A stretch of 64,000 nt of DNA from Candidatus Saccharibacteria bacterium QS_5_54_17. GTDB lineage: Bacteria; Patescibacteriota; Saccharimonadia; QS-5-54-17. Below the pieces are notes generated by a model. That model made no database searches and had not been told where the DNA came from. It saw only the letters and a program-made list of their open reading frames with translations. The position numbers were made by a program, and so were the translations under genes. This document shows positions 1 to 64,000 of the stretch, one piece after another. The stretch's first letter is position 1, and each line of letters opens with the position of its first letter. Where the stretch lies: positions 75,964 through 139,963 of the forward strand of contig PXOU01000018.1 in assembly GCA_003022365.1 (NCBI GenBank). Direction: 5' to 3'.

Positions 1-99
1 GCCGTGGCTCCCTTCGGGGAAAACGTCCGGTTCCGGCGGGATGGGCTGGTAAAGATAGTCGGGAGTCGGTAATGACGAGTCATACCTATCCATGTTTAC

Positions 100-560
100 C
101 GTAGTTGTCCATTGATTGCAAATAGGCCGTATAGTCTCCCGGCTTATTGAATACCTCGGATGCAGTAAACAACAAGGAGGTGTTTGTGCGCAAGCACCCG
201 GAACCATTATCAAAACCCGGCAACAAAAACCCAGGCGAAACATCATTCCTGAAGATGTCATTCCTGAAACAAGTTCAGGACAGGCTCTGAATTTATTTCA
301 GGATCTTCCCCTATTGTCATCCTGAACTTGTTTCAGGATCTGTTTTAGGCTTGGCTTCAAAACCATATCGGGTTAATAGATTCCGGCTCACTTCGACCTT
401 GCTCAGTGCGGGCGGGGGCCGGAATGACAAAGAGGGTAGCCTCGTAATAACGAACTTTCTCTTGTCATCCTGAACTTGTTTCAGGATCTGTTGCAGAAAC
501 GATTCCGAACTAAATTCGCAGTGACGGAGGAGGTTCGCAGTGACAAAAAGGCTTTGCATT
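100..560. repeat. Composite palindromic intergenic repeat element, copy A
   Basis: Shares modules with copies at 30.5, 39.9, 52.7 and 61.8 kb: tatagtctcccggcttattgaa(c/t)acc; hairpins tcctgaaacaagttcagga and gtcatcctgaacttgtttcaggatctg; gaggctttgcatttttccacttgc... Confidence 0.6.
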
Positions 561-593
561 TTTCCACTTGCTGCTTGCTTCTTGTTCCTGCTC

Positions 594-1451
594 CTACTGA
601 GCGGTCCAGGAATCGGTGCCGGTTCGCCGGACTGAACCGGAGATTTCCATGGTGGCGATGATCCGATTGAATTCAGCGGCGCTCCAGCCGGCGTGATATA
701 TCAAGTCGTCGGTTTCGGTGATGCCTTGGCTGAGCAGTTCCAAAATGTGTGCCTCTTCGGCCGTGGCGGCCTGGGCTTTGGGGGCGGATTCCTCCGCTGG
801 GGGTTCCAGCCCCAAGACATCCAGTACGTCGTCGGCGTTGGTGACCGGCGCGGCACCGGCTTTGATCAGATTGTTGGTGCCTTCGCTCAAAGGTTGGGTG
901 ATGTTGCCCGGTACGGCCATAACGTCCCGATTTTCCTCCAAGGCGAATTCAGCGGTGATGAGCGCGCCGCTGCGAGCGCCGGCTTCGACGATGATGGTGC
1001 CGGCGCATAATCCAGCGATGATCCGGTTCCGGGCGGGAAATCGTTGCCGGGTGGGCGGAGTTCCGTTTTGGTATTCAGTCACCAGCGCTCCGCCGCTGGC
1101 GGTAATGTCGCGGGCTAATTGGCGGTTCCGGACCGGGTGTATGATGTCCAACCCCGAGGCCATAACGGCCACGGTATAGCCGCCGGTGTCCACGGCTGCC
1201 CGGTGAGCGGCCGCGTCGATGCCAAACGCCAGCCCACTAACCACACCGACCCCCGACCGGGCCAGTTCGCCGGCGATCCGGGTGGCCGCTTCTTGGCCAT
1301 AGAAGGTCGCTTTCCGGCTCCCCACCACGGCGACCAGCGGCCGGTTGGTTTCCAGTTCCCCGTTGATATACAGCTGCTTCGGCGGGTGGGCAATTTCGCC
1401 CAATACGGCCGGATACCTTTCGTCATGTGGGGTAATAGCAGGATTTGGCAT
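594..1451 (-). CDS. dprA: DNA-processing protein DprA (Smf)
   Basis: 285 aa; Rossmann-like DprA core with GLAFGIDAAAHRAA motif. Confidence 0.85.
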   Translation of the reverse strand: MPNPAITPHDERYPAVLGEIAHPPKQLYINGELETNRPLVAVVGSRKATFYGQEAATRIAGELARSGVGVVSGLAFGIDAAAHRAAVDTGGYTVAVMASGLDIIHPVRNRQLARDITASGGALVTEYQNGTPPTRQRFPARNRIIAGLCAGTIIVEAGARSGALITAEFALEENRDVMAVPGNITQPLSEGTNNLIKAGAAPVTNADDVLDVLGLEPPAEESAPKAQAATAEEAHILELLSQGITETDDLIYHAGWSAAEFNRIIATMEISGSVRRTGTDSWTAQ

Positions 1452-1735
1452 AAATATCGCTAAATATAGTTGACAAACTTACAAATGAATGATAAAAAGA
1501 GTGCCTAAGGACGTTGCAACGTCCTTGGCACCTCCCATTACTATAGTGACATTGCCCGGGGCATTTTTTCTACCCTCCAGCGATAGTCCGGGCAATGCAT
1601 GTCCCTTCAACGTGGATATTCGTGTCGCATATGACCTCGGTTGAAGGGAGATACAAGACCGCAAGTTTCCCCCCACCCGCTTGCGGTCTTGTTCGTTTGA
1701 AAGACCTATAAAGACCCATTAATCACCAAAACCCG

Positions 1736-2299
1736 TCACTCCACGCGGTAGGTATCGGCGGGGAAATCTTCTCCCTCGATGAATGTTTCCATAAACTGAG
1801 TAGCCGCCTGGAGAATCTCGGGTAACTTATCTTTCTCTTCATCGGCGAAACGGCTCAGTACGAACTTTTCCGCCGGCTGTTTTTCCAAATGTGCATTGGC
1901 GATTCCCAGCCGCAAACGGTTGAACCCGTCGCCGCAATGGGCGATAACGGATTTTATCCCGTTGTGCCCGGCGCTCTCCCCTCCCCGGCGGGCGCGCAAC
2001 GCAGCGAAATTAAGCGCGGCGTCATCATAGACGATCAGCGTGTCAGCAGGATGTATATCAAAAAAACGCTGGGCGGCGGCCACGGCTTCTCCGCTGCGGT
2101 TCATGTAGGTTTGGGGCTTTAAAAGTATGACCGGTTCGCCTGCCTGCTCCAAGCGGGCGGCCATCGATTTCAACTTCTTGTGCCGGGAAAAATCAACCCC
2201 TTTCTCGCCCGCCAGGGATTCGACCGCCATAAAGCCGGCGTTATGGCGGGTTCCCAGGTATTTTTTATCCGGATTACCCAGCCCCGCGATTAATTTCAC
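1736..2299 (-). CDS. pth: Peptidyl-tRNA hydrolase
   Basis: KLIAGLGNP...HNAGF...GHNG motifs. Probable GTG start at 2297-2299 preceded by GGAGGAG SD; the GTG overlaps the der TGA stop (GTGA). Confidence 0.85.
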   Translation of the reverse strand: MKLIAGLGNPDKKYLGTRHNAGFMAVESLAGEKGVDFSRHKKLKSMAARLEQAGEPVILLKPQTYMNRSGEAVAAAQRFFDIHPADTLIVYDDAALNFAALRARRGGESAGHNGIKSVIAHCGDGFNRLRLGIANAHLEKQPAEKFVLSRFADEEKDKLPEILQAATQFMETFIEGEDFPADTYRVE

Positions 2300-3639
2300 G
2301 ATGCTCCTCCTCTCCCTTTTTGATTTGCTCGACCGGCCTCCTGCTTCTCCCGCCATTGCAGCCGGATGGGCGTACCGTCAAAATCGAATCCTTCACGGAG
2401 CCGGGTCTCCAGATAGCGTTTATAGGACCAGTGCAGAAACCGGGTGTGCCGGCCATAGACGGTAAATGTCGGCGGCGCCGTATCGGTTTGGGTGATATAG
2501 TTGAGCTTGGGGTGCCGGTCTTTTAATCCGGCCGGCGGGTGGTCGGCGACGGCCGCTTGTAAGGTTTGATTCAAATCCTTGGTGGAAACGGTTTTTTGGC
2601 GGTTGCTGAATGCCTCTGAGGCGAACGGCAATAGTTTATTGACGTGGTGTTTTTCGGTCGCCGACACCAATAACAGTGGCGCCCACCAGACGAACTGGAA
2701 CGACGCTCCCAGGGTTTGTTCCAGCTGGCCACGGGCGTTATCGGTTCGTTCCGTCTGGTCCCATTTATTGACCACCACTACCAACCCCTTGCCGGCCTCT
2801 TTGACCATGCCGGCGATTCGCTGATCCTGGGCGGTTGCCGGTTCGGTGGCATCCAATACCAGCGCGCACACCTCGCATGTGCTGATAGCCCCCAAAGCCC
2901 GGAGCGAACTGAATCGCTCTATGTGTTTGCCGGTTTTGTTCTTCCGGCGCAGCCCGGCCGTGTCAGTTATGTGCCATGTCCGACCTTCATAAGGCACCCG
3001 TATTTCCGTCATATCCCTGGTGGTACCGGGTTCCCCGGAGACGATCGCTCGTTCATGCCCGGCCAGGACGTTGAGGAGGCTTGATTTGCCCACGTTGGGC
3101 CGGCCCAGTAAAGCCAACGTCGGCATGGTCGAGGCTTCGCCGGCAGGGTATTGGCTGGCGATGTCTACAATGGCATCCAACAAATCGCCCGACCCGCTGC
3201 CGTGAATAGCCGAAACCGGTATGCTGGGTTCCGGCAGCTTTTCCCGCTCGATCGGCTGCCCCGCTCGATCCGTTTTATTGATGGCGGTTATGAGGGGTTT
3301 GCCGCTTTTTTGCGCCTGTTTTATAACTTTGGCGTCTTCCTCGCTGAGGATGGTGCTGCCGTCGATGGTTACTACCATGATGTCCGCTTGCTCACGGGCT
3401 ACTTTGATTTGCTCCTGGACCGATCGGGCCAATTGGTCTTTTTCCTTTTCCAGCCCCGCGGTATCGACCAGCCAGAACTGCCTGCCCTGCCACTCCACGA
3501 TAGCTTCTACGCGGTCGCGCGTCGTACCCGGCGCCTCATGCACGATGGCTTTGCGTTGGCCCAACAATCGGTTGAATAGACTGGACTTGCCGACGTTGGC
3601 TCGACCGACGATGGTCACCACGGGAAGTTTTTCTGACAT
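2296..3639 (-). CDS. der: Ribosome-associated GTPase Der (EngA)
   Basis: 447 aa with two tandem G domains (GRANVGKSS and GRPNVGKSS P-loops, DTAG) and a KH-like C-terminus. Confidence 0.9.
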   Translation of the reverse strand: MSEKLPVVTIVGRANVGKSSLFNRLLGQRKAIVHEAPGTTRDRVEAIVEWQGRQFWLVDTAGLEKEKDQLARSVQEQIKVAREQADIMVVTIDGSTILSEEDAKVIKQAQKSGKPLITAINKTDRAGQPIEREKLPEPSIPVSAIHGSGSGDLLDAIVDIASQYPAGEASTMPTLALLGRPNVGKSSLLNVLAGHERAIVSGEPGTTRDMTEIRVPYEGRTWHITDTAGLRRKNKTGKHIERFSSLRALGAISTCEVCALVLDATEPATAQDQRIAGMVKEAGKGLVVVVNKWDQTERTDNARGQLEQTLGASFQFVWWAPLLLVSATEKHHVNKLLPFASEAFSNRQKTVSTKDLNQTLQAAVADHPPAGLKDRHPKLNYITQTDTAPPTFTVYGRHTRFLHWSYKRYLETRLREGFDFDGTPIRLQWREKQEAGRANQKGRGGAS

Positions 3640-3686
3640 ACCACTACTGTAACAAATAGGCTTGACAATTACTATAAATCATTGAC

Positions 3687-3716
3687 TTTTATTAATTTCT
3701 ATGCTAAAAATTGAGT
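3687..3716 (+). promoter_or_regulatory. Sigma70-like promoter (TTGACT-N17-TAAAAT)
   Basis: ttgact / 17-nt spacer / taaaat about 95 nt upstream of the 3812 ORF, inside an AT-rich islet. Confidence 0.4.
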
Positions 3717-3811
3717 AATTCCTATCCAAAATGATGGATGGGTGGTTTCGCCCCCGGCGAAGCAACGGCCAATCATCGGGCCTTAACGATGGACTTTGAA
3801 AAGGAGCTAAG

Positions 3812-4141
3812 ATGAGTCAGGTAGGCCCCTTCCAACTTATAAAGGGACCCAACCTATTTGAGTTAGTGTTTGCATACATGGGTGCCTTTGATGCCATGAA
3901 CCGCACTGTTAGGATGTGCACTAGTGAGGGGCTTGTTTATGAGCTTTGTATTTATGGCCTGGCCCACAAGGACAGTACGGGATATTGCCATGAATTTAAA
4001 GCGCGCGTGGTATCTATCGGAGTGGATCCTACAAACGTAGAGTCGAAAGAGTATTGGGTAACATTTCCCACTACCCCCTGGGATTTAGTTGAGGGGTACT
4101 TCGATACCGAAGCACGTAGGGGTAGTCTAAAGTTCGTCTAG
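3812..4141 (+). CDS. Hypothetical protein (orphan, low-GC islet)
   Basis: 109-aa ORF with a strong SD (AAGGAG 7 nt before ATG), promoter upstream and hairpin terminator downstream. GC clearly below the flanks. No recognisable domain. Confidence 0.55.
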   Translation: MSQVGPFQLIKGPNLFELVFAYMGAFDAMNRTVRMCTSEGLVYELCIYGLAHKDSTGYCHEFKARVVSIGVDPTNVESKEYWVTFPTTPWDLVEGYFDTEARRGSLKFV

Positions 4142-4236
4142 CTCCTTTTTTTGGTTGGGGTATCGCACGGTATGCCAACCTGAAGCATCGGTACCATAGG
4201 TGCTGATGCACCCGCGCGTGTGTGGGAGGTTGTATC

Positions 4237-4266
4237 GTCTCGAAGGTCGAGACACCTTTCTATTTA
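4237..4266 (+). terminator. Rho-independent terminator
   Basis: gtctcga-agg-tcgagac hairpin followed by acctttctattt. Confidence 0.45.
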
Positions 4267-4318
4267 CTCCTCCTACGCACGCGCGCCCTTTTCCCTATTT
4301 TTACCATCGAAACTAAGC

Positions 4319-5026
4319 TTAACTCTCATTTTCGCCCGTAATAAGACGATATTGGCCGTCGCTCAAATCGCCCAGGCTGTATTCGCCCAATTGGGTGCGC
4401 ACCAGGTCAGTCACCTGATAACCCAGCGCGGCGAAGGTGCGCCGGATCTGCCGGTTCCGGCCCTCATACATAGTGACCTGATAGGTATTCTTACCAGGCA
4501 CTCCCTCATCTGCTTTTTTGGTTCTCTCAGCTTCTCCTTCTCCAATTTCTAACTGGCTGACTCCGTCATCCAAATGCACCCCGTGGTGCAAGTTCGTTAT
4601 ATCGGCCGGGGTGAGCGGCTTATCCAGCCTTACTTGATACACTTTCTGCTTCTGGAATCCCGGATGCGTTAACCGGTAGGCTAGTTGGCCGTCGTTAGTG
4701 AGTAGTAAAAGCCCGCGGCTGTCTTTGTCCAGCCGGCCGATGGGTTTCAACTGACGCAGTTCCTCAGGTAGGAGCGCGTAGATGGTCGGATCATTGCCTT
4801 GCCGGGCACGGCTGACTACATAACGAAAAGGTTTGTGCAGCTTAACGGTGCGGGTAACCGGAAGCACCACCGGCTCCCCGTCCAGTTGGACGGTGTCATC
4901 CGGTCCGACTCGTTGCCCGAGTTCCCCCGCTTCCCCGTTGACCGTCACCCGCTCATCCGCGATTGCCTGATCTGCCTGCCGGCGGGATAACCCGGCTGCT
5001 CGGGCCAGATACTGATTTATCCTCAC
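4319..5026 (-). CDS. rsuA: rRNA pseudouridine synthase (RsuA/RluB family)
   Basis: S4 domain N-terminus (MRINQYLARAAGLSRRQA) plus PseudoU_synth core (GRLDKDSRGLLLLTNDG). Confidence 0.85.
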   Translation of the reverse strand: MRINQYLARAAGLSRRQADQAIADERVTVNGEAGELGQRVGPDDTVQLDGEPVVLPVTRTVKLHKPFRYVVSRARQGNDPTIYALLPEELRQLKPIGRLDKDSRGLLLLTNDGQLAYRLTHPGFQKQKVYQVRLDKPLTPADITNLHHGVHLDDGVSQLEIGEGEAERTKKADEGVPGKNTYQVTMYEGRNRQIRRTFAALGYQVTDLVRTQLGEYSLGDLSDGQYRLITGENES

Positions 5027-5838
5027 TCCGAAGCGGTTTGTTGCTGGGTTTGCTGGCCGCCTTCGGCCTGGCCGCCCTGGGCGCCGGATTGATCGCTGTC
5101 TTGCCCGTCTTGGCCTGTTGGCTGCTGGGCCTGGTTTGGTTGGCTTTGTGGGCTGGCTGCATCGCTCTGTTGCATCTGGTTGTCGATATCATTGATTTCA
5201 CTGGCCGCCTGGCTGCTGGTCGTTTTGCCCTGACCGGACGTGCGCTTGGATTGTTTGCTATTGGCTGTGTCCTCAGGCGCTTGGGTGTTTTCTTGACCTT
5301 GTTGATTTTGCCCATCTTGGCTCTGTTGATCTTGGCTCTGTTGGTTTTGGCTAGGTTGGCTATCTTGACCTTGGTTGTCTTGGGAATTTTCGGAACCTTC
5401 ACCGTCGTTTTCCGGTAATCGCCCACTGGAGGTGGTCACGATGGATGCGGCGCCCTCCTCGCCGTTTCCAGTGTTCTGGGACAGTTCTTTGACCGTTTCC
5501 ACCACGTCTTCCAGCGTGATCTGGGATTTGATCAAATACTTGTCGACGCCCAGCTGTTCGCCGCGCTCTTTATCCGATTCCTGGCTAAGCGCGGATAGCA
5601 TCACCACTTTGGTGTTTTCGGTTTCAGGGGTGGAGCGCAGGATGTCCAACACGTCGAACCCGCTGATTTTGGGCATCATGATATCGAGCAAAATCAGTTG
5701 CGGTTTTTCCGATACTGCTTTGGAAAGAGCTTCCTCGCCATCCGCGGCCAGCACCAGTTCGTGACCTTCAGCGCTTAGTCGGGCAGCATAGATTTCGCGG
5801 AGATTAATATCGTCTTCGACTAGTAAAACTTTAGACAT
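5023..5838 (-). CDS. Response regulator, receiver domain only, with Gln/Ser-rich disordered C-terminal tail
   Basis: REC domain (LLVEDD...LLDIMMP...K). No output domain. About 130 aa of Q/S/D-rich low complexity. Confidence 0.8.
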   Translation of the reverse strand: MSKVLLVEDDINLREIYAARLSAEGHELVLAADGEEALSKAVSEKPQLILLDIMMPKISGFDVLDILRSTPETENTKVVMLSALSQESDKERGEQLGVDKYLIKSQITLEDVVETVKELSQNTGNGEEGAASIVTTSSGRLPENDGEGSENSQDNQGQDSQPSQNQQSQDQQSQDGQNQQGQENTQAPEDTANSKQSKRTSGQGKTTSSQAASEINDIDNQMQQSDAASPQSQPNQAQQPTGQDGQDSDQSGAQGGQAEGGQQTQQQTASE

Positions 5839-5849
5839 TTTCCCTCATT

Positions 5850-7649
5850 CTACGGGTCTGTTGTTGATGTTGCAACTGCAGTCCCGGATGATGTGTTTTG
5901 CCCCTGTTGTGAGCGCCCGCCTTGGGCGGGTTGTCCGCTCCCAGCGGACTGTGACTCCATTTTAGCACGTAATTCTTGTGCTCGACTATAGGTAAGCCGC
6001 GGCAGGCTGAAATAAAAACTGCTTCCGGCGCCTTCTTCGCTTTCCACCCAGATGCGCCCGTTGTACATCTCGATAATAGTCCGGCACAGATACAGCCCGA
6101 GGCCGGTGCCGCCGATTTCCCGGGTTTTGCCGTTGTCCACCCGGTAGAATTTCTGGAACAAATGCTCGATCTCGTCTTCGGGAATGCCGATGCCTTGATC
6201 GTGCACGCCGACCGTGACTTGTTTGTCATCGCCGCTGATGCTGGCGTTGACTTCACCTTCGGGCGTGAATTTGATGGCGTTGTCCACCAGGTTGATGAAC
6301 ACCTCCCGGATCCGCTCCGAATCGGCGTTGACGTAAAACAGCGGCATGACCTCATTCTGGTCGGTGCCGATGCCGCCGTGGGATTTCAGTTTTAATTCTA
6401 ATCCCTTCTGCTCGGCCTTGAATTGCAACTCGTCCACGGCGGCTTTAATGACTTTCCCTAGTTCGAACGGCTCCGGCTGTTCGTCCAGCGTGTTGTCCTC
6501 CAGCCTGGTGATGGACAGCAGGTCTTTGAATAGCTTACCCAGATGTTGGGTGGATTCGTAGGCTTTCTGGATGTACTTTTGGGCATTTTCATCCCCCGTG
6601 GAGACTTGTTGGTTCAGCGCCAGGGAAAGGAACCCTTCGATGGCGGCTACCGGCGTGCGCATCTCGTGCGAGGCGGTAGAGATGAACTCATCGCGTTCCC
6701 GGGCCGCTTTCTTCTCCTGGCTGATGTCGCTGAATACCGCTACGGTGCCGGTGACTGAATCGGTGCTGGCGAAGATGGGCGCGATGGTCAGTGACAGATG
6801 CACCCGCGTTTGCTGCCGGTTGAGCATGGTGATGTCTTTGCGGCGTATACCCTGTTTGGACCGGATGACATAGTGGAATAAGTCGTTGTTGCCGGTGAGT
6901 TCGTTGCCCTCCTCATCTTCCAGGGGGAGCACCTGGGTGTAGTGGATGCCAGTGGCTTCATCTTCCGCCCAGCCCGTGATGTCGGCGGCGGGTTGGTTGA
7001 AGAGTTGTATCGCCCCGGATAGGTCGGTCACCAAGGCTCCGTCCCCGATGCTTTTGAGTAAAATATCCGATTTTAACTGTTCGATCTCCAGCTTTTCTTC
7101 CAGTTCGTTGCTTTGGCTGGGTTGCGGCTCATTGCTTTCCTGGGGGTGGTTGCGCCACAGCCACAGTCCCATGACGCCGGTTACCGTGATGGCGGCCGCG
7201 TAGATGGCGTTGTCAATCGCGAAATCGGCCGGCGCGTTGGCCCGCAGGGAAGCTATACCTAAGTAGACTACGGTCACCAGTACGTAACCGGCCACGATGT
7301 AGCGGTTGAGGGCGGCGGCGAACAAGACGATTGCCAGCCAGAAGACGAAGTACGGCGAGGAAAACCCGCCGGTCGCCAGCAGCAAAACGGCCATGTTGAT
7401 GCTGAAAAACAGCAGATCGATGAAGGTGGCGGCGATGTCCGAACTCTGGCTCACCAAACGCCGGATGAGCAAAAAGTATACGCCGTGAACGCCGGCAATA
7501 AACAGATTCAGGGGCGAGGTACCCAAAAGCTCGCCCGGCCCCAGGAGTTGTCCGTATAAAAGCACCACGTACAAAAGCACGATCGCCGCGCTGCCGCCCA
7601 GGAGCGCGTATTGGAGATGCCGGTACAAGGTATGCATAACTCTTGGCAA
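5850..7649 (-). CDS. Sensor histidine kinase (multi-TM, PAS, HisKA, HATPase_c)
   Basis: N-terminal TM helices, PAS-like segment, H-box SHEMRTPVAAI, N/G1/G2 boxes (DNAIKFT, GTGLGL). Low-complexity C-terminal tail. Confidence 0.85.
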   Translation of the reverse strand: MPRVMHTLYRHLQYALLGGSAAIVLLYVVLLYGQLLGPGELLGTSPLNLFIAGVHGVYFLLIRRLVSQSSDIAATFIDLLFFSINMAVLLLATGGFSSPYFVFWLAIVLFAAALNRYIVAGYVLVTVVYLGIASLRANAPADFAIDNAIYAAAITVTGVMGLWLWRNHPQESNEPQPSQSNELEEKLEIEQLKSDILLKSIGDGALVTDLSGAIQLFNQPAADITGWAEDEATGIHYTQVLPLEDEEGNELTGNNDLFHYVIRSKQGIRRKDITMLNRQQTRVHLSLTIAPIFASTDSVTGTVAVFSDISQEKKAARERDEFISTASHEMRTPVAAIEGFLSLALNQQVSTGDENAQKYIQKAYESTQHLGKLFKDLLSITRLEDNTLDEQPEPFELGKVIKAAVDELQFKAEQKGLELKLKSHGGIGTDQNEVMPLFYVNADSERIREVFINLVDNAIKFTPEGEVNASISGDDKQVTVGVHDQGIGIPEDEIEHLFQKFYRVDNGKTREIGGTGLGLYLCRTIIEMYNGRIWVESEEGAGSSFYFSLPRLTYSRAQELRAKMESQSAGSGQPAQGGRSQQGQNTSSGTAVATSTTDP

Positions 7650-7795
7650 TAGACCTTATGGTTATTACCTTTTAGTATATAGCATCCAAGGGTTCCTATT
7701 AAGTATGACGCCTAACGTATGGGTTAGATGAAAATGAGCAGATACTGTTTTTGATTACACCCGGCTTTATTCCTCCGGGAAGCAGGTTCGCGTAG

Positions 7796-8065
7796 CTATC
7801 GAGCGGGGGCTTGTCGTTGTAGCAGTTCGCCTTTCTGGTTGAAGATCAGGACTTCGCTCTCTTCGCTGGCGGCGTGCTGGCGGGCAAACTCCAGCGCCCC
7901 ATCCTTGGTCTGGAATAATTTTCCGCTGTTTTTGCCCTGGCGTACGTACCATCCACAGCGGTTTTCGATAACCAGATAGCTGCGCAAACCCTTCTGCACA
8001 GCTTTTACGTAACTGTGGACTTGGTCGTTGTCTTGAGTCGGCGGGCGGAGTGTCTTATGTGTCAT
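7796..8065 (-). CDS. DUF2188-like small protein
   Basis: 89 aa; pattern YLVIENRCGWYVRQGKNSGKLFQTKDGALEFARQHA...VLIFNQKGELL resembles DUF2188. Confidence 0.5.
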   Translation of the reverse strand: MTHKTLRPPTQDNDQVHSYVKAVQKGLRSYLVIENRCGWYVRQGKNSGKLFQTKDGALEFARQHAASEESEVLIFNQKGELLQRQAPAR

Positions 8066-8121
8066 TATCCTGGATAATCTCTTCCTTTATCTCTTCTTGA
8101 GTATATTGGATGTGGTTACAA

Positions 8122-9003
8122 CTAGTCTATCGGAGCGGAGGGATGCTTTTTAGTCGTGGGTGTTGCGTTTCGGGGTGGATTGTAAGATTCCAGAATGTCC
8201 GAATATATCTTCGTTTGCATATCCAGAAGCTCACGGGCGGAATAGGGTGGGATGCCTGCCCGGGCGAGCCGGTACCACGTATAGGCCGTTTCCAAATCAT
8301 AATAGGGATCACTGTCTGCTACTCCGTCTACCCCGCGGCTATGCAATATGGCTGCCTCGTTATCGGCTGCCCGGGTAAGTACCTGCATCTGTTCCTCATC
8401 CAACACCTGCTGGGTCATGAAGAACCGCAACAATTCTTCTTCCGCCGTGTCCACATCGGAGACCAGTACGGGCTGTTCCGCAGCCCCTACCGCATCCGCG
8501 ATCAACAACCCGCGCTGATTCCGCAAGCTTTCCTCCTGCATGCGTTCCACATCTTTGGCCCAGCTTTCGGGAACATAGGCGAACCACACGTTCCGTGCCT
8601 CACCGGTACTCGGGGTTATACGGGATAACGGTTGATTCTGGGCATCGGGAGATGATCCGGTTCCTGTTAACCGTAATGGCATTCCAGCTTCCCCAAGGGC
8701 TAAGAATAGAATGCCTCGTGGTTCCATGAGGTTAACCCCGAACGGTCCCAGCAGCATCTCCGGTTCGTCTACCTTATACGATCGTTGCCGGTAGGGAGAA
8801 CTATCGGGGTGTATGTATATTGCCTGCAATTCTTCAAGCTCCCCTGACAGCCCGGATACGAAGCCTTCCAGCTGTTGCCGGAGCCGTCGCGGCCCGAACC
8901 CGTCGGGGCGAGTCTCTTGCAGGCGAGCAACTGCTTCCTCCTCGTAGGAAAACTCCCCCCTGTCCGGTATATCCGGAGCTCCCTCTTGTTCCCTATTCAT
9001 ATA
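8122..9003 (-). CDS. Hypothetical protein
   Basis: ORF 8122..9099. Start chosen at the internal ATG (MNREQEG) at 9003. No recognisable domain. Confidence 0.5.
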   Translation of the reverse strand, partial: YMNREQEGAPDIPDRGEFSYEEEAVARLQETRPDGFGPRRLRQQLEGFVSGLSGELEELQAIYIHPDSSPYRQRSYKVDEPEMLLGPFGVNLMEPRGILFLALGEAGMPLRLTGTGSSPDAQNQPLSRITPSTGEARNVWFAYVPESWAKDVERMQEESLRNQRGLLIADAVGAAEQPVLVSDVDTAEEELLRFFMTQQVLDEEQMQVLTRAADNEAAILHSRGVDGVADSDPYYDLETAYTWYRLARAGIPPYSARELLDMQTKIYSDILESYNPPRNATPTTKKHPSAPID

Positions 9004-9673
9004 TCCTATTATGCAATAATTCTGTCTTTTTAAAAACATGTGGCGACGAGCAAGCACGGCAAGAATATATTGTTGTTCTGATGCGCCGGAGAGAATCACT
9101 TAACCTTGTCTTCGGGGTAAGAGAAGCACGTAAATGCCCGTCCGTTTCCCGGGCGGGCGTATGGTTCCACGGCCGAGTGGAAGTGGAGCAGCGCCAGCTT
9201 ACTCGCTCACGCGCATGCCATAGACGTGTTCCAGTCTATGCTGGCCGTTGAACTGGACTTCCAAAACTAACCAATCACCGCTTTCGGCTTCCAGCGCCTC
9301 CTGCGGTACGAAGGTTACGTTGGCCGTTGACTGAGCCGCCCCCGCCGAAGACGATCATATTCACCCGGCTCCAATCATCCAACTCTTCCGGGCGCATCAA
9401 ATCCGCCCGGTATCCGCCGGCCATGACGGAATCGGCCTCCCATTACTCCCGGCTCATGCCGTACAAATCCAAAGTTACCTCCGGGCTGGGTCGAAATTCC
9501 AATGAGCCTCTTTCATGCTCCATACTTTTATCGTATATCTCACCCGAACTCGCCGTCAGTCAAAGGAGTTTGAGTCTCATGGATTCGGAATTTGACTTTT
9601 CAATCTTTTCTTATATAGTATTAGTTATCTCGACTGACCATTAATAACACCCGTGGGGAGAGAGGAATAAGAA

Positions 9674-21126: not shown

Positions 21127-22643
21127 ACGTCATACCCGATTTTCTTCAAATTATCTTTAATCTGCTGTTCCAGCTCATGGCTTTGTTCGAACTGCTCACC
21201 CAGGTCTTTGGTGAGGCGTTGCATTTTCTCTTCGAATGCTTCATCATCTTCCTCCACCTCTTCGGCGCCCACGTAACGGCCGGGCGTGAGAACGTATTCA
21301 TGTTCTTTTACTTCTTCCAGTGAAGCAGCTTTACAAAAACCGGGTGTGTCTTCATATTCCCCGCTCTCATCCCGCCAGGCGTGATAGGTACCAGCAACTC
21401 TAGCGATGTCTTCTTCCGAAAGTACGCGGTTGCGGCGATTGATCATATGGCCCATGTTGCGCGCGTCAATGAAGAGAATTTCATCTCTATCAGTACGTTC
21501 GCGGGAAACAAACCACAGACAGGCCGGAATGCCAGTATTGAAGAATAAATGACTCGGCAGCGTAACGATAGCATCTACTAACCCGGCTTCCAGGATATTC
21601 TTGCGAATATCGCCCTCTCCGGATGTATTGGAACTCATGGAGCCGTTAGCCAACACGAAGCCGGCAATGCCTTTTGGCCCCAGATGGTGGATGAAGTGCT
21701 GTACCCAGGCAAAGTTGGCATTATTTTTGGGCGGCGTGCCGAACTTCCAGCGCACGTCATTTTGCAACTGTTCTCCGCCCCAATCATCGTCATTAAATGG
21801 TGGATTGGCCAGTATGAAGTCGGCTTTAAGATCCGGATGTTTGTCGTTATGGAAAGAGTTGCCTTGGCGAATGTCGGCATCAATGCCACGAATGGCCATA
21901 TTCATCTTAGCAAGGCGCCACGTGGTTGGGTTCGATTCCTGCCCGTAAATGGCGATGTCGTCCAATCGGCCTTGATGGTGCCCCACGAATTTCTCCGACT
22001 GGACGAACATGCCGCCGCTACCGCAGCACGGGTCGTAAATTCTTCCTTTATACGGCTCGATCATTCCCGTTAAAAGCTGGACAATGCTTCTGGGTGTGTA
22101 GAACTGGCCGCCGCGCTTGCCTTCGGCATCGGCGAACATACCAATGAAGTATTCATAAATCCGGCCCAGAATATCCTTGCTGTTATGGCCATCGCCATTG
22201 AGCGAAATACTGCTGAAAAGATCAATCAATTCGCCGAGACGTTGCTTGTCCAAAGCTTCCCGTCCGTAGTTTTTGGGTAACACTCCTTTGAGTGACGGAT
22301 TATCACGCTCAATGGCATCCATGGCTTCATCAATGAGCGTACCGATGTTCGGTTGTTTGGCATTGTCGCGCAGATATGACCAGCGAGCTTCTGACGGTAC
22401 CCAAAAGACATTTTTAGCTGCATACCAATCGCGATCCTCGGGATCAAATTCCTCATCCAGTGCCTGCTGATAACGCTCATCAAAGGCATCGGAGATGTAT
22501 TTAAGGAAAATCAGTCCCAGCACCACGTGCTTATACTCGGCCGCGTCCATGTTGTTCCGCATCTTATTAGCCGACTGCCACAGTTTCTGTTCTACGTTTT
22601 GGATGTCCAAAACAAAAACTCCCTTACTTTTATACCGTTGCAC
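21123..22643 (-). CDS. hsdM: Type I R-M DNA methyltransferase subunit
   Basis: HsdM N-terminal domain, AdoMet motif I (DPCCGSGG), catalytic NPPF. Track start is GTG 22643. TTG 22610 with an aagggag SD is a likely alternative. TGaTATAAT extended -10 at about 22655-22663. Confidence 0.9.
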
Positions 22644-22988
22644 CTGATTATATCATGAACAAAGCAAAAAACCGAACATAACAGTTTGGGAAAAACCGAA
22701 CAAGTCGCAATGCGGTAACTAAATTATTTTCGATTTCAAACTCTTTCATAAGACTCAACAACTCGTTTTATCTATTATAGAGAAATATCACATACTTATC
22801 CGAACTTATTGCATCAGAAAGTGAATAAAGTTTGTATAATAGCTCGGTTTTTATTTCAAGATTACTTCTTCTTGCATATCTTTGGTTGATATAAGCAACA
22901 TACATTTTCTATAATAATGCTTAGAAAAAGGTACTCGGCCGTGGTTTATATACCACACAGAGCGGAGTATCTTTTTCTTTTTATGTGC

Positions 22989-23408
22989 TTATTGCTCCGG
23001 AAACGCTGACATGAATGATTTCCTGCCACTCCGTTTATCTTCTTTGATTTGTACATAGAATAACTCTTTCTCTTTCGTCATTCCTCCAAACCTGTGTAAA
23101 ATTTCTGAGTGATTGTTGGGATTTTGTTTGGAAACTGGTTCCCGGCGGGAATTGTGTATGAGATCCAAGGCTGGTGGTAGTAGCTTTAGGCGACGAACTC
23201 TGTCTTGCCAGTTTTTGCCATGTAGGTGACTCCAGAATAAATTAAGAAAAACTTTATCTTTACGAAAGTATGCTGAGCGTATGTATGGAGTGCGTTTCGT
23301 GCGAGCAGTGTAGACCTTAAAAACAGCACGTGCTCTTTTGTTAACTTCGCGGTAATTCGTGCCGGAAAGTGGGTTTTTACCTGACTCATAAACCTTCACG
23401 ATGACCAC
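22989..23408 (-). CDS. Hypothetical basic protein
   Basis: 139 aa, Lys/Arg-rich, in an AT-rich stretch at the island edge. No confident family. Confidence 0.4.
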   Translation of the reverse strand: MVIVKVYESGKNPLSGTNYREVNKRARAVFKVYTARTKRTPYIRSAYFRKDKVFLNLFWSHLHGKNWQDRVRRLKLLPPALDLIHNSRREPVSKQNPNNHSEILHRFGGMTKEKELFYVQIKEDKRSGRKSFMSAFPEQ

Positions 23409-23468
23409 CTATGGTCTTACGGGATTACTATACCAAACACAAAGCGAACAAGAAAGCAGGGTATGATG

Positions 23469-24116
23469 CTAATCTATGCTGGCGTGACTATCCCGGGCGA
23501 CAATTAAATGATCGATAATGTCAATACCGACTATTGTGCTGGCTTTGGTGAGACGTTGATGAATTTCCCGATCGGCTTTGGATGGCGTGAGGTTGCCGCT
23601 GGGATGGTTGTGGGCGCAGATGATGAAAGCGGCGCGATCAGTGATAGCATCGGCAAAAACTTCACGCGGATGAACGAGGTTGGATGTAAGCGTACCGATG
23701 GTGATGGTGCGCTTTTCTATCAGCCGATGAGCGCCGTCCAGCGTCATGACCACGAAATGTTCCTGCTTCTTACCCCGAATATCCACCAGCTGCTCTGCCG
23801 CTTTTTCCGACGAATCGATAACCGGCTGCTCACCATCCACGAGATAACGTTTGGATAATTCCAACGAAGCTAGGATTTCAGTAATTTTGGCATTACCTAA
23901 GCCGGTAACGCTTTGCAACTGCTCGCGCGTAACGTCCGGGCCGTGTTCTTGAAGAAGCTTCAGCGCATCTTTGGCGATCTTGGTAACATCGGCATGCTTG
24001 GTGCCGCTGCCGATCAACGCCTGCAAAAGCTCCAGGTCCGCTAACGCACTCGCGCCCTTCTTGGCCAACTTTTCCCGAGGCCTGTCGAGTTTATCTATAT
24101 CTTTAATCCGCTTCAT
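23469..24116 (-). CDS. radC: RadC-like JAB domain protein (UPF0758)
   Basis: HhH N-terminus, JAMM motif HNHPSG, conserved Glu and Ser. Confidence 0.85.
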   Translation of the reverse strand: MKRIKDIDKLDRPREKLAKKGASALADLELLQALIGSGTKHADVTKIAKDALKLLQEHGPDVTREQLQSVTGLGNAKITEILASLELSKRYLVDGEQPVIDSSEKAAEQLVDIRGKKQEHFVVMTLDGAHRLIEKRTITIGTLTSNLVHPREVFADAITDRAAFIICAHNHPSGNLTPSKADREIHQRLTKASTIVGIDIIDHLIVARDSHASID

Positions 24117-24154
24117 TGTGCTTTCGCTTAATTAATAGATAAAACATAACATAG

Positions 24155-24784
24155 TCATGCGTCATTTTCTTGAAGGGTATCAAATACTTTTTTGAGTGCC
24201 TGCTCCCGATGCGTGAGGTGGCCGCCGCGTTCTTCGGCTGAGATGTCGTGAATTTCGTATAACATTTTTCCAGCTTCGGGCACGTAAAATAAGGCGCGGA
24301 ACGGGAATCCTTCCATGCGGCCTTCTTCCACCGGCTCTTGGAGTATTTGGCCGGCTATTTCACTACTGGCGGTCCGTGGCTCCATGTGTTTGGTGGCGAA
24401 CGCCATGGTAGCGATGAACCGGGCGGTCCGCCGCTGGGGTTCAATGCCGCCCATCTTGTCCAGACAGTATTCGATGATTTCCTCGTCGGTCATTTCGTAC
24501 CCGGCCCAACGGCGGCTGTAGACGCCCGGCTCTTCACCGAGCGCGTCAATGGCAATGCCGCTGTCGTCGGCGAGTACCATCATTTCCGGATCGTCTATAG
24601 CTTCACGGTGGGCGTCGAGTTTTAAAATCGCGTTTTCTTCGTAGGTGGTACCGGTTTCCTCGACGTCTATGTCGATCCCGAGTTCTTCCGGGCTCCGCAC
24701 CGTTATACCCTGCTGCTGGGCGAAACGGGATACTTCTTGCTGTTTGCCAGGGTTGTTGGAGGCGAATAAAATCTCACCAGCCAT
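24155..24784 (-). CDS. rdgB: Non-canonical purine NTP pyrophosphatase (RdgB/HAM1)
   Basis: ILFASNNPGK...E...DDSG motifs. Confidence 0.85.
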   Translation of the reverse strand: MAGEILFASNNPGKQQEVSRFAQQQGITVRSPEELGIDIDVEETGTTYEENAILKLDAHREAIDDPEMMVLADDSGIAIDALGEEPGVYSRRWAGYEMTDEEIIEYCLDKMGGIEPQRRTARFIATMAFATKHMEPRTASSEIAGQILQEPVEEGRMEGFPFRALFYVPEAGKMLYEIHDISAEERGGHLTHREQALKKVFDTLQENDA

Positions 24785-24796
24785 ATGCCTATGCTC

Positions 24797-25873
24797 CTAG
24801 AAATTAAGCGGTTTGCCTTTCGGCTGGATGGCGAACCAGGTGTCGCCGCGGTTGAGCGGTATCTGCTTGCCTTGCTTGTTCAGTAGCTCGATCCGGTCCC
24901 GAGGGCTTTTTTGCCGCCACTTTCCTTGGGTAACTTTACCGTTTTTGAAAACGAACGCTTTGCCGTTGCCGATGGTGTCCATGACGGCGTATTTGCCCCG
25001 TTTACCGGTCGGCATACGGATCACGACCACGTTTTTGACGGTGATCGGATTACCGGTTGCCGTATCTACGTGCGGGCTGCCGGCCATATACCGCCGGTAA
25101 ATATTCCTGTTTTTTAAGTACCGGAATTGGGCTCGGTATTGTGAACCCGAATAATTGACGGTGATTCTTTTGACGCGTGGGTTATTGGCGGGGTTATCGT
25201 CGCTCCAACGAATCGATTTGAAGGTGCTGGTCTTATAGCCTTTGCGTTTTTGCAGTTGCTGTAATTCTTTGACACTGGAGTACATATTATGCGGGGAAGG
25301 CCGTCCGCCACCACGGTAATACGGCCCGCTATGTTTGAACTGGTCCAAGTCCTTGGCGCCGCGTTTTTTAACCAAACGGAGTGCTTTGGCGCTGCCGCCG
25401 ACGTGGGCGATCGGCGTGTCAAAACCCATAACCCAGTCCAGGAAATAGGGCCGCAAACTGCGGATGGGACCGATCCGGCCGGGCGTGTTGCTCTGGTATA
25501 AGGCCAGAAAGCGGGTTATGCCGCTCTCCACCACTGCCTCGAACACCATGTCGGCGGCGTCCAGTCCCGTCTGCGGCCGGGCGCCGGGCGAGTTTTCGAT
25601 CATAACGCCAGTGACCGGTTTTTTGGCTGCTTCCGGCTTGACTTTTACCCCGGTCAGCTGGGTGGGTTGTTTGGTCGGTTTCAGCTGCTGTGCTTCCCGG
25701 GTGGAAGTCTCGTTTCCTACCCGCTGGGTACCCGCTACATCAAAGTCATGGGTATACATAAATCCGCCGGCGCCGACTACCACTACACCGCCCATTGCGG
25801 CCAGAACCATCCAGTGGTTCTGTGTCCATCGGGTAATTTTGCTCAATATGGCTACTGGCATATGCGTTTGCAT
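24797..25873 (-). CDS. DUF3048-like secreted or lipoprotein
   Basis: 358 aa; N-terminal TM/signal; GVMIENSPGARPQTGL...GITRFLALY pattern. Confidence 0.5.
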   Translation of the reverse strand: MQTHMPVAILSKITRWTQNHWMVLAAMGGVVVVGAGGFMYTHDFDVAGTQRVGNETSTREAQQLKPTKQPTQLTGVKVKPEAAKKPVTGVMIENSPGARPQTGLDAADMVFEAVVESGITRFLALYQSNTPGRIGPIRSLRPYFLDWVMGFDTPIAHVGGSAKALRLVKKRGAKDLDQFKHSGPYYRGGGRPSPHNMYSSVKELQQLQKRKGYKTSTFKSIRWSDDNPANNPRVKRITVNYSGSQYRAQFRYLKNRNIYRRYMAGSPHVDTATGNPITVKNVVVIRMPTGKRGKYAVMDTIGNGKAFVFKNGKVTQGKWRQKSPRDRIELLNKQGKQIPLNRGDTWFAIQPKGKPLNF

Positions 25874-27291
25874 TATGCCACTTCCCGGGCCCGTGACAAA
25901 ACAGTCTGTAACCGGCGACGGGTTGTCTCAGACCCCAGCGCGTGCATGGTCTCAAATAGTCCCGGAGCTGCCGTTTGCCCAGTGATGCTGATCCGAATCA
26001 CTTTGAACAGTTCGCCGGTTTTAACATCCAATTCTGCCACCAACCCGCGCAACCGTTCTTCCAAATCCGCTTCGCTGAAATCGGACGACTCGATGGTCTC
26101 CAGCACCCGGGGGAGCCATTGCCGGGCATTGTCCATATCCAGTTGCTCGGGGTATTCGGCCGGATCAGTAAAGAAAAACCATGTTAACTCTGGCAGTTCG
26201 CCCAGGTATTTCAACCGTTCCTGGACCAATGTCAGTACCTGGCGTTTATAGTCCATGGACGCTTCCCGGGCGGATTGGGGCCAAAACCCTTCGGCGCGCC
26301 GGACCAGTTCGTCCAGGGTGAGGGCGCGGAGGTGATGTCCATTAATCCAATCCAGCCGCCCGTCATCGAAAACGGCCGGGCTCTTCTGGATGCGCTCCAG
26401 CGAAAACCGATTGATCAATTCGGCGGGCGTAAAAATTTCCTGGGTGGTGCCGTCGTTCCACCCCAGCGTCGCCAGGAAGTTTATGAGCGCCCCGGGAAGA
26501 TATCCCCAGTCACGATACTCCAGCGCGCCCAGCGCGCCGTGGCGTTTGCTCAGTTTGGTCTTGTCCGGTCCGTGGACGGGCGGTACGTGGACGAACGACG
26601 GGGTTTGCCAACCAAAGGCGGCGTAGAGTTGCAGGAACTTGGGCGTGGAGGAGAGAAACTCATCACCGCGCAACACATGGGAAATATCCATCAAGTGATC
26701 GTCCACTACGTTGGCGAAGTTGTAGGTCGGCCAGCCGTCGGACTTGAGACAGACGAAATCGTCCAGCTCGCTGCCCGCCCGTGACTGGCGCCCGTATACC
26801 ACGTCGTCCCAGGCGGGGTCATGGGATTGGTCGATGGCGAAACGCAATACATGCGGCTCATCGGGAGAACCGTCGGTTTTCAGCTGGGAGCGGTCAACTT
26901 TGAACGGGCGCTTTTCTTTTTGGGCGGCTTTCCGCATGGCTTCCAGATCCTGGGGCGGCGTCCAGTCCCGATAGATTCTCCCCTGCTCCAGCAAGGTTTC
27001 GGCGTGCTTTTGGTAGGATTCCAGACGCTGGGATTGCCAATACGGTCCATGAGCACCGCCGGCGCGCGGGCCTTCATCCCAGTCCAGTCCCAGCCACTGG
27101 AGGCTATCCATGATTGACGCGGCCGCGTCTTCGATGACTCGCGCCTGGTCGGTATCCTCGAAGCGCAGGATGAATACACCTCCCTGATTACGGGCGAAGA
27201 GCCAGTTGAACAGGGCGGTCCGTAAACCACCCACGTGCATGTAGCCGGTCGGGCTGGGCGCGAACCGCACCCGTGGCGCCTGTTCCCTCAT
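25873..27291 (-). CDS. gltX: Glutamyl-tRNA synthetase
   Basis: Class I HIGH-type motif (PSPTGYMHVGG) and KLSKR (KMSKS). Confidence 0.9.
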   Translation of the reverse strand: MREQAPRVRFAPSPTGYMHVGGLRTALFNWLFARNQGGVFILRFEDTDQARVIEDAAASIMDSLQWLGLDWDEGPRAGGAHGPYWQSQRLESYQKHAETLLEQGRIYRDWTPPQDLEAMRKAAQKEKRPFKVDRSQLKTDGSPDEPHVLRFAIDQSHDPAWDDVVYGRQSRAGSELDDFVCLKSDGWPTYNFANVVDDHLMDISHVLRGDEFLSSTPKFLQLYAAFGWQTPSFVHVPPVHGPDKTKLSKRHGALGALEYRDWGYLPGALINFLATLGWNDGTTQEIFTPAELINRFSLERIQKSPAVFDDGRLDWINGHHLRALTLDELVRRAEGFWPQSAREASMDYKRQVLTLVQERLKYLGELPELTWFFFTDPAEYPEQLDMDNARQWLPRVLETIESSDFSEADLEERLRGLVAELDVKTGELFKVIRISITGQTAAPGLFETMHALGSETTRRRLQTVLSRAREVA

Positions 27292-27338
27292 ACTTCATCA
27301 GCCTATAGCGTTACTGGGTGGCGGGTAAAGGGCCCGGC

Positions 27339-28502
27339 TTACATGCTGCTGGCCATGTTGACGATCTCTTGCTGGCTCAAATACGTCTCACTGTCGATGG
27401 TATACATGGTACCGCCATTCACCCAGGCGGCGTGGCGATTGTCATAGGTGTAAATGGTCAGCCCGTTCTCCCGATAGGTTTCGTAGTCGCTGGTCTTGCG
27501 GTTGATGTAATTGGTCAATAAACTCTGGGAATCCCACTGGGTCTGCGCCTGTTCCAGCGAGATGGTTTTGCCCTGTTTTTGGAAGGTCACGGTTAATTGC
27601 CCGTCACCGTAGGTGATCGGCCCGTTGAAGCTGTAGCCATCGGGGGTGTATTCGGGCAAAGAAGCATCCACGTTGGCTTGGCTGGCGGCCACCCGGACGG
27701 CAATACTGGGGTAATTCAAGTAAGTGACGTAACCGGCTAAAATCAGGATGCACAATCCGGTTACGCCGACTCGGAAGGCAGTATGATTCATCCCATTAAA
27801 GGGGAGTAATTTCCGGAACCATGATTGGCCGCCAGATGGTTGGTCGCCGGATGTAGCCGTGCTGGACAGGGAAGGTAATTGGCCATCTTCCACGCTCGGC
27901 GTTTCGGCTGCGGGCGTTCCTTCGGCCGGTGCTTGGGACTTGCCCTGGTACCCCTCCTGGTCTCCTTTCAGTGGATATCTCTGGTGCGGCCGCATGTGTG
28001 TGATTTGCTTGGCTTCCGTGGCTACTTGTTGCCCGGAAGCTTGGTCGAGCGCGGGTGCCTCCGGTGTCGCAGCAGCCGCCAGAGAGGCATCGGCAAATTG
28101 CTGGCTCAGTTCCTGCCGGGCCGTTTCCCCGGCTTCAGTAGCCTGGGGTCCATCCATAGTGGCAGTCGCGATCCCGGGGGTTGCCGCCGGGGCGGGTGGA
28201 TCGGGCGACTGGGTAGCCGGTTCAGGAGATTGTTGCGGTTGGCTCCCCGCGCCCAGATTCCGGGCATGCATCCCGTGCAACGATTTGGCGGCCGAGTCGG
28301 AGGTCGACGGAGCGGATGGTTGGTTTTCCGGCTGCTCCGGCTCCCGTGTTTGTTGCAGGTTCAGCGTATTCTGGTTGGCACCTGCCGAAGCTCCGGAGCT
28401 AAAATGCTGCAACCGCTGTGTGGCGCGCCGCCCGCAATCCATGCAGAAGGATTTCCCCCTGACGTGTACCATATTGGATTGTTGACATGTTTGACACTGC
28501 AT
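27339..28502 (-). CDS. Zinc-ribbon / TM / extracytoplasmic-domain protein (anti-sigma-like architecture)
   Basis: N-terminal CQTC...CMDC zinc ribbon, Pro/Ala/Gln-rich linker, one TM helix, C-terminal globular domain. Confidence 0.6.
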   Translation of the reverse strand: MQCQTCQQSNMVHVRGKSFCMDCGRRATQRLQHFSSGASAGANQNTLNLQQTREPEQPENQPSAPSTSDSAAKSLHGMHARNLGAGSQPQQSPEPATQSPDPPAPAATPGIATATMDGPQATEAGETARQELSQQFADASLAAAATPEAPALDQASGQQVATEAKQITHMRPHQRYPLKGDQEGYQGKSQAPAEGTPAAETPSVEDGQLPSLSSTATSGDQPSGGQSWFRKLLPFNGMNHTAFRVGVTGLCILILAGYVTYLNYPSIAVRVAASQANVDASLPEYTPDGYSFNGPITYGDGQLTVTFQKQGKTISLEQAQTQWDSQSLLTNYINRKTSDYETYRENGLTIYTYDNRHAAWVNGGTMYTIDSETYLSQQEIVNMASSM

Positions 28503-28539
28503 ATTTGGTATTTGTGTTATGTATGCTTATGGTTAAACC

Positions 28540-29370
28540 TTATTTCCATAATAGGATGTTTTTACTTCTGTGTAAATCCCTATGCACCCGGATAATGAAG
28601 CGGGGTATGGCCAGCTGGCGGCGGAGACGCCGCGGCTCCAGGGCCAGGCGCCACAGCCACTCGATGCCCGCCCGCTGCATGAACCGCGGGGCTCGCCTCT
28701 GTTGACCCCCGAAAATTTGGTAGTCAAAGGTGCCCCCTTCTCCGATGAGCACCCCGTGATCCAGCCGGTCACGCATCCGATGCATGACTTCTTCCTGGAG
28801 GGGATGCCCCAGTCCCAGCAGCACGATGTCGGGCCGTTTGTCGGCCAACTCACCCGCCAATTGCTGCTCCAACCCGGGCGAGAATACCCCGGAATCGTCT
28901 TTGCCGGGAAAGGTGCCGGCAATGGCCAGCTCCGGATGGGCATTTCGAAGTGTCCGGGCGGTTTCCGCAATATCCCCGTGGGCGGGCGAGCCGACCAGGA
29001 AGACGCTCCGGCCGTGGCGGGCGGCGGCTTCCAGAAGTGGCCAGGTAAAGTTGGCGCCGGCGATTTTTTCCGGTAATTGGGTGCGGATACGCTCCGGCCG
29101 CAGGATGATGTGGGATAACGTTTTGCCCAGTTGCCACAACGAACCGCTGCTGCGTTGGTAATGAGCGGCCCATTGCCAGCACACCCCATCCGGCAAGGAG
29201 AGCCATGCCCCATTCAAAATTTCCGGTGACGGATACTGGGAAAACTCGACATAGGGTTTGACGACGTACCGGCACCCGGGTTCCCGGCTGGCTTCGATGA
29301 TGCGTTCGACTGCCTGATCAATACCCAGCGGATCCAGTTCGACCCCCAGGACGCGAACGCGCCCCGTCAT
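28540..29370 (-). CDS. WecB/TagA/CpsF family glycosyltransferase
   Basis: 276 aa; family-typical LGIDQAVERI...VFLVGS...IVLLGLGHPLQE...IGEGGTFD pattern. Confidence 0.8.
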   Translation of the reverse strand: MTGRVRVLGVELDPLGIDQAVERIIEASREPGCRYVVKPYVEFSQYPSPEILNGAWLSLPDGVCWQWAAHYQRSSGSLWQLGKTLSHIILRPERIRTQLPEKIAGANFTWPLLEAAARHGRSVFLVGSPAHGDIAETARTLRNAHPELAIAGTFPGKDDSGVFSPGLEQQLAGELADKRPDIVLLGLGHPLQEEVMHRMRDRLDHGVLIGEGGTFDYQIFGGQQRRAPRFMQRAGIEWLWRLALEPRRLRRQLAIPRFIIRVHRDLHRSKNILLWK

Positions 29371-30509
29371 GGCCGGTGAGACGCTTCATCGACACGCGAC
29401 TGTATGGCCTCGGTGAATGTGGCGGTGGAAAATTGTCGGGCCCGGTTGGTGAGCGTAGACCCGTTAAATCGGCTGCTTTCGGATCGCTCGATGGCCTGAT
29501 TGATCCCGGCCGGTGTTTGCTGGTCAAAGAAGATGCCGGTCTCTCCTTCTATAACCGTTTCCCTGGCTCCGCCGGCGTTGTAAGCGATAACCGGCGTGCC
29601 GCTGGCCATGGCTTCCACGGGCGCGATGCCGAAATCTTCCACGTTGGGGAACAGCAACCCTTTGGCCTCGGTCAGCATCCGGGCCTTGTTTTTGGTGGAT
29701 ATATATCCGGTAAATTCGATGTTGTCACCGGCCAGCTCTTGGAGCCGGTTCCGATCGGGACCGTCCCCGATGACGGTAAGCTTTTTGCCGGAGACATTGA
29801 AGGCTTCAATGGCCGCGTCTATCTTTTTGTAGGGAGTCAGGACAGCTAAGGTAACGTAATAGTCCCGCTTCCCGGCCGGCGCGGTGTAGACCAGCGAAGA
29901 CGTATCAACCGGCGGAAATATAACGTCCGCCTTCCGCCGATAGAATTTATGAATCCGTTCACGGGTGGTTCGGGAATTGGCCAGAAAGCGGTCGACCCGT
30001 TGGGCGCCGACGAAATCCCACATGCGCAATTTGCCGGTCTGTCGAGTGATATAGGCGCGGCGGAGCGGTCCGACTCGTTGCTGGGAGAGATAGCGGGGCC
30101 AATAATCCCACACGAAACGCATCGGCGTGTGGCAATAGCATATATGCCGGGTAGTTTCGGGAGTAACGATGTTTTTGGCGAAGGCGGAGGAAGATGAGAT
30201 CACCACATCGTAGGCGCTGAAATCCCAGGACTCGATGGCGCTGGGTATAAGCGGTAATAAATATCGATTCCGCTGTTTCAATATATCCGGCATCTTCTGG
30301 AGATAACTGGTGTGTATCCGCTCCGGGGGGTAATGGAACTTGCTCGGATTGTAAACCAGCGTATAGATGGGTGCCTCGGGAAACATATCTGCCAATACCT
30401 CCAGCACGTGTTCCGCCCCGCCCCGCTTGGTATTCAACCAGTCATGGACTAAGGCGACTCGGGGACGACCGCTGCACCCGGCGGATTGCTCCTTGCTGCG
30501 TTCCTCCAT
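29367..30509 (-). CDS. Glycosyltransferase family 4
   Basis: GT-B fold with the E-x7-E region (EDFGIAPVEAMASGTPVI). Start set at ATG 30509 because the track N-terminus runs into repeat element B. Confidence 0.75.
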   Translation of the reverse strand: MEERSKEQSAGCSGRPRVALVHDWLNTKRGGAEHVLEVLADMFPEAPIYTLVYNPSKFHYPPERIHTSYLQKMPDILKQRNRYLLPLIPSAIESWDFSAYDVVISSSSAFAKNIVTPETTRHICYCHTPMRFVWDYWPRYLSQQRVGPLRRAYITRQTGKLRMWDFVGAQRVDRFLANSRTTRERIHKFYRRKADVIFPPVDTSSLVYTAPAGKRDYYVTLAVLTPYKKIDAAIEAFNVSGKKLTVIGDGPDRNRLQELAGDNIEFTGYISTKNKARMLTEAKGLLFPNVEDFGIAPVEAMASGTPVIAYNAGGARETVIEGETGIFFDQQTPAGINQAIERSESSRFNGSTLTNRARQFSTATFTEAIQSRVDEASHRP

Positions 30510-30539
30510 GCCTCTTAATGTATCATGTTTGCCGGTTTT

Positions 30540-30900
30540 CCCGGGTGAGGACCGTATAGTCTCCCGGCTTATTGAACACCTCCTTGTCATTGCCAAGACG
30601 TCATTCCTGAAATAAATTCAGGACAGGCTCTGACCCCGATACGGGATCCGTTTCGGACATCACTGCCAATTTAGGTGGGAATCGGCTCTGCAATAGATCC
30701 TGAACCAAGTTCAGGATGACAGTTCTTTTTCGTCACCCGCTTTGTCATTCCGGCCCCCGAGCCCCGAATCCATTAACCCGATACGGTCCTGCAACTAATC
30801 CTGAAACAGATCCTGAACCAAGCCTGCCTGCCGGCAGGCAGGTTCAGGATGACATATTCAGAAATGGGCGCCCGCCCTTCTCATGCCAAGTTTTCCGTTA
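30540..30900. repeat. Composite palindromic intergenic repeat element, copy B
   Basis: tatagtctcccggcttattgaacacc; gtcattcctgaaataaattcaggacaggctctga; cctgcctgccggcaggcagg palindrome. Confidence 0.6.
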
Positions 30901-30904
30901 ACCC

Positions 30905-31912
30905 TCATCCGCTGCTTAAGAGACTCTTCTGGTATTCGGCCAGGTTCCCCAGTGCCACGGCCGCGCCGTTGACCACGCAATATTCGGGATCGTCGGCGAC
31001 CAAAATCGGCACGTCGATGACTTTTTTGAACAAAACGTCCACTCCGGTCAATTTGCCGCCGCCGCCGGTCAACACGATGCCTTGATCTATGATGTCGCTA
31101 ACCAGTTCGGGTTGGGTATCTTCCAGGACCGAACGGACATTGCGGACGATCTGTTCCAGAATATCCTGGATGGGTTCGATGATTTCGCTGTCGGCCAGGG
31201 TGATGGTTTTGGGCAAGCCGCCGACGATATCCCGGCCCTGGACTTGCATGGAGTGCTGCTGGTCGTCGGCAATGGCCCGGCCGATTTTGTGTTTGACGGT
31301 TTCCGCCATGTGTTCGCCGATGGATAGATTGTGGTGTTTCCGGAGGTATTCGGATATAGCCGTGTCGATTTTATTGCCGCCCACCCGGACACTGGTCTGG
31401 GCGACTACGCCCCCCAGGGAAATAACGGCGATTTCGGTGGTGCCGCCGCCGATGTCGATAACCATATTCCCCCGCGGCTGGGTAACCGGGACCGCCGCTC
31501 CCAGGGCCGCGGCTACCGGTTCCTCGATGATGTAGGCCGCCCGGGCGCCGGCGGCGATAGTGGCGTCAATAACCGCTTTCTTCTCGGTGGAAGTAGCCCC
31601 GGCCGGTATGCTGATCATGACATCGGGCTTGACCAGGCGGAGGCGGCCGATGGCTAGATTAATATAGTGTTTGAGCATTTCCCGGGTAATCCGGAAATCG
31701 GCGATAACCCCATCCCGGAGGGGGCGATGGGATATCAGCGCTTGAGGGGTCCGTCCCAGCATATCCTCGGCTTCTTGGCCGATGGCGACGAGACTCCCCT
31801 GGTCGCTATTGACCGCCACCACGCTGGGTTCATTGACGATGATGCCGCGTCTGGGGGTGTACACCAGCGTCGAGACGGTGCCGAGATCGATGGCAATTCG
31901 TTTGGCGAACAT
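30905..31912 (-). CDS. mreB: Rod-shape protein MreB
   Basis: Actin-like ATPase: IDLGT, DIGGGTT, GGG motifs. Confidence 0.9.
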   Translation of the reverse strand: MFAKRIAIDLGTVSTLVYTPRRGIIVNEPSVVAVNSDQGSLVAIGQEAEDMLGRTPQALISHRPLRDGVIADFRITREMLKHYINLAIGRLRLVKPDVMISIPAGATSTEKKAVIDATIAAGARAAYIIEEPVAAALGAAVPVTQPRGNMVIDIGGGTTEIAVISLGGVVAQTSVRVGGNKIDTAISEYLRKHHNLSIGEHMAETVKHKIGRAIADDQQHSMQVQGRDIVGGLPKTITLADSEIIEPIQDILEQIVRNVRSVLEDTQPELVSDIIDQGIVLTGGGGKLTGVDVLFKKVIDVPILVADDPEYCVVNGAAVALGNLAEYQKSLLSSG

Positions 31913-31935
31913 ATCTATACTATACTATAGACGCA

Positions 31936-33314
31936 TGAAACCGCCATTAAAACAGATCTTCCGCTGGCTCAAATATCCGGCGTTGATATTGGGCATTGCG
32001 GCCGCGACCGTGGTGCTGGTCGCCTATGGGCGCGGCTATTTTTATGATTTGGAAACGGGGAAAATCGCCGGCGGCGGTTTGCTCTCCATTGATTCGGAAC
32101 CCGGCGACGCCCGCATCCGCGTTGACGACGCTCGGCGTGGCAGCACCGAAAATCGGATCCGACTGGCCTCAGGTACCTACACGGTCCAGTTGCGGCGGGA
32201 AGGTTACCGTTCCTGGACCAAAGAGTTATCTGTTCAGACCGCGGCGGTGACCTACGCGCGGTATCCGGTGCTGGTGCCCAACAAGGTACCTTCCGATCCG
32301 ATCCGAAATTTAAACGGGCTTAAATTTGTCTCCCAAAGCGATGATCAACGATATCTGGCCGCGGTGACGAGCACTGACGGCGGAGATCGGCTGCGGATCT
32401 TTCCGGCCGGCGGCCAATCTTCCTACCTGGCGTTGGCTCCCTCCGCTAAATACCCGAGCTTAAACATAAACATAACCGATCTCAGCTGGGCGCCTGACGC
32501 CTCGCGCGCATTTGTCCGGGCGGAAATTTCCAGCGGCTCCAAGCGGTACTTCGTCTTCAACCCTGGGGCCAAGCGGAGCGGCCGGGAGGTGGAGGCGATC
32601 GCTGGCGAGGTTTTCCGGCAGCCGATTTTCAGCCAAAGCAGCCAAGCCATATACGGGATCACGGACGATAACGTGTTGCGGCGCCTGGCTCTAAATCAAT
32701 CACCGCCCCGGCCTATCGCCCGTAATATCACCGCGTTCGATGTATACCAGGACGCCATCTATGCCCTGCAGCAAGCCTCTGGGGGCTCACAGCTGGTGCG
32801 AATCGAGGACGGTGAAACTCGATCGCTGTCTATTAATCATCTCCCCGGGGCGCACCAAATTGAGGCGATCCAGCATCAGGGTCAGCTACACCTGATGTTG
32901 CACAACACAGATCGGGCGCAGGTAACCCTGATTGCCAACCCTGCCTCCGGGGCCCCGGCTACCACCTCCTTGCCGCCCGGCGCGGCGGAGCGGGTCACCG
33001 TCAGCCCGGGCGGCGCATACGTCCTCATGTACAGCGGCAGCCATTTTACGACTTATGATCTAAAGCGTCAGCAAACGCATCGGTTCCGGCTGGCGGATAT
33101 GGCTACCGAGCCGCAGTGGTACACCGAGCATCACTTATTGGCAGTCAGCGGAGAAGGGGTGATACTGCTGGAGTTCGACGGCGCCAACCAGGAGTATCTG
33201 ACGGTCGCCCAGGACTTCCGGGTATTCGGCAATCATCAACAAGACACGGTGTATAGCATCCGGCGTAATCAGGTAACCAACCAACTACAGTTGCAGCGCA
33301 GCAACCTAAAATAG
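31936..33314 (+). CDS. PEGA-domain membrane-anchored protein
   Basis: ATG 31936 (MKPPLKQ) followed by a TM helix, PEGA-like segment (GDARIRVDD...SGTYTVQLRREGY) and a beta-rich C-terminal domain. Track ORF 31782 overlaps mreB and was trimmed. Confidence 0.6.
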
Positions 33315-35582
33315 ATCGCCCATGAATTCGAAGAAGCTTCGGCTGGAGTCGCTGGGGAGCGCCGGTGAATCCTGACCAGAGGCGTTTTGGGGGTCGGTGT
33401 TCTGGCTGGGATCAGGCGTCACTTGTTTGGCCTGGACGATCAACCGTTGCCAACTGGTGCCCGGCGGCGTACAGGTAATCAGCGTTAAACGGGGTTGTTG
33501 GGTCTGCTTCAGCACGCTGGTGTTGGTGGGTTCGACCACCTTCTTGTTCTGGACTTTGTAGACATACCGAGTGCCCTGATAGTGCAGCACGATCTCATCT
33601 CCTCGCTGCATTTTGTCCAGCAGAATAAAGGCGAATTTGTACTTGCCGCTATCCCACCAGTTGTTGGAAGAGTGTCCGACAATTACCGTATTGCCGTTCT
33701 CGCCGGGTTTGGCTGTGGTGCCGTAGTGAACGACCCCGCGCTGGAGGGCCTTTTGCACCTTCTCTTCCTTGAAACTCGGTTCGTCGTAGACCACGGGCAC
33801 CTTAACATCGATCTGGGGGATAATGATGCGCGGCTTATCACCGACTGAGGGCTCGAGGTCCACCGAGCCCGAGGTGGACTGGATGCCGCCACTGGGAGTG
33901 GTTAAGTACTGCACCTGTCCCAGGATGACTTGGGCGTTGAATACGGCGAATATCAGCATGCCGAAACCGGCCGCTGAAACAGCCGATTTGAACCGGATTT
34001 TTTTCAACCAGTCACTGATACTCCCCGCCACTGCCAGGCCGCGGGCTTTCCAGCCTGTTTTTTGGTCGTCACCTAGGCCTGAGTCTCCGTCTTCCGGCGG
34101 GGCCCCGGTTTCCGGTGGGGCTTGGGGCGCGGCGGGAGCGGTGGCCGATGTCTCTTGTGCCGGTGTCTGTGTTGCTGGGGGGAGCTGGAAAGTCGCGTCG
34201 CTGGTTTGGGCGGCAGTTTCTCCGGCTGGTTGATTGGTTTGGCCGGCTTCCGGTGCGTTGGTTTGTGGTTGGGGTTGAGCTGGCGGTTGTTGGTCGGGGC
34301 TTGGCTGAGCGGTTAGTTGCGGCGCTTGCGGGGCTTGGAATTGCTGGGGCGGGGTTTCTTCGGCGGGTGGCGGCTGGATCTGCGCTTGACCCCCAGTAGT
34401 GGGTTCGGATGGTTGCAGTTGCTCGGGCTGAGGTGGTGGTTGCTCGGGTTGTGGCGGCGGTTGTTGCGGCTGAGGCGGTGTTTGCTCGAGGGGTTGCTCG
34501 GGTTGAGGTGGTGTTTGCTCGGGGGGTTGCCCCGTGGCGTTTGGTTGCCCTGCTTCGGCGGGGGCGGCAGGTTGCGGCACTTGCTCAGGCTGCGGCGGCG
34601 CAGGTGGTTCTGGTGCTGGTGGCGGCTGTTGCGTGGGTGGAGGTTGCTGCTGGTTTGGCGGCAACGGTTGTTGCTCGTTCTGCGCCGGGGGTGGTTGCTG
34701 GGGCTGGGGCGGCGCCACGTTCTCAGGCGGCTGCGCTCCAGGCGAGTCGGGTTGCGGCATTGGTTGCCCGGGCTGAGGTGGTGGTTGTTCGGGTTGTGGC
34801 GGCTCCACGGGTTGCGGTGGCGGTGCTTGCTCGAGGGGTTGCTCCGGCTGGGGCGGCGCCGGTTCTGGCGGCGCCGTGACTTGCTGCTGGGGTTCCGGTG
34901 ATGGAGCCTGGGAATTGGCGGGCGGTATGTCCTGGGGTTGCCCAGTTGGCGGCAACGGTTGTTGCTCGTTCTGCGGCACCGGCTGTTGCTCGTTCTGCGG
35001 CAACGGTTGTTGCTCGTCTTGCGGCAATGGTTGCGGCGGTTGTCCCTGCCCAGCGGCTTGATTCGGGTCGTTTGGTGGTTGCGGCGGCTGTTGGACATTG
35101 CCATCTGCCGGCGCCGGTTGGGGCGGCGGCCCGGATGCCTGGGTATCGCCGCCTTCGGCAACCGGTTGCGGGACGGGCGCCTCCCCGGTGTTGGCAAACT
35201 GCCCCACGTCCGGCGGTTGCAGTTGAAATTCCGGGGTCTGGGGTTGTTGGTATGGCTGGCCGTCTACCCCGACCGATGGCTGTTGGTCCGGGCGATCATT
35301 AACGTTTTGCCCGGCGTCCGATGGTTGATTGGGCGGCGGCTGGTCCGGTTCCCCCGTGGGCGGGGGCGGCTGGTCGCCAACTTGAGCAGGCGTGTCCTGT
35401 AATTGCACTGCGTCGTAGGGCGGATTTTGCCCCTGCGTGGGCGGGTTTGGTTGTGGCGACTGGTCTGGCCCCGGAGCCTGCTGGTCGGCGGACGCGTCCT
35501 GCTGAGGCGGTTCTGGCGGAGGAGCGTTGCTGGGCTCGCCATCCGATTGCAGTGGATACGGGTATTGGTGATTATCGTCCAT
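33306..35582 (-). CDS. Sortase-family transpeptidase with ~540-aa Pro/Gln-rich N-terminal region
   Basis: C-terminal sortase fold with His (IVGHSS), catalytic TLITC and a conserved Arg; preceding TM helix; N-terminal PPQPEQP-type low complexity with 24-bp tandem DNA repeats. Confidence 0.7.
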   Translation of the reverse strand: MDDNHQYPYPLQSDGEPSNAPPPEPPQQDASADQQAPGPDQSPQPNPPTQGQNPPYDAVQLQDTPAQVGDQPPPPTGEPDQPPPNQPSDAGQNVNDRPDQQPSVGVDGQPYQQPQTPEFQLQPPDVGQFANTGEAPVPQPVAEGGDTQASGPPPQPAPADGNVQQPPQPPNDPNQAAGQGQPPQPLPQDEQQPLPQNEQQPVPQNEQQPLPPTGQPQDIPPANSQAPSPEPQQQVTAPPEPAPPQPEQPLEQAPPPQPVEPPQPEQPPPQPGQPMPQPDSPGAQPPENVAPPQPQQPPPAQNEQQPLPPNQQQPPPTQQPPPAPEPPAPPQPEQVPQPAAPAEAGQPNATGQPPEQTPPQPEQPLEQTPPQPQQPPPQPEQPPPQPEQLQPSEPTTGGQAQIQPPPAEETPPQQFQAPQAPQLTAQPSPDQQPPAQPQPQTNAPEAGQTNQPAGETAAQTSDATFQLPPATQTPAQETSATAPAAPQAPPETGAPPEDGDSGLGDDQKTGWKARGLAVAGSISDWLKKIRFKSAVSAAGFGMLIFAVFNAQVILGQVQYLTTPSGGIQSTSGSVDLEPSVGDKPRIIIPQIDVKVPVVYDEPSFKEEKVQKALQRGVVHYGTTAKPGENGNTVIVGHSSNNWWDSGKYKFAFILLDKMQRGDEIVLHYQGTRYVYKVQNKKVVEPTNTSVLKQTQQPRLTLITCTPPGTSWQRLIVQAKQVTPDPSQNTDPQNASGQDSPALPSDSSRSFFEFMGDLF

Positions 35583-35705
35583 ATGATTGGCTATTCTCCA
35601 CTTGGTATAGTAAAATTAACCACGTTAATACTCAAGTTACCCGGCGTTTTTGGGCTGCCGGCGCCAGGAGTATCGGCGGTACGCAAAGCAGATCATTAAA
35701 ATCAG

Positions 35706-35791
<86 letters not shown>

Positions 35792-35870
35792 TTCGACAAG
35801 CTCATGGTAAACCACATTCGACTCGTTTTACCTTCGTAAAACTCGCTCATGGTAAACCATTCTTGCTCAT

Positions 35871-36497
35871 CTATCCTTGTTCTTCTGCAGAACTGACGTT
35901 GTGTTGACGGGAAAATTCGGCAATTGCCGCGTCGTAATCACCTTCAGCACCGATCCAACTCCAAAAATCCTGGAAATCATCCTCGATATTCTCGATCCGC
36001 ACCTCCATGGAGCACTTATCCCTCAGGAAATGGGCGATATTGGCATTCACCGTGTCGTAATAGAATCGGCAGATTTCTATGCGTTGCTCTTCGTTCCATG
36101 GGGCAGGCCGGGCGATAATGGGATGGGCGAATGCCAGTATAATGCCGGGACCCGGGTGTCGTTCCCGGTGCTTCCGGTATGCCCGTATGATCGGATTTTT
36201 ATACTCTTTCCATGGCGGAGGATCTTCCTTCCAGCGTTTCAGAAAGCTTTGGGCGACAGCTTCCCGATCCCGGACAAGATGTACGAACCGCGCGTCGGGA
36301 TATTTTTCGCCTAAAACGCCAAGGAACCATGCCAGACGATTATCGACCTCTATGTGATTATCGGGATACTCGAGTCGCTGGGAGGGCGGCATTTCATGCC
36401 GTGATTCATGGCCGGCCGAAAAATTAGTCATGTGTTCACACCCGCGAGCAAAGGACAGTGAGCCGCATCTTCCGGTGTTTAGTACAAAAACCCGCAT
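35871..36497 (-). CDS. Putative sulfotransferase-family (Stf0-like) protein
   Basis: RVFVLNTGRCGS PAPS-binding-like loop at the N-terminus. Weak similarity only. Confidence 0.4.
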   Translation of the reverse strand: MRVFVLNTGRCGSLSFARGCEHMTNFSAGHESRHEMPPSQRLEYPDNHIEVDNRLAWFLGVLGEKYPDARFVHLVRDREAVAQSFLKRWKEDPPPWKEYKNPIIRAYRKHRERHPGPGIILAFAHPIIARPAPWNEEQRIEICRFYYDTVNANIAHFLRDKCSMEVRIENIEDDFQDFWSWIGAEGDYDAAIAEFSRQHNVSSAEEQG

Positions 36498-36578
36498 GTG
36501 TGGATGGTACCACGCCATGAGGTTATCGCACCGGGTACTTTGTCGTCTCTTTCAGTTTGTTATGGTACTGTAATATAC

Positions 36579-37100
36579 ATGGACTCTGTGAGTATTGCCA
36601 CTGCTTCCGGTGCTGTTCGAGAGGAGCAAGTTAAGAAAATTCTTGAGAACATATTGGAAAAATATGAACTTGCACCCTACACCTTTACGGACACGGTTCG
36701 AATAGAAAGTTACGTAAAACCCCACAGCCACCCCGTCCTGACACTCAATACCTATAAGTTTGATGAACACCACCTACTCAGCGTGTATGTACATGAACAA
36801 ATCCATTGGTTCCTGGACGAGAAAGAACAAAAAGCTGAAGCTGTCATCGCTGAATTGCGCGAGCACTATGAGGAAGTTCCGGTCGGCGACCCGGAAGGCG
36901 CACCTAGTGAATACTCCACCTACCTCCATCTTATCGTCTGCCCCTTGGAGTACACGGCATTAAAACGCTTGCTCGGCGACCCCGCAGCCAAAGAATTACT
37001 GCACGAAAAAAATTTCTACCAATGGATTCACAAGACCACTATCCACGATTATGAATTTCTTATGGATATTATTCGCAAACATGGGCTGGAAATAGAGTAA
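36579..37100 (+). CDS. Hypothetical protein
   Basis: 173-aa ORF from ATG 36579. No recognisable domain. Confidence 0.5.
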   Translation: MDSVSIATASGAVREEQVKKILENILEKYELAPYTFTDTVRIESYVKPHSHPVLTLNTYKFDEHHLLSVYVHEQIHWFLDEKEQKAEAVIAELREHYEEVPVGDPEGAPSEYSTYLHLIVCPLEYTALKRLLGDPAAKELLHEKNFYQWIHKTTIHDYEFLMDIIRKHGLEIE

Positions 37101-37122
37101 AGTCATATCGCGTTAATACGGG

Positions 37123-37899
37123 TCAATAACTTTCCTTCGTCTGCCAAGCCGCAGTGGTCAACGCTTCGAATTCCCGAGTGTGCTGGGCGTAGAACACCGC
37201 TGCTGTGGCGGCTAATCGCGCCGGATCAATGTTATGGGCGGGTGTCATGCTGATTTGTTCGCGGCCGCCTACCAGGATATGTTCCTCGCTGCGGCACACG
37301 ATGTAGTTATCTAATTCTTCCGTTAACCCGGCCAGTAATCGCTGCTCTTTCTGTAGATCCGGCGTTTTAGTGTATACGGCAATGCCAAGTTTCTGCGCCA
37401 ATTCCGACAATGCTTGAGGTCCCGCTATCAACGCGCCGGCTCTCCGTAAGACGGCTGGGGCGTGCAGTAGTGAACGGATGATCTCATCAGTGATGATCAC
37501 CGGGCTGTCACTTCCTTCCAGTAACGATTCCAGGAGTCCGATCGTTTCGGTGTTCCGGCTCAATTCACCCGGCAACAGAACGGCGGAAGCTTCTTCCATA
37601 TAAGCTCGGATGCTGTTTTCTGCCTCCCGGGACAGGGATCCGGCTGGTGTGTCGGCCATGAATTCCACGTCGGGAATGTTGCCGGTGTAGCTGCGAACCG
37701 ACCGCGGCAGTGCCACCGTTACCTTGCCCGCCCCAGCCCCGCGGGCGGCTTGATAGGCTTCTTGGGTCCGGCTGAATTGCTGGCTATGCCCGCCGATGAT
37801 GAGTAGTGTCCGCCCGAGCCGCCGGTTGACCGGCTGGTTCCACAAAACTTCCGGGAAAGCCGGCTCATCGGTTTGTTTAACCAAGGACATAAGTTCCAT
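37123..37899 (-). CDS. YjeF C-terminal (NAD(P)H-hydrate dehydratase)-like protein
   Basis: LLIIGGHSQQFSRTQEAYQAARGAGAGKVTVALP resembles the vIGGs..ypGAa.LaalaAlraGaGlvtva region of Nnr2/YjeF-C. C-terminal motifs are degenerate. Confidence 0.35.
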   Translation of the reverse strand: MELMSLVKQTDEPAFPEVLWNQPVNRRLGRTLLIIGGHSQQFSRTQEAYQAARGAGAGKVTVALPRSVRSYTGNIPDVEFMADTPAGSLSREAENSIRAYMEEASAVLLPGELSRNTETIGLLESLLEGSDSPVIITDEIIRSLLHAPAVLRRAGALIAGPQALSELAQKLGIAVYTKTPDLQKEQRLLAGLTEELDNYIVCRSEEHILVGGREQISMTPAHNIDPARLAATAAVFYAQHTREFEALTTAAWQTKESY

Positions 37900-38584
37900 C
37901 CTTTTTCTTTAACTCGTAAATGACATCCTTTCGTTCAACGATAACTTCCCAACCGTGTCTTTGCGCCGCAACAAATAGTTTCCGGTTCGGATTGAAGGCG
38001 ATCGGCCGTTGCACGAGTTCCAGGAACGTAGAGTCGCTCTCCGTGTCGCCGACGCCTACGCTATTTTCGTATGTCAGACCGTAATCATCCATAAATTGCT
38101 TTAGTATCTTATCCTTGGCAGCGGATTGAAATTCTCCTGTATATTTTCCATTTTCAAGCGTGCTGATTTTGCCGGAAGTCGCGTCGAAACCGTATTGTTG
38201 AGCGAATAATGCAACCACTTCTTGGGGTGACCCGGAAATAGCTAATAGGAAATGAGAAGCCTTTAATTCATCGATTAATTGACGAGTGCATCGATAGGTG
38301 TGTTTGGCCATGCGCTGGATAACTTCACCTGCTACGTCTCGCACGATTCGTTGTTCCATGCCCACTGTGTGTTTGTTGAAAGCTGCTACTACGTCCTGGA
38401 CATAATTTTCATATGATCCCTCCCTGTTCAGCCATCGTTGCCGGGATTCGATGTACTCATCTTTTACGTGTTCCGGCAGTTTTTCACTTCGAAGCAACTC
38501 TTCAATCAGTTCAATCACAAGGCTTGAACGGAAAATCGTGCCGTCGATGTCGAAAACGGCCACCGGTTGTTTATGCTTTGCCAT
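37877..38584 (-). CDS. HAD-superfamily phosphatase (subfamily IB-like)
   Basis: Motif I DIDGT, motif II S/T, C-terminal GDTESD. Confidence 0.8.
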   Translation of the reverse strand: MAKHKQPVAVFDIDGTIFRSSLVIELIEELLRSEKLPEHVKDEYIESRQRWLNREGSYENYVQDVVAAFNKHTVGMEQRIVRDVAGEVIQRMAKHTYRCTRQLIDELKASHFLLAISGSPQEVVALFAQQYGFDATSGKISTLENGKYTGEFQSAAKDKILKQFMDDYGLTYENSVGVGDTESDSTFLELVQRPIAFNPNRKLFVAAQRHGWEVIVERKDVIYELKKKDGTYVLG

Positions 38585-38963
38585 GACGATAGTTCTTTTT
38601 TATATTTTCATAATCCTTGGGGTCGTCAGACTCCTGATTGAATGTTTCTACCGGATATTTTTCAGCGGCGTGTGCCAACTTATTTTTTACGGCATCGGCG
38701 ACATCGATTCCGGAAGCATTGGCGAAATAGAGGCAATAAATGATAACGTCGGCCAGCTCGTCCTTGATTTTCTCGTCTTTCTCCTGACCCGTAACCGTAT
38801 ATTCACCCCATTGGTAGTGTTCCATGAGTTCGGCGGCTTCGATGGCGATAGAAACGGCCAGGTTTTTCGGTGTATGGTGCTTACCCCAATTCCTTGCTTT
38901 GATGAAATCATCCGCTTTTTGCCGGAGCTCATGTATCGTGGTTCGCCGATCTTGATCATTCAT
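38571..38963 (-). CDS. MazG-like nucleotide pyrophosphohydrolase
   Basis: 130 aa all-alpha; EAAELMEHYQW...ELADVIIYCL motifs. Confidence 0.75.
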   Translation of the reverse strand: MNDQDRRTTIHELRQKADDFIKARNWGKHHTPKNLAVSIAIEAAELMEHYQWGEYTVTGQEKDEKIKDELADVIIYCLYFANASGIDVADAVKNKLAHAAEKYPVETFNQESDDPKDYENIKKNYRHGKA

Positions 38964-39798
38964 TTACCAATCCTTTTAATCTGTCCAGGTTTTCTTTGTC
39001 CGGTCCTTTATTTTCTATACCCGGAACCTCCAGAACGGCCGACATATCACTGAACCGGGTATCATTCACGATAGCCCGGAACGCTTCATAGCCGATATAG
39101 CCGTCGCCGATGTTCTCGTGCCGGTCTTTGTAGGTGCCGATGTCGTGCATTGAGTCGTTCAGATGCAACACCGAGAGCCGGTCCAGCCCAATGGCGTCAT
39201 CGAATTGATTGAGGAGCTGTTCCCAATCCTCAGCCGTGCGGAGGTCGTAGCCGGAGGTAAAGGCATGGGCCGTGTCCAGGCAGACTTTTAAGCAGGGATG
39301 GTTGTCGCACGCTTCGATAATTCGCCCCAACTCCTGGAACGTACCGCCGATCAAGTCACCGGCGCCGGCCGAGTTTTCCAGAATCACTTCGGCCTCCGTG
39401 TCGCTGGCCAGTACTTCCATCAGGCAATCACGGATGCGGGGCAACGCGGCTTCAAAACCTTCGCCCTTGTGGGAACCCAAATGGGTGACCGCCCCGCGGG
39501 CGCCGAGGGTGTCGCAATTCTCCAGGGCCGTAATAAAGGCTTGGGTCGATTTCCGGCGGTGTTCCTCGTCGGCCGTGCCGTAGCTGGTCAGGTACATAAC
39601 GTGGATAAAAGTTTCCGCCAGACCGTGTTCTTCCATGGCGGCGGCGAATTTTTCGCCCTGCTCCCGGCTATAGGTCGGCTGCTTCCACATCCGGGGACTG
39701 CCGGCGAAAATCTGGACCGTTTCCCCGCCTTCGGCCGCTGCCCGGCCCGGCGCATTTTCCACTCCCCCGCCGGAGCGTACGTGCAAGCCAAGCATCAT
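38956..39798 (-). CDS. nfo: Endonuclease IV
   Basis: TIM-barrel AP endonuclease; conserved His/Glu/Asp ligands (HLGSH, ENSAG, HLNDS). Start set at ATGATG 39798 because the track N-terminus lies inside repeat element C. Confidence 0.85.
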   Translation of the reverse strand: MMLGLHVRSGGGVENAPGRAAAEGGETVQIFAGSPRMWKQPTYSREQGEKFAAAMEEHGLAETFIHVMYLTSYGTADEEHRRKSTQAFITALENCDTLGARGAVTHLGSHKGEGFEAALPRIRDCLMEVLASDTEAEVILENSAGAGDLIGGTFQELGRIIEACDNHPCLKVCLDTAHAFTSGYDLRTAEDWEQLLNQFDDAIGLDRLSVLHLNDSMHDIGTYKDRHENIGDGYIGYEAFRAIVNDTRFSDMSAVLEVPGIENKGPDKENLDRLKGLVNE

Positions 39799-39839
39799 AG
39801 TAGTTCTCCCACTCCACTTAAAAACATAGTTAAATTGTA

Positions 39840-40140
39840 TCCCACCTGCGAAAATTTCCAAAAGCAGCCTATAGTATCCCGGCTTATTGAACACCTTCCC
39901 TGCATTAAACAACGAAGTGGGTGTTCACGGGCGTAGCACCGGAACCATTCGGAACCATTATAAAAATGCGGCAACAAAAACCGGACTGAACGTTATTTCT
40001 GCATATATCATCCTGAACCTGCCTGCCGGCAGGCAGGCTTGTTTCAGGATCTGTTTCAGAGCCGGATTCCGATCCGGGATCGTTTCCCTGTTGCAGAATG
40101 AGATTCCGAACCAAGTTCGGAATGACAAAGAGGGTTCAAT
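39840..40140. repeat. Composite palindromic intergenic repeat element, copy C
   Basis: tatagtatcccggcttattgaacacc; catcctgaacctgcctgccggcaggcaggcttgtttcaggatctg; gaaccaagttcggaatgaca. Confidence 0.6.
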
Positions 40141-40280
40141 AAGTTTCTGTCACACTAAGAAGCGGGCATCTGTGTGCCGCTTTTGCTCCCCCGCCCGAAC
40201 TGGCGGATTCATCCCCCATACCCAGGGCACCCCCTGGATATGCTATGCTGACGGAGGTGATTTTGCGAGAATACAGGTTA

Positions 40281-41896
40281 TGAAAACGGCTCCTGAAGAT
40301 CCTTATCACGACTGGACCCAGCGTATGCTGGAGATCATGACCGGCGCCATGTCCTGGGCGTTTTTTCTGCTTTTGATTCTGCTGAGCTATTTTGCCATCC
40401 CCTGGGCCGCCTATCTATTAATCGCCTACATTTTGCTGTGGTTTATCAAGATCCTGGGCTACAGCAGCCGGTTGGTACGCGGCTATTGGCACATCAAGCT
40501 CACCGAACAGATCGATTGGTACGCAAGGTTGAATGATCTAAGACAACCGGCCCAAGCATTGGGAGTTTTGGATGATGACATCAAGCACACCTCCGGGTGG
40601 CGGCAAAGGGCTGTCTTGCGGTTTTACCGGCATTTACTAAGGAGGGCCGCCGAAAATGAAGAAGCGATGTTGGATCCGGATCGGGTGCGGCATGTGGCGC
40701 TGATCTCCATTTACAACGAAGACATAGCCATTCTGGAGGACACCATCCAATCGGTGATAGCTGCCAATTACGACACGTCGGAGATGTTTCTGGTAATCGC
40801 TTACGAGGAGCGTGGCGGGCCTCAAATCGAAGCCGGCGTGGGTGATCTGTTGTCCCGTTACGAGGGATATTTCGCCGTAGCTGAAGCCGTCAAACACCCC
40901 GATGACATCAAAACCAAAGCCGCCAACATTACCCACGCAGCTACCTGGCTAACCCGCTATATCCGCCAGCACAATATCGACCCGGAACAGGTGGTAGTTA
41001 CTACCTTGGACGTGGACAGTCGCCCCAGCGAGCAGTATTTCGCCGAGTTAACCTATCGGTACGCGATAACGCCCAACCGGGTGCATATGTCGTATCAACC
41101 GATTTCAATGTTTTTCAATAATATATGGGACGCGCCGGCCTTAATCCGGGTGGTAGCCGCCTGCAACAGCTTCTGGGTGCTCATGGAAGCATTGCGGCCG
41201 CACCGGTTACGCAACTTCTCCGCCCACGGACAGAGCCTGCAAACGCTGATCGATACCGATTACTGGAACCAGCGATCCATCGTCGAAGATGGACACCAGT
41301 ACTGGCGTACCTACTTCACCTACGCCGGCGACCACCAGGTTTCACCCGTCTATAGCCCCATTTACCAGGACGCGGTGCTGGTAGAAGGCTATTGGCGGAC
41401 GTTCAAAGCCCAGTTTTATCAGTTAAGACGGTGGGTATACGGCGTGGTGGATACTCCCTACGTGGTCCGCCGCAGTTTTCATGAGCCCGGCATCAGCTGG
41501 TCCAGCAAACTGATCCATATATATCGGCAAATCGAAGCTTATTTCAGTCTGGCGGTGGGGCCGATCGTGCTGGCCATTGGCGGCTGGCTACCCCTACTCC
41601 TGCATGCCGAAGGCACTAATTCGGTGTTGGCCTTGCAGTTACCGACCATCGTCGGGGTCATCCAAACGCTGGCGCTGTTGGGGCTGGTGGCACCTATCAT
41701 CAGTAGTTTGATCACCATACCGCCCCGTCCCGACCGGTATTCCTGGACCCGGAGCGTCATGATGGTGGCCCAATGGGTATTCGTGCCGGTGACACTGGTG
41801 GTGTTCGGCAGCTTCGCCGCCTTGAACGCCCAAACCCGGGTTTTACTCGGCAAATACCTAAGCTCCTTCAATGTGACGGAGAAGAAACGTGTCTGA
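40281..41896 (+). CDS. Membrane glycosyltransferase family 2
   Basis: ATG 40281 (MKTAPEDP); N-terminal TM helices; GT-A DxD (TLDVD); QxxRW-like region (QLRRWVYG); C-terminal TM helices. Confidence 0.7.
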
Positions 41897-42001
41897 GAAC
41901 CGTCGATATTCACCACCCGGGTCACCGGAATCCGTAACCTTTCCCGACGGATTTCTCTGGGGTGCTTCGACCGCGGCACACCAGGGAGAAATATAAACCG
42001 G

Positions 42002-42646
42002 TCACCGGCGAACGGGAACGGTTTCCGGTGCTCCGTATTGGTTTTCGGTCAGTTGGCAGGCACCCCACAAGCCGCGGTTGTTTTCCCGGGCGGCGCGCTG
42101 CAGTTTGCGGTATTGGGGGCGTTTCTGGAAACGGAACCTCATGTAGGCGAACCCGTAGCCTTCTGATATCAGCCGGGCATTGACGTGGGTGCCATCGGGC
42201 GTGTAGACATAGCGGAGCAAACGGCCGTAAACGTCCCGGTTATCGTCCAGTGGATCGGCGGCCAACCGCACCTCTTCACCGATTAAATCTCTGCTAAACT
42301 GGGCGGCCCGACTCCCGTAACACTGGACTGGTTTTTCGGGGTGATGAATCTCAGGAGTGTTGACGCCCAGCATCCGGACTTGATCGACCTGCCCGCTTCG
42401 GGCAACCGTCAGGGTGTCGCCGTCATCGACCCGTACCACTCGGTACATACCCGGTTGGTGTTGTTGTAAGCTGCGTGAGAGCCTGGGTACCTGAATGACA
42501 TTGGCCCTGGTGAGCGCCACGTATAAGACGACCACCAGTGCCAAAACCCAGCCGATTTTCTTGCAGGTTTTCTTGCTTGGGGTAATGAACCGTATCCGAT
42601 CGATCCATTGCTGCATGGTCCACCTATTATACACCGTTGTTATCAA
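42002..42646 (-). CDS. Thermonuclease (SNase-like) with N-terminal TM anchor
   Basis: VRVDDGDTLTV...RMLGVNTPE...YGRLLRYVY staphylococcal-nuclease motifs. Confidence 0.8.
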   Translation of the reverse strand: MITTVYNRWTMQQWIDRIRFITPSKKTCKKIGWVLALVVVLYVALTRANVIQVPRLSRSLQQHQPGMYRVVRVDDGDTLTVARSGQVDQVRMLGVNTPEIHHPEKPVQCYGSRAAQFSRDLIGEEVRLAADPLDDNRDVYGRLLRYVYTPDGTHVNARLISEGYGFAYMRFRFQKRPQYRKLQRAARENNRGLWGACQLTENQYGAPETVPVRR

Positions 42647-42761
42647 AAACGGAGTAACAAAGGCTAACTGAGGAGAAACCGGTAAATCGGTAAGGTGTAA
42701 AATACCGGTTTACCGGTTTTGAATATTTTGGGAGGATTTTTACCGGCAACGGATCTTACTC

Positions 42762-43340
42762 CTATGGCTTGGAAATGAAGGCGTTGCCTTTGATATAAAA
42801 CCGCCACGGTGTCGAGGCTCCGGAGCGTACCCCGACTCGAGTGCTGCGGGTGATATGTGTATCGGCGACTGGTTTTCCCTCTTTCAGGTATAACGGTGAG
42901 CTGCGCAGATCGTGCCCGTTGAATTGCCGGTCTATAGCCAGGGCCTGGGTCAGCTTGGCCGGTCCGCTGCACATGTTTCCCGGGGTCTTAGCTTGCAACG
43001 AGCGGTTTTGTTGCATGACATCCATGCCCTCCTTTGGTTCCAGCGCCCTGATGAGCACGGCTTCACCAGTGCCCTCCGGTCCGGTAACTACGTTCAAACA
43101 GTAATGCATGCCGTAAACAAAGTAGACGTAGGCGTACCCGGCCGGGCCGATCATAACGGCGTTGCGATCGGTTTTGCCGTTATAGGTGTGGGCGGCCGGG
43201 TCGGTTTCATGGTAAGCTTCGGTTTCCACGATTTTGCCTTTAAGCCTGGAGCCATCCGTAAGTATCCGGACCAATTGTTGGCCGAGTAATGCCCGCGCCG
43301 CCTCGTCGACCTTCAATTCGCATAAGTGTTTACGATGCAT
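42762..43340 (-). CDS. mpg: DNA-3-methyladenine glycosylase (Mpg/AAG family)
   Basis: ETEAYHETDPAAHTYNGKTDRN...GYAYVYFVYGMHYCLNVV. Confidence 0.85.
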   Translation of the reverse strand: MHRKHLCELKVDEAARALLGQQLVRILTDGSRLKGKIVETEAYHETDPAAHTYNGKTDRNAVMIGPAGYAYVYFVYGMHYCLNVVTGPEGTGEAVLIRALEPKEGMDVMQQNRSLQAKTPGNMCSGPAKLTQALAIDRQFNGHDLRSSPLYLKEGKPVADTHITRSTRVGVRSGASTPWRFYIKGNAFISKP

Positions 43341-43420
43341 ATGACTATCATAGTATATTCGTAATTCGCTGGATGTAATAGGAGTGATGTGTATAAAGTA
43401 AGCCTGTATACTATAGTGAT

Positions 43421-44320
43421 ATGTCCATGCTTAATTCATGGCAACGCAACGTTTCCCTCGCTCCTTTGACTACGCTGGGAATCGGCGGTCCGGCTGATTA
43501 TTTTGTCGAGGCGCACTCCCTGGACGAACTAGCCGATGCCGTCCGCCAAGCAAAAGAAACCGGCATGCCGTATTTCGTGCTTGGCACTGGCGCCAACTTA
43601 TTAATCGGCGACGGCGGATTCCGCGGATTGGTCATTCATAACAGGGCGGAGAGTTTTGAATTCAACGGCAATAAACTACGCAGTGATAGCGGCGCCGTGA
43701 TAGCGGATTTGATCAACGCTTCGCTTGATAAAAAATTATCTGGCTTGGAACATTTCGTGGGCATTCCAAGCAGTGTGGGCGGCGCGTTATGGCAAAACTT
43801 ACATTTTCTCGCGCCTGACAGACAAAGTACGCTTTTTATCGAAACAGTGCTTTCCTCGGCCCGGATTTTGGATGAAAATCTTCAAATCCATGAAGTCGCT
43901 GCGGAGTTTTTCCAGTTTGGTTATGACGAGAGTATTTTACGCCATAAACCGATCATCGTACTTGAAGCGACATTCCAATTAACTCTTGCCAATTCGGAAG
44001 ATATACAAAAACAGATGTATGCCAATATGCAATGGCGGCGGCAAAGACAACCCCAACTGGATGAATTTCCTTCCTGCGGGTCGGTATTCAAGAAAATATC
44101 CGGTGTCGGCGCCGGACGCTTGATCGAAGAAGCTGGACTAAAAGGACACCGAATCGGCGATGCGCAAATTTCGGACAAACACGCCAATTACATCGTGAAT
44201 CTTGGGAGTGCGAAAGCTGCCGACGTGTGTGGACTGTTGCGGCTCGTCCAGGATTCGGTATCCGATAACAGCGGGTATGGACTGGAGCCGGAGATAAGTT
44301 TTATGGGAGAATTTACCTGA
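43421..44320 (+). CDS. murB: UDP-N-acetylenolpyruvoylglucosamine reductase
   Basis: FAD-binding LGIGGPADYF...VLGTGANLL and C-terminal MurB domain. Confidence 0.85.
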   Translation: MSMLNSWQRNVSLAPLTTLGIGGPADYFVEAHSLDELADAVRQAKETGMPYFVLGTGANLLIGDGGFRGLVIHNRAESFEFNGNKLRSDSGAVIADLINASLDKKLSGLEHFVGIPSSVGGALWQNLHFLAPDRQSTLFIETVLSSARILDENLQIHEVAAEFFQFGYDESILRHKPIIVLEATFQLTLANSEDIQKQMYANMQWRRQRQPQLDEFPSCGSVFKKISGVGAGRLIEEAGLKGHRIGDAQISDKHANYIVNLGSAKAADVCGLLRLVQDSVSDNSGYGLEPEISFMGEFT

Positions 44321-44431
44321 TGCATATCTATTTTGCCAGTATTGGTGGCTCGGGATTGCAGCCGTTGGCACTCATGGCCCGCGATTGCGGATTCGATATT
44401 TCCGGATAAGAGGTGCCCGGCGTTTTAAAGA

Positions 44432-45316
44432 TTAATTGTCTTTGGTTGTTTCACTTAAGCGACGGTACTCGCGGTAAAAATCTTCCTTGTCGGCGTACCA
44501 AGCGAATTTTTTCATATCATCAAGTACCATATTTTGCCTCGATTCGTCGGTGTGATATACATCCAGTAATTTTTGGGTGCCTTCTTCGGTGTCCAACCCG
44601 CAATAGATGAGCAGCTGGGCGATTTGTTCCACCTTCAGCTCCTCAAGCAGTTGCTGCAGGTGCCGGTATTCTTCCGGCCGTTCATCCATGTCGACGTAGG
44701 GATCCGTTTCCGCGAAGCTATTGGGGCTTATCTGGAGCAGATCTTGGTCTTGCTCGCCATCTATAAATAGATAGGTGTCTATGGTGATGGTGAAAACGCG
44801 CTCCTCTGTTTTCTTTCTTTTAATTGATGCTTTCAGATGCTCGAAGAAGGTGAACCGGGGAAGCTGTTTGTCGGTTTGGTCGACTACCTCACGCACAAGT
44901 TTTTGCAATTCGTCATCCGACGATTGAATGTGTAGGCGCCCATTCCCGGAATCGTTGATGATGGCACCTTTTCCGGTTATTTTCTTTCCCTCTTGGTCGA
45001 GTTGGTCCCAGACGACCTGCATTGAGATACCGATATCCTCGATCTCTTGGCTGTGGTATGCTTTCAGCAGTCCTGCCAGTTGCTTCCATTTGCCGACGAT
45101 CAAACGGTCTTCTACTGTCGCATTTCGGGCCAGTTCATATACCTTTTGACATATCATGTAATCGTGGACTTCCGGCTGTTGTTGGTAGGCTTCCACGATC
45201 CGTGCCACGGCGTTTTTCCGTTGATCCTCGATATTATGCGCATAAATTCGGATATCGATATTGGTCTGTTGCCAGGCGAATTCCAGGAACCAATCTTTTA
45301 CGTAGCTCATACTCCC
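44432..45316 (-). CDS. Hypothetical protein
   Basis: Track ORF extends to 45475 over the clpB 3-prime end. Start set at the internal ATG (MSYVKDW) at about 45316. Acidic, no domain recognised. Confidence 0.45.
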   Translation of the reverse strand, partial: GSMSYVKDWFLEFAWQQTNIDIRIYAHNIEDQRKNAVARIVEAYQQQPEVHDYMICQKVYELARNATVEDRLIVGKWKQLAGLLKAYHSQEIEDIGISMQVVWDQLDQEGKKITGKGAIINDSGNGRLHIQSSDDELQKLVREVVDQTDKQLPRFTFFEHLKASIKRKKTEERVFTITIDTYLFIDGEQDQDLLQISPNSFAETDPYVDMDERPEEYRHLQQLLEELKVEQIAQLLIYCGLDTEEGTQKLLDVYHTDESRQNMVLDDMKKFAWYADKEDFYREYRRLSETTKDN

Positions 45317-45347
45317 ATTGTAGCAGGCGGCAGGTGGTGCTGGGTTA

Positions 45348-47933
45348 TCATTGACTTTTCGCCTTGTCCGATTGCTTGGCTTTGAATTGGATGTGCTCAT
45401 TTTTATCCAGGGTGACTTTGATGGTTTGCTCTTCTTCGACGTCACCTTCGATGATTTGCATGGCCAGCGGGTCAAGGATTTGGTTCTGGATCAGCCGTTG
45501 TAACGGGCGAGCGCCGAAGTTAGGGTCATAGCCGGTTCGAGCCAGGTGTTGCTTAACGGAATCACTAACGTCCAGGGTAATGTTTTTATTGGCGGCCAAA
45601 TCTTGCTGGACTTGCTGGAGTTGGATGTCGACGATCCTGCCCATGTCGGCTTCGGTGATACGCTCAAACAGCACAATATCATCGACGCGGTTGAGGAATT
45701 CGGGGCGGAAATAGGTATGTACCGTCTCCATAACTTGGTTCCGTGTCGCCTCGTCCAACTGCTCGGCCTCCTGGATTATCTGAGCTCCTAAGTTGGAGGT
45801 CATAATGATGATGGCGTTGCGGAAGTCAACGCTTCTCCCCTGTCCGTCTGTCATGCGGCCGTCGTCTAAGACTTGCAATAGTACGTTGAAAACGTCGTTG
45901 TGGGCTTTCTCGATCTCATCCAGCAGAATCACCGTGTAAGGCCGGCGGCGGACCGCTTCGGTGAGTTGCCCGCCCTGCTCGTAGCCCACGTAGCCGGGCG
46001 GGGCGCCGATCAGCCGGGCGACGGCGTGTTGCTCCATGTATTCGCTCATATCGATCCGGACCATAGCTTCTTCGTCATCGAACATTTCCCGGGCCAGCGC
46101 TTTGGCGGTCTCGGTCTTGCCGACGCCAGTTGGCCCCAGAAACATGAATGAACCGACCGGCCGATCGGCGGGTGCGATACCGGCCCGGGCGCGGCGGATG
46201 GCGTTGGCGACAGCAGTAATAGCCTCTTCCTGGCCGACGACTCGCTCGCCCAAGCGTTTATCCAGGTCTTTGAGTTTCTCGCTTTCTTCTTTGAGCAGCC
46301 GGCTGACGGGGATGCCGGTCCAGCGGGAGATGACGCTGGCGATGTCCTCGGCGGTAACTTCTTCCCGCAGTACTCGGTGCTCTAGTTGGTTGAGTTGGTC
46401 CCGCGCCTCTTGGGCCTGGGTCTGCAGCTCAGGGATTTTCCCGTATTGTATCTCAGCAGCGCGGGAAAGGTTTCCGTCGCGCTCGGCCTGTTCCTGTTCG
46501 CTACGGAGTTTATCGATTTCCTCATTGGCGCGGGTAATTTGATCGATCAGTGATTTTTCCTGCTCCCACTGGGACTGCATACTCTTGGATTGTTCCTGCA
46601 AATCGGCGATCTGTTGCTTGACTTCTTCCAGTCGTTCTTTGGCTTTTTTGTCTTTCTTAATAGCTTCCTTTTCGATCTCCAGCCGTTTTATCTGCCGGTT
46701 GATCTGATCAAGTTCGGTCGGCATGGAGTCGATCTCCATTTTGATGGAACTGGTGGCTTCGTCGATCAAGTCGACTGCTTTATCCGGCAGGAAGCGGTCC
46801 GAAATGTAGCGTTCGGAGAGCTGGGCGGCCGCCACGATGGCGTCGTCAGTGATCTTGACCCCGTGATGTACCTCGTATTTCTCCTGCAATCCGCGCAAAA
46901 CGGTCACCGTATCTTCGATACTGGGTTCGCTGACGTAAACGGGTTGGAGGCGGCGTTCCAGGGCGGCATCCTTCTCCACGTGTTTGCGGTATTCATCCAG
47001 GGTGGTGGCGCCGATCATGTGCAGTTTCCCCCGGGCCAGGAGCGGTTTGAACATATTGGCCGCGTCCACGGCGCCTTCCGCGGCACCGGCCCCCATGATG
47101 GTATGGAGTTCGTCCACGAACAGGATGATTTCCCCGCCGGCTTCCTCAACCTCCTTGAGGACGGCTTTCATCCGTTCCTCGAACTCGCCGCGGTATTTGG
47201 CGCCGGCCAGCATGCTGGAAATATCCAGGGCGATAACCCGGCGGTTTTTCAGCGTTTCCGGCACGTCCCCGTCGATAATCCGTTGGGCCAGTCCTTCCAC
47301 GATGGCGGTCTTGCCTACCCCGGGTTCGCCGATAAGTACCGGGTTGTTTTTGGTTCGCCGGGATAAGACCTGCATCATGCGCCGTACTTCTTCATCCCGG
47401 CCTACAACCGGATCCAGCTCGCCCTGGCGGGCCAGATCAGTATAGTCAGCCCCGTACTTTTCCAGCGCGTTCTGGGTGGCTTCAGGGTCCTGGGTATCCA
47501 CGGTGCTCCCTCCTCGTATGGAATTAATGTATGCTTCTATTTCCGCGCGGTTCGCCGTGCTGGGGGTTATGTATTCGTGCTCCAGTCCGGCTAACAGCAA
47601 ATGCTCCGTACTCATGTATTCGTCCCCATAATCTTTCTGGGTAGACTGGGCGGTTCGGAGCAATTGCTGGAAGCCGGAAGCCGGCTGGAGTTGTTCTTGA
47701 TTGACTCCTTGGTCGCTGGTGGGGAGTTTACCCAGTTGCTCTTCCAGCTGCTGGCGGGCCTCACCCAACGCCTGGAACTTTTCCAGGGCCGAAATAAACA
47801 GGGTATCCTGCTGCCCGCATAGGGCGTGCAACAGGTGCCAGGGTTCCAGGCTGGTATGCCCGCGTGCGACCGCCCCTTCCACGGCGGAATTCAAGGCGGC
47901 CTGCACGCTATGGGTAAACTGATCGGGTTGCAT
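45348..47933 (-). CDS. clpB: Chaperone ClpB
   Basis: 861 aa; Clp N-domain, two AAA+ modules ([16 protein letters not shown]), long middle coiled-coil. Confidence 0.95.
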
Positions 47934-47953
47934 GAGACGGGTTCCCGGCTAAA

Positions 47954-48421
47954 CTACTTGCGGTTCTTCTTAGGACTTTCCACGGTGACTTGCTTAGGCT
48001 TGGGAAGCTCCTGCATGGGTACGGTGACAGTGAGAATGCCGTCTTCGAAAGAAGCGGAAATGTCCTCAGTCTGGGTGTTCTGCGGCAAGCCGATGCGCCG
48101 GTAAAAGCTGGATGTACTCTCCCGAACGATGTACTTACGGTCTTTTTTGCCATCCCCTTCTTGGCTCTCTCGATGCTCGGCCCGTATATTGAGGGCATTG
48201 TCTTCGACGTTGACCTCAATGTCATCTTCCTTGAAGCCGGGCAAGGATGCTTCAATGATCATGTTTTCATCGTTCTCGTCCATGTAAACGTCCGCCGTCG
48301 GCGTTGCCAAACCCGGCTGCGCCATCTGTCCGCCGAACGTCTCAGAGAACAAGTTGCTTAATCGGTTTTGGGTATCTTCCAGTTCACGAAATGGATTATC
48401 GTATCCGCGTATCAATGCCAT
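47954..48421 (-). CDS. Small heat-shock protein (Hsp20 / alpha-crystallin)
   Basis: 155 aa; ACD core; SD aaggagg before ATG. Confidence 0.9.
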   Translation of the reverse strand: MALIRGYDNPFRELEDTQNRLSNLFSETFGGQMAQPGLATPTADVYMDENDENMIIEASLPGFKEDDIEVNVEDNALNIRAEHRESQEGDGKKDRKYIVRESTSSFYRRIGLPQNTQTEDISASFEDGILTVTVPMQELPKPKQVTVESPKKNRK

Positions 48422-48504
48422 AATACACCTCCTTCTTATGTTAGCTTTTGGTTACGAGTATTGACTGACTGTCTTTGTGGCGCTTTTTCCTGGCCACACC
48501 TTCC

Positions 48505-48542
48505 ACTATAACTAGTTAGCACTCTCGGGTCAAGAGTGCCAA
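48505..48542 (-). promoter_or_regulatory. Promoter (TTGACC-N17-TATAGT) overlapping a CIRCE-like HrcA operator
   Basis: TTAGCACTC-tcgggtcaa-GAGTGCCAA at 48516-48542 is one mismatch from the CIRCE consensus TTAGCACTC-N9-GAGTGCTAA. The -35 box lies in the loop, the -10 at 48505-48510. About 95 nt upstream of hsp20-clpB. Confidence 0.6.
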
Positions 48543-48600
48543 CATAAACAGTTTATAGGTGTTGATTGCGTCGAAAATCAGAGAGAGAAAAGGCTTCCCT

Positions 48601-49170
48601 TTAATAATCTACGCCGCGGTTGGCGAGGTATTTGTCGTCGAAGTGATGCTTGATCTTCTTCATGTCGGTGGCAATGTCGACGTGTTTGTATAACTCCTTG
48701 GGGAAATTGCGGCCGGTCAGGCAGAGATTGGTCTGCTCATGCTTGTCGGTGAGCAGTGCTTTGAGCTGTTTTTTACCGAGTAATCCGTCATGGAAGGCGT
48801 TATTGATTTCATCGCAGATGATCAGTTGGTAGTCGCCGGAGGTGGCCGCCCCGTAGGCGAAGTCATAGGTATTCCGGGCGGCTCGAAGGTGTTGCTGGTG
48901 GGTGATGCCCTTTTCGCTGATGTCGCCGGCGTTGAAAAACCCCCGACCGCCTTTGTGAAAGACCAGTTGTTGGCCGTAGACATCGCCGAGCGCGTCCAGA
49001 AAGTCGTGCTCGCCTACCCTCCAGTACTTAATGAACTGAACGAAAGCACACGTCCAATCCGTACCCAACCCTCTGCCCAGCAGCCCCAGGGAAGCGCTGG
49101 TCTTTCCTTTGCCCTGGCCGGTGTAGACGACGATGACGCTGGATTTGGTTGCATAGTCTTCGAAAGCCAC
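48601..49170 (-). CDS. cobO: Cob(I)yrinic acid a,c-diamide / corrinoid adenosyltransferase (CobO/BtuR type)
   Basis: P-loop YTGQGKGKTSASLG and the conserved CobA fold pattern. Confidence 0.8.
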   Translation of the reverse strand: MAFEDYATKSSVIVVYTGQGKGKTSASLGLLGRGLGTDWTCAFVQFIKYWRVGEHDFLDALGDVYGQQLVFHKGGRGFFNAGDISEKGITHQQHLRAARNTYDFAYGAATSGDYQLIICDEINNAFHDGLLGKKQLKALLTDKHEQTNLCLTGRNFPKELYKHVDIATDMKKIKHHFDDKYLANRGVDY

Positions 49171-49199
49171 AAGCGACCCGTTTCTGCTGAGAAATGTTA

Positions 49200-49511
49200 T
49201 TAGTGCCCCGAAGGGTAGTCCGTCGACTGGCTATCGTAATTTTTATACACCTGCTCACCGGAAGCCGGTTGCAACTGCTGGGCGGCCGGCTGGGGACTCA
49301 GTGACTTTTGCCGGGTTTCTCCTCCAGAACCAGAAGACGGCCGGAGGTGAAGATTGTCTTTTTGGGCGGAAGAGGGGGTTTCTTGGGCGACATCGCTGCT
49401 TGATCGCGCCGAATCGGCGTACTCAACGGCTAACACGCCGCCGGCTACGCCGATGATCATCAGAAGCAAAACAATGGTATAGGTATGTGTTTTGGGCGGT
49501 GCTTTCCTCAT
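49200..49511 (-). CDS. Small hypothetical membrane protein (uncertain)
   Basis: ATG 49511; one TM helix (IVLLLMIIGVAGGVLAV) then a Ser/Gln-rich tail. The rest of the track ORF overlaps the LCP gene and is rejected. Confidence 0.3.
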   Translation of the reverse strand: MRKAPPKTHTYTIVLLLMIIGVAGGVLAVEYADSARSSSDVAQETPSSAQKDNLHLRPSSGSGGETRQKSLSPQPAAQQLQPASGEQVYKNYDSQSTDYPSGH

Positions 49512-49598
49512 AACGTGTGTAAGCAACAGTCTAGCACGCCATAAGGATGTCCGCCTAACTTTTTCGAGCCGCCTTGCATTTGGCCGGCGGGCCGGGAA

Positions 49599-50654
49599 TT
49601 GCGTAGAATGACGGATATGCATCAATACTATCAGTACCGACCGGATGATTCCGGCGCCGTTTCCAATCAACCCACGCCGCACAACGGTTCCCACGAGGAG
49701 AAACATCACCCGCTCCGGCGTTTCCTTGTTTGGTTGGCCATAATATTGGTCGTGGTGTTGGTTGTTTTGGCGGTTCTGTTGGGCGGGGTATATGCCTATG
49801 TCACCCAAATCCCGGTTGCCAATACCGATGGCAGGACCAACGTCGTCATCCTCGGCGTTGATGAAGCGGCCCAGCTCAGTGACACCATTATGATCGCCAG
49901 CATTCGCCACGGATCCGGACAGCCCCCGGAGGTAGCCATGGTCAGCGTCCCCCGCGATCTATACCTGAACATCCCCCAACATGGCGACCATAAAATCAAC
50001 GCTGCCTACGCGTTGGGTGAAAACCAGGACAACGAGGGTGGCGGCGCGGAGTTGACCGTCAAAACGATCGAACAACAGTTCGAGCTCCCCGTGCATTACT
50101 ACGCAGCCATTGAATTTGAAAGTTTTAAGGAGATTATTAACGCAGTCGGCGGCGTCACCGTCGACGTGAAGACCGCCATCGACGATCCCTATTACCCCGC
50201 GCCCGGCAACGCGGGGCACGAGCCGTTCCACATCGAGGCGGGCAAGCAGCATTTGGACGGCGAACGAGCCCTCAAATACGCCCGTTCGCGGAAAACCACC
50301 AATGATTTCGATCGGTCTTATCGGCAGCAGCAAGTGATGTTGGCGGTCCGAAATAAAATACTGGGTACCGGCGGCGCCGATATTGATATATCCCGGGCGC
50401 TGAATCTGTATCGAGCAGTGGGTGAGCACGTGGATGGGAATATGAGCCGCCTGGAGATGCTGCGCCTGGCCTACACGCTCCGCAACGTTGACACCTCCGG
50501 GACAGGACAGTATGTCTTAAGCAGCAGCAACTTGCTGACCAGCACTTCCGGCGGCCGGCTGGTGCCCAGCGGCGGTGACTTCCAGCAAGTACAAGAATTT
50601 CTGGATAATCTGTTCAGTCAACCCCGAGTTGAAGAATTTCAACCGCGTTTTTAA
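49599..50654 (+). CDS. LytR-CpsA-Psr (LCP) family protein
   Basis: N-terminal TM, LCP core (NVVILGVDE...SDTIMIASI...VSVPRDLY...INAAYALG). Confidence 0.8.
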   Translation: MRRMTDMHQYYQYRPDDSGAVSNQPTPHNGSHEEKHHPLRRFLVWLAIILVVVLVVLAVLLGGVYAYVTQIPVANTDGRTNVVILGVDEAAQLSDTIMIASIRHGSGQPPEVAMVSVPRDLYLNIPQHGDHKINAAYALGENQDNEGGGAELTVKTIEQQFELPVHYYAAIEFESFKEIINAVGGVTVDVKTAIDDPYYPAPGNAGHEPFHIEAGKQHLDGERALKYARSRKTTNDFDRSYRQQQVMLAVRNKILGTGGADIDISRALNLYRAVGEHVDGNMSRLEMLRLAYTLRNVDTSGTGQYVLSSSNLLTSTSGGRLVPSGGDFQQVQEFLDNLFSQPRVEEFQPRF

Positions 50655-50687
50655 TTGTCCACACGTTGGTCCCCCGGGCAGGCCAAT

Positions 50688-51149
50688 TCAGCCGATGGAG
50701 AGCACGGTGTAGGCAGCGACTTTTCCGTTGCCGATATAGACGGTGTCCCCTACTCGGGCGTCCAAGAGCTGTTTACCCACCGGTGATTGGTCAGATAGGT
50801 ATCCGTTAGTGGGATCGGCTTCTACTGACCCCGCCAAGGTGAATTGCTTAATATCGTGGCCGTTTTTGAGTTTGACCGTACTACCGTGCTTGACGGTATG
50901 TTTCTGCTTTGGCTTCTTGATCAGTACCGCGTTCTGGAGCGTGTGATTGATCTGCTCCATGTGCGTCTCAATCTGTAAGGCACGATTGCGGGCAACGGTG
51001 TAACTATGGTTCTCTACTTGCCTGCCGGGCTCTTTGACCGCTTCCAGCTCTCTGCCGAGAGCAATGCGTTCCTTGTATAGTCGATTGCATTTGGCTTTCA
51101 GGTTTTGAAATCCCGTGGGTGTGAGATATATATTATTGCTGCCTTGCAT
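50688..51149 (-). CDS. greA: Transcription elongation factor GreA
   Basis: N-terminal coiled-coil and C-terminal FKBP-like domain. Confidence 0.9.
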   Translation of the reverse strand: MQGSNNIYLTPTGFQNLKAKCNRLYKERIALGRELEAVKEPGRQVENHSYTVARNRALQIETHMEQINHTLQNAVLIKKPKQKHTVKHGSTVKLKNGHDIKQFTLAGSVEADPTNGYLSDQSPVGKQLLDARVGDTVYIGNGKVAAYTVLSIG

Positions 51150-51494
51150 ACTACCTCCTTATAGGCTGGTTAATGTGCTGGCTTACTTTGCTCGTTTCTT
51201 TTCCAACCTGGTCCAACCTGCCCAACCTGTTCCGGCTTACTTTTCTAGCCGGGGGGTATGTTTATCGGTTTTTTATGTGCGCGCAACAAGTTATATAAAA
51301 CACATCCCTTCTTGTTAATGTCTGTTAATGTTGGTTGATGTTTGTTAATGCTTTCGCTGGGCATTAACCGGAGACAGGAATTTTTTACCTGCTTCCGGAA
51401 ACATTACTATAACGCCTGGATTGGCGGGGTGTCTGTGACGTACATCACCCTAGGCGTGGTAATATGCGTTATAGTGGGATATGAGGAGGTGCAG

Positions 51495-52184
51495 ATGGAA
51501 AGATTACATTCAGATCGAGTATCAGACATATTATTGGAAACCTTTTTTCCGGACGGAAAACCAACCACCGTGGAACCGGGAGAAATCGTATATGATTCCG
51601 ACACCTCCGCTCCGTCACTTTTTGTGGTCGATAAAGGGTATTTTAAGACCTACACCATCAGCAATGATGGCGATTTGCACATTCAGAATTTCTATGGACC
51701 GGGAGCTATATTTCCACTTGCTCCCGTGTTGCGCCGGGCACTGAACTGGACGTCATTCCGAACCAAGCAAACGGTATATTTCGAAACCTTGACCGAAGCG
51801 AGCGTATATCGGTGTAAGGCCGAGACGTTTCCGATAGCCGAGCTGCCACCGGAAGTCTACCAGGAGCTCATATACCGGCTGCTGTTTAATTACGAAGTCT
51901 TTTTGAATTGTGCCCAAGTGCAAAAATTCCGTTACGCCCGGCACCGGATCATATACCAACTGCTGCTGCTGGCCGACATGTTCGGTACTCAAACGGAAGA
52001 CGGGATCCGCATAAATCCGCCGCTTACCCATTTTGATATCGGCAGTACCATCGGTATGGCGCGCGAAACGGTTACCCGGGAAATGGAAAAGCTGCGCTCA
52101 GGCGGTTGCCTGATCAGCTCGCAGCAACACCTTGTCCTGACGGACACGGCTCGGTTGCAGGCGGAAATCGAAAACGCCCACTGA
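51495..52184 (+). CDS. Crp/Fnr-family transcriptional regulator
   Basis: ATG 51495 with gaggagg SD; cNMP-binding-like beta-roll and C-terminal HTH (DIGSTIGMARETVTREM). Confidence 0.7.
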   Translation: MERLHSDRVSDILLETFFPDGKPTTVEPGEIVYDSDTSAPSLFVVDKGYFKTYTISNDGDLHIQNFYGPGAIFPLAPVLRRALNWTSFRTKQTVYFETLTEASVYRCKAETFPIAELPPEVYQELIYRLLFNYEVFLNCAQVQKFRYARHRIIYQLLLLADMFGTQTEDGIRINPPLTHFDIGSTIGMARETVTREMEKLRSGGCLISSQQHLVLTDTARLQAEIENAH

Positions 52185-52240
52185 TTCTTCCGGTTGTCTT
52201 TTTACTCACCAGACACCGTTGTAGGTTCCCCCACGCAGGT

Positions 52241-52576
52241 TTAGGGGTTTGGTTGATAGTAGACGTCTCTTCCAGTCCTGCCGCACTGAGCGATCAATCC
52301 TTCCGCTTCCAGTTCCGCAAAATAATTCCGGGCGGTTTTGGGCGATACGCCCAGTAAGGCCTGCACGTCCTGATTTCGGATCCTGGCTTGATGGTTGAAA
52401 AGCCGGAGGACTTCTCTCAAATTTTGTTCTTTTTTGGCGCTACGGCCACTGTTGACGGGCAATCGTGATTCCATTCCATACCCGTCTTGCGGCAACTTCT
52501 GACTCCCGGGGTATTTCACGGCGTGGTAGATACGGGCGCTCCCTATACCCAATAGCACACCTGCGATAAACCACAT
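52241..52576 (-). CDS. Small HTH protein with N-terminal TM helix
   Basis: Winged-helix segment NQDVQALLGVSPKTARNYFAELEAEGLI. Confidence 0.5.
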   Translation of the reverse strand: MWFIAGVLLGIGSARIYHAVKYPGSQKLPQDGYGMESRLPVNSGRSAKKEQNLREVLRLFNHQARIRNQDVQALLGVSPKTARNYFAELEAEGLIAQCGRTGRDVYYQPNP

Positions 52577-52599
52577 AGCTATAGTATAGCAGCTTGCCG

Positions 52600-52990
52600 G
52601 GAGCTATACACGGGATGCGTATAGTCTCCCGGCAGCAGGAACAGGAAGCAAGCAGCAAGAAGCAAGAAGCAAGTAAAAGACAGGAAGTAGACAGGGAGTG
52701 AGAAGCAACAGGCTCTGAATATGTCATTCCTGAAACAAGTTCAGGACAGGCTCTGAATTTATTTCAGGATCTTCCTCTCTTGTCATCCTGAATTTATTTC
52801 AGGATCTGTTGCAAAACTGGATTCCGAACCAAGTTCGGAATGACGGAGGAGGTTCGCAGTAACAGAGAGGCTTTGCATTTTTCCACTTACTTCTTACTTC
52901 CTGTTCCTGTCAGCCACTTCGTCTCCCGGCTTATTGAACACCCCCGTGAGTAAACAGCAAGGAGGTGTTCAATAAGTTTCCGTCACATTA
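52600..52990. repeat. Composite palindromic intergenic repeat element, copy D (most complete)
   Basis: All modules present, including both arms of cttattgaacacc-N20-ggtgttcaataag and caggaacaggaagcaagcagcaag with its inverse gcttgc...cctgttcctg. Confidence 0.65.
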
Positions 52991-53074
52991 AGGGGAGGCT
53001 CTTGGTGCCAAGCCAACAACCCTTACCGCGGTGGGTTCGGGGAATCATCCACGCGACTCCGAGCCCGGCCGAGA

Positions 53075-53635
53075 CTATTTGTTGAGTGAGTCTATGACGT
53101 CTTGGGCTCCCTCAACGCCGGATCGTAACGATTCGCGGACCTCATCGGCTGCCTCGTCGCCGACGTCCTGGGCGGCGTTCAGTGCGGCATTAACCCCGTC
53201 CTGTAAGGCTTGGGTCGTATCTCCACCCAGATTGGATACTGCTTCCACCGCGCCGTTGACGGATGAAACGGCCGTGTCTCCGACGGTCGCGTTAAGTTCC
53301 CCGGCACTGTGTACTGCCTGGCCGACGGAACTCTGAACGGCATCACCCTGGCTACCGCCTTCTTCCATAAAACCTTCTACGGCTCCGTTTACCACGCCTT
53401 TCACGGCGCCCACGACAGAACTGCCGATCTCGGCAACACCTTCCAGTGAACCTTTGACGACCGAGGCAGGCACATCCATGGCTTCTGAGACAAATTCACC
53501 GGTTTCCCGGATGGTCTCTACCGTAACGTTTTTGACGGCACCGACCGTTGAGCTTCCTACGTCCGAAGCGCCCTGCACCGTCGCCGTGACCGTGCTCTTG
53601 GCACTATTGGCTACTCGTGAGACAAATTGGAACAT
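53075..53635 (-). CDS. Hypothetical repeat protein (GAV-rich)
   Basis: 186 aa of degenerate V-x-GAV-x-G repeats. Confidence 0.5.
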   Translation of the reverse strand: MFQFVSRVANSAKSTVTATVQGASDVGSSTVGAVKNVTVETIRETGEFVSEAMDVPASVVKGSLEGVAEIGSSVVGAVKGVVNGAVEGFMEEGGSQGDAVQSSVGQAVHSAGELNATVGDTAVSSVNGAVEAVSNLGGDTTQALQDGVNAALNAAQDVGDEAADEVRESLRSGVEGAQDVIDSLNK

Positions 53636-53720
53636 ATGCTACCCTCCTGTTTATACCTGCATCGTAACATATACGTGGGGCCGAACGTAAACACGGGAGA
53701 CACCCAACAAAGGTCTCTCC

Positions 53721-64000: not shown

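What the first reader, a model, noticed from the sequence alone, without database searches (positions are those of the whole stretch)
3640..4320. Low-GC islet carrying an orphan small gene with its own promoter, SD and terminator
A roughly 0.7 kb AT-rich segment lies between der and rsuA (both minus strand, GC-rich). It contains a plus-strand TTGACT-N17-TAAAAT promoter, a strong AAGGAG SD, a 109-aa ORF with no recognisable domain, and a clean hairpin terminator. This is the signature of a recently acquired, independently expressed accessory gene inside a housekeeping block.
Basis: partly seen in the sequence, partly recalled or inferred. Interest (0 to 1): 0.5.

Follow-up and report, generated by a model that had tools for sequence, protein, structure and literature searches.

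The report
Self-closing small-protein gene of Saccharibacteria
The "orphan" 109-aa gene between der and rsuA is a very divergent copy of a widespread but undescribed small-protein family of Saccharibacteria, and its mRNA appears built to shut its own ribosome-binding site by pairing it with the stop-codon region.

Summary
The described elements are all present: promoter, AAGGAG SD, 109-aa ORF (3812-4141) without a known domain, and a hairpin with a T-tract. Two claims fail.

- **Composition:** the islet's GC (0.465) is only the 11th percentile of same-size windows.
- **Orphan status:** it links through P0004 and a syntenic ORF in another Saccharibacteria MAG (L002) to a family of hundreds of ~107-125-aa proteins. 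The family has no Pfam, NCBIfam, PHROG, PADLOC or PDB match. Every family locus that could be named is Saccharibacteria.

Family genes are stand-alone units with a consensus promoter, a two-hairpin leader with covarying stems, a strong SD and a terminator. A covariance model of that leader hits the window exactly at 3715-3814.

Many members carry a sequence at or just after the stop codon that is complementary to their own SD, and it changes in step with the SD. The window has the longest case: 3799-3809 pairs with 4139-4149 (11/11), extending over the AUG. This helix appears in both the MFE and centroid folds.

The unit sits at the same site in outgroup L002 and is absent in two nearer relatives. 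Old residence with loss is therefore likelier than recent gain. Protein function is unknown; the fold has no close structural relative.

The parts
3682..3710 (+). Sigma-70-type promoter: -35 TTGACT (3682-3687), 17-nt spacer with TG at 3702-3703, -10 TAAAAA (3705-3710)
   Evidence: Sequence and consensus scan. 71 of 75 family loci carry TTGAC(A/T)-N16-19-TAxAAT at the equivalent place.
3712..3811 (+). Structured 5' leader of about 100 nt, homologous to the family leader
   Evidence: Covariance model R1, built from 28 other leaders, hits 3715-3814 at 16.2 bits, E 8e-4 with filters off. It is the only hit in 3600-4400 with E below 1. With default filters over the whole window it found nothing. 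The leader aligns with the L002 leader.
3721..3742 (+). Leader hairpin H1 (CCTATCCA/AAATGA/TGGATGGG)
   Evidence: Folds. R1 aligns it to family H1. Family H1 is 87% paired, with 6 of 7 pairs changed on both sides.
3745..3763 (+). Extra leader hairpin (GTTTCGCC/CCC/GGCGAAGC), shared with L002 with a fully different stem sequence
   Evidence: Folds. L002 has GTTCGGGA/TATA/TCCCGAAC between the same GGGTGG and CAACGGC blocks.
3774..3791 (+). Leader hairpin H2 (CATCG/GGCCTTAA/CGATG)
   Evidence: Fold. L002 has CTTCGA/GCCTTAT/TCGAAG at the same place: changed stem, conserved GCCTTA loop.
3799..3815 (+). 5' arm of the long-range helix: AAAAGGAGCTA[A]GATGA, covering the SD (AAGGAG 3801-3806) and the start codon (3812-3814)
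   Evidence: 11-nt perfect complement to 4139-4149. Duplex -20.7 kcal/mol against -11.2 for shuffles, 0 of 100 as low. Paired in the MFE and centroid folds of the 583-nt transcript.
3812..4141 (+). CDS, 109 aa: divergent member of an unnamed Saccharibacteria small-protein family
   Evidence: phmmer to P0004, E 4e-4 over 1.84 billion proteins, full length. Profile searches. Mainstream-only profile 10.7 bits. AF2 pLDDT 83, with the same strand-helix-strands layout as the mainstream model.
4134..4149 (+). 3' arm of the long-range helix: TCGTC + TAG (stop) + CTCCTTTT, an anti-SD/anti-start element overlapping the stop codon
   Evidence: The window's 11-nt match is the longest among 54 family and 279 control genes.
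4153..4180 (+). 3'-UTR hairpin A
   Evidence: Fold of 4139-4320: -79.5 kcal/mol, z -7.8. Kept in the whole-transcript fold.
4185..4209 (+). 3'-UTR hairpin B (11-bp stem)
4213..4303 (+). Terminator candidate: 17-bp G+C-rich outer stem 4213-4285 enclosing hairpin 4237-4253, then a T-rich tract 4289-4303. It lies between the convergent ORF and rsuA.
   Evidence: Not repeated elsewhere in the window.
2296..3639 (-). Context only: der/engA
   Evidence: Pfam MMR_HSR1 x2 + KH_dom-like.
4319..5026 (-). Context only: rsuA/rluB-type pseudouridine synthase
   Evidence: Pfam S4 + PseudoU_synth_2.

Best explanation
Window 3682-4303 is one complete monocistronic unit. It encodes a fast-evolving member of a chromosomal ~107-125-aa protein family with no database name; every locus that could be named is Saccharibacteria.

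**Shown**
- The promoter, a leader homologous to the family's two-hairpin leader, a strong SD, an intact ORF that fits the family fold, and a stem-plus-T-tract terminator.
- The stop-codon region (4134-4149) is complementary to the SD and start codon (3799-3815). The same arrangement recurs across the family, and the 3' element changes in step with the SD.

**Inferred**
- In the finished mRNA this helix closes the ribosome-binding site, so translation is limited mainly to the time before the 3' end is made.
- Because the stop codon lies inside the helix, a terminating ribosome re-opens the site. Translated and untranslated transcripts would then behave differently, and closed mRNAs would be prone to decay.
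- The leader hairpins are a second, family-specific control or stability element. One possibility is that they are bound by the protein itself.

**History (inferred).** The unit was already at rsuA-der in the common ancestor with L002 and was lost in the L001 and L008 lineages.

**Protein function.** Unknown: a soluble alpha+beta protein, probably a binding module rather than an enzyme.
For: **Family membership**
- P0004 matches full length, E 4e-4 over 1.84e9 proteins.
- Profile searches give 8, then 681 proteins; the best 120 have E < 2e-28 and are 107-148 aa.
- The L002 ORF lies at the same locus.
- A mainstream-only profile ranks the L002 ORF and ORF109 first and second among all six-frame segments of the window plus L001-L009.
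- The two AF2 models share a topology, pLDDT 83 and 84.

**Taxonomy.** Neighbours of L018, L026, L112 and L113 cluster at >=90% with 'Candidatus Saccharibacteria bacterium' proteins.

**Leader**
- 82% of cells are paired, against 31-46% when partners are slid.
- 60 cells changed on both sides, against 6-15 in the slid controls; 0 of 500 shuffles reach this.
- The model hits about 80 loci at 36-92 bits, each time ending at the family start codon. It also hits L002 (E 0.04) and the window (E 8e-4).

**Anti-SD**
- A perfect complement of >=7 nt occurs in 26% of 54 family genes against 1.4% of 279 SD-bearing control genes (Fisher 3e-9).
- At the level of 22 protein clusters the duplex energies differ from controls with p 4e-5.
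- Matched variants: GGAGGUA/UACCUCC, GGAGUAUU/AAUACUCC, GGAGGUUC/GAACUUCC, GGGGG/CCCCC, and the window's GGAGCUA/UAGCUCC.
- The helix is present in the MFE and centroid folds.
- Distant anti-SD sequences pair with the RBS, block initiation and speed decay in B. subtilis (PMC12697547). The icaR mRNA does the same with its 3' UTR (PMC3868564).

**History.** der identities are window-L001 71%, window-L008 71%, L001-L008 69% and about 60% to L002.
Against: - There are no expression, structure-probing or translation data for any member.
- ORF109 keeps only 12 of 38 columns that are >=90% conserved, and it has lost most of the EHEDGSGESF loop.
- Its score against the mainstream profile is weak: 10.7 bits, E 0.06 in the six-frame search. 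It could be drifting towards loss.
- The anti-SD is missing in several subgroups, including the largest one (MSTMRK...), and in L002.
- The family loci are related, so the counts are not independent.
- The R1 hit in the window appears only with filters off.
- The -10 box (TAAAAA) is weaker than the family's TATAAT.
- Ancestral presence versus two insertions at one site rests on four genomes.
Confidence: 0.6

Rival explanations
1. Recently acquired accessory gene. The unit was inserted by horizontal transfer between rsuA and der in this lineage, separately from L002.
For: - GC is lower than both neighbours: 0.465 against 0.57.
- In other family loci the gene is about 3 points richer in GC than its surroundings; here it is about 6 points poorer.
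- It is absent in L001 and L008.
- The family sits at many different loci in other genomes: next to thrS, hisS, tgt, gyrB or PBP genes.
Against: - Same site and orientation in outgroup L002, with shared leader blocks not seen in mainstream leaders.
- GC and GC3 are only about 1.1 SD below the window's genes.
- No direct repeats, integrase, tRNA target or remnants.
- No family member in IMG/VR, phage or plasmid collections.
Confidence: 0.2
2. Decaying or non-functional relic. The ORF is still open but no longer under selection, and the complementarity and hairpins are leftovers.
For: - Only 12 of 38 conserved columns are kept, and the core acidic loop is degenerate.
- The profile score is weak.
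- The -10 box is weaker than in the family.
- Sister lineages have already lost the gene.
Against: - The ORF is full length with no frameshift or stop.
- The GC1 > GC2 < GC3 pattern matches real genes.
- Residues invariant in the 8-sequence alignment (G12, P13, L18, H52, G57, R102, G104) are kept.
- The RBS-stop helix is the longest and most exact in the family. It uses a lineage-specific SD spacer (GCUA/UAGC), so both arms have been maintained together.
- Divergent paralogs with the same leader and a non-acidic loop exist elsewhere, for example in L049.
Confidence: 0.15
3. DNA-level element. The 11-bp inverted repeat flanking the CDS (3799-3809 and 4139-4149) is a recombination site for inversion or mobilisation of a gene cassette, not an RNA helix.
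For: A perfect inverted repeat brackets exactly the coding sequence.
Against: - In every subgroup the repeat coincides with the SD and spacer and changes with them. G.U-type substitutions (CTTCC opposite GGAGG) work only in RNA.
- There is no recombinase next to the unit.
- No locus among about 80 has the CDS inverted relative to its promoter.
Confidence: 0.03

Closest known systems
icaR mRNA of Staphylococcus aureus (5'-UTR/3'-UTR pairing; PMC3868564)
   Same: A pyrimidine-rich anti-SD motif in the 3' part of the same mRNA is complementary to the SD. In icaR this blocks initiation and creates an RNase III substrate.
   Different: - Here the element overlaps the stop codon and also covers the start codon.
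- It recurs across a whole protein family and changes in step with the SD.
- Nothing has been tested experimentally.
hbs (HU) mRNA of Bacillus subtilis (14-bp 5'/3'-UTR interaction; PMC5737220)
   Same: A small gene with a highly structured leader, a strong SD and a long-range 5'-3' helix that ties mRNA fate to translation initiation.
   Different: In hbs the helix masks an RNase Y site in the leader and stabilises the mRNA. Here the helix covers the SD and AUG itself, which predicts repression.
Long-range anti-SD-like sequences in B. subtilis mRNAs (Gill et al. 2025, PMC12697547)
   Same: Anti-SD-like 8-mers hundreds of nucleotides downstream pair with the RBS, inhibit initiation and promote decay.
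   Different: That study finds such sequences depleted from natural genes. In this family they are enriched at one fixed place, 26% against 1.4% in controls, which points to selection for the pairing.
Autoregulatory leaders of ribosomal-protein and other small-protein operons
   Same: A conserved structured leader found only upstream of one gene family.
   Different: No Rfam family matches, and binding of the product to the leader is only a guess. Median pI of the mainstream members in the 121-sequence alignment is 7.7, and a conserved loop is acidic.
CBF-beta, cystatin and NTF2-like alpha+beta folds, and the T6SS immunity protein Tni2
   Same: One helix packed on a curved antiparallel sheet. 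These are the best structural matches.

Membership tests
Unnamed Saccharibacteria small-protein family (consensus ..GPNKD.LFDACKYAY...GIEHEDGSGESFNL.GYC...AYYN.K.R.G.I.F) | Sequence similarity to family members beyond chance | tested here: met
   - P0004 matches full length, E 4e-4 over 1.84e9 proteins.
- P0004 scores 39 bits and P0005 32 bits against a profile built without them or ORF109.
- ORF109 itself scores only 10.7 bits, E 3e-5 as a single test and 0.06 in the six-frame search.
- The link therefore runs through P0004 and P0005.
Unnamed Saccharibacteria small-protein family | Core loop I/L-E-H-E-D-G-S-G-E-S-F | tested here: not met
   ORF109 has L-A-H-K-D-S-T-G-Y-C-H; only H, D and the second G are kept. 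The syntenic L002 protein has IHESGTGHNF, and the L049 paralog has QHVVGSPHF. The loop is therefore not universal in the wider family.
Unnamed Saccharibacteria small-protein family | N-terminal GP(N/S) and C-terminal (Y/F)(Y/F)....R.G.(I/L) motifs; length 105-125 aa | tested here: met
   GPN at residues 12-14, GYFDTEARRGSL at 95-106, length 109 aa.
Unnamed Saccharibacteria small-protein family | Shared predicted fold | tested here: met
   ORF109 model: strand, helix, then five strands, pLDDT 83, pTM 0.73. Mainstream model (P0019): same order with one extra short strand, pLDDT 84. Caveat: the ORF109 model used the family alignment.
Family gene unit (promoter, two-hairpin leader, SD, terminator) | Leader RNA matching the family covariance model and ending at the start codon | tested here: met
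   R1 hits 3715-3814 at 16.2 bits, E 8e-4, with filters off only. There was no hit with default filters. Family loci score 36-92 bits.
Family gene unit | Consensus promoter with TG-extended -10 at 76-109 nt before the ATG | tested here: met
   TTGACT-N17-TAAAAA with TG upstream, 101 nt before the ATG.
icaR-type 3'-element/SD pairing | Extended complementarity between the SD region and the 3' end of the same mRNA, beyond chance | tested here: met
   11/11 nt plus 5 more pairs. Duplex -20.7 kcal/mol against -11.2 in shuffles. Longest of 333 genes examined. Present in the MFE and centroid folds.
icaR-type 3'-element/SD pairing | Pairing forms in vivo, blocks initiation and triggers RNase III cleavage | not testable with these tools
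   This needs structure probing, reporter mutagenesis and RNase assays.
Horizontally acquired genomic islet | Composition outside the host range | tested here: not met
   11th percentile of windows; GC and GC3 about -1.1 SD.
Horizontally acquired genomic islet | Mobility signatures (integrase, flanking direct repeats, tRNA target, copies in mobile-element collections) | tested here: not met
   None found.
Horizontally acquired genomic islet | Absent from close relatives at an otherwise syntenic site | tested here: inconclusive
   Absent in L001 and L008, present in outgroup L002.
Intrinsic terminator | G+C-rich stem followed by a U-tract | tested here: met
   Stem 4213-4285 (17 bp) with T-rich 4289-4303, and inner hairpin 4237-4253. 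In silico only; the T-tract is interrupted by C.
Any Rfam family | Match at the gathering score | tested here: not met
   Only two tRNAs in the window. Nothing below E 0.76 in 3500-4500. Only tRNAs in seven family loci.

The most novel reading that the evidence does not exclude
Saccharibacteria carry a lineage-specific, tightly controlled small-protein gene class. Its mRNAs combine a dedicated two-hairpin leader (a new cis-regulatory RNA motif) with a stop-codon-embedded anti-RBS that closes the message into a loop. Translation termination itself would then re-open initiation. This would be a translation-coupled on/off latch selected across a protein family, with the product possibly acting on its own leader.
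Probability: 0.3. Interest if true: 0.65.

Novelty: new variant of a known kind. Interest (0 to 1): 0.5.

Why it matters
- **An annotation gap.** A protein family with hundreds of members has no entry in Pfam, NCBIfam, PHROGs, PADLOC or the PDB. Every locus that could be named belongs to Saccharibacteria. It comes with a candidate RNA motif that could be submitted as a new family.
- **A natural test case.** A recent B. subtilis mutagenesis study (PMC12697547) finds distant anti-SD sequences repressive and generally depleted from genes. Here they are instead kept at one fixed position across a family and change together with the SD. This offers a ready system for studying long-range mRNA self-pairing in bacteria.
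- **A caution for genome scans.** 'Low-GC orphan with its own signals' here marked an old, fast-evolving resident gene, not a recent import.

Tried and rejected
- **Known RNA families:** the Rfam scans found nothing in the islet beyond chance-level hits such as mir-354 (E 0.76) and an Fst antitoxin RNA (E 5.7).
- **Known protein families and solved structures:** Pfam, PHROGs, NCBIfam, PADLOC and PDB sequence searches were empty.
- **Fold searches:** only generic matches. The afdb50 library was unavailable.
- **Exact-sequence contig look-up of the ORF:** nothing on record.
- **Remnant of the Peptidase_S11 gene that fills this slot in other Saccharimonadia:** a profile of six S11 proteins gives no hit in the islet (E about 1). 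One weak tblastn match from L004 (18/55 identities, minus strand) is not backed by the profile.
- **Remnant of L002's zinc-ribbon ORF in the 3' spacer:** none.
- **Repeated or mobile element:** the 5' and 3' spacers and the ORF have no second copy in the window. The empty sites of L001 and L008 hold no leftovers.
- **Second family copy in the window:** none.
- **tRNA linkage:** tRNA genes lie next to the unit in some loci (L002, L026, L040/41, L093) but not consistently.
- **Literature:** searches found no description of the family or the leader.
Full report
**1. The observation**

The window comes from the MAG 'Candidatus Saccharibacteria bacterium QS_5_54_17'. The ORF is its hypothetical protein BRC19_02820.

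der (2296-3639, -) and an RsuA/RluB-type pseudouridine synthase (4319-5026, -) are confirmed by Pfam. Between them lie 679 bp with GC 0.465, against 0.577 and 0.565 for the flanking genes.

| Element | Coordinates | Note |
|---|---|---|
| -35 box | 3682-3687 | TTGACT |
| SD | 3801-3806 | AAGGAG |
| ORF | 3812-4141 | 109 aa |
| Terminator candidate | 4213-4285, then 4289-4303 | 17-bp stem, T-rich tract |

These are read.

The composition is not unusual. The islet is at the 11th percentile of equal-sized windows. The ORF's GC (0.473) and GC3 (0.50) are about 1.1 SD below the window's genes. The real compositional outlier is a type I restriction-modification cluster at 14.8-22.6 kb, with GC 0.33-0.41.

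**2. Not an orphan**

A word-indexed search of 5.8 billion proteins found only the ORF itself. An exhaustive phmmer over 1.84 billion representatives found a 108-aa protein, P0004, aligned end to end at E 4e-4.

Synteny gave a second link. HK-RR-rsuA-[slot]-der-pth-dprA is conserved in Saccharibacteria. In L002 the slot holds an opposite-strand ORF, P0005, with the same GP..L, H..G.G and GY....R.G pattern.

A profile of these three sequences found 8 proteins. A profile of the 8 found 681, of which the best 120 have E < 2e-28 and are 107-148 aa.

- No member has a Pfam, PHROG, NCBIfam, PADLOC or PDB sequence match.
- A profile built only from mainstream members scores P0004 at 39 bits, P0005 at 32 bits and ORF109 at 10.7 bits.
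- In a six-frame search of the window plus nine relatives, that profile ranks P0005 and ORF109 first and second.
- ORF109 keeps only 12 of 38 highly conserved columns and has lost most of the EHEDGSGESF loop. It is a very divergent member.
- Divergent paralogs with a non-acidic loop also exist elsewhere.

Neighbouring genes of four mainstream loci cluster at >=90% identity with proteins labelled Candidatus Saccharibacteria. No member occurs in IMG/VR, GenBank phages or PLSDB plasmids.

**3. A conserved gene unit**

In about 80 loci the gene stands alone, at varied chromosomal places.

- 71 of 75 loci have TTGAC(A/T)-N16-19-TAxAAT.
- A 76-109-nt leader with two hairpins follows, then AAAGGAGG and a hairpin terminator.

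On a 28-sequence alignment the two hairpins are 82% paired, against 31-46% when partners are slid. They hold 60 cells changed on both sides, against 6-15 in the slid controls, and no shuffle out of 500 reaches this.

A covariance model of this leader, R1, gave the following results.

- It hits the family loci at 36-92 bits, each time ending at the family start codon.
- Its other hits of 30 bits or more precede divergent paralogs; weaker ones (below 30 bits) precede unrelated small ORFs.
- It finds L002's leader at E 0.04.
- With filters off it finds the window at 3715-3814, 16.2 bits, E 8e-4. This is the only hit with E below 1 in that 800-nt stretch.

The window and L002 leaders share blocks that mainstream leaders lack: TAATTCC, GGGTGGTT, CAACGGC and a GCCTTA loop. 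The stems between these blocks are fully different but still pair.

**4. The RBS-stop helix**

TAGCTCCTTTT (4139-4149: the stop codon plus 8 nt) is the exact reverse complement of AAAAGGAGCTA (3799-3809). TCGTC (4134-4138) pairs with GATGA (3811-3815), which includes the start codon.

- The duplex energy is -20.7 kcal/mol, against -11.2 for shuffles.
- The helix appears in both the MFE and the centroid fold of the 583-nt transcript.

The same arrangement occurs in many subgroups, and the 3' element tracks the SD and spacer.

| SD side | 3' side |
|---|---|
| GGAGGUA | UACCUCC |
| GGAGUAUU | AAUACUCC |
| GGAGGUUC | GAACUUCC |
| GGGGG | CCCCC |
| GGAGCUA (window) | UAGCUCC (window) |

P0004's locus has a 9-bp version with two G.U pairs.

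A perfect match of >=7 nt occurs in 26% of 54 family genes, against 1.4% of 279 other SD-bearing genes from the same DNA (Fisher 3e-9). The window's is the longest. The difference holds at the level of 22 protein clusters (p 4e-5).

The feature is absent from some subgroups, including the largest, and from L002, where a second small ORF follows directly.

**5. Likely mechanism (inference)**

Published work shows three relevant things.

- Anti-SD sequences hundreds of nucleotides downstream pair with the RBS, block initiation and speed decay (PMC12697547).
- icaR uses its 3' UTR in this way (PMC3868564).
- hbs uses a 5'/3' helix to couple stability to initiation (PMC5737220).

By analogy, the finished mRNA here should be closed. 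Ribosomes would load mainly on nascent transcripts. Because the stop codon lies inside the helix, a terminating ribosome would transiently re-expose the RBS. The leader hairpins add a second, family-specific layer whose ligand is unknown.

**6. History**

der identities make the window, L001 and L008 roughly equidistant (69-71%), with L002 outside (about 60%).

| Genome | Contents of the rsuA-der slot |
|---|---|
| Window | The unit |
| L002 | A homologous unit |
| L001 | 75 bp, empty |
| L008 | 149 bp, empty |
| L003-L009 | Peptidase_S11 gene |

No remnants or insertion scars were found.

Ancestral presence followed by loss fits best. Independent insertion cannot be excluded with four genomes.

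**7. Verdict**

The features are real and the unit is self-contained. It is neither an orphan nor demonstrably recent. Its interest lies in the undescribed family, its leader motif and the family-wide RBS-stop pairing. All of these rest on computation so far.

Noticed in passing
window 14785-22643 (-): A type I restriction-modification cluster: HsdR 14785-17889, HsdS 18006-19148, HsdM 21123-22643. A 252-aa unknown ORF, a DUF2321 gene (19900-20232) and a DUF3800 gene (20482-21126) are wedged between hsdS and hsdM. GC is 0.33-0.41 and GC3 about 0.29, which makes this the real compositional outlier of the window.
   Followed up: partly
L002 3839-3964 (-): A tRNA-like sequence of 126 nt. Rfam's tRNA model scores it 51.8 bits, but ARAGORN calls nothing. 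It has normal acceptor, D and T arms with an insert of about 50 nt, and it sits between a consensus promoter and the leader of the family gene.
   Followed up: partly
L002 about 3192-3350 (-): A 51-aa ORF with four CxxCxGxG-type zinc-ribbon motifs and its own SD directly follows the family gene. It has no counterpart in the window.
   Followed up: partly
L003-L009, between rsuA and der (e.g. L003 5096-5998): In more distant Saccharimonadia the rsuA-der slot holds a same-strand Peptidase_S11 (D-Ala-D-Ala carboxypeptidase) gene. It was not found in the window or in the L001, L002 and L008 loci.
   Followed up: yes
window 5023-5838 (-): A response regulator whose receiver domain is followed by a Q/S/G-rich low-complexity tail of about 150 aa instead of an output domain.
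   Followed up: no
window 4153-4209 (+): Two stable hairpins (A and B) lie between the anti-SD and the terminator. The 182-nt spacer folds with z -7.8. They are absent from other family loci, which terminate within about 50 nt of the stop codon. Their role is unknown.
   Followed up: partly
family leaders, e.g. L053 429-517, L058 3875-3964: The apical loop of leader hairpin H2 carries a conserved (G/A)UAUG or GGAUG. This resembles the gene's own start-codon context (CGUAUG) and could be a start-site mimic.
   Followed up: no
L049 749-820 and downstream; L061 1765-1849 and downstream: Further copies of the family leader precede divergent paralogs. One is 150 aa with QHVVGSPHF in place of the acidic loop. 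The other is a 90-aa, possibly truncated, second copy.
   Followed up: partly
L026 8550-8884; L040 446-522; L041 526-602; L093 1205-1280: tRNA genes lie within about 200 nt of the family unit in several unrelated loci, but not consistently.
   Followed up: partly

What the first reader, a model, noticed from the sequence alone, without database searches (positions are those of the whole stretch)
33306..35582. Sortase with a ~540-aa Pro/Gln-rich N-terminal extension encoded partly by in-frame 24-bp tandem repeats
Residues 1 to about 540 are almost pure PPQPEQP-type low complexity, followed by one TM helix and a canonical sortase domain (TLITC). The DNA carries at least three perfect or near-perfect 24-bp tandem units (34951-35022) plus further degenerate copies, all in frame. 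The tract is therefore a candidate for slipped-strand length variation. A sortase carrying a giant disordered region is unusual, and the region could be a cell-surface spacer or a phase-variable element.
Basis: seen in the sequence. Interest (0 to 1): 0.5.

Follow-up and report, generated by a model that had tools for sequence, protein, structure and literature searches.

The report
Saccharibacteria sortase with giant cytoplasmic tail
This is a real 758-residue cell-wall sortase from a salt-crust Saccharibacterium (TM7) whose N-terminal tail, normally about 170 residues in its family, has grown to about 530 residues of acidic proline/glutamine-rich disordered sequence that lies inside the cell, not on the surface, and changes length through short DNA repeats.

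Summary
The ORF (33306-35582, minus strand) is as described. It has a P/Q-rich stretch (residues 1-508), a basic juxtamembrane segment, one TM helix, and a sortase domain with an intact His637/Cys704/Arg713 triad. Three near-perfect 24-bp units (21-22/24 identical, none perfect) lie at 34956-35027.

The tail is translated. The frame is open in four independent assemblies, while the other five frames carry 4-17 stops. All 10 indels against a sister species are multiples of three. dN/dS is 0.29 in frame against 1.1 and 1.5 in the shifted frames.

Length variation is real. The sister species has one 24-bp unit instead of three. A contig 100% identical over 6.6 kb has a precise 291-bp in-frame deletion between two perfect 30-bp direct repeats, giving 661 aa.

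The surface-spacer and phase-variation readings fail. The tail has no signal peptide, and the charge distribution puts it in the cytoplasm. All repeats are in frame.

A cytoplasmic N-terminal extension is the family norm (median 173 aa in 145 loci) and is known in Streptomyces SrtE1. This clade is a threefold outlier. Its function is inferred only. Gene callers truncated the protein to 217-424 aa.

The parts
33306..35582 (-). Complete sortase gene, 758 codons plus stop. Starts at ATG 35582 (MDDNHQYPYPL...).
   Evidence: ORF list. The same start and an open frame occur in L001 (760 aa), L002/L003 (744 aa) and L164 (661 aa). The frame has 0 stops in the tail in all lineages, against 4-17 in the other five frames.
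34059..35582 (-). Residues 1-508: acidic Pro/Gln-rich intrinsically disordered tail. D+E 60, K+R 2, net charge -58. 78% disorder-promoting residues. Predicted cytoplasmic.
   Evidence: Composition and charge-hydropathy. dN/dS 0.27-0.29 in frame against 1.09 and 1.53 in shifted frames. Mismatches by codon position are 47/39/98. All indels against L001 are multiples of 3.
34956..35027 (-). Three tandem 24-bp units encoding (L/V)PQ(D/N)EQQP. A fourth, degenerate unit follows.
   Evidence: TRF. Unit comparison gives 21-22/24. L001 lacks exactly 48 bp, two units, here.
34946..34975 (-). Perfect 30-bp direct repeat, copy 1 (CGCAGAACGAGCAACAACCGTTGCCGCCAA). It overlaps the third tandem unit.
   Evidence: Exact-repeat extension and the L164 junction.
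34655..34684 (-). Perfect 30-bp direct repeat, copy 2, 291 bp downstream in the gene. L164 has lost one repeat copy plus the sequence between the two copies (291 bp, 97 codons).
   Evidence: The L163 contig begins exactly at window 34654, next to this repeat.
34418..34488 (-). Degenerate 21-bp-period array (PPQPEQP-type heptapeptides). A second such array lies at 34748-34800.
   Evidence: TRF. Three of the ten indels against L001 are 21 bp, and one of them (34773-34793) lies in the second array.
33984..34058 (-). Residues 509-533: basic juxtamembrane segment TGWKARGLAVAGSISDWLKKIRFKS (6 K/R, 1 D/E).
   Evidence: Conserved in L001 and L002.
33912..33983 (-). Residues 534-557: the single transmembrane helix (signal anchor).
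   Evidence: Kyte-Doolittle scan. AF2 predicts a long helix here.
33420..33827 (-). Residues 586-721: sortase catalytic domain with His637, Cys704 (TLITC) and Arg713.
33306..33419 (-). Residues 722-758: linker plus the conserved C-terminal tail LPSDSSRSFFEFMGDLF. The family motif is [VIL]P[GS][ND]xPS[LF]W...
   Evidence: Family C-termini. AF2 predicts a short terminal helix at moderate confidence.
35583..35705 (-). AT-rich upstream region between the ATG and the divergent tRNA-Leu. It has a GGAG 13 nt before the ATG and weak sigma-70-like hexamers.
   Evidence: Sequence. The promoter scan gives only weak consensus matches.
31782..33314 (+). Context: convergent PEGA-domain membrane protein overlapping the sortase stop by 9 bp. 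mreB lies beyond it at 30905-31912 (-). The arrangement is conserved in all close relatives.
   Evidence: Pfam. Gene tables of L001, L002, L163 and L164. ORF list.

Best explanation
The gene encodes one full-length, membrane-anchored sortase of a halophilic Saccharibacterium. It is most likely 'Ca. Saccharibacteria bacterium QS_5_54_17' from Atacama salt crusts. Its topology is N-in/C-out. The catalytic domain, with an intact His-Cys-Arg triad, faces the cell wall. The first ~530 residues stay in the cytoplasm. Those residues form a strongly acidic Pro/Gln-rich disordered chain that ends in a basic juxtamembrane patch. [quoted passage not shown] It grew and still changes length by in-frame gain and loss of DNA between short direct repeats (24-bp tandem units, 21-bp degenerate units, a 30-bp dispersed pair), through replication slippage or short-homology recombination. 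Shown: the single ORF, its translation in this frame, purifying selection, repeat-mediated length differences, the family-wide presence of an extension, and an intact enzyme. Inferred: the topology, from the charge distribution and the need for the enzyme to be outside. Also inferred: the role of the tail. By analogy with Streptomyces SrtE1, whose acidic cytoplasmic extension is required for function, the tail would be a flexible tether. It would present a few conserved short motifs (MDDNHQYPYPL, NPPYDxVQLQD, QQPSVGVDGQPYQQP, FQLQPPD, TFQLP) to a cytoplasmic or membrane partner that positions or regulates the enzyme. Its exact length would be only loosely constrained.
Against: There is no direct evidence for any function of the tail. 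The natural 291-bp deletion removes a conserved island (QPQDIPPA), and omega is four times higher than in the catalytic part. Much of the tail may therefore be dispensable. The helix motif AADLIRxKI, found in 81 of 148 family extensions, is absent here, so continuity of function with ordinary family members is uncertain. The topology was not run through a dedicated predictor. The 758/661-aa difference comes from assemblies, not reads, and the two assemblies may derive from the same sample. An additional short isoform from an internal start (GTG-518 or TTG-526, the start chosen by gene callers) cannot be excluded.
Confidence: 0.7

Rival explanations
1. The P/Q tract is tolerated 'junk'. It is a runaway low-complexity expansion driven by slippage in a small, drift-prone symbiont genome. 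It has no role of its own beyond not disturbing the short functional juxtamembrane part.
For: Omega is 0.27-0.29 against 0.074 in the catalytic part. Amino-acid identity to L002 is only 49% in the tail against 81% in the rest. A 97-residue deletion allele exists in nature. The extension is three times the family norm, with loss of the family's AADLIR helix.
Against: Omega is clearly below 1. Several islands of 7-15 residues are identical across lineages whose synonymous sites are saturated (dS > 2.6). The strong acidic bias (60 D/E against 2 K/R) is maintained across the clade. The tract has stayed at more than 500 aa in three diverged lineages.
Confidence: 0.25
2. One reading: the P/Q region is an extracellular, cell-surface spacer.
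For: Pro-rich spacers are common in wall-spanning regions of Gram-positive surface proteins and in TonB (general knowledge). No tool result here supports it.
Against: There is no signal peptide or any hydrophobic stretch in residues 1-511. There is a single TM helix, with K/R clustered on its N-terminal side. With one TM helix, an external tail would put the sortase domain in the cytoplasm, where it has no substrate. All 145 relatives have the same order: extension, basic patch, TM helix, catalytic domain.
Confidence: 0.03
3. Phase-variable contingency locus: changes in repeat number switch the sortase on and off, or vary an exposed epitope.
For: Repeat copy number does differ between relatives, and a large repeat-bounded deletion allele exists.
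Against: All units (24, 21, 30 bp) and all 10 indels keep the frame. There are only three imperfect tandem copies. The longest homopolymer is 7 nt. No frameshifted allele was seen in five assemblies. The tail is cytoplasmic, so it is not under antigenic selection.
Confidence: 0.04
4. The tail is not translated. The true gene is the 217-233-aa (or 424-aa) product called by the JGI, Logan, ENA and NCBI pipelines, and the upstream C/A-rich DNA is non-coding.
For: Four pipelines called short products. T is only 7.4% on this strand, so stops are rare in every frame. There is a GGAG 13 nt before TTG-526.
Against: The frame-specific selection signals argue against it. The Met-Asp-Asp start is shared with relatives that have shorter extensions. 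No complete family member has an extension shorter than about 88 aa, apart from one truncated-looking call. NCBI's own call for L003 is the full 744 aa (P0125). The antisense ORFs that callers placed in the tract are broken by stops in relatives.
Confidence: 0.03
5. The 758/661-aa length difference is an assembly artefact rather than a biological polymorphism.
For: Both sequences are metagenome assemblies and are 100% identical elsewhere, so they may come from the same reads. Repeats are classic sources of assembly collapse.
Against: The repeat is only 30 bp, far below the final k of the L164 assembly (contig name k119_). The long form has the same layout as the independent L001 and L002 assemblies. 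The sister-species comparison independently shows repeat-unit indels.
Confidence: 0.25

Closest known systems
Streptomyces coelicolor SrtE1 (class E sortase) with its cytoplasmic N-terminal extension (CE); Kattke et al. 2016, PMC5148588
   Different: The SrtE1 extension is 100-200 aa and not P/Q-rich. Here it is about 530 aa, with 29% Pro, 21% Gln and net charge -58. The protein scores 67.5 bits against the NCBIfam class E model, whose cut-off is 160. The host is a CPR bacterium, not an actinobacterium.
The ordinary Saccharibacteria (TM7) housekeeping-type sortase family (for example P0028 of Ca. Saccharimonadales, and loci L005-L162)
   Same: The catalytic domain is 40-60% identical. All have the single TM anchor, a pre-TM extension, the conserved C-terminal tail motif, and often the neighbouring PEGA and mreB genes.
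   Different: The family extension has a median of 173 aa (IQR 158-186), is K/R-rich (10-18%), and usually has an AADLIRxKI helix. This clade has 520-536 aa, almost no K/R, and no such helix. An intermediate of 397 aa exists in L004.
Pro/Gln-rich cytoplasmic linker of E. coli FtsK (own knowledge, not tested here)
   Same: It is a several-hundred-residue P/Q-rich, disordered, cytoplasmic segment attached to a membrane anchor. Its length varies between species.
   Different: In FtsK the linker joins a membrane domain to a cytoplasmic motor. Here the chain has a free N-terminus, and the only folded domain is on the other side of the membrane. There is no sequence relationship.
Class C (pilus-assembly) sortases, for example PDB 8t28 and 6bwe
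   Different: The score is far below the class C cut-off of 160. No pilin genes or LPXTG-type substrates lie nearby. Class C enzymes have no long N-terminal cytoplasmic tail.

Membership tests
Sortase superfamily (Pfam PF04203 / TIGR01076, peptidase C60) | Sequence match to the sortase domain above curated thresholds | tested here: met
   PF04203 scores 102.3 bits against a cut-off of 26.6. TIGR01076 scores 70.3 against 39.35.
Sortase superfamily (Pfam PF04203 / TIGR01076, peptidase C60) | Catalytic His, Cys within TLxTC, and Arg | tested here: met
   His637 (VGHSS), Cys704 (TLITC) and Arg713. All three columns are invariant in 121 homologues.
Sortase superfamily (Pfam PF04203 / TIGR01076, peptidase C60) | Eight-stranded beta-barrel sortase fold | tested here: met
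Sortase superfamily (Pfam PF04203 / TIGR01076, peptidase C60) | Transpeptidation of substrates carrying a C-terminal sorting signal | not testable with these tools
   No ORF with an LPXTG-like motif, hydrophobic stretch and basic tail was found in the 64-kb window. The rest of the genome is not available.
Class E sortase | Score above the NCBIfam class_E_sortase cut-off | tested here: not met
   67.5 bits against a cut-off of 160.
Class E sortase | Recognition of LAxTG signals through a conserved Tyr in the beta3/beta4 loop (PMC5148588) | not tested
Class C sortase | Score above the NCBIfam class_C_sortase cut-off, and location in a pilin gene cluster | tested here: not met
   75.7 bits against a cut-off of 160. 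The neighbours are the PEGA protein, MreB, glycosyltransferases and tRNA-Leu, with no pilins.
Class D, class F and GN sortases | Score above the respective NCBIfam cut-offs | tested here: not met
   Class D scores 63.4 against 165, SrtD 64.4 against 140, class F 40.9 against 166, and GN 34.9 against 158.
Sortases with a cytoplasmic N-terminal extension (SrtE1-like architecture) | A long region before the single TM helix that has no signal peptide, with basic residues next to the helix | tested here: met
   There are 533 residues before the TM helix, the most hydrophobic 12-mer scores KD 0.1, and there are 6 K/R in the last 25 residues. The same layout occurs in 145 relatives.
Sortases with a cytoplasmic N-terminal extension (SrtE1-like architecture) | The extension is required for function | not testable with these tools
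   This has been shown only for SrtE1. Here there is only purifying selection (omega 0.29).
Phase-variable / contingency locus (simple-sequence repeats) | Repeat changes shift the reading frame or alter a promoter | tested here: not met
   The units are 24, 21 and 30 bp. All 10 indels against L001 and the 291-bp deletion are in frame. The longest homopolymer is 7 nt.
Phase-variable / contingency locus (simple-sequence repeats) | Repeat number differs between closely related strains | tested here: inconclusive
   The tandem copy number is the same (3) in the 100%-identical L164, although L164 has the 291-bp repeat-bounded deletion. The number is 3 against 1 against 0-1 only between species-level relatives. 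No reads are available.

The most novel reading that the evidence does not exclude
In a salt-adapted Saccharibacteria clade, the sortase has acquired a length-polymorphic, highly acidic P/Q 'bristle' of more than 500 residues on its cytoplasmic side. Under this reading, length alleles (758 and 661 aa) coexist in one population, and tail length tunes where or how actively the enzyme anchors surface proteins. It could do so by tethering the enzyme to the MreB/PEGA-associated wall-growth machinery encoded next to it. This would be a cytoplasmic, repeat-driven regulator of a cell-surface enzyme, not described for any sortase.
Probability: 0.12. Interest if true: 0.55.

Novelty: new variant of a known kind. 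Interest (0 to 1): 0.35.

Why it matters
Sortases are among the few recognisable cell-surface machines of the Candidate Phyla Radiation (CPR), whose members live attached to other microbes. This finding shows that the Saccharibacteria enzymes as a family carry a sizeable cytoplasmic domain that has gone unremarked, and that in one halophilic clade it has tripled in size through repeat-mediated growth. It also has a practical consequence. Five pipelines produced five different gene models (217, 224, 233, 424 and 744 aa) and several spurious antisense genes. Protein databases therefore largely hide this region, and surveys of disordered regions or sortase architecture in CPR will under-count it. 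If the tail does bind a cytoplasmic partner, it would link surface-protein anchoring to intracellular organisation in organisms where almost nothing is known about either.

Tried and rejected
1. Exact look-up of the 758-aa protein found nothing on record, because databases hold only truncated calls.
2. A metagenome scan with the full protein gave 145 pattern hits but none confirmed. A second scan with the catalytic-domain alignment gave 80 loci, but none was closer than 55% identity, so it added no strain-level relatives.
3. Look-up of P0122 (the NCBI 424-aa call) in the contig index found nothing.
4. The L165 contig covers only the 3' part of the gene, and the L163 contig stops at the repeat. 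Neither says anything about the tandem array.
5. The search for LPXTG-like substrates in the window returned only an antisense artefact and two unconvincing membrane proteins.
6. The promoter and terminator scan gave only weak consensus matches.
7. I considered halophilic 'salt-in' adaptation as the cause of the acidity. The window's proteins have a median pI of 5.6, only moderately acidic, so this does not explain a net charge of -58.
8. I considered P/Q richness as a genome-wide trait. This is the only such tract in 64 kb.
10. I did not run a full-length AF2 prediction. Without an admissible deep alignment, low confidence in the tail would be uninformative.
Full report
**1. The observation**

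The minus-strand ORF 33306..35582 (758 aa) is present exactly as described.
- Residues 1-540 are 28.7% Pro and 20.6% Gln.
- The only hydrophobic segment lies at residues ~534-557.
- Pfam's Sortase domain covers residues 586-721 (E 2e-29).
- The catalytic residues are His637, Cys704 (in TLITC) and Arg713. All three are invariant in an alignment of 121 homologues.
- Tandem Repeats Finder reports a 24-bp array at 34949-35033 (3.5 copies, 88% matches).
- The three full units (34956-35027) encode LPQDEQQP, LPQNEQQP and VPQNEQQP. They are 21-22/24 identical to each other, so they are near-perfect but none is perfect.
- A fourth, dispersed copy sits 291 bp further into the gene. The unit matches four times in the window and never in 100 shuffles.
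- Degenerate 21-bp arrays are also present.
- This is the only P/Q-rich tract in any frame of the 64-kb window.

**2. Is it one gene, and is the tail translated?**

Public protein collections hold only truncated versions of this protein:
- 233 aa (JGI and Logan)
- 224 aa (Logan)
- 217 aa (ENA)
- 424 aa (NCBI PSO42991.1, 'Ca. Saccharibacteria bacterium QS_5_54_17', identical to window residues 335-758)

The underlying DNA tells a different story.

- The full frame is open from the same MDDNHQYPYPL start in L001 (760 aa), L002/L003 (744 aa) and L164 (661 aa).
- In the tail region the sortase frame has no stop in any lineage, while the other five frames have 4-17. From base composition the chance of an open frame is about 4e-4 per lineage.
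- An unguided DNA alignment with L001 (about 10% nucleotide divergence) has ten indels: 21, 36, 48, 3, 21, 9, 3, 21, 6 and 6 nt. All are multiples of three.
- Nei-Gojobori omega for the tail is 0.27-0.29 in this frame, against 1.09 and 1.53 in the two shifted frames. Mismatches fall 47/39/98 on codon positions 1/2/3.

The tail is therefore translated and under purifying selection. That selection is weaker than on the catalytic part, where omega is 0.074. The antisense ORFs that gene callers placed in the tract are artefacts of low complexity.

**3. Length variation**

The tandem array has three units here and in L164, one in L001, and none or one in L002/L003. The 48-nt indel against L001 is exactly two units.

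The L164 contig (ENA ERZ27230158, 92.5 kb) gives a sharper result. It is 100.000% identical to the window over 2,305 + 4,379 bp. The only difference is a precise 291-bp deletion whose junction is a single copy of a 30-bp sequence, CGCAGAACGAGCAACAACCGTTGCCGCCAA. That sequence occurs twice, perfectly, in the window at 34946-34975 and 34655-34684. The result is an in-frame 661-aa allele lacking 97 residues.

A third assembly (L163, 90.5% identical) breaks exactly at the edge of this repeat.

One caveat applies. These are assemblies, possibly of the same sample, so read-level confirmation is needed. The 30-bp repeat is well below the final k-mer of that assembly, which argues for a real allele.

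Nothing supports on/off phase variation. Every unit and every indel preserves the frame, and the longest homopolymer is 7 nt.

**4. Which side of the membrane?**

- Residues 1-508 contain 60 D/E and 2 K/R (net charge -58), and 78% are disorder-promoting residues.
- Their mean hydropathy is far below the charge-hydropathy boundary.
- They contain no hydrophobic stretch; the best 12-mer scores KD 0.1. There is therefore no signal peptide.
- The 25 residues before the TM helix hold 6 K/R, and the 28 after it hold 2.

With a single TM helix and a catalytic domain that must reach the wall, the tail is cytoplasmic. The 'cell-surface spacer' idea is therefore rejected. This is an inference from sequence rules, not an experiment.

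**5. Family context**

A scan of one genome per species found more than 595 relatives, almost all in Saccharibacteria/Saccharimonadales MAGs. A metagenome scan added 80 more loci. In 145 loci with a complete ORF:
- The pre-TM extension has a median of 173 aa (IQR 158-186).
- Apart from one truncated-looking call, every complete locus has an extension (the shortest is about 88 aa).
- Outside the window's clade the maximum is 397 aa (L004, from Laguna Lejia), followed by about 250-270 aa in other P/Q-rich relatives.

A cytoplasmic N-terminal extension is therefore a family trait. This clade, at 520-536 aa, is a threefold outlier reached through intermediates.

Ordinary members are K/R-rich and usually have an AADLIRxKI-type helix (81 of 148). 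The window's protein lacks that helix.

Within the clade several islands survive saturated synonymous divergence: MDDNHQYPYPL, NPPYDxVQLQD, QQPSVGVDGQPYQQP, FQLQPPD, QPQDIP, TQIQPPP and TFQLP. A [FYW]x[ILV]P motif is enriched in the family's extensions, occurring in 37 of 147 against a mean of 13.8 and a maximum of 23 in shuffles. This is a hint of short linear motifs and no more.

**6. Sortase class**

No NCBIfam class model reaches its cut-off. The scores are C 75.7, E 67.5, D 63.4 and F 40.9, against cut-offs of 160-166.

It is a sortase, but it cannot be assigned to a named class. No substrate with a sorting signal is encoded in the window.

**7. Closest known and mechanism**

The nearest precedent is S. 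coelicolor SrtE1. It has a 100-200-aa cytoplasmic extension with an acidic region and a basic stretch before the TM helix. Deleting the acidic part gives a null phenotype, and the authors suggest it contacts other proteins (PMC5148588). The same paper notes that such extensions are absent from nearly all other sortases.

The present protein has the same layout on a much larger scale and with a P/Q-rich composition. It also resembles, from my own knowledge, the P/Q-rich cytoplasmic linker of E. coli FtsK.

My best reading has two parts:
- Structure and evolution (well supported): a flexible acidic tether, grown by repeat slippage.
- Function (inferred): the tether displays a few conserved motifs to a cytoplasmic or membrane partner.

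The conserved neighbours are a convergent PEGA-domain membrane protein, then mreB and wall-polymer glycosyltransferases. They are obvious candidates for a functional link, but adjacency is all that is shown.

The main rival is that most of the tract is tolerated junk. The 97-residue deletion allele and the relaxed omega favour that view. The conserved islands, the maintained charge bias, and the retention of more than 500 residues in three diverged lineages argue against it.

**8. Source**

The window probably comes from the Atacama salt-crust MAG QS_5_54_17, for three reasons:
- The C-terminal 424 residues are identical to PSO42991.1.
- The GC content is about 54%.
- The taxon exists in NCBI taxonomy.

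Saccharibacteria were first reported from hypersaline sites in that study (PMC5532433). The window's proteins are only moderately acidic (median pI 5.6), so general halophilic adaptation does not explain the tail's charge.

**9. Verdict**

It is of moderate interest, and it carries a useful annotation lesson.

Noticed in passing
window 33306-33419 (residues 722-758); C-termini of P0003-P0120 and L004-L162: After the catalytic domain, almost the whole Saccharibacteria sortase family ends in a conserved tail. It has a low-complexity linker, then [VIL]P[GS][ND][AS]PS[LF]W.R...F (here LPSDSSRSFFEFMGDLF). A subgroup ends right after an LPxxx motif (..RLPEVS, ..QLPAIK). AF2 predicts a short terminal helix at moderate confidence. 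An LP-containing motif on a sortase's own C-terminus might act as a lid or pseudo-substrate, but I could not inspect the model coordinates.
   Followed up: partly
window 134-590, 30570-30865, 39995-40059, 52715-52969, 61782-62100: A dispersed, mostly intergenic repeat family (87-95% identity) is built from palindromic units ATCCTGAA-N-TTCAGGAT, some enclosing a second GC-rich palindrome (CCTGCCGGCAGG). There are eight exact unit matches in the window against 0 in shuffles. It looks like a REP- or MITE-like element, which is unexpected in a small CPR genome. There was no Rfam hit at gathering thresholds.
   Followed up: partly
window 13703-13772 and 13812-13881; tRNA-Glu 13850-13925 (-); 14306-23408: A perfect 70-nt direct repeat overlaps the 3' part of tRNA-Glu. 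It sits next to a low-GC block (34-43% GC against about 55% elsewhere) that begins with a type I restriction enzyme R subunit (14785-17889). This looks like a horizontally acquired restriction-modification island integrated at a tRNA.
   Followed up: partly
L001 5507-5860, L002 401-1444, L164 1412-2551, and the protein database entries P0001, P0002, P0122, P0123, P0124: Gene callers truncated this sortase to 217, 224, 233 or 424 aa, and filled the P/Q-coding DNA with spurious antisense 'genes' of 89-200 aa. Only one record (P0125, 744 aa) has the full protein.
   Followed up: yes
window 35871-37100 compared with L001 3480-4100: A 1.2-kb segment lies between tRNA-Leu and the 258-aa gene in the window and in L164, but is missing at that position in the sister species L001. 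It carries a sulfotransferase-like gene (35871-36518, weak Pfam Sulfotransfer_3 match) and an unannotated 200-aa ORF. This is a small indel next to a tRNA gene.
   Followed up: no
window 31782-33314 (+) and 30905-31912 (-): The longest ORF of the PEGA-domain gene (510 aa) overlaps mreB by about 130 bp. Relatives are called at 457-459 aa, so the true start is probably near 31941. The PEGA gene and the sortase gene converge and overlap by 9 bp at their stop codons in all close relatives.
   Followed up: no
L004 (JBBDOS010000001, Laguna Lejia MAG), L083-L090: Relatives with intermediate extension lengths (250-400 aa) are also P/Q-rich, and at least two of the long-tailed lineages come from saline Atacama sites. 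A possible link between habitat and tail expansion could not be tested, because sample metadata are not available.
   Followed up: no
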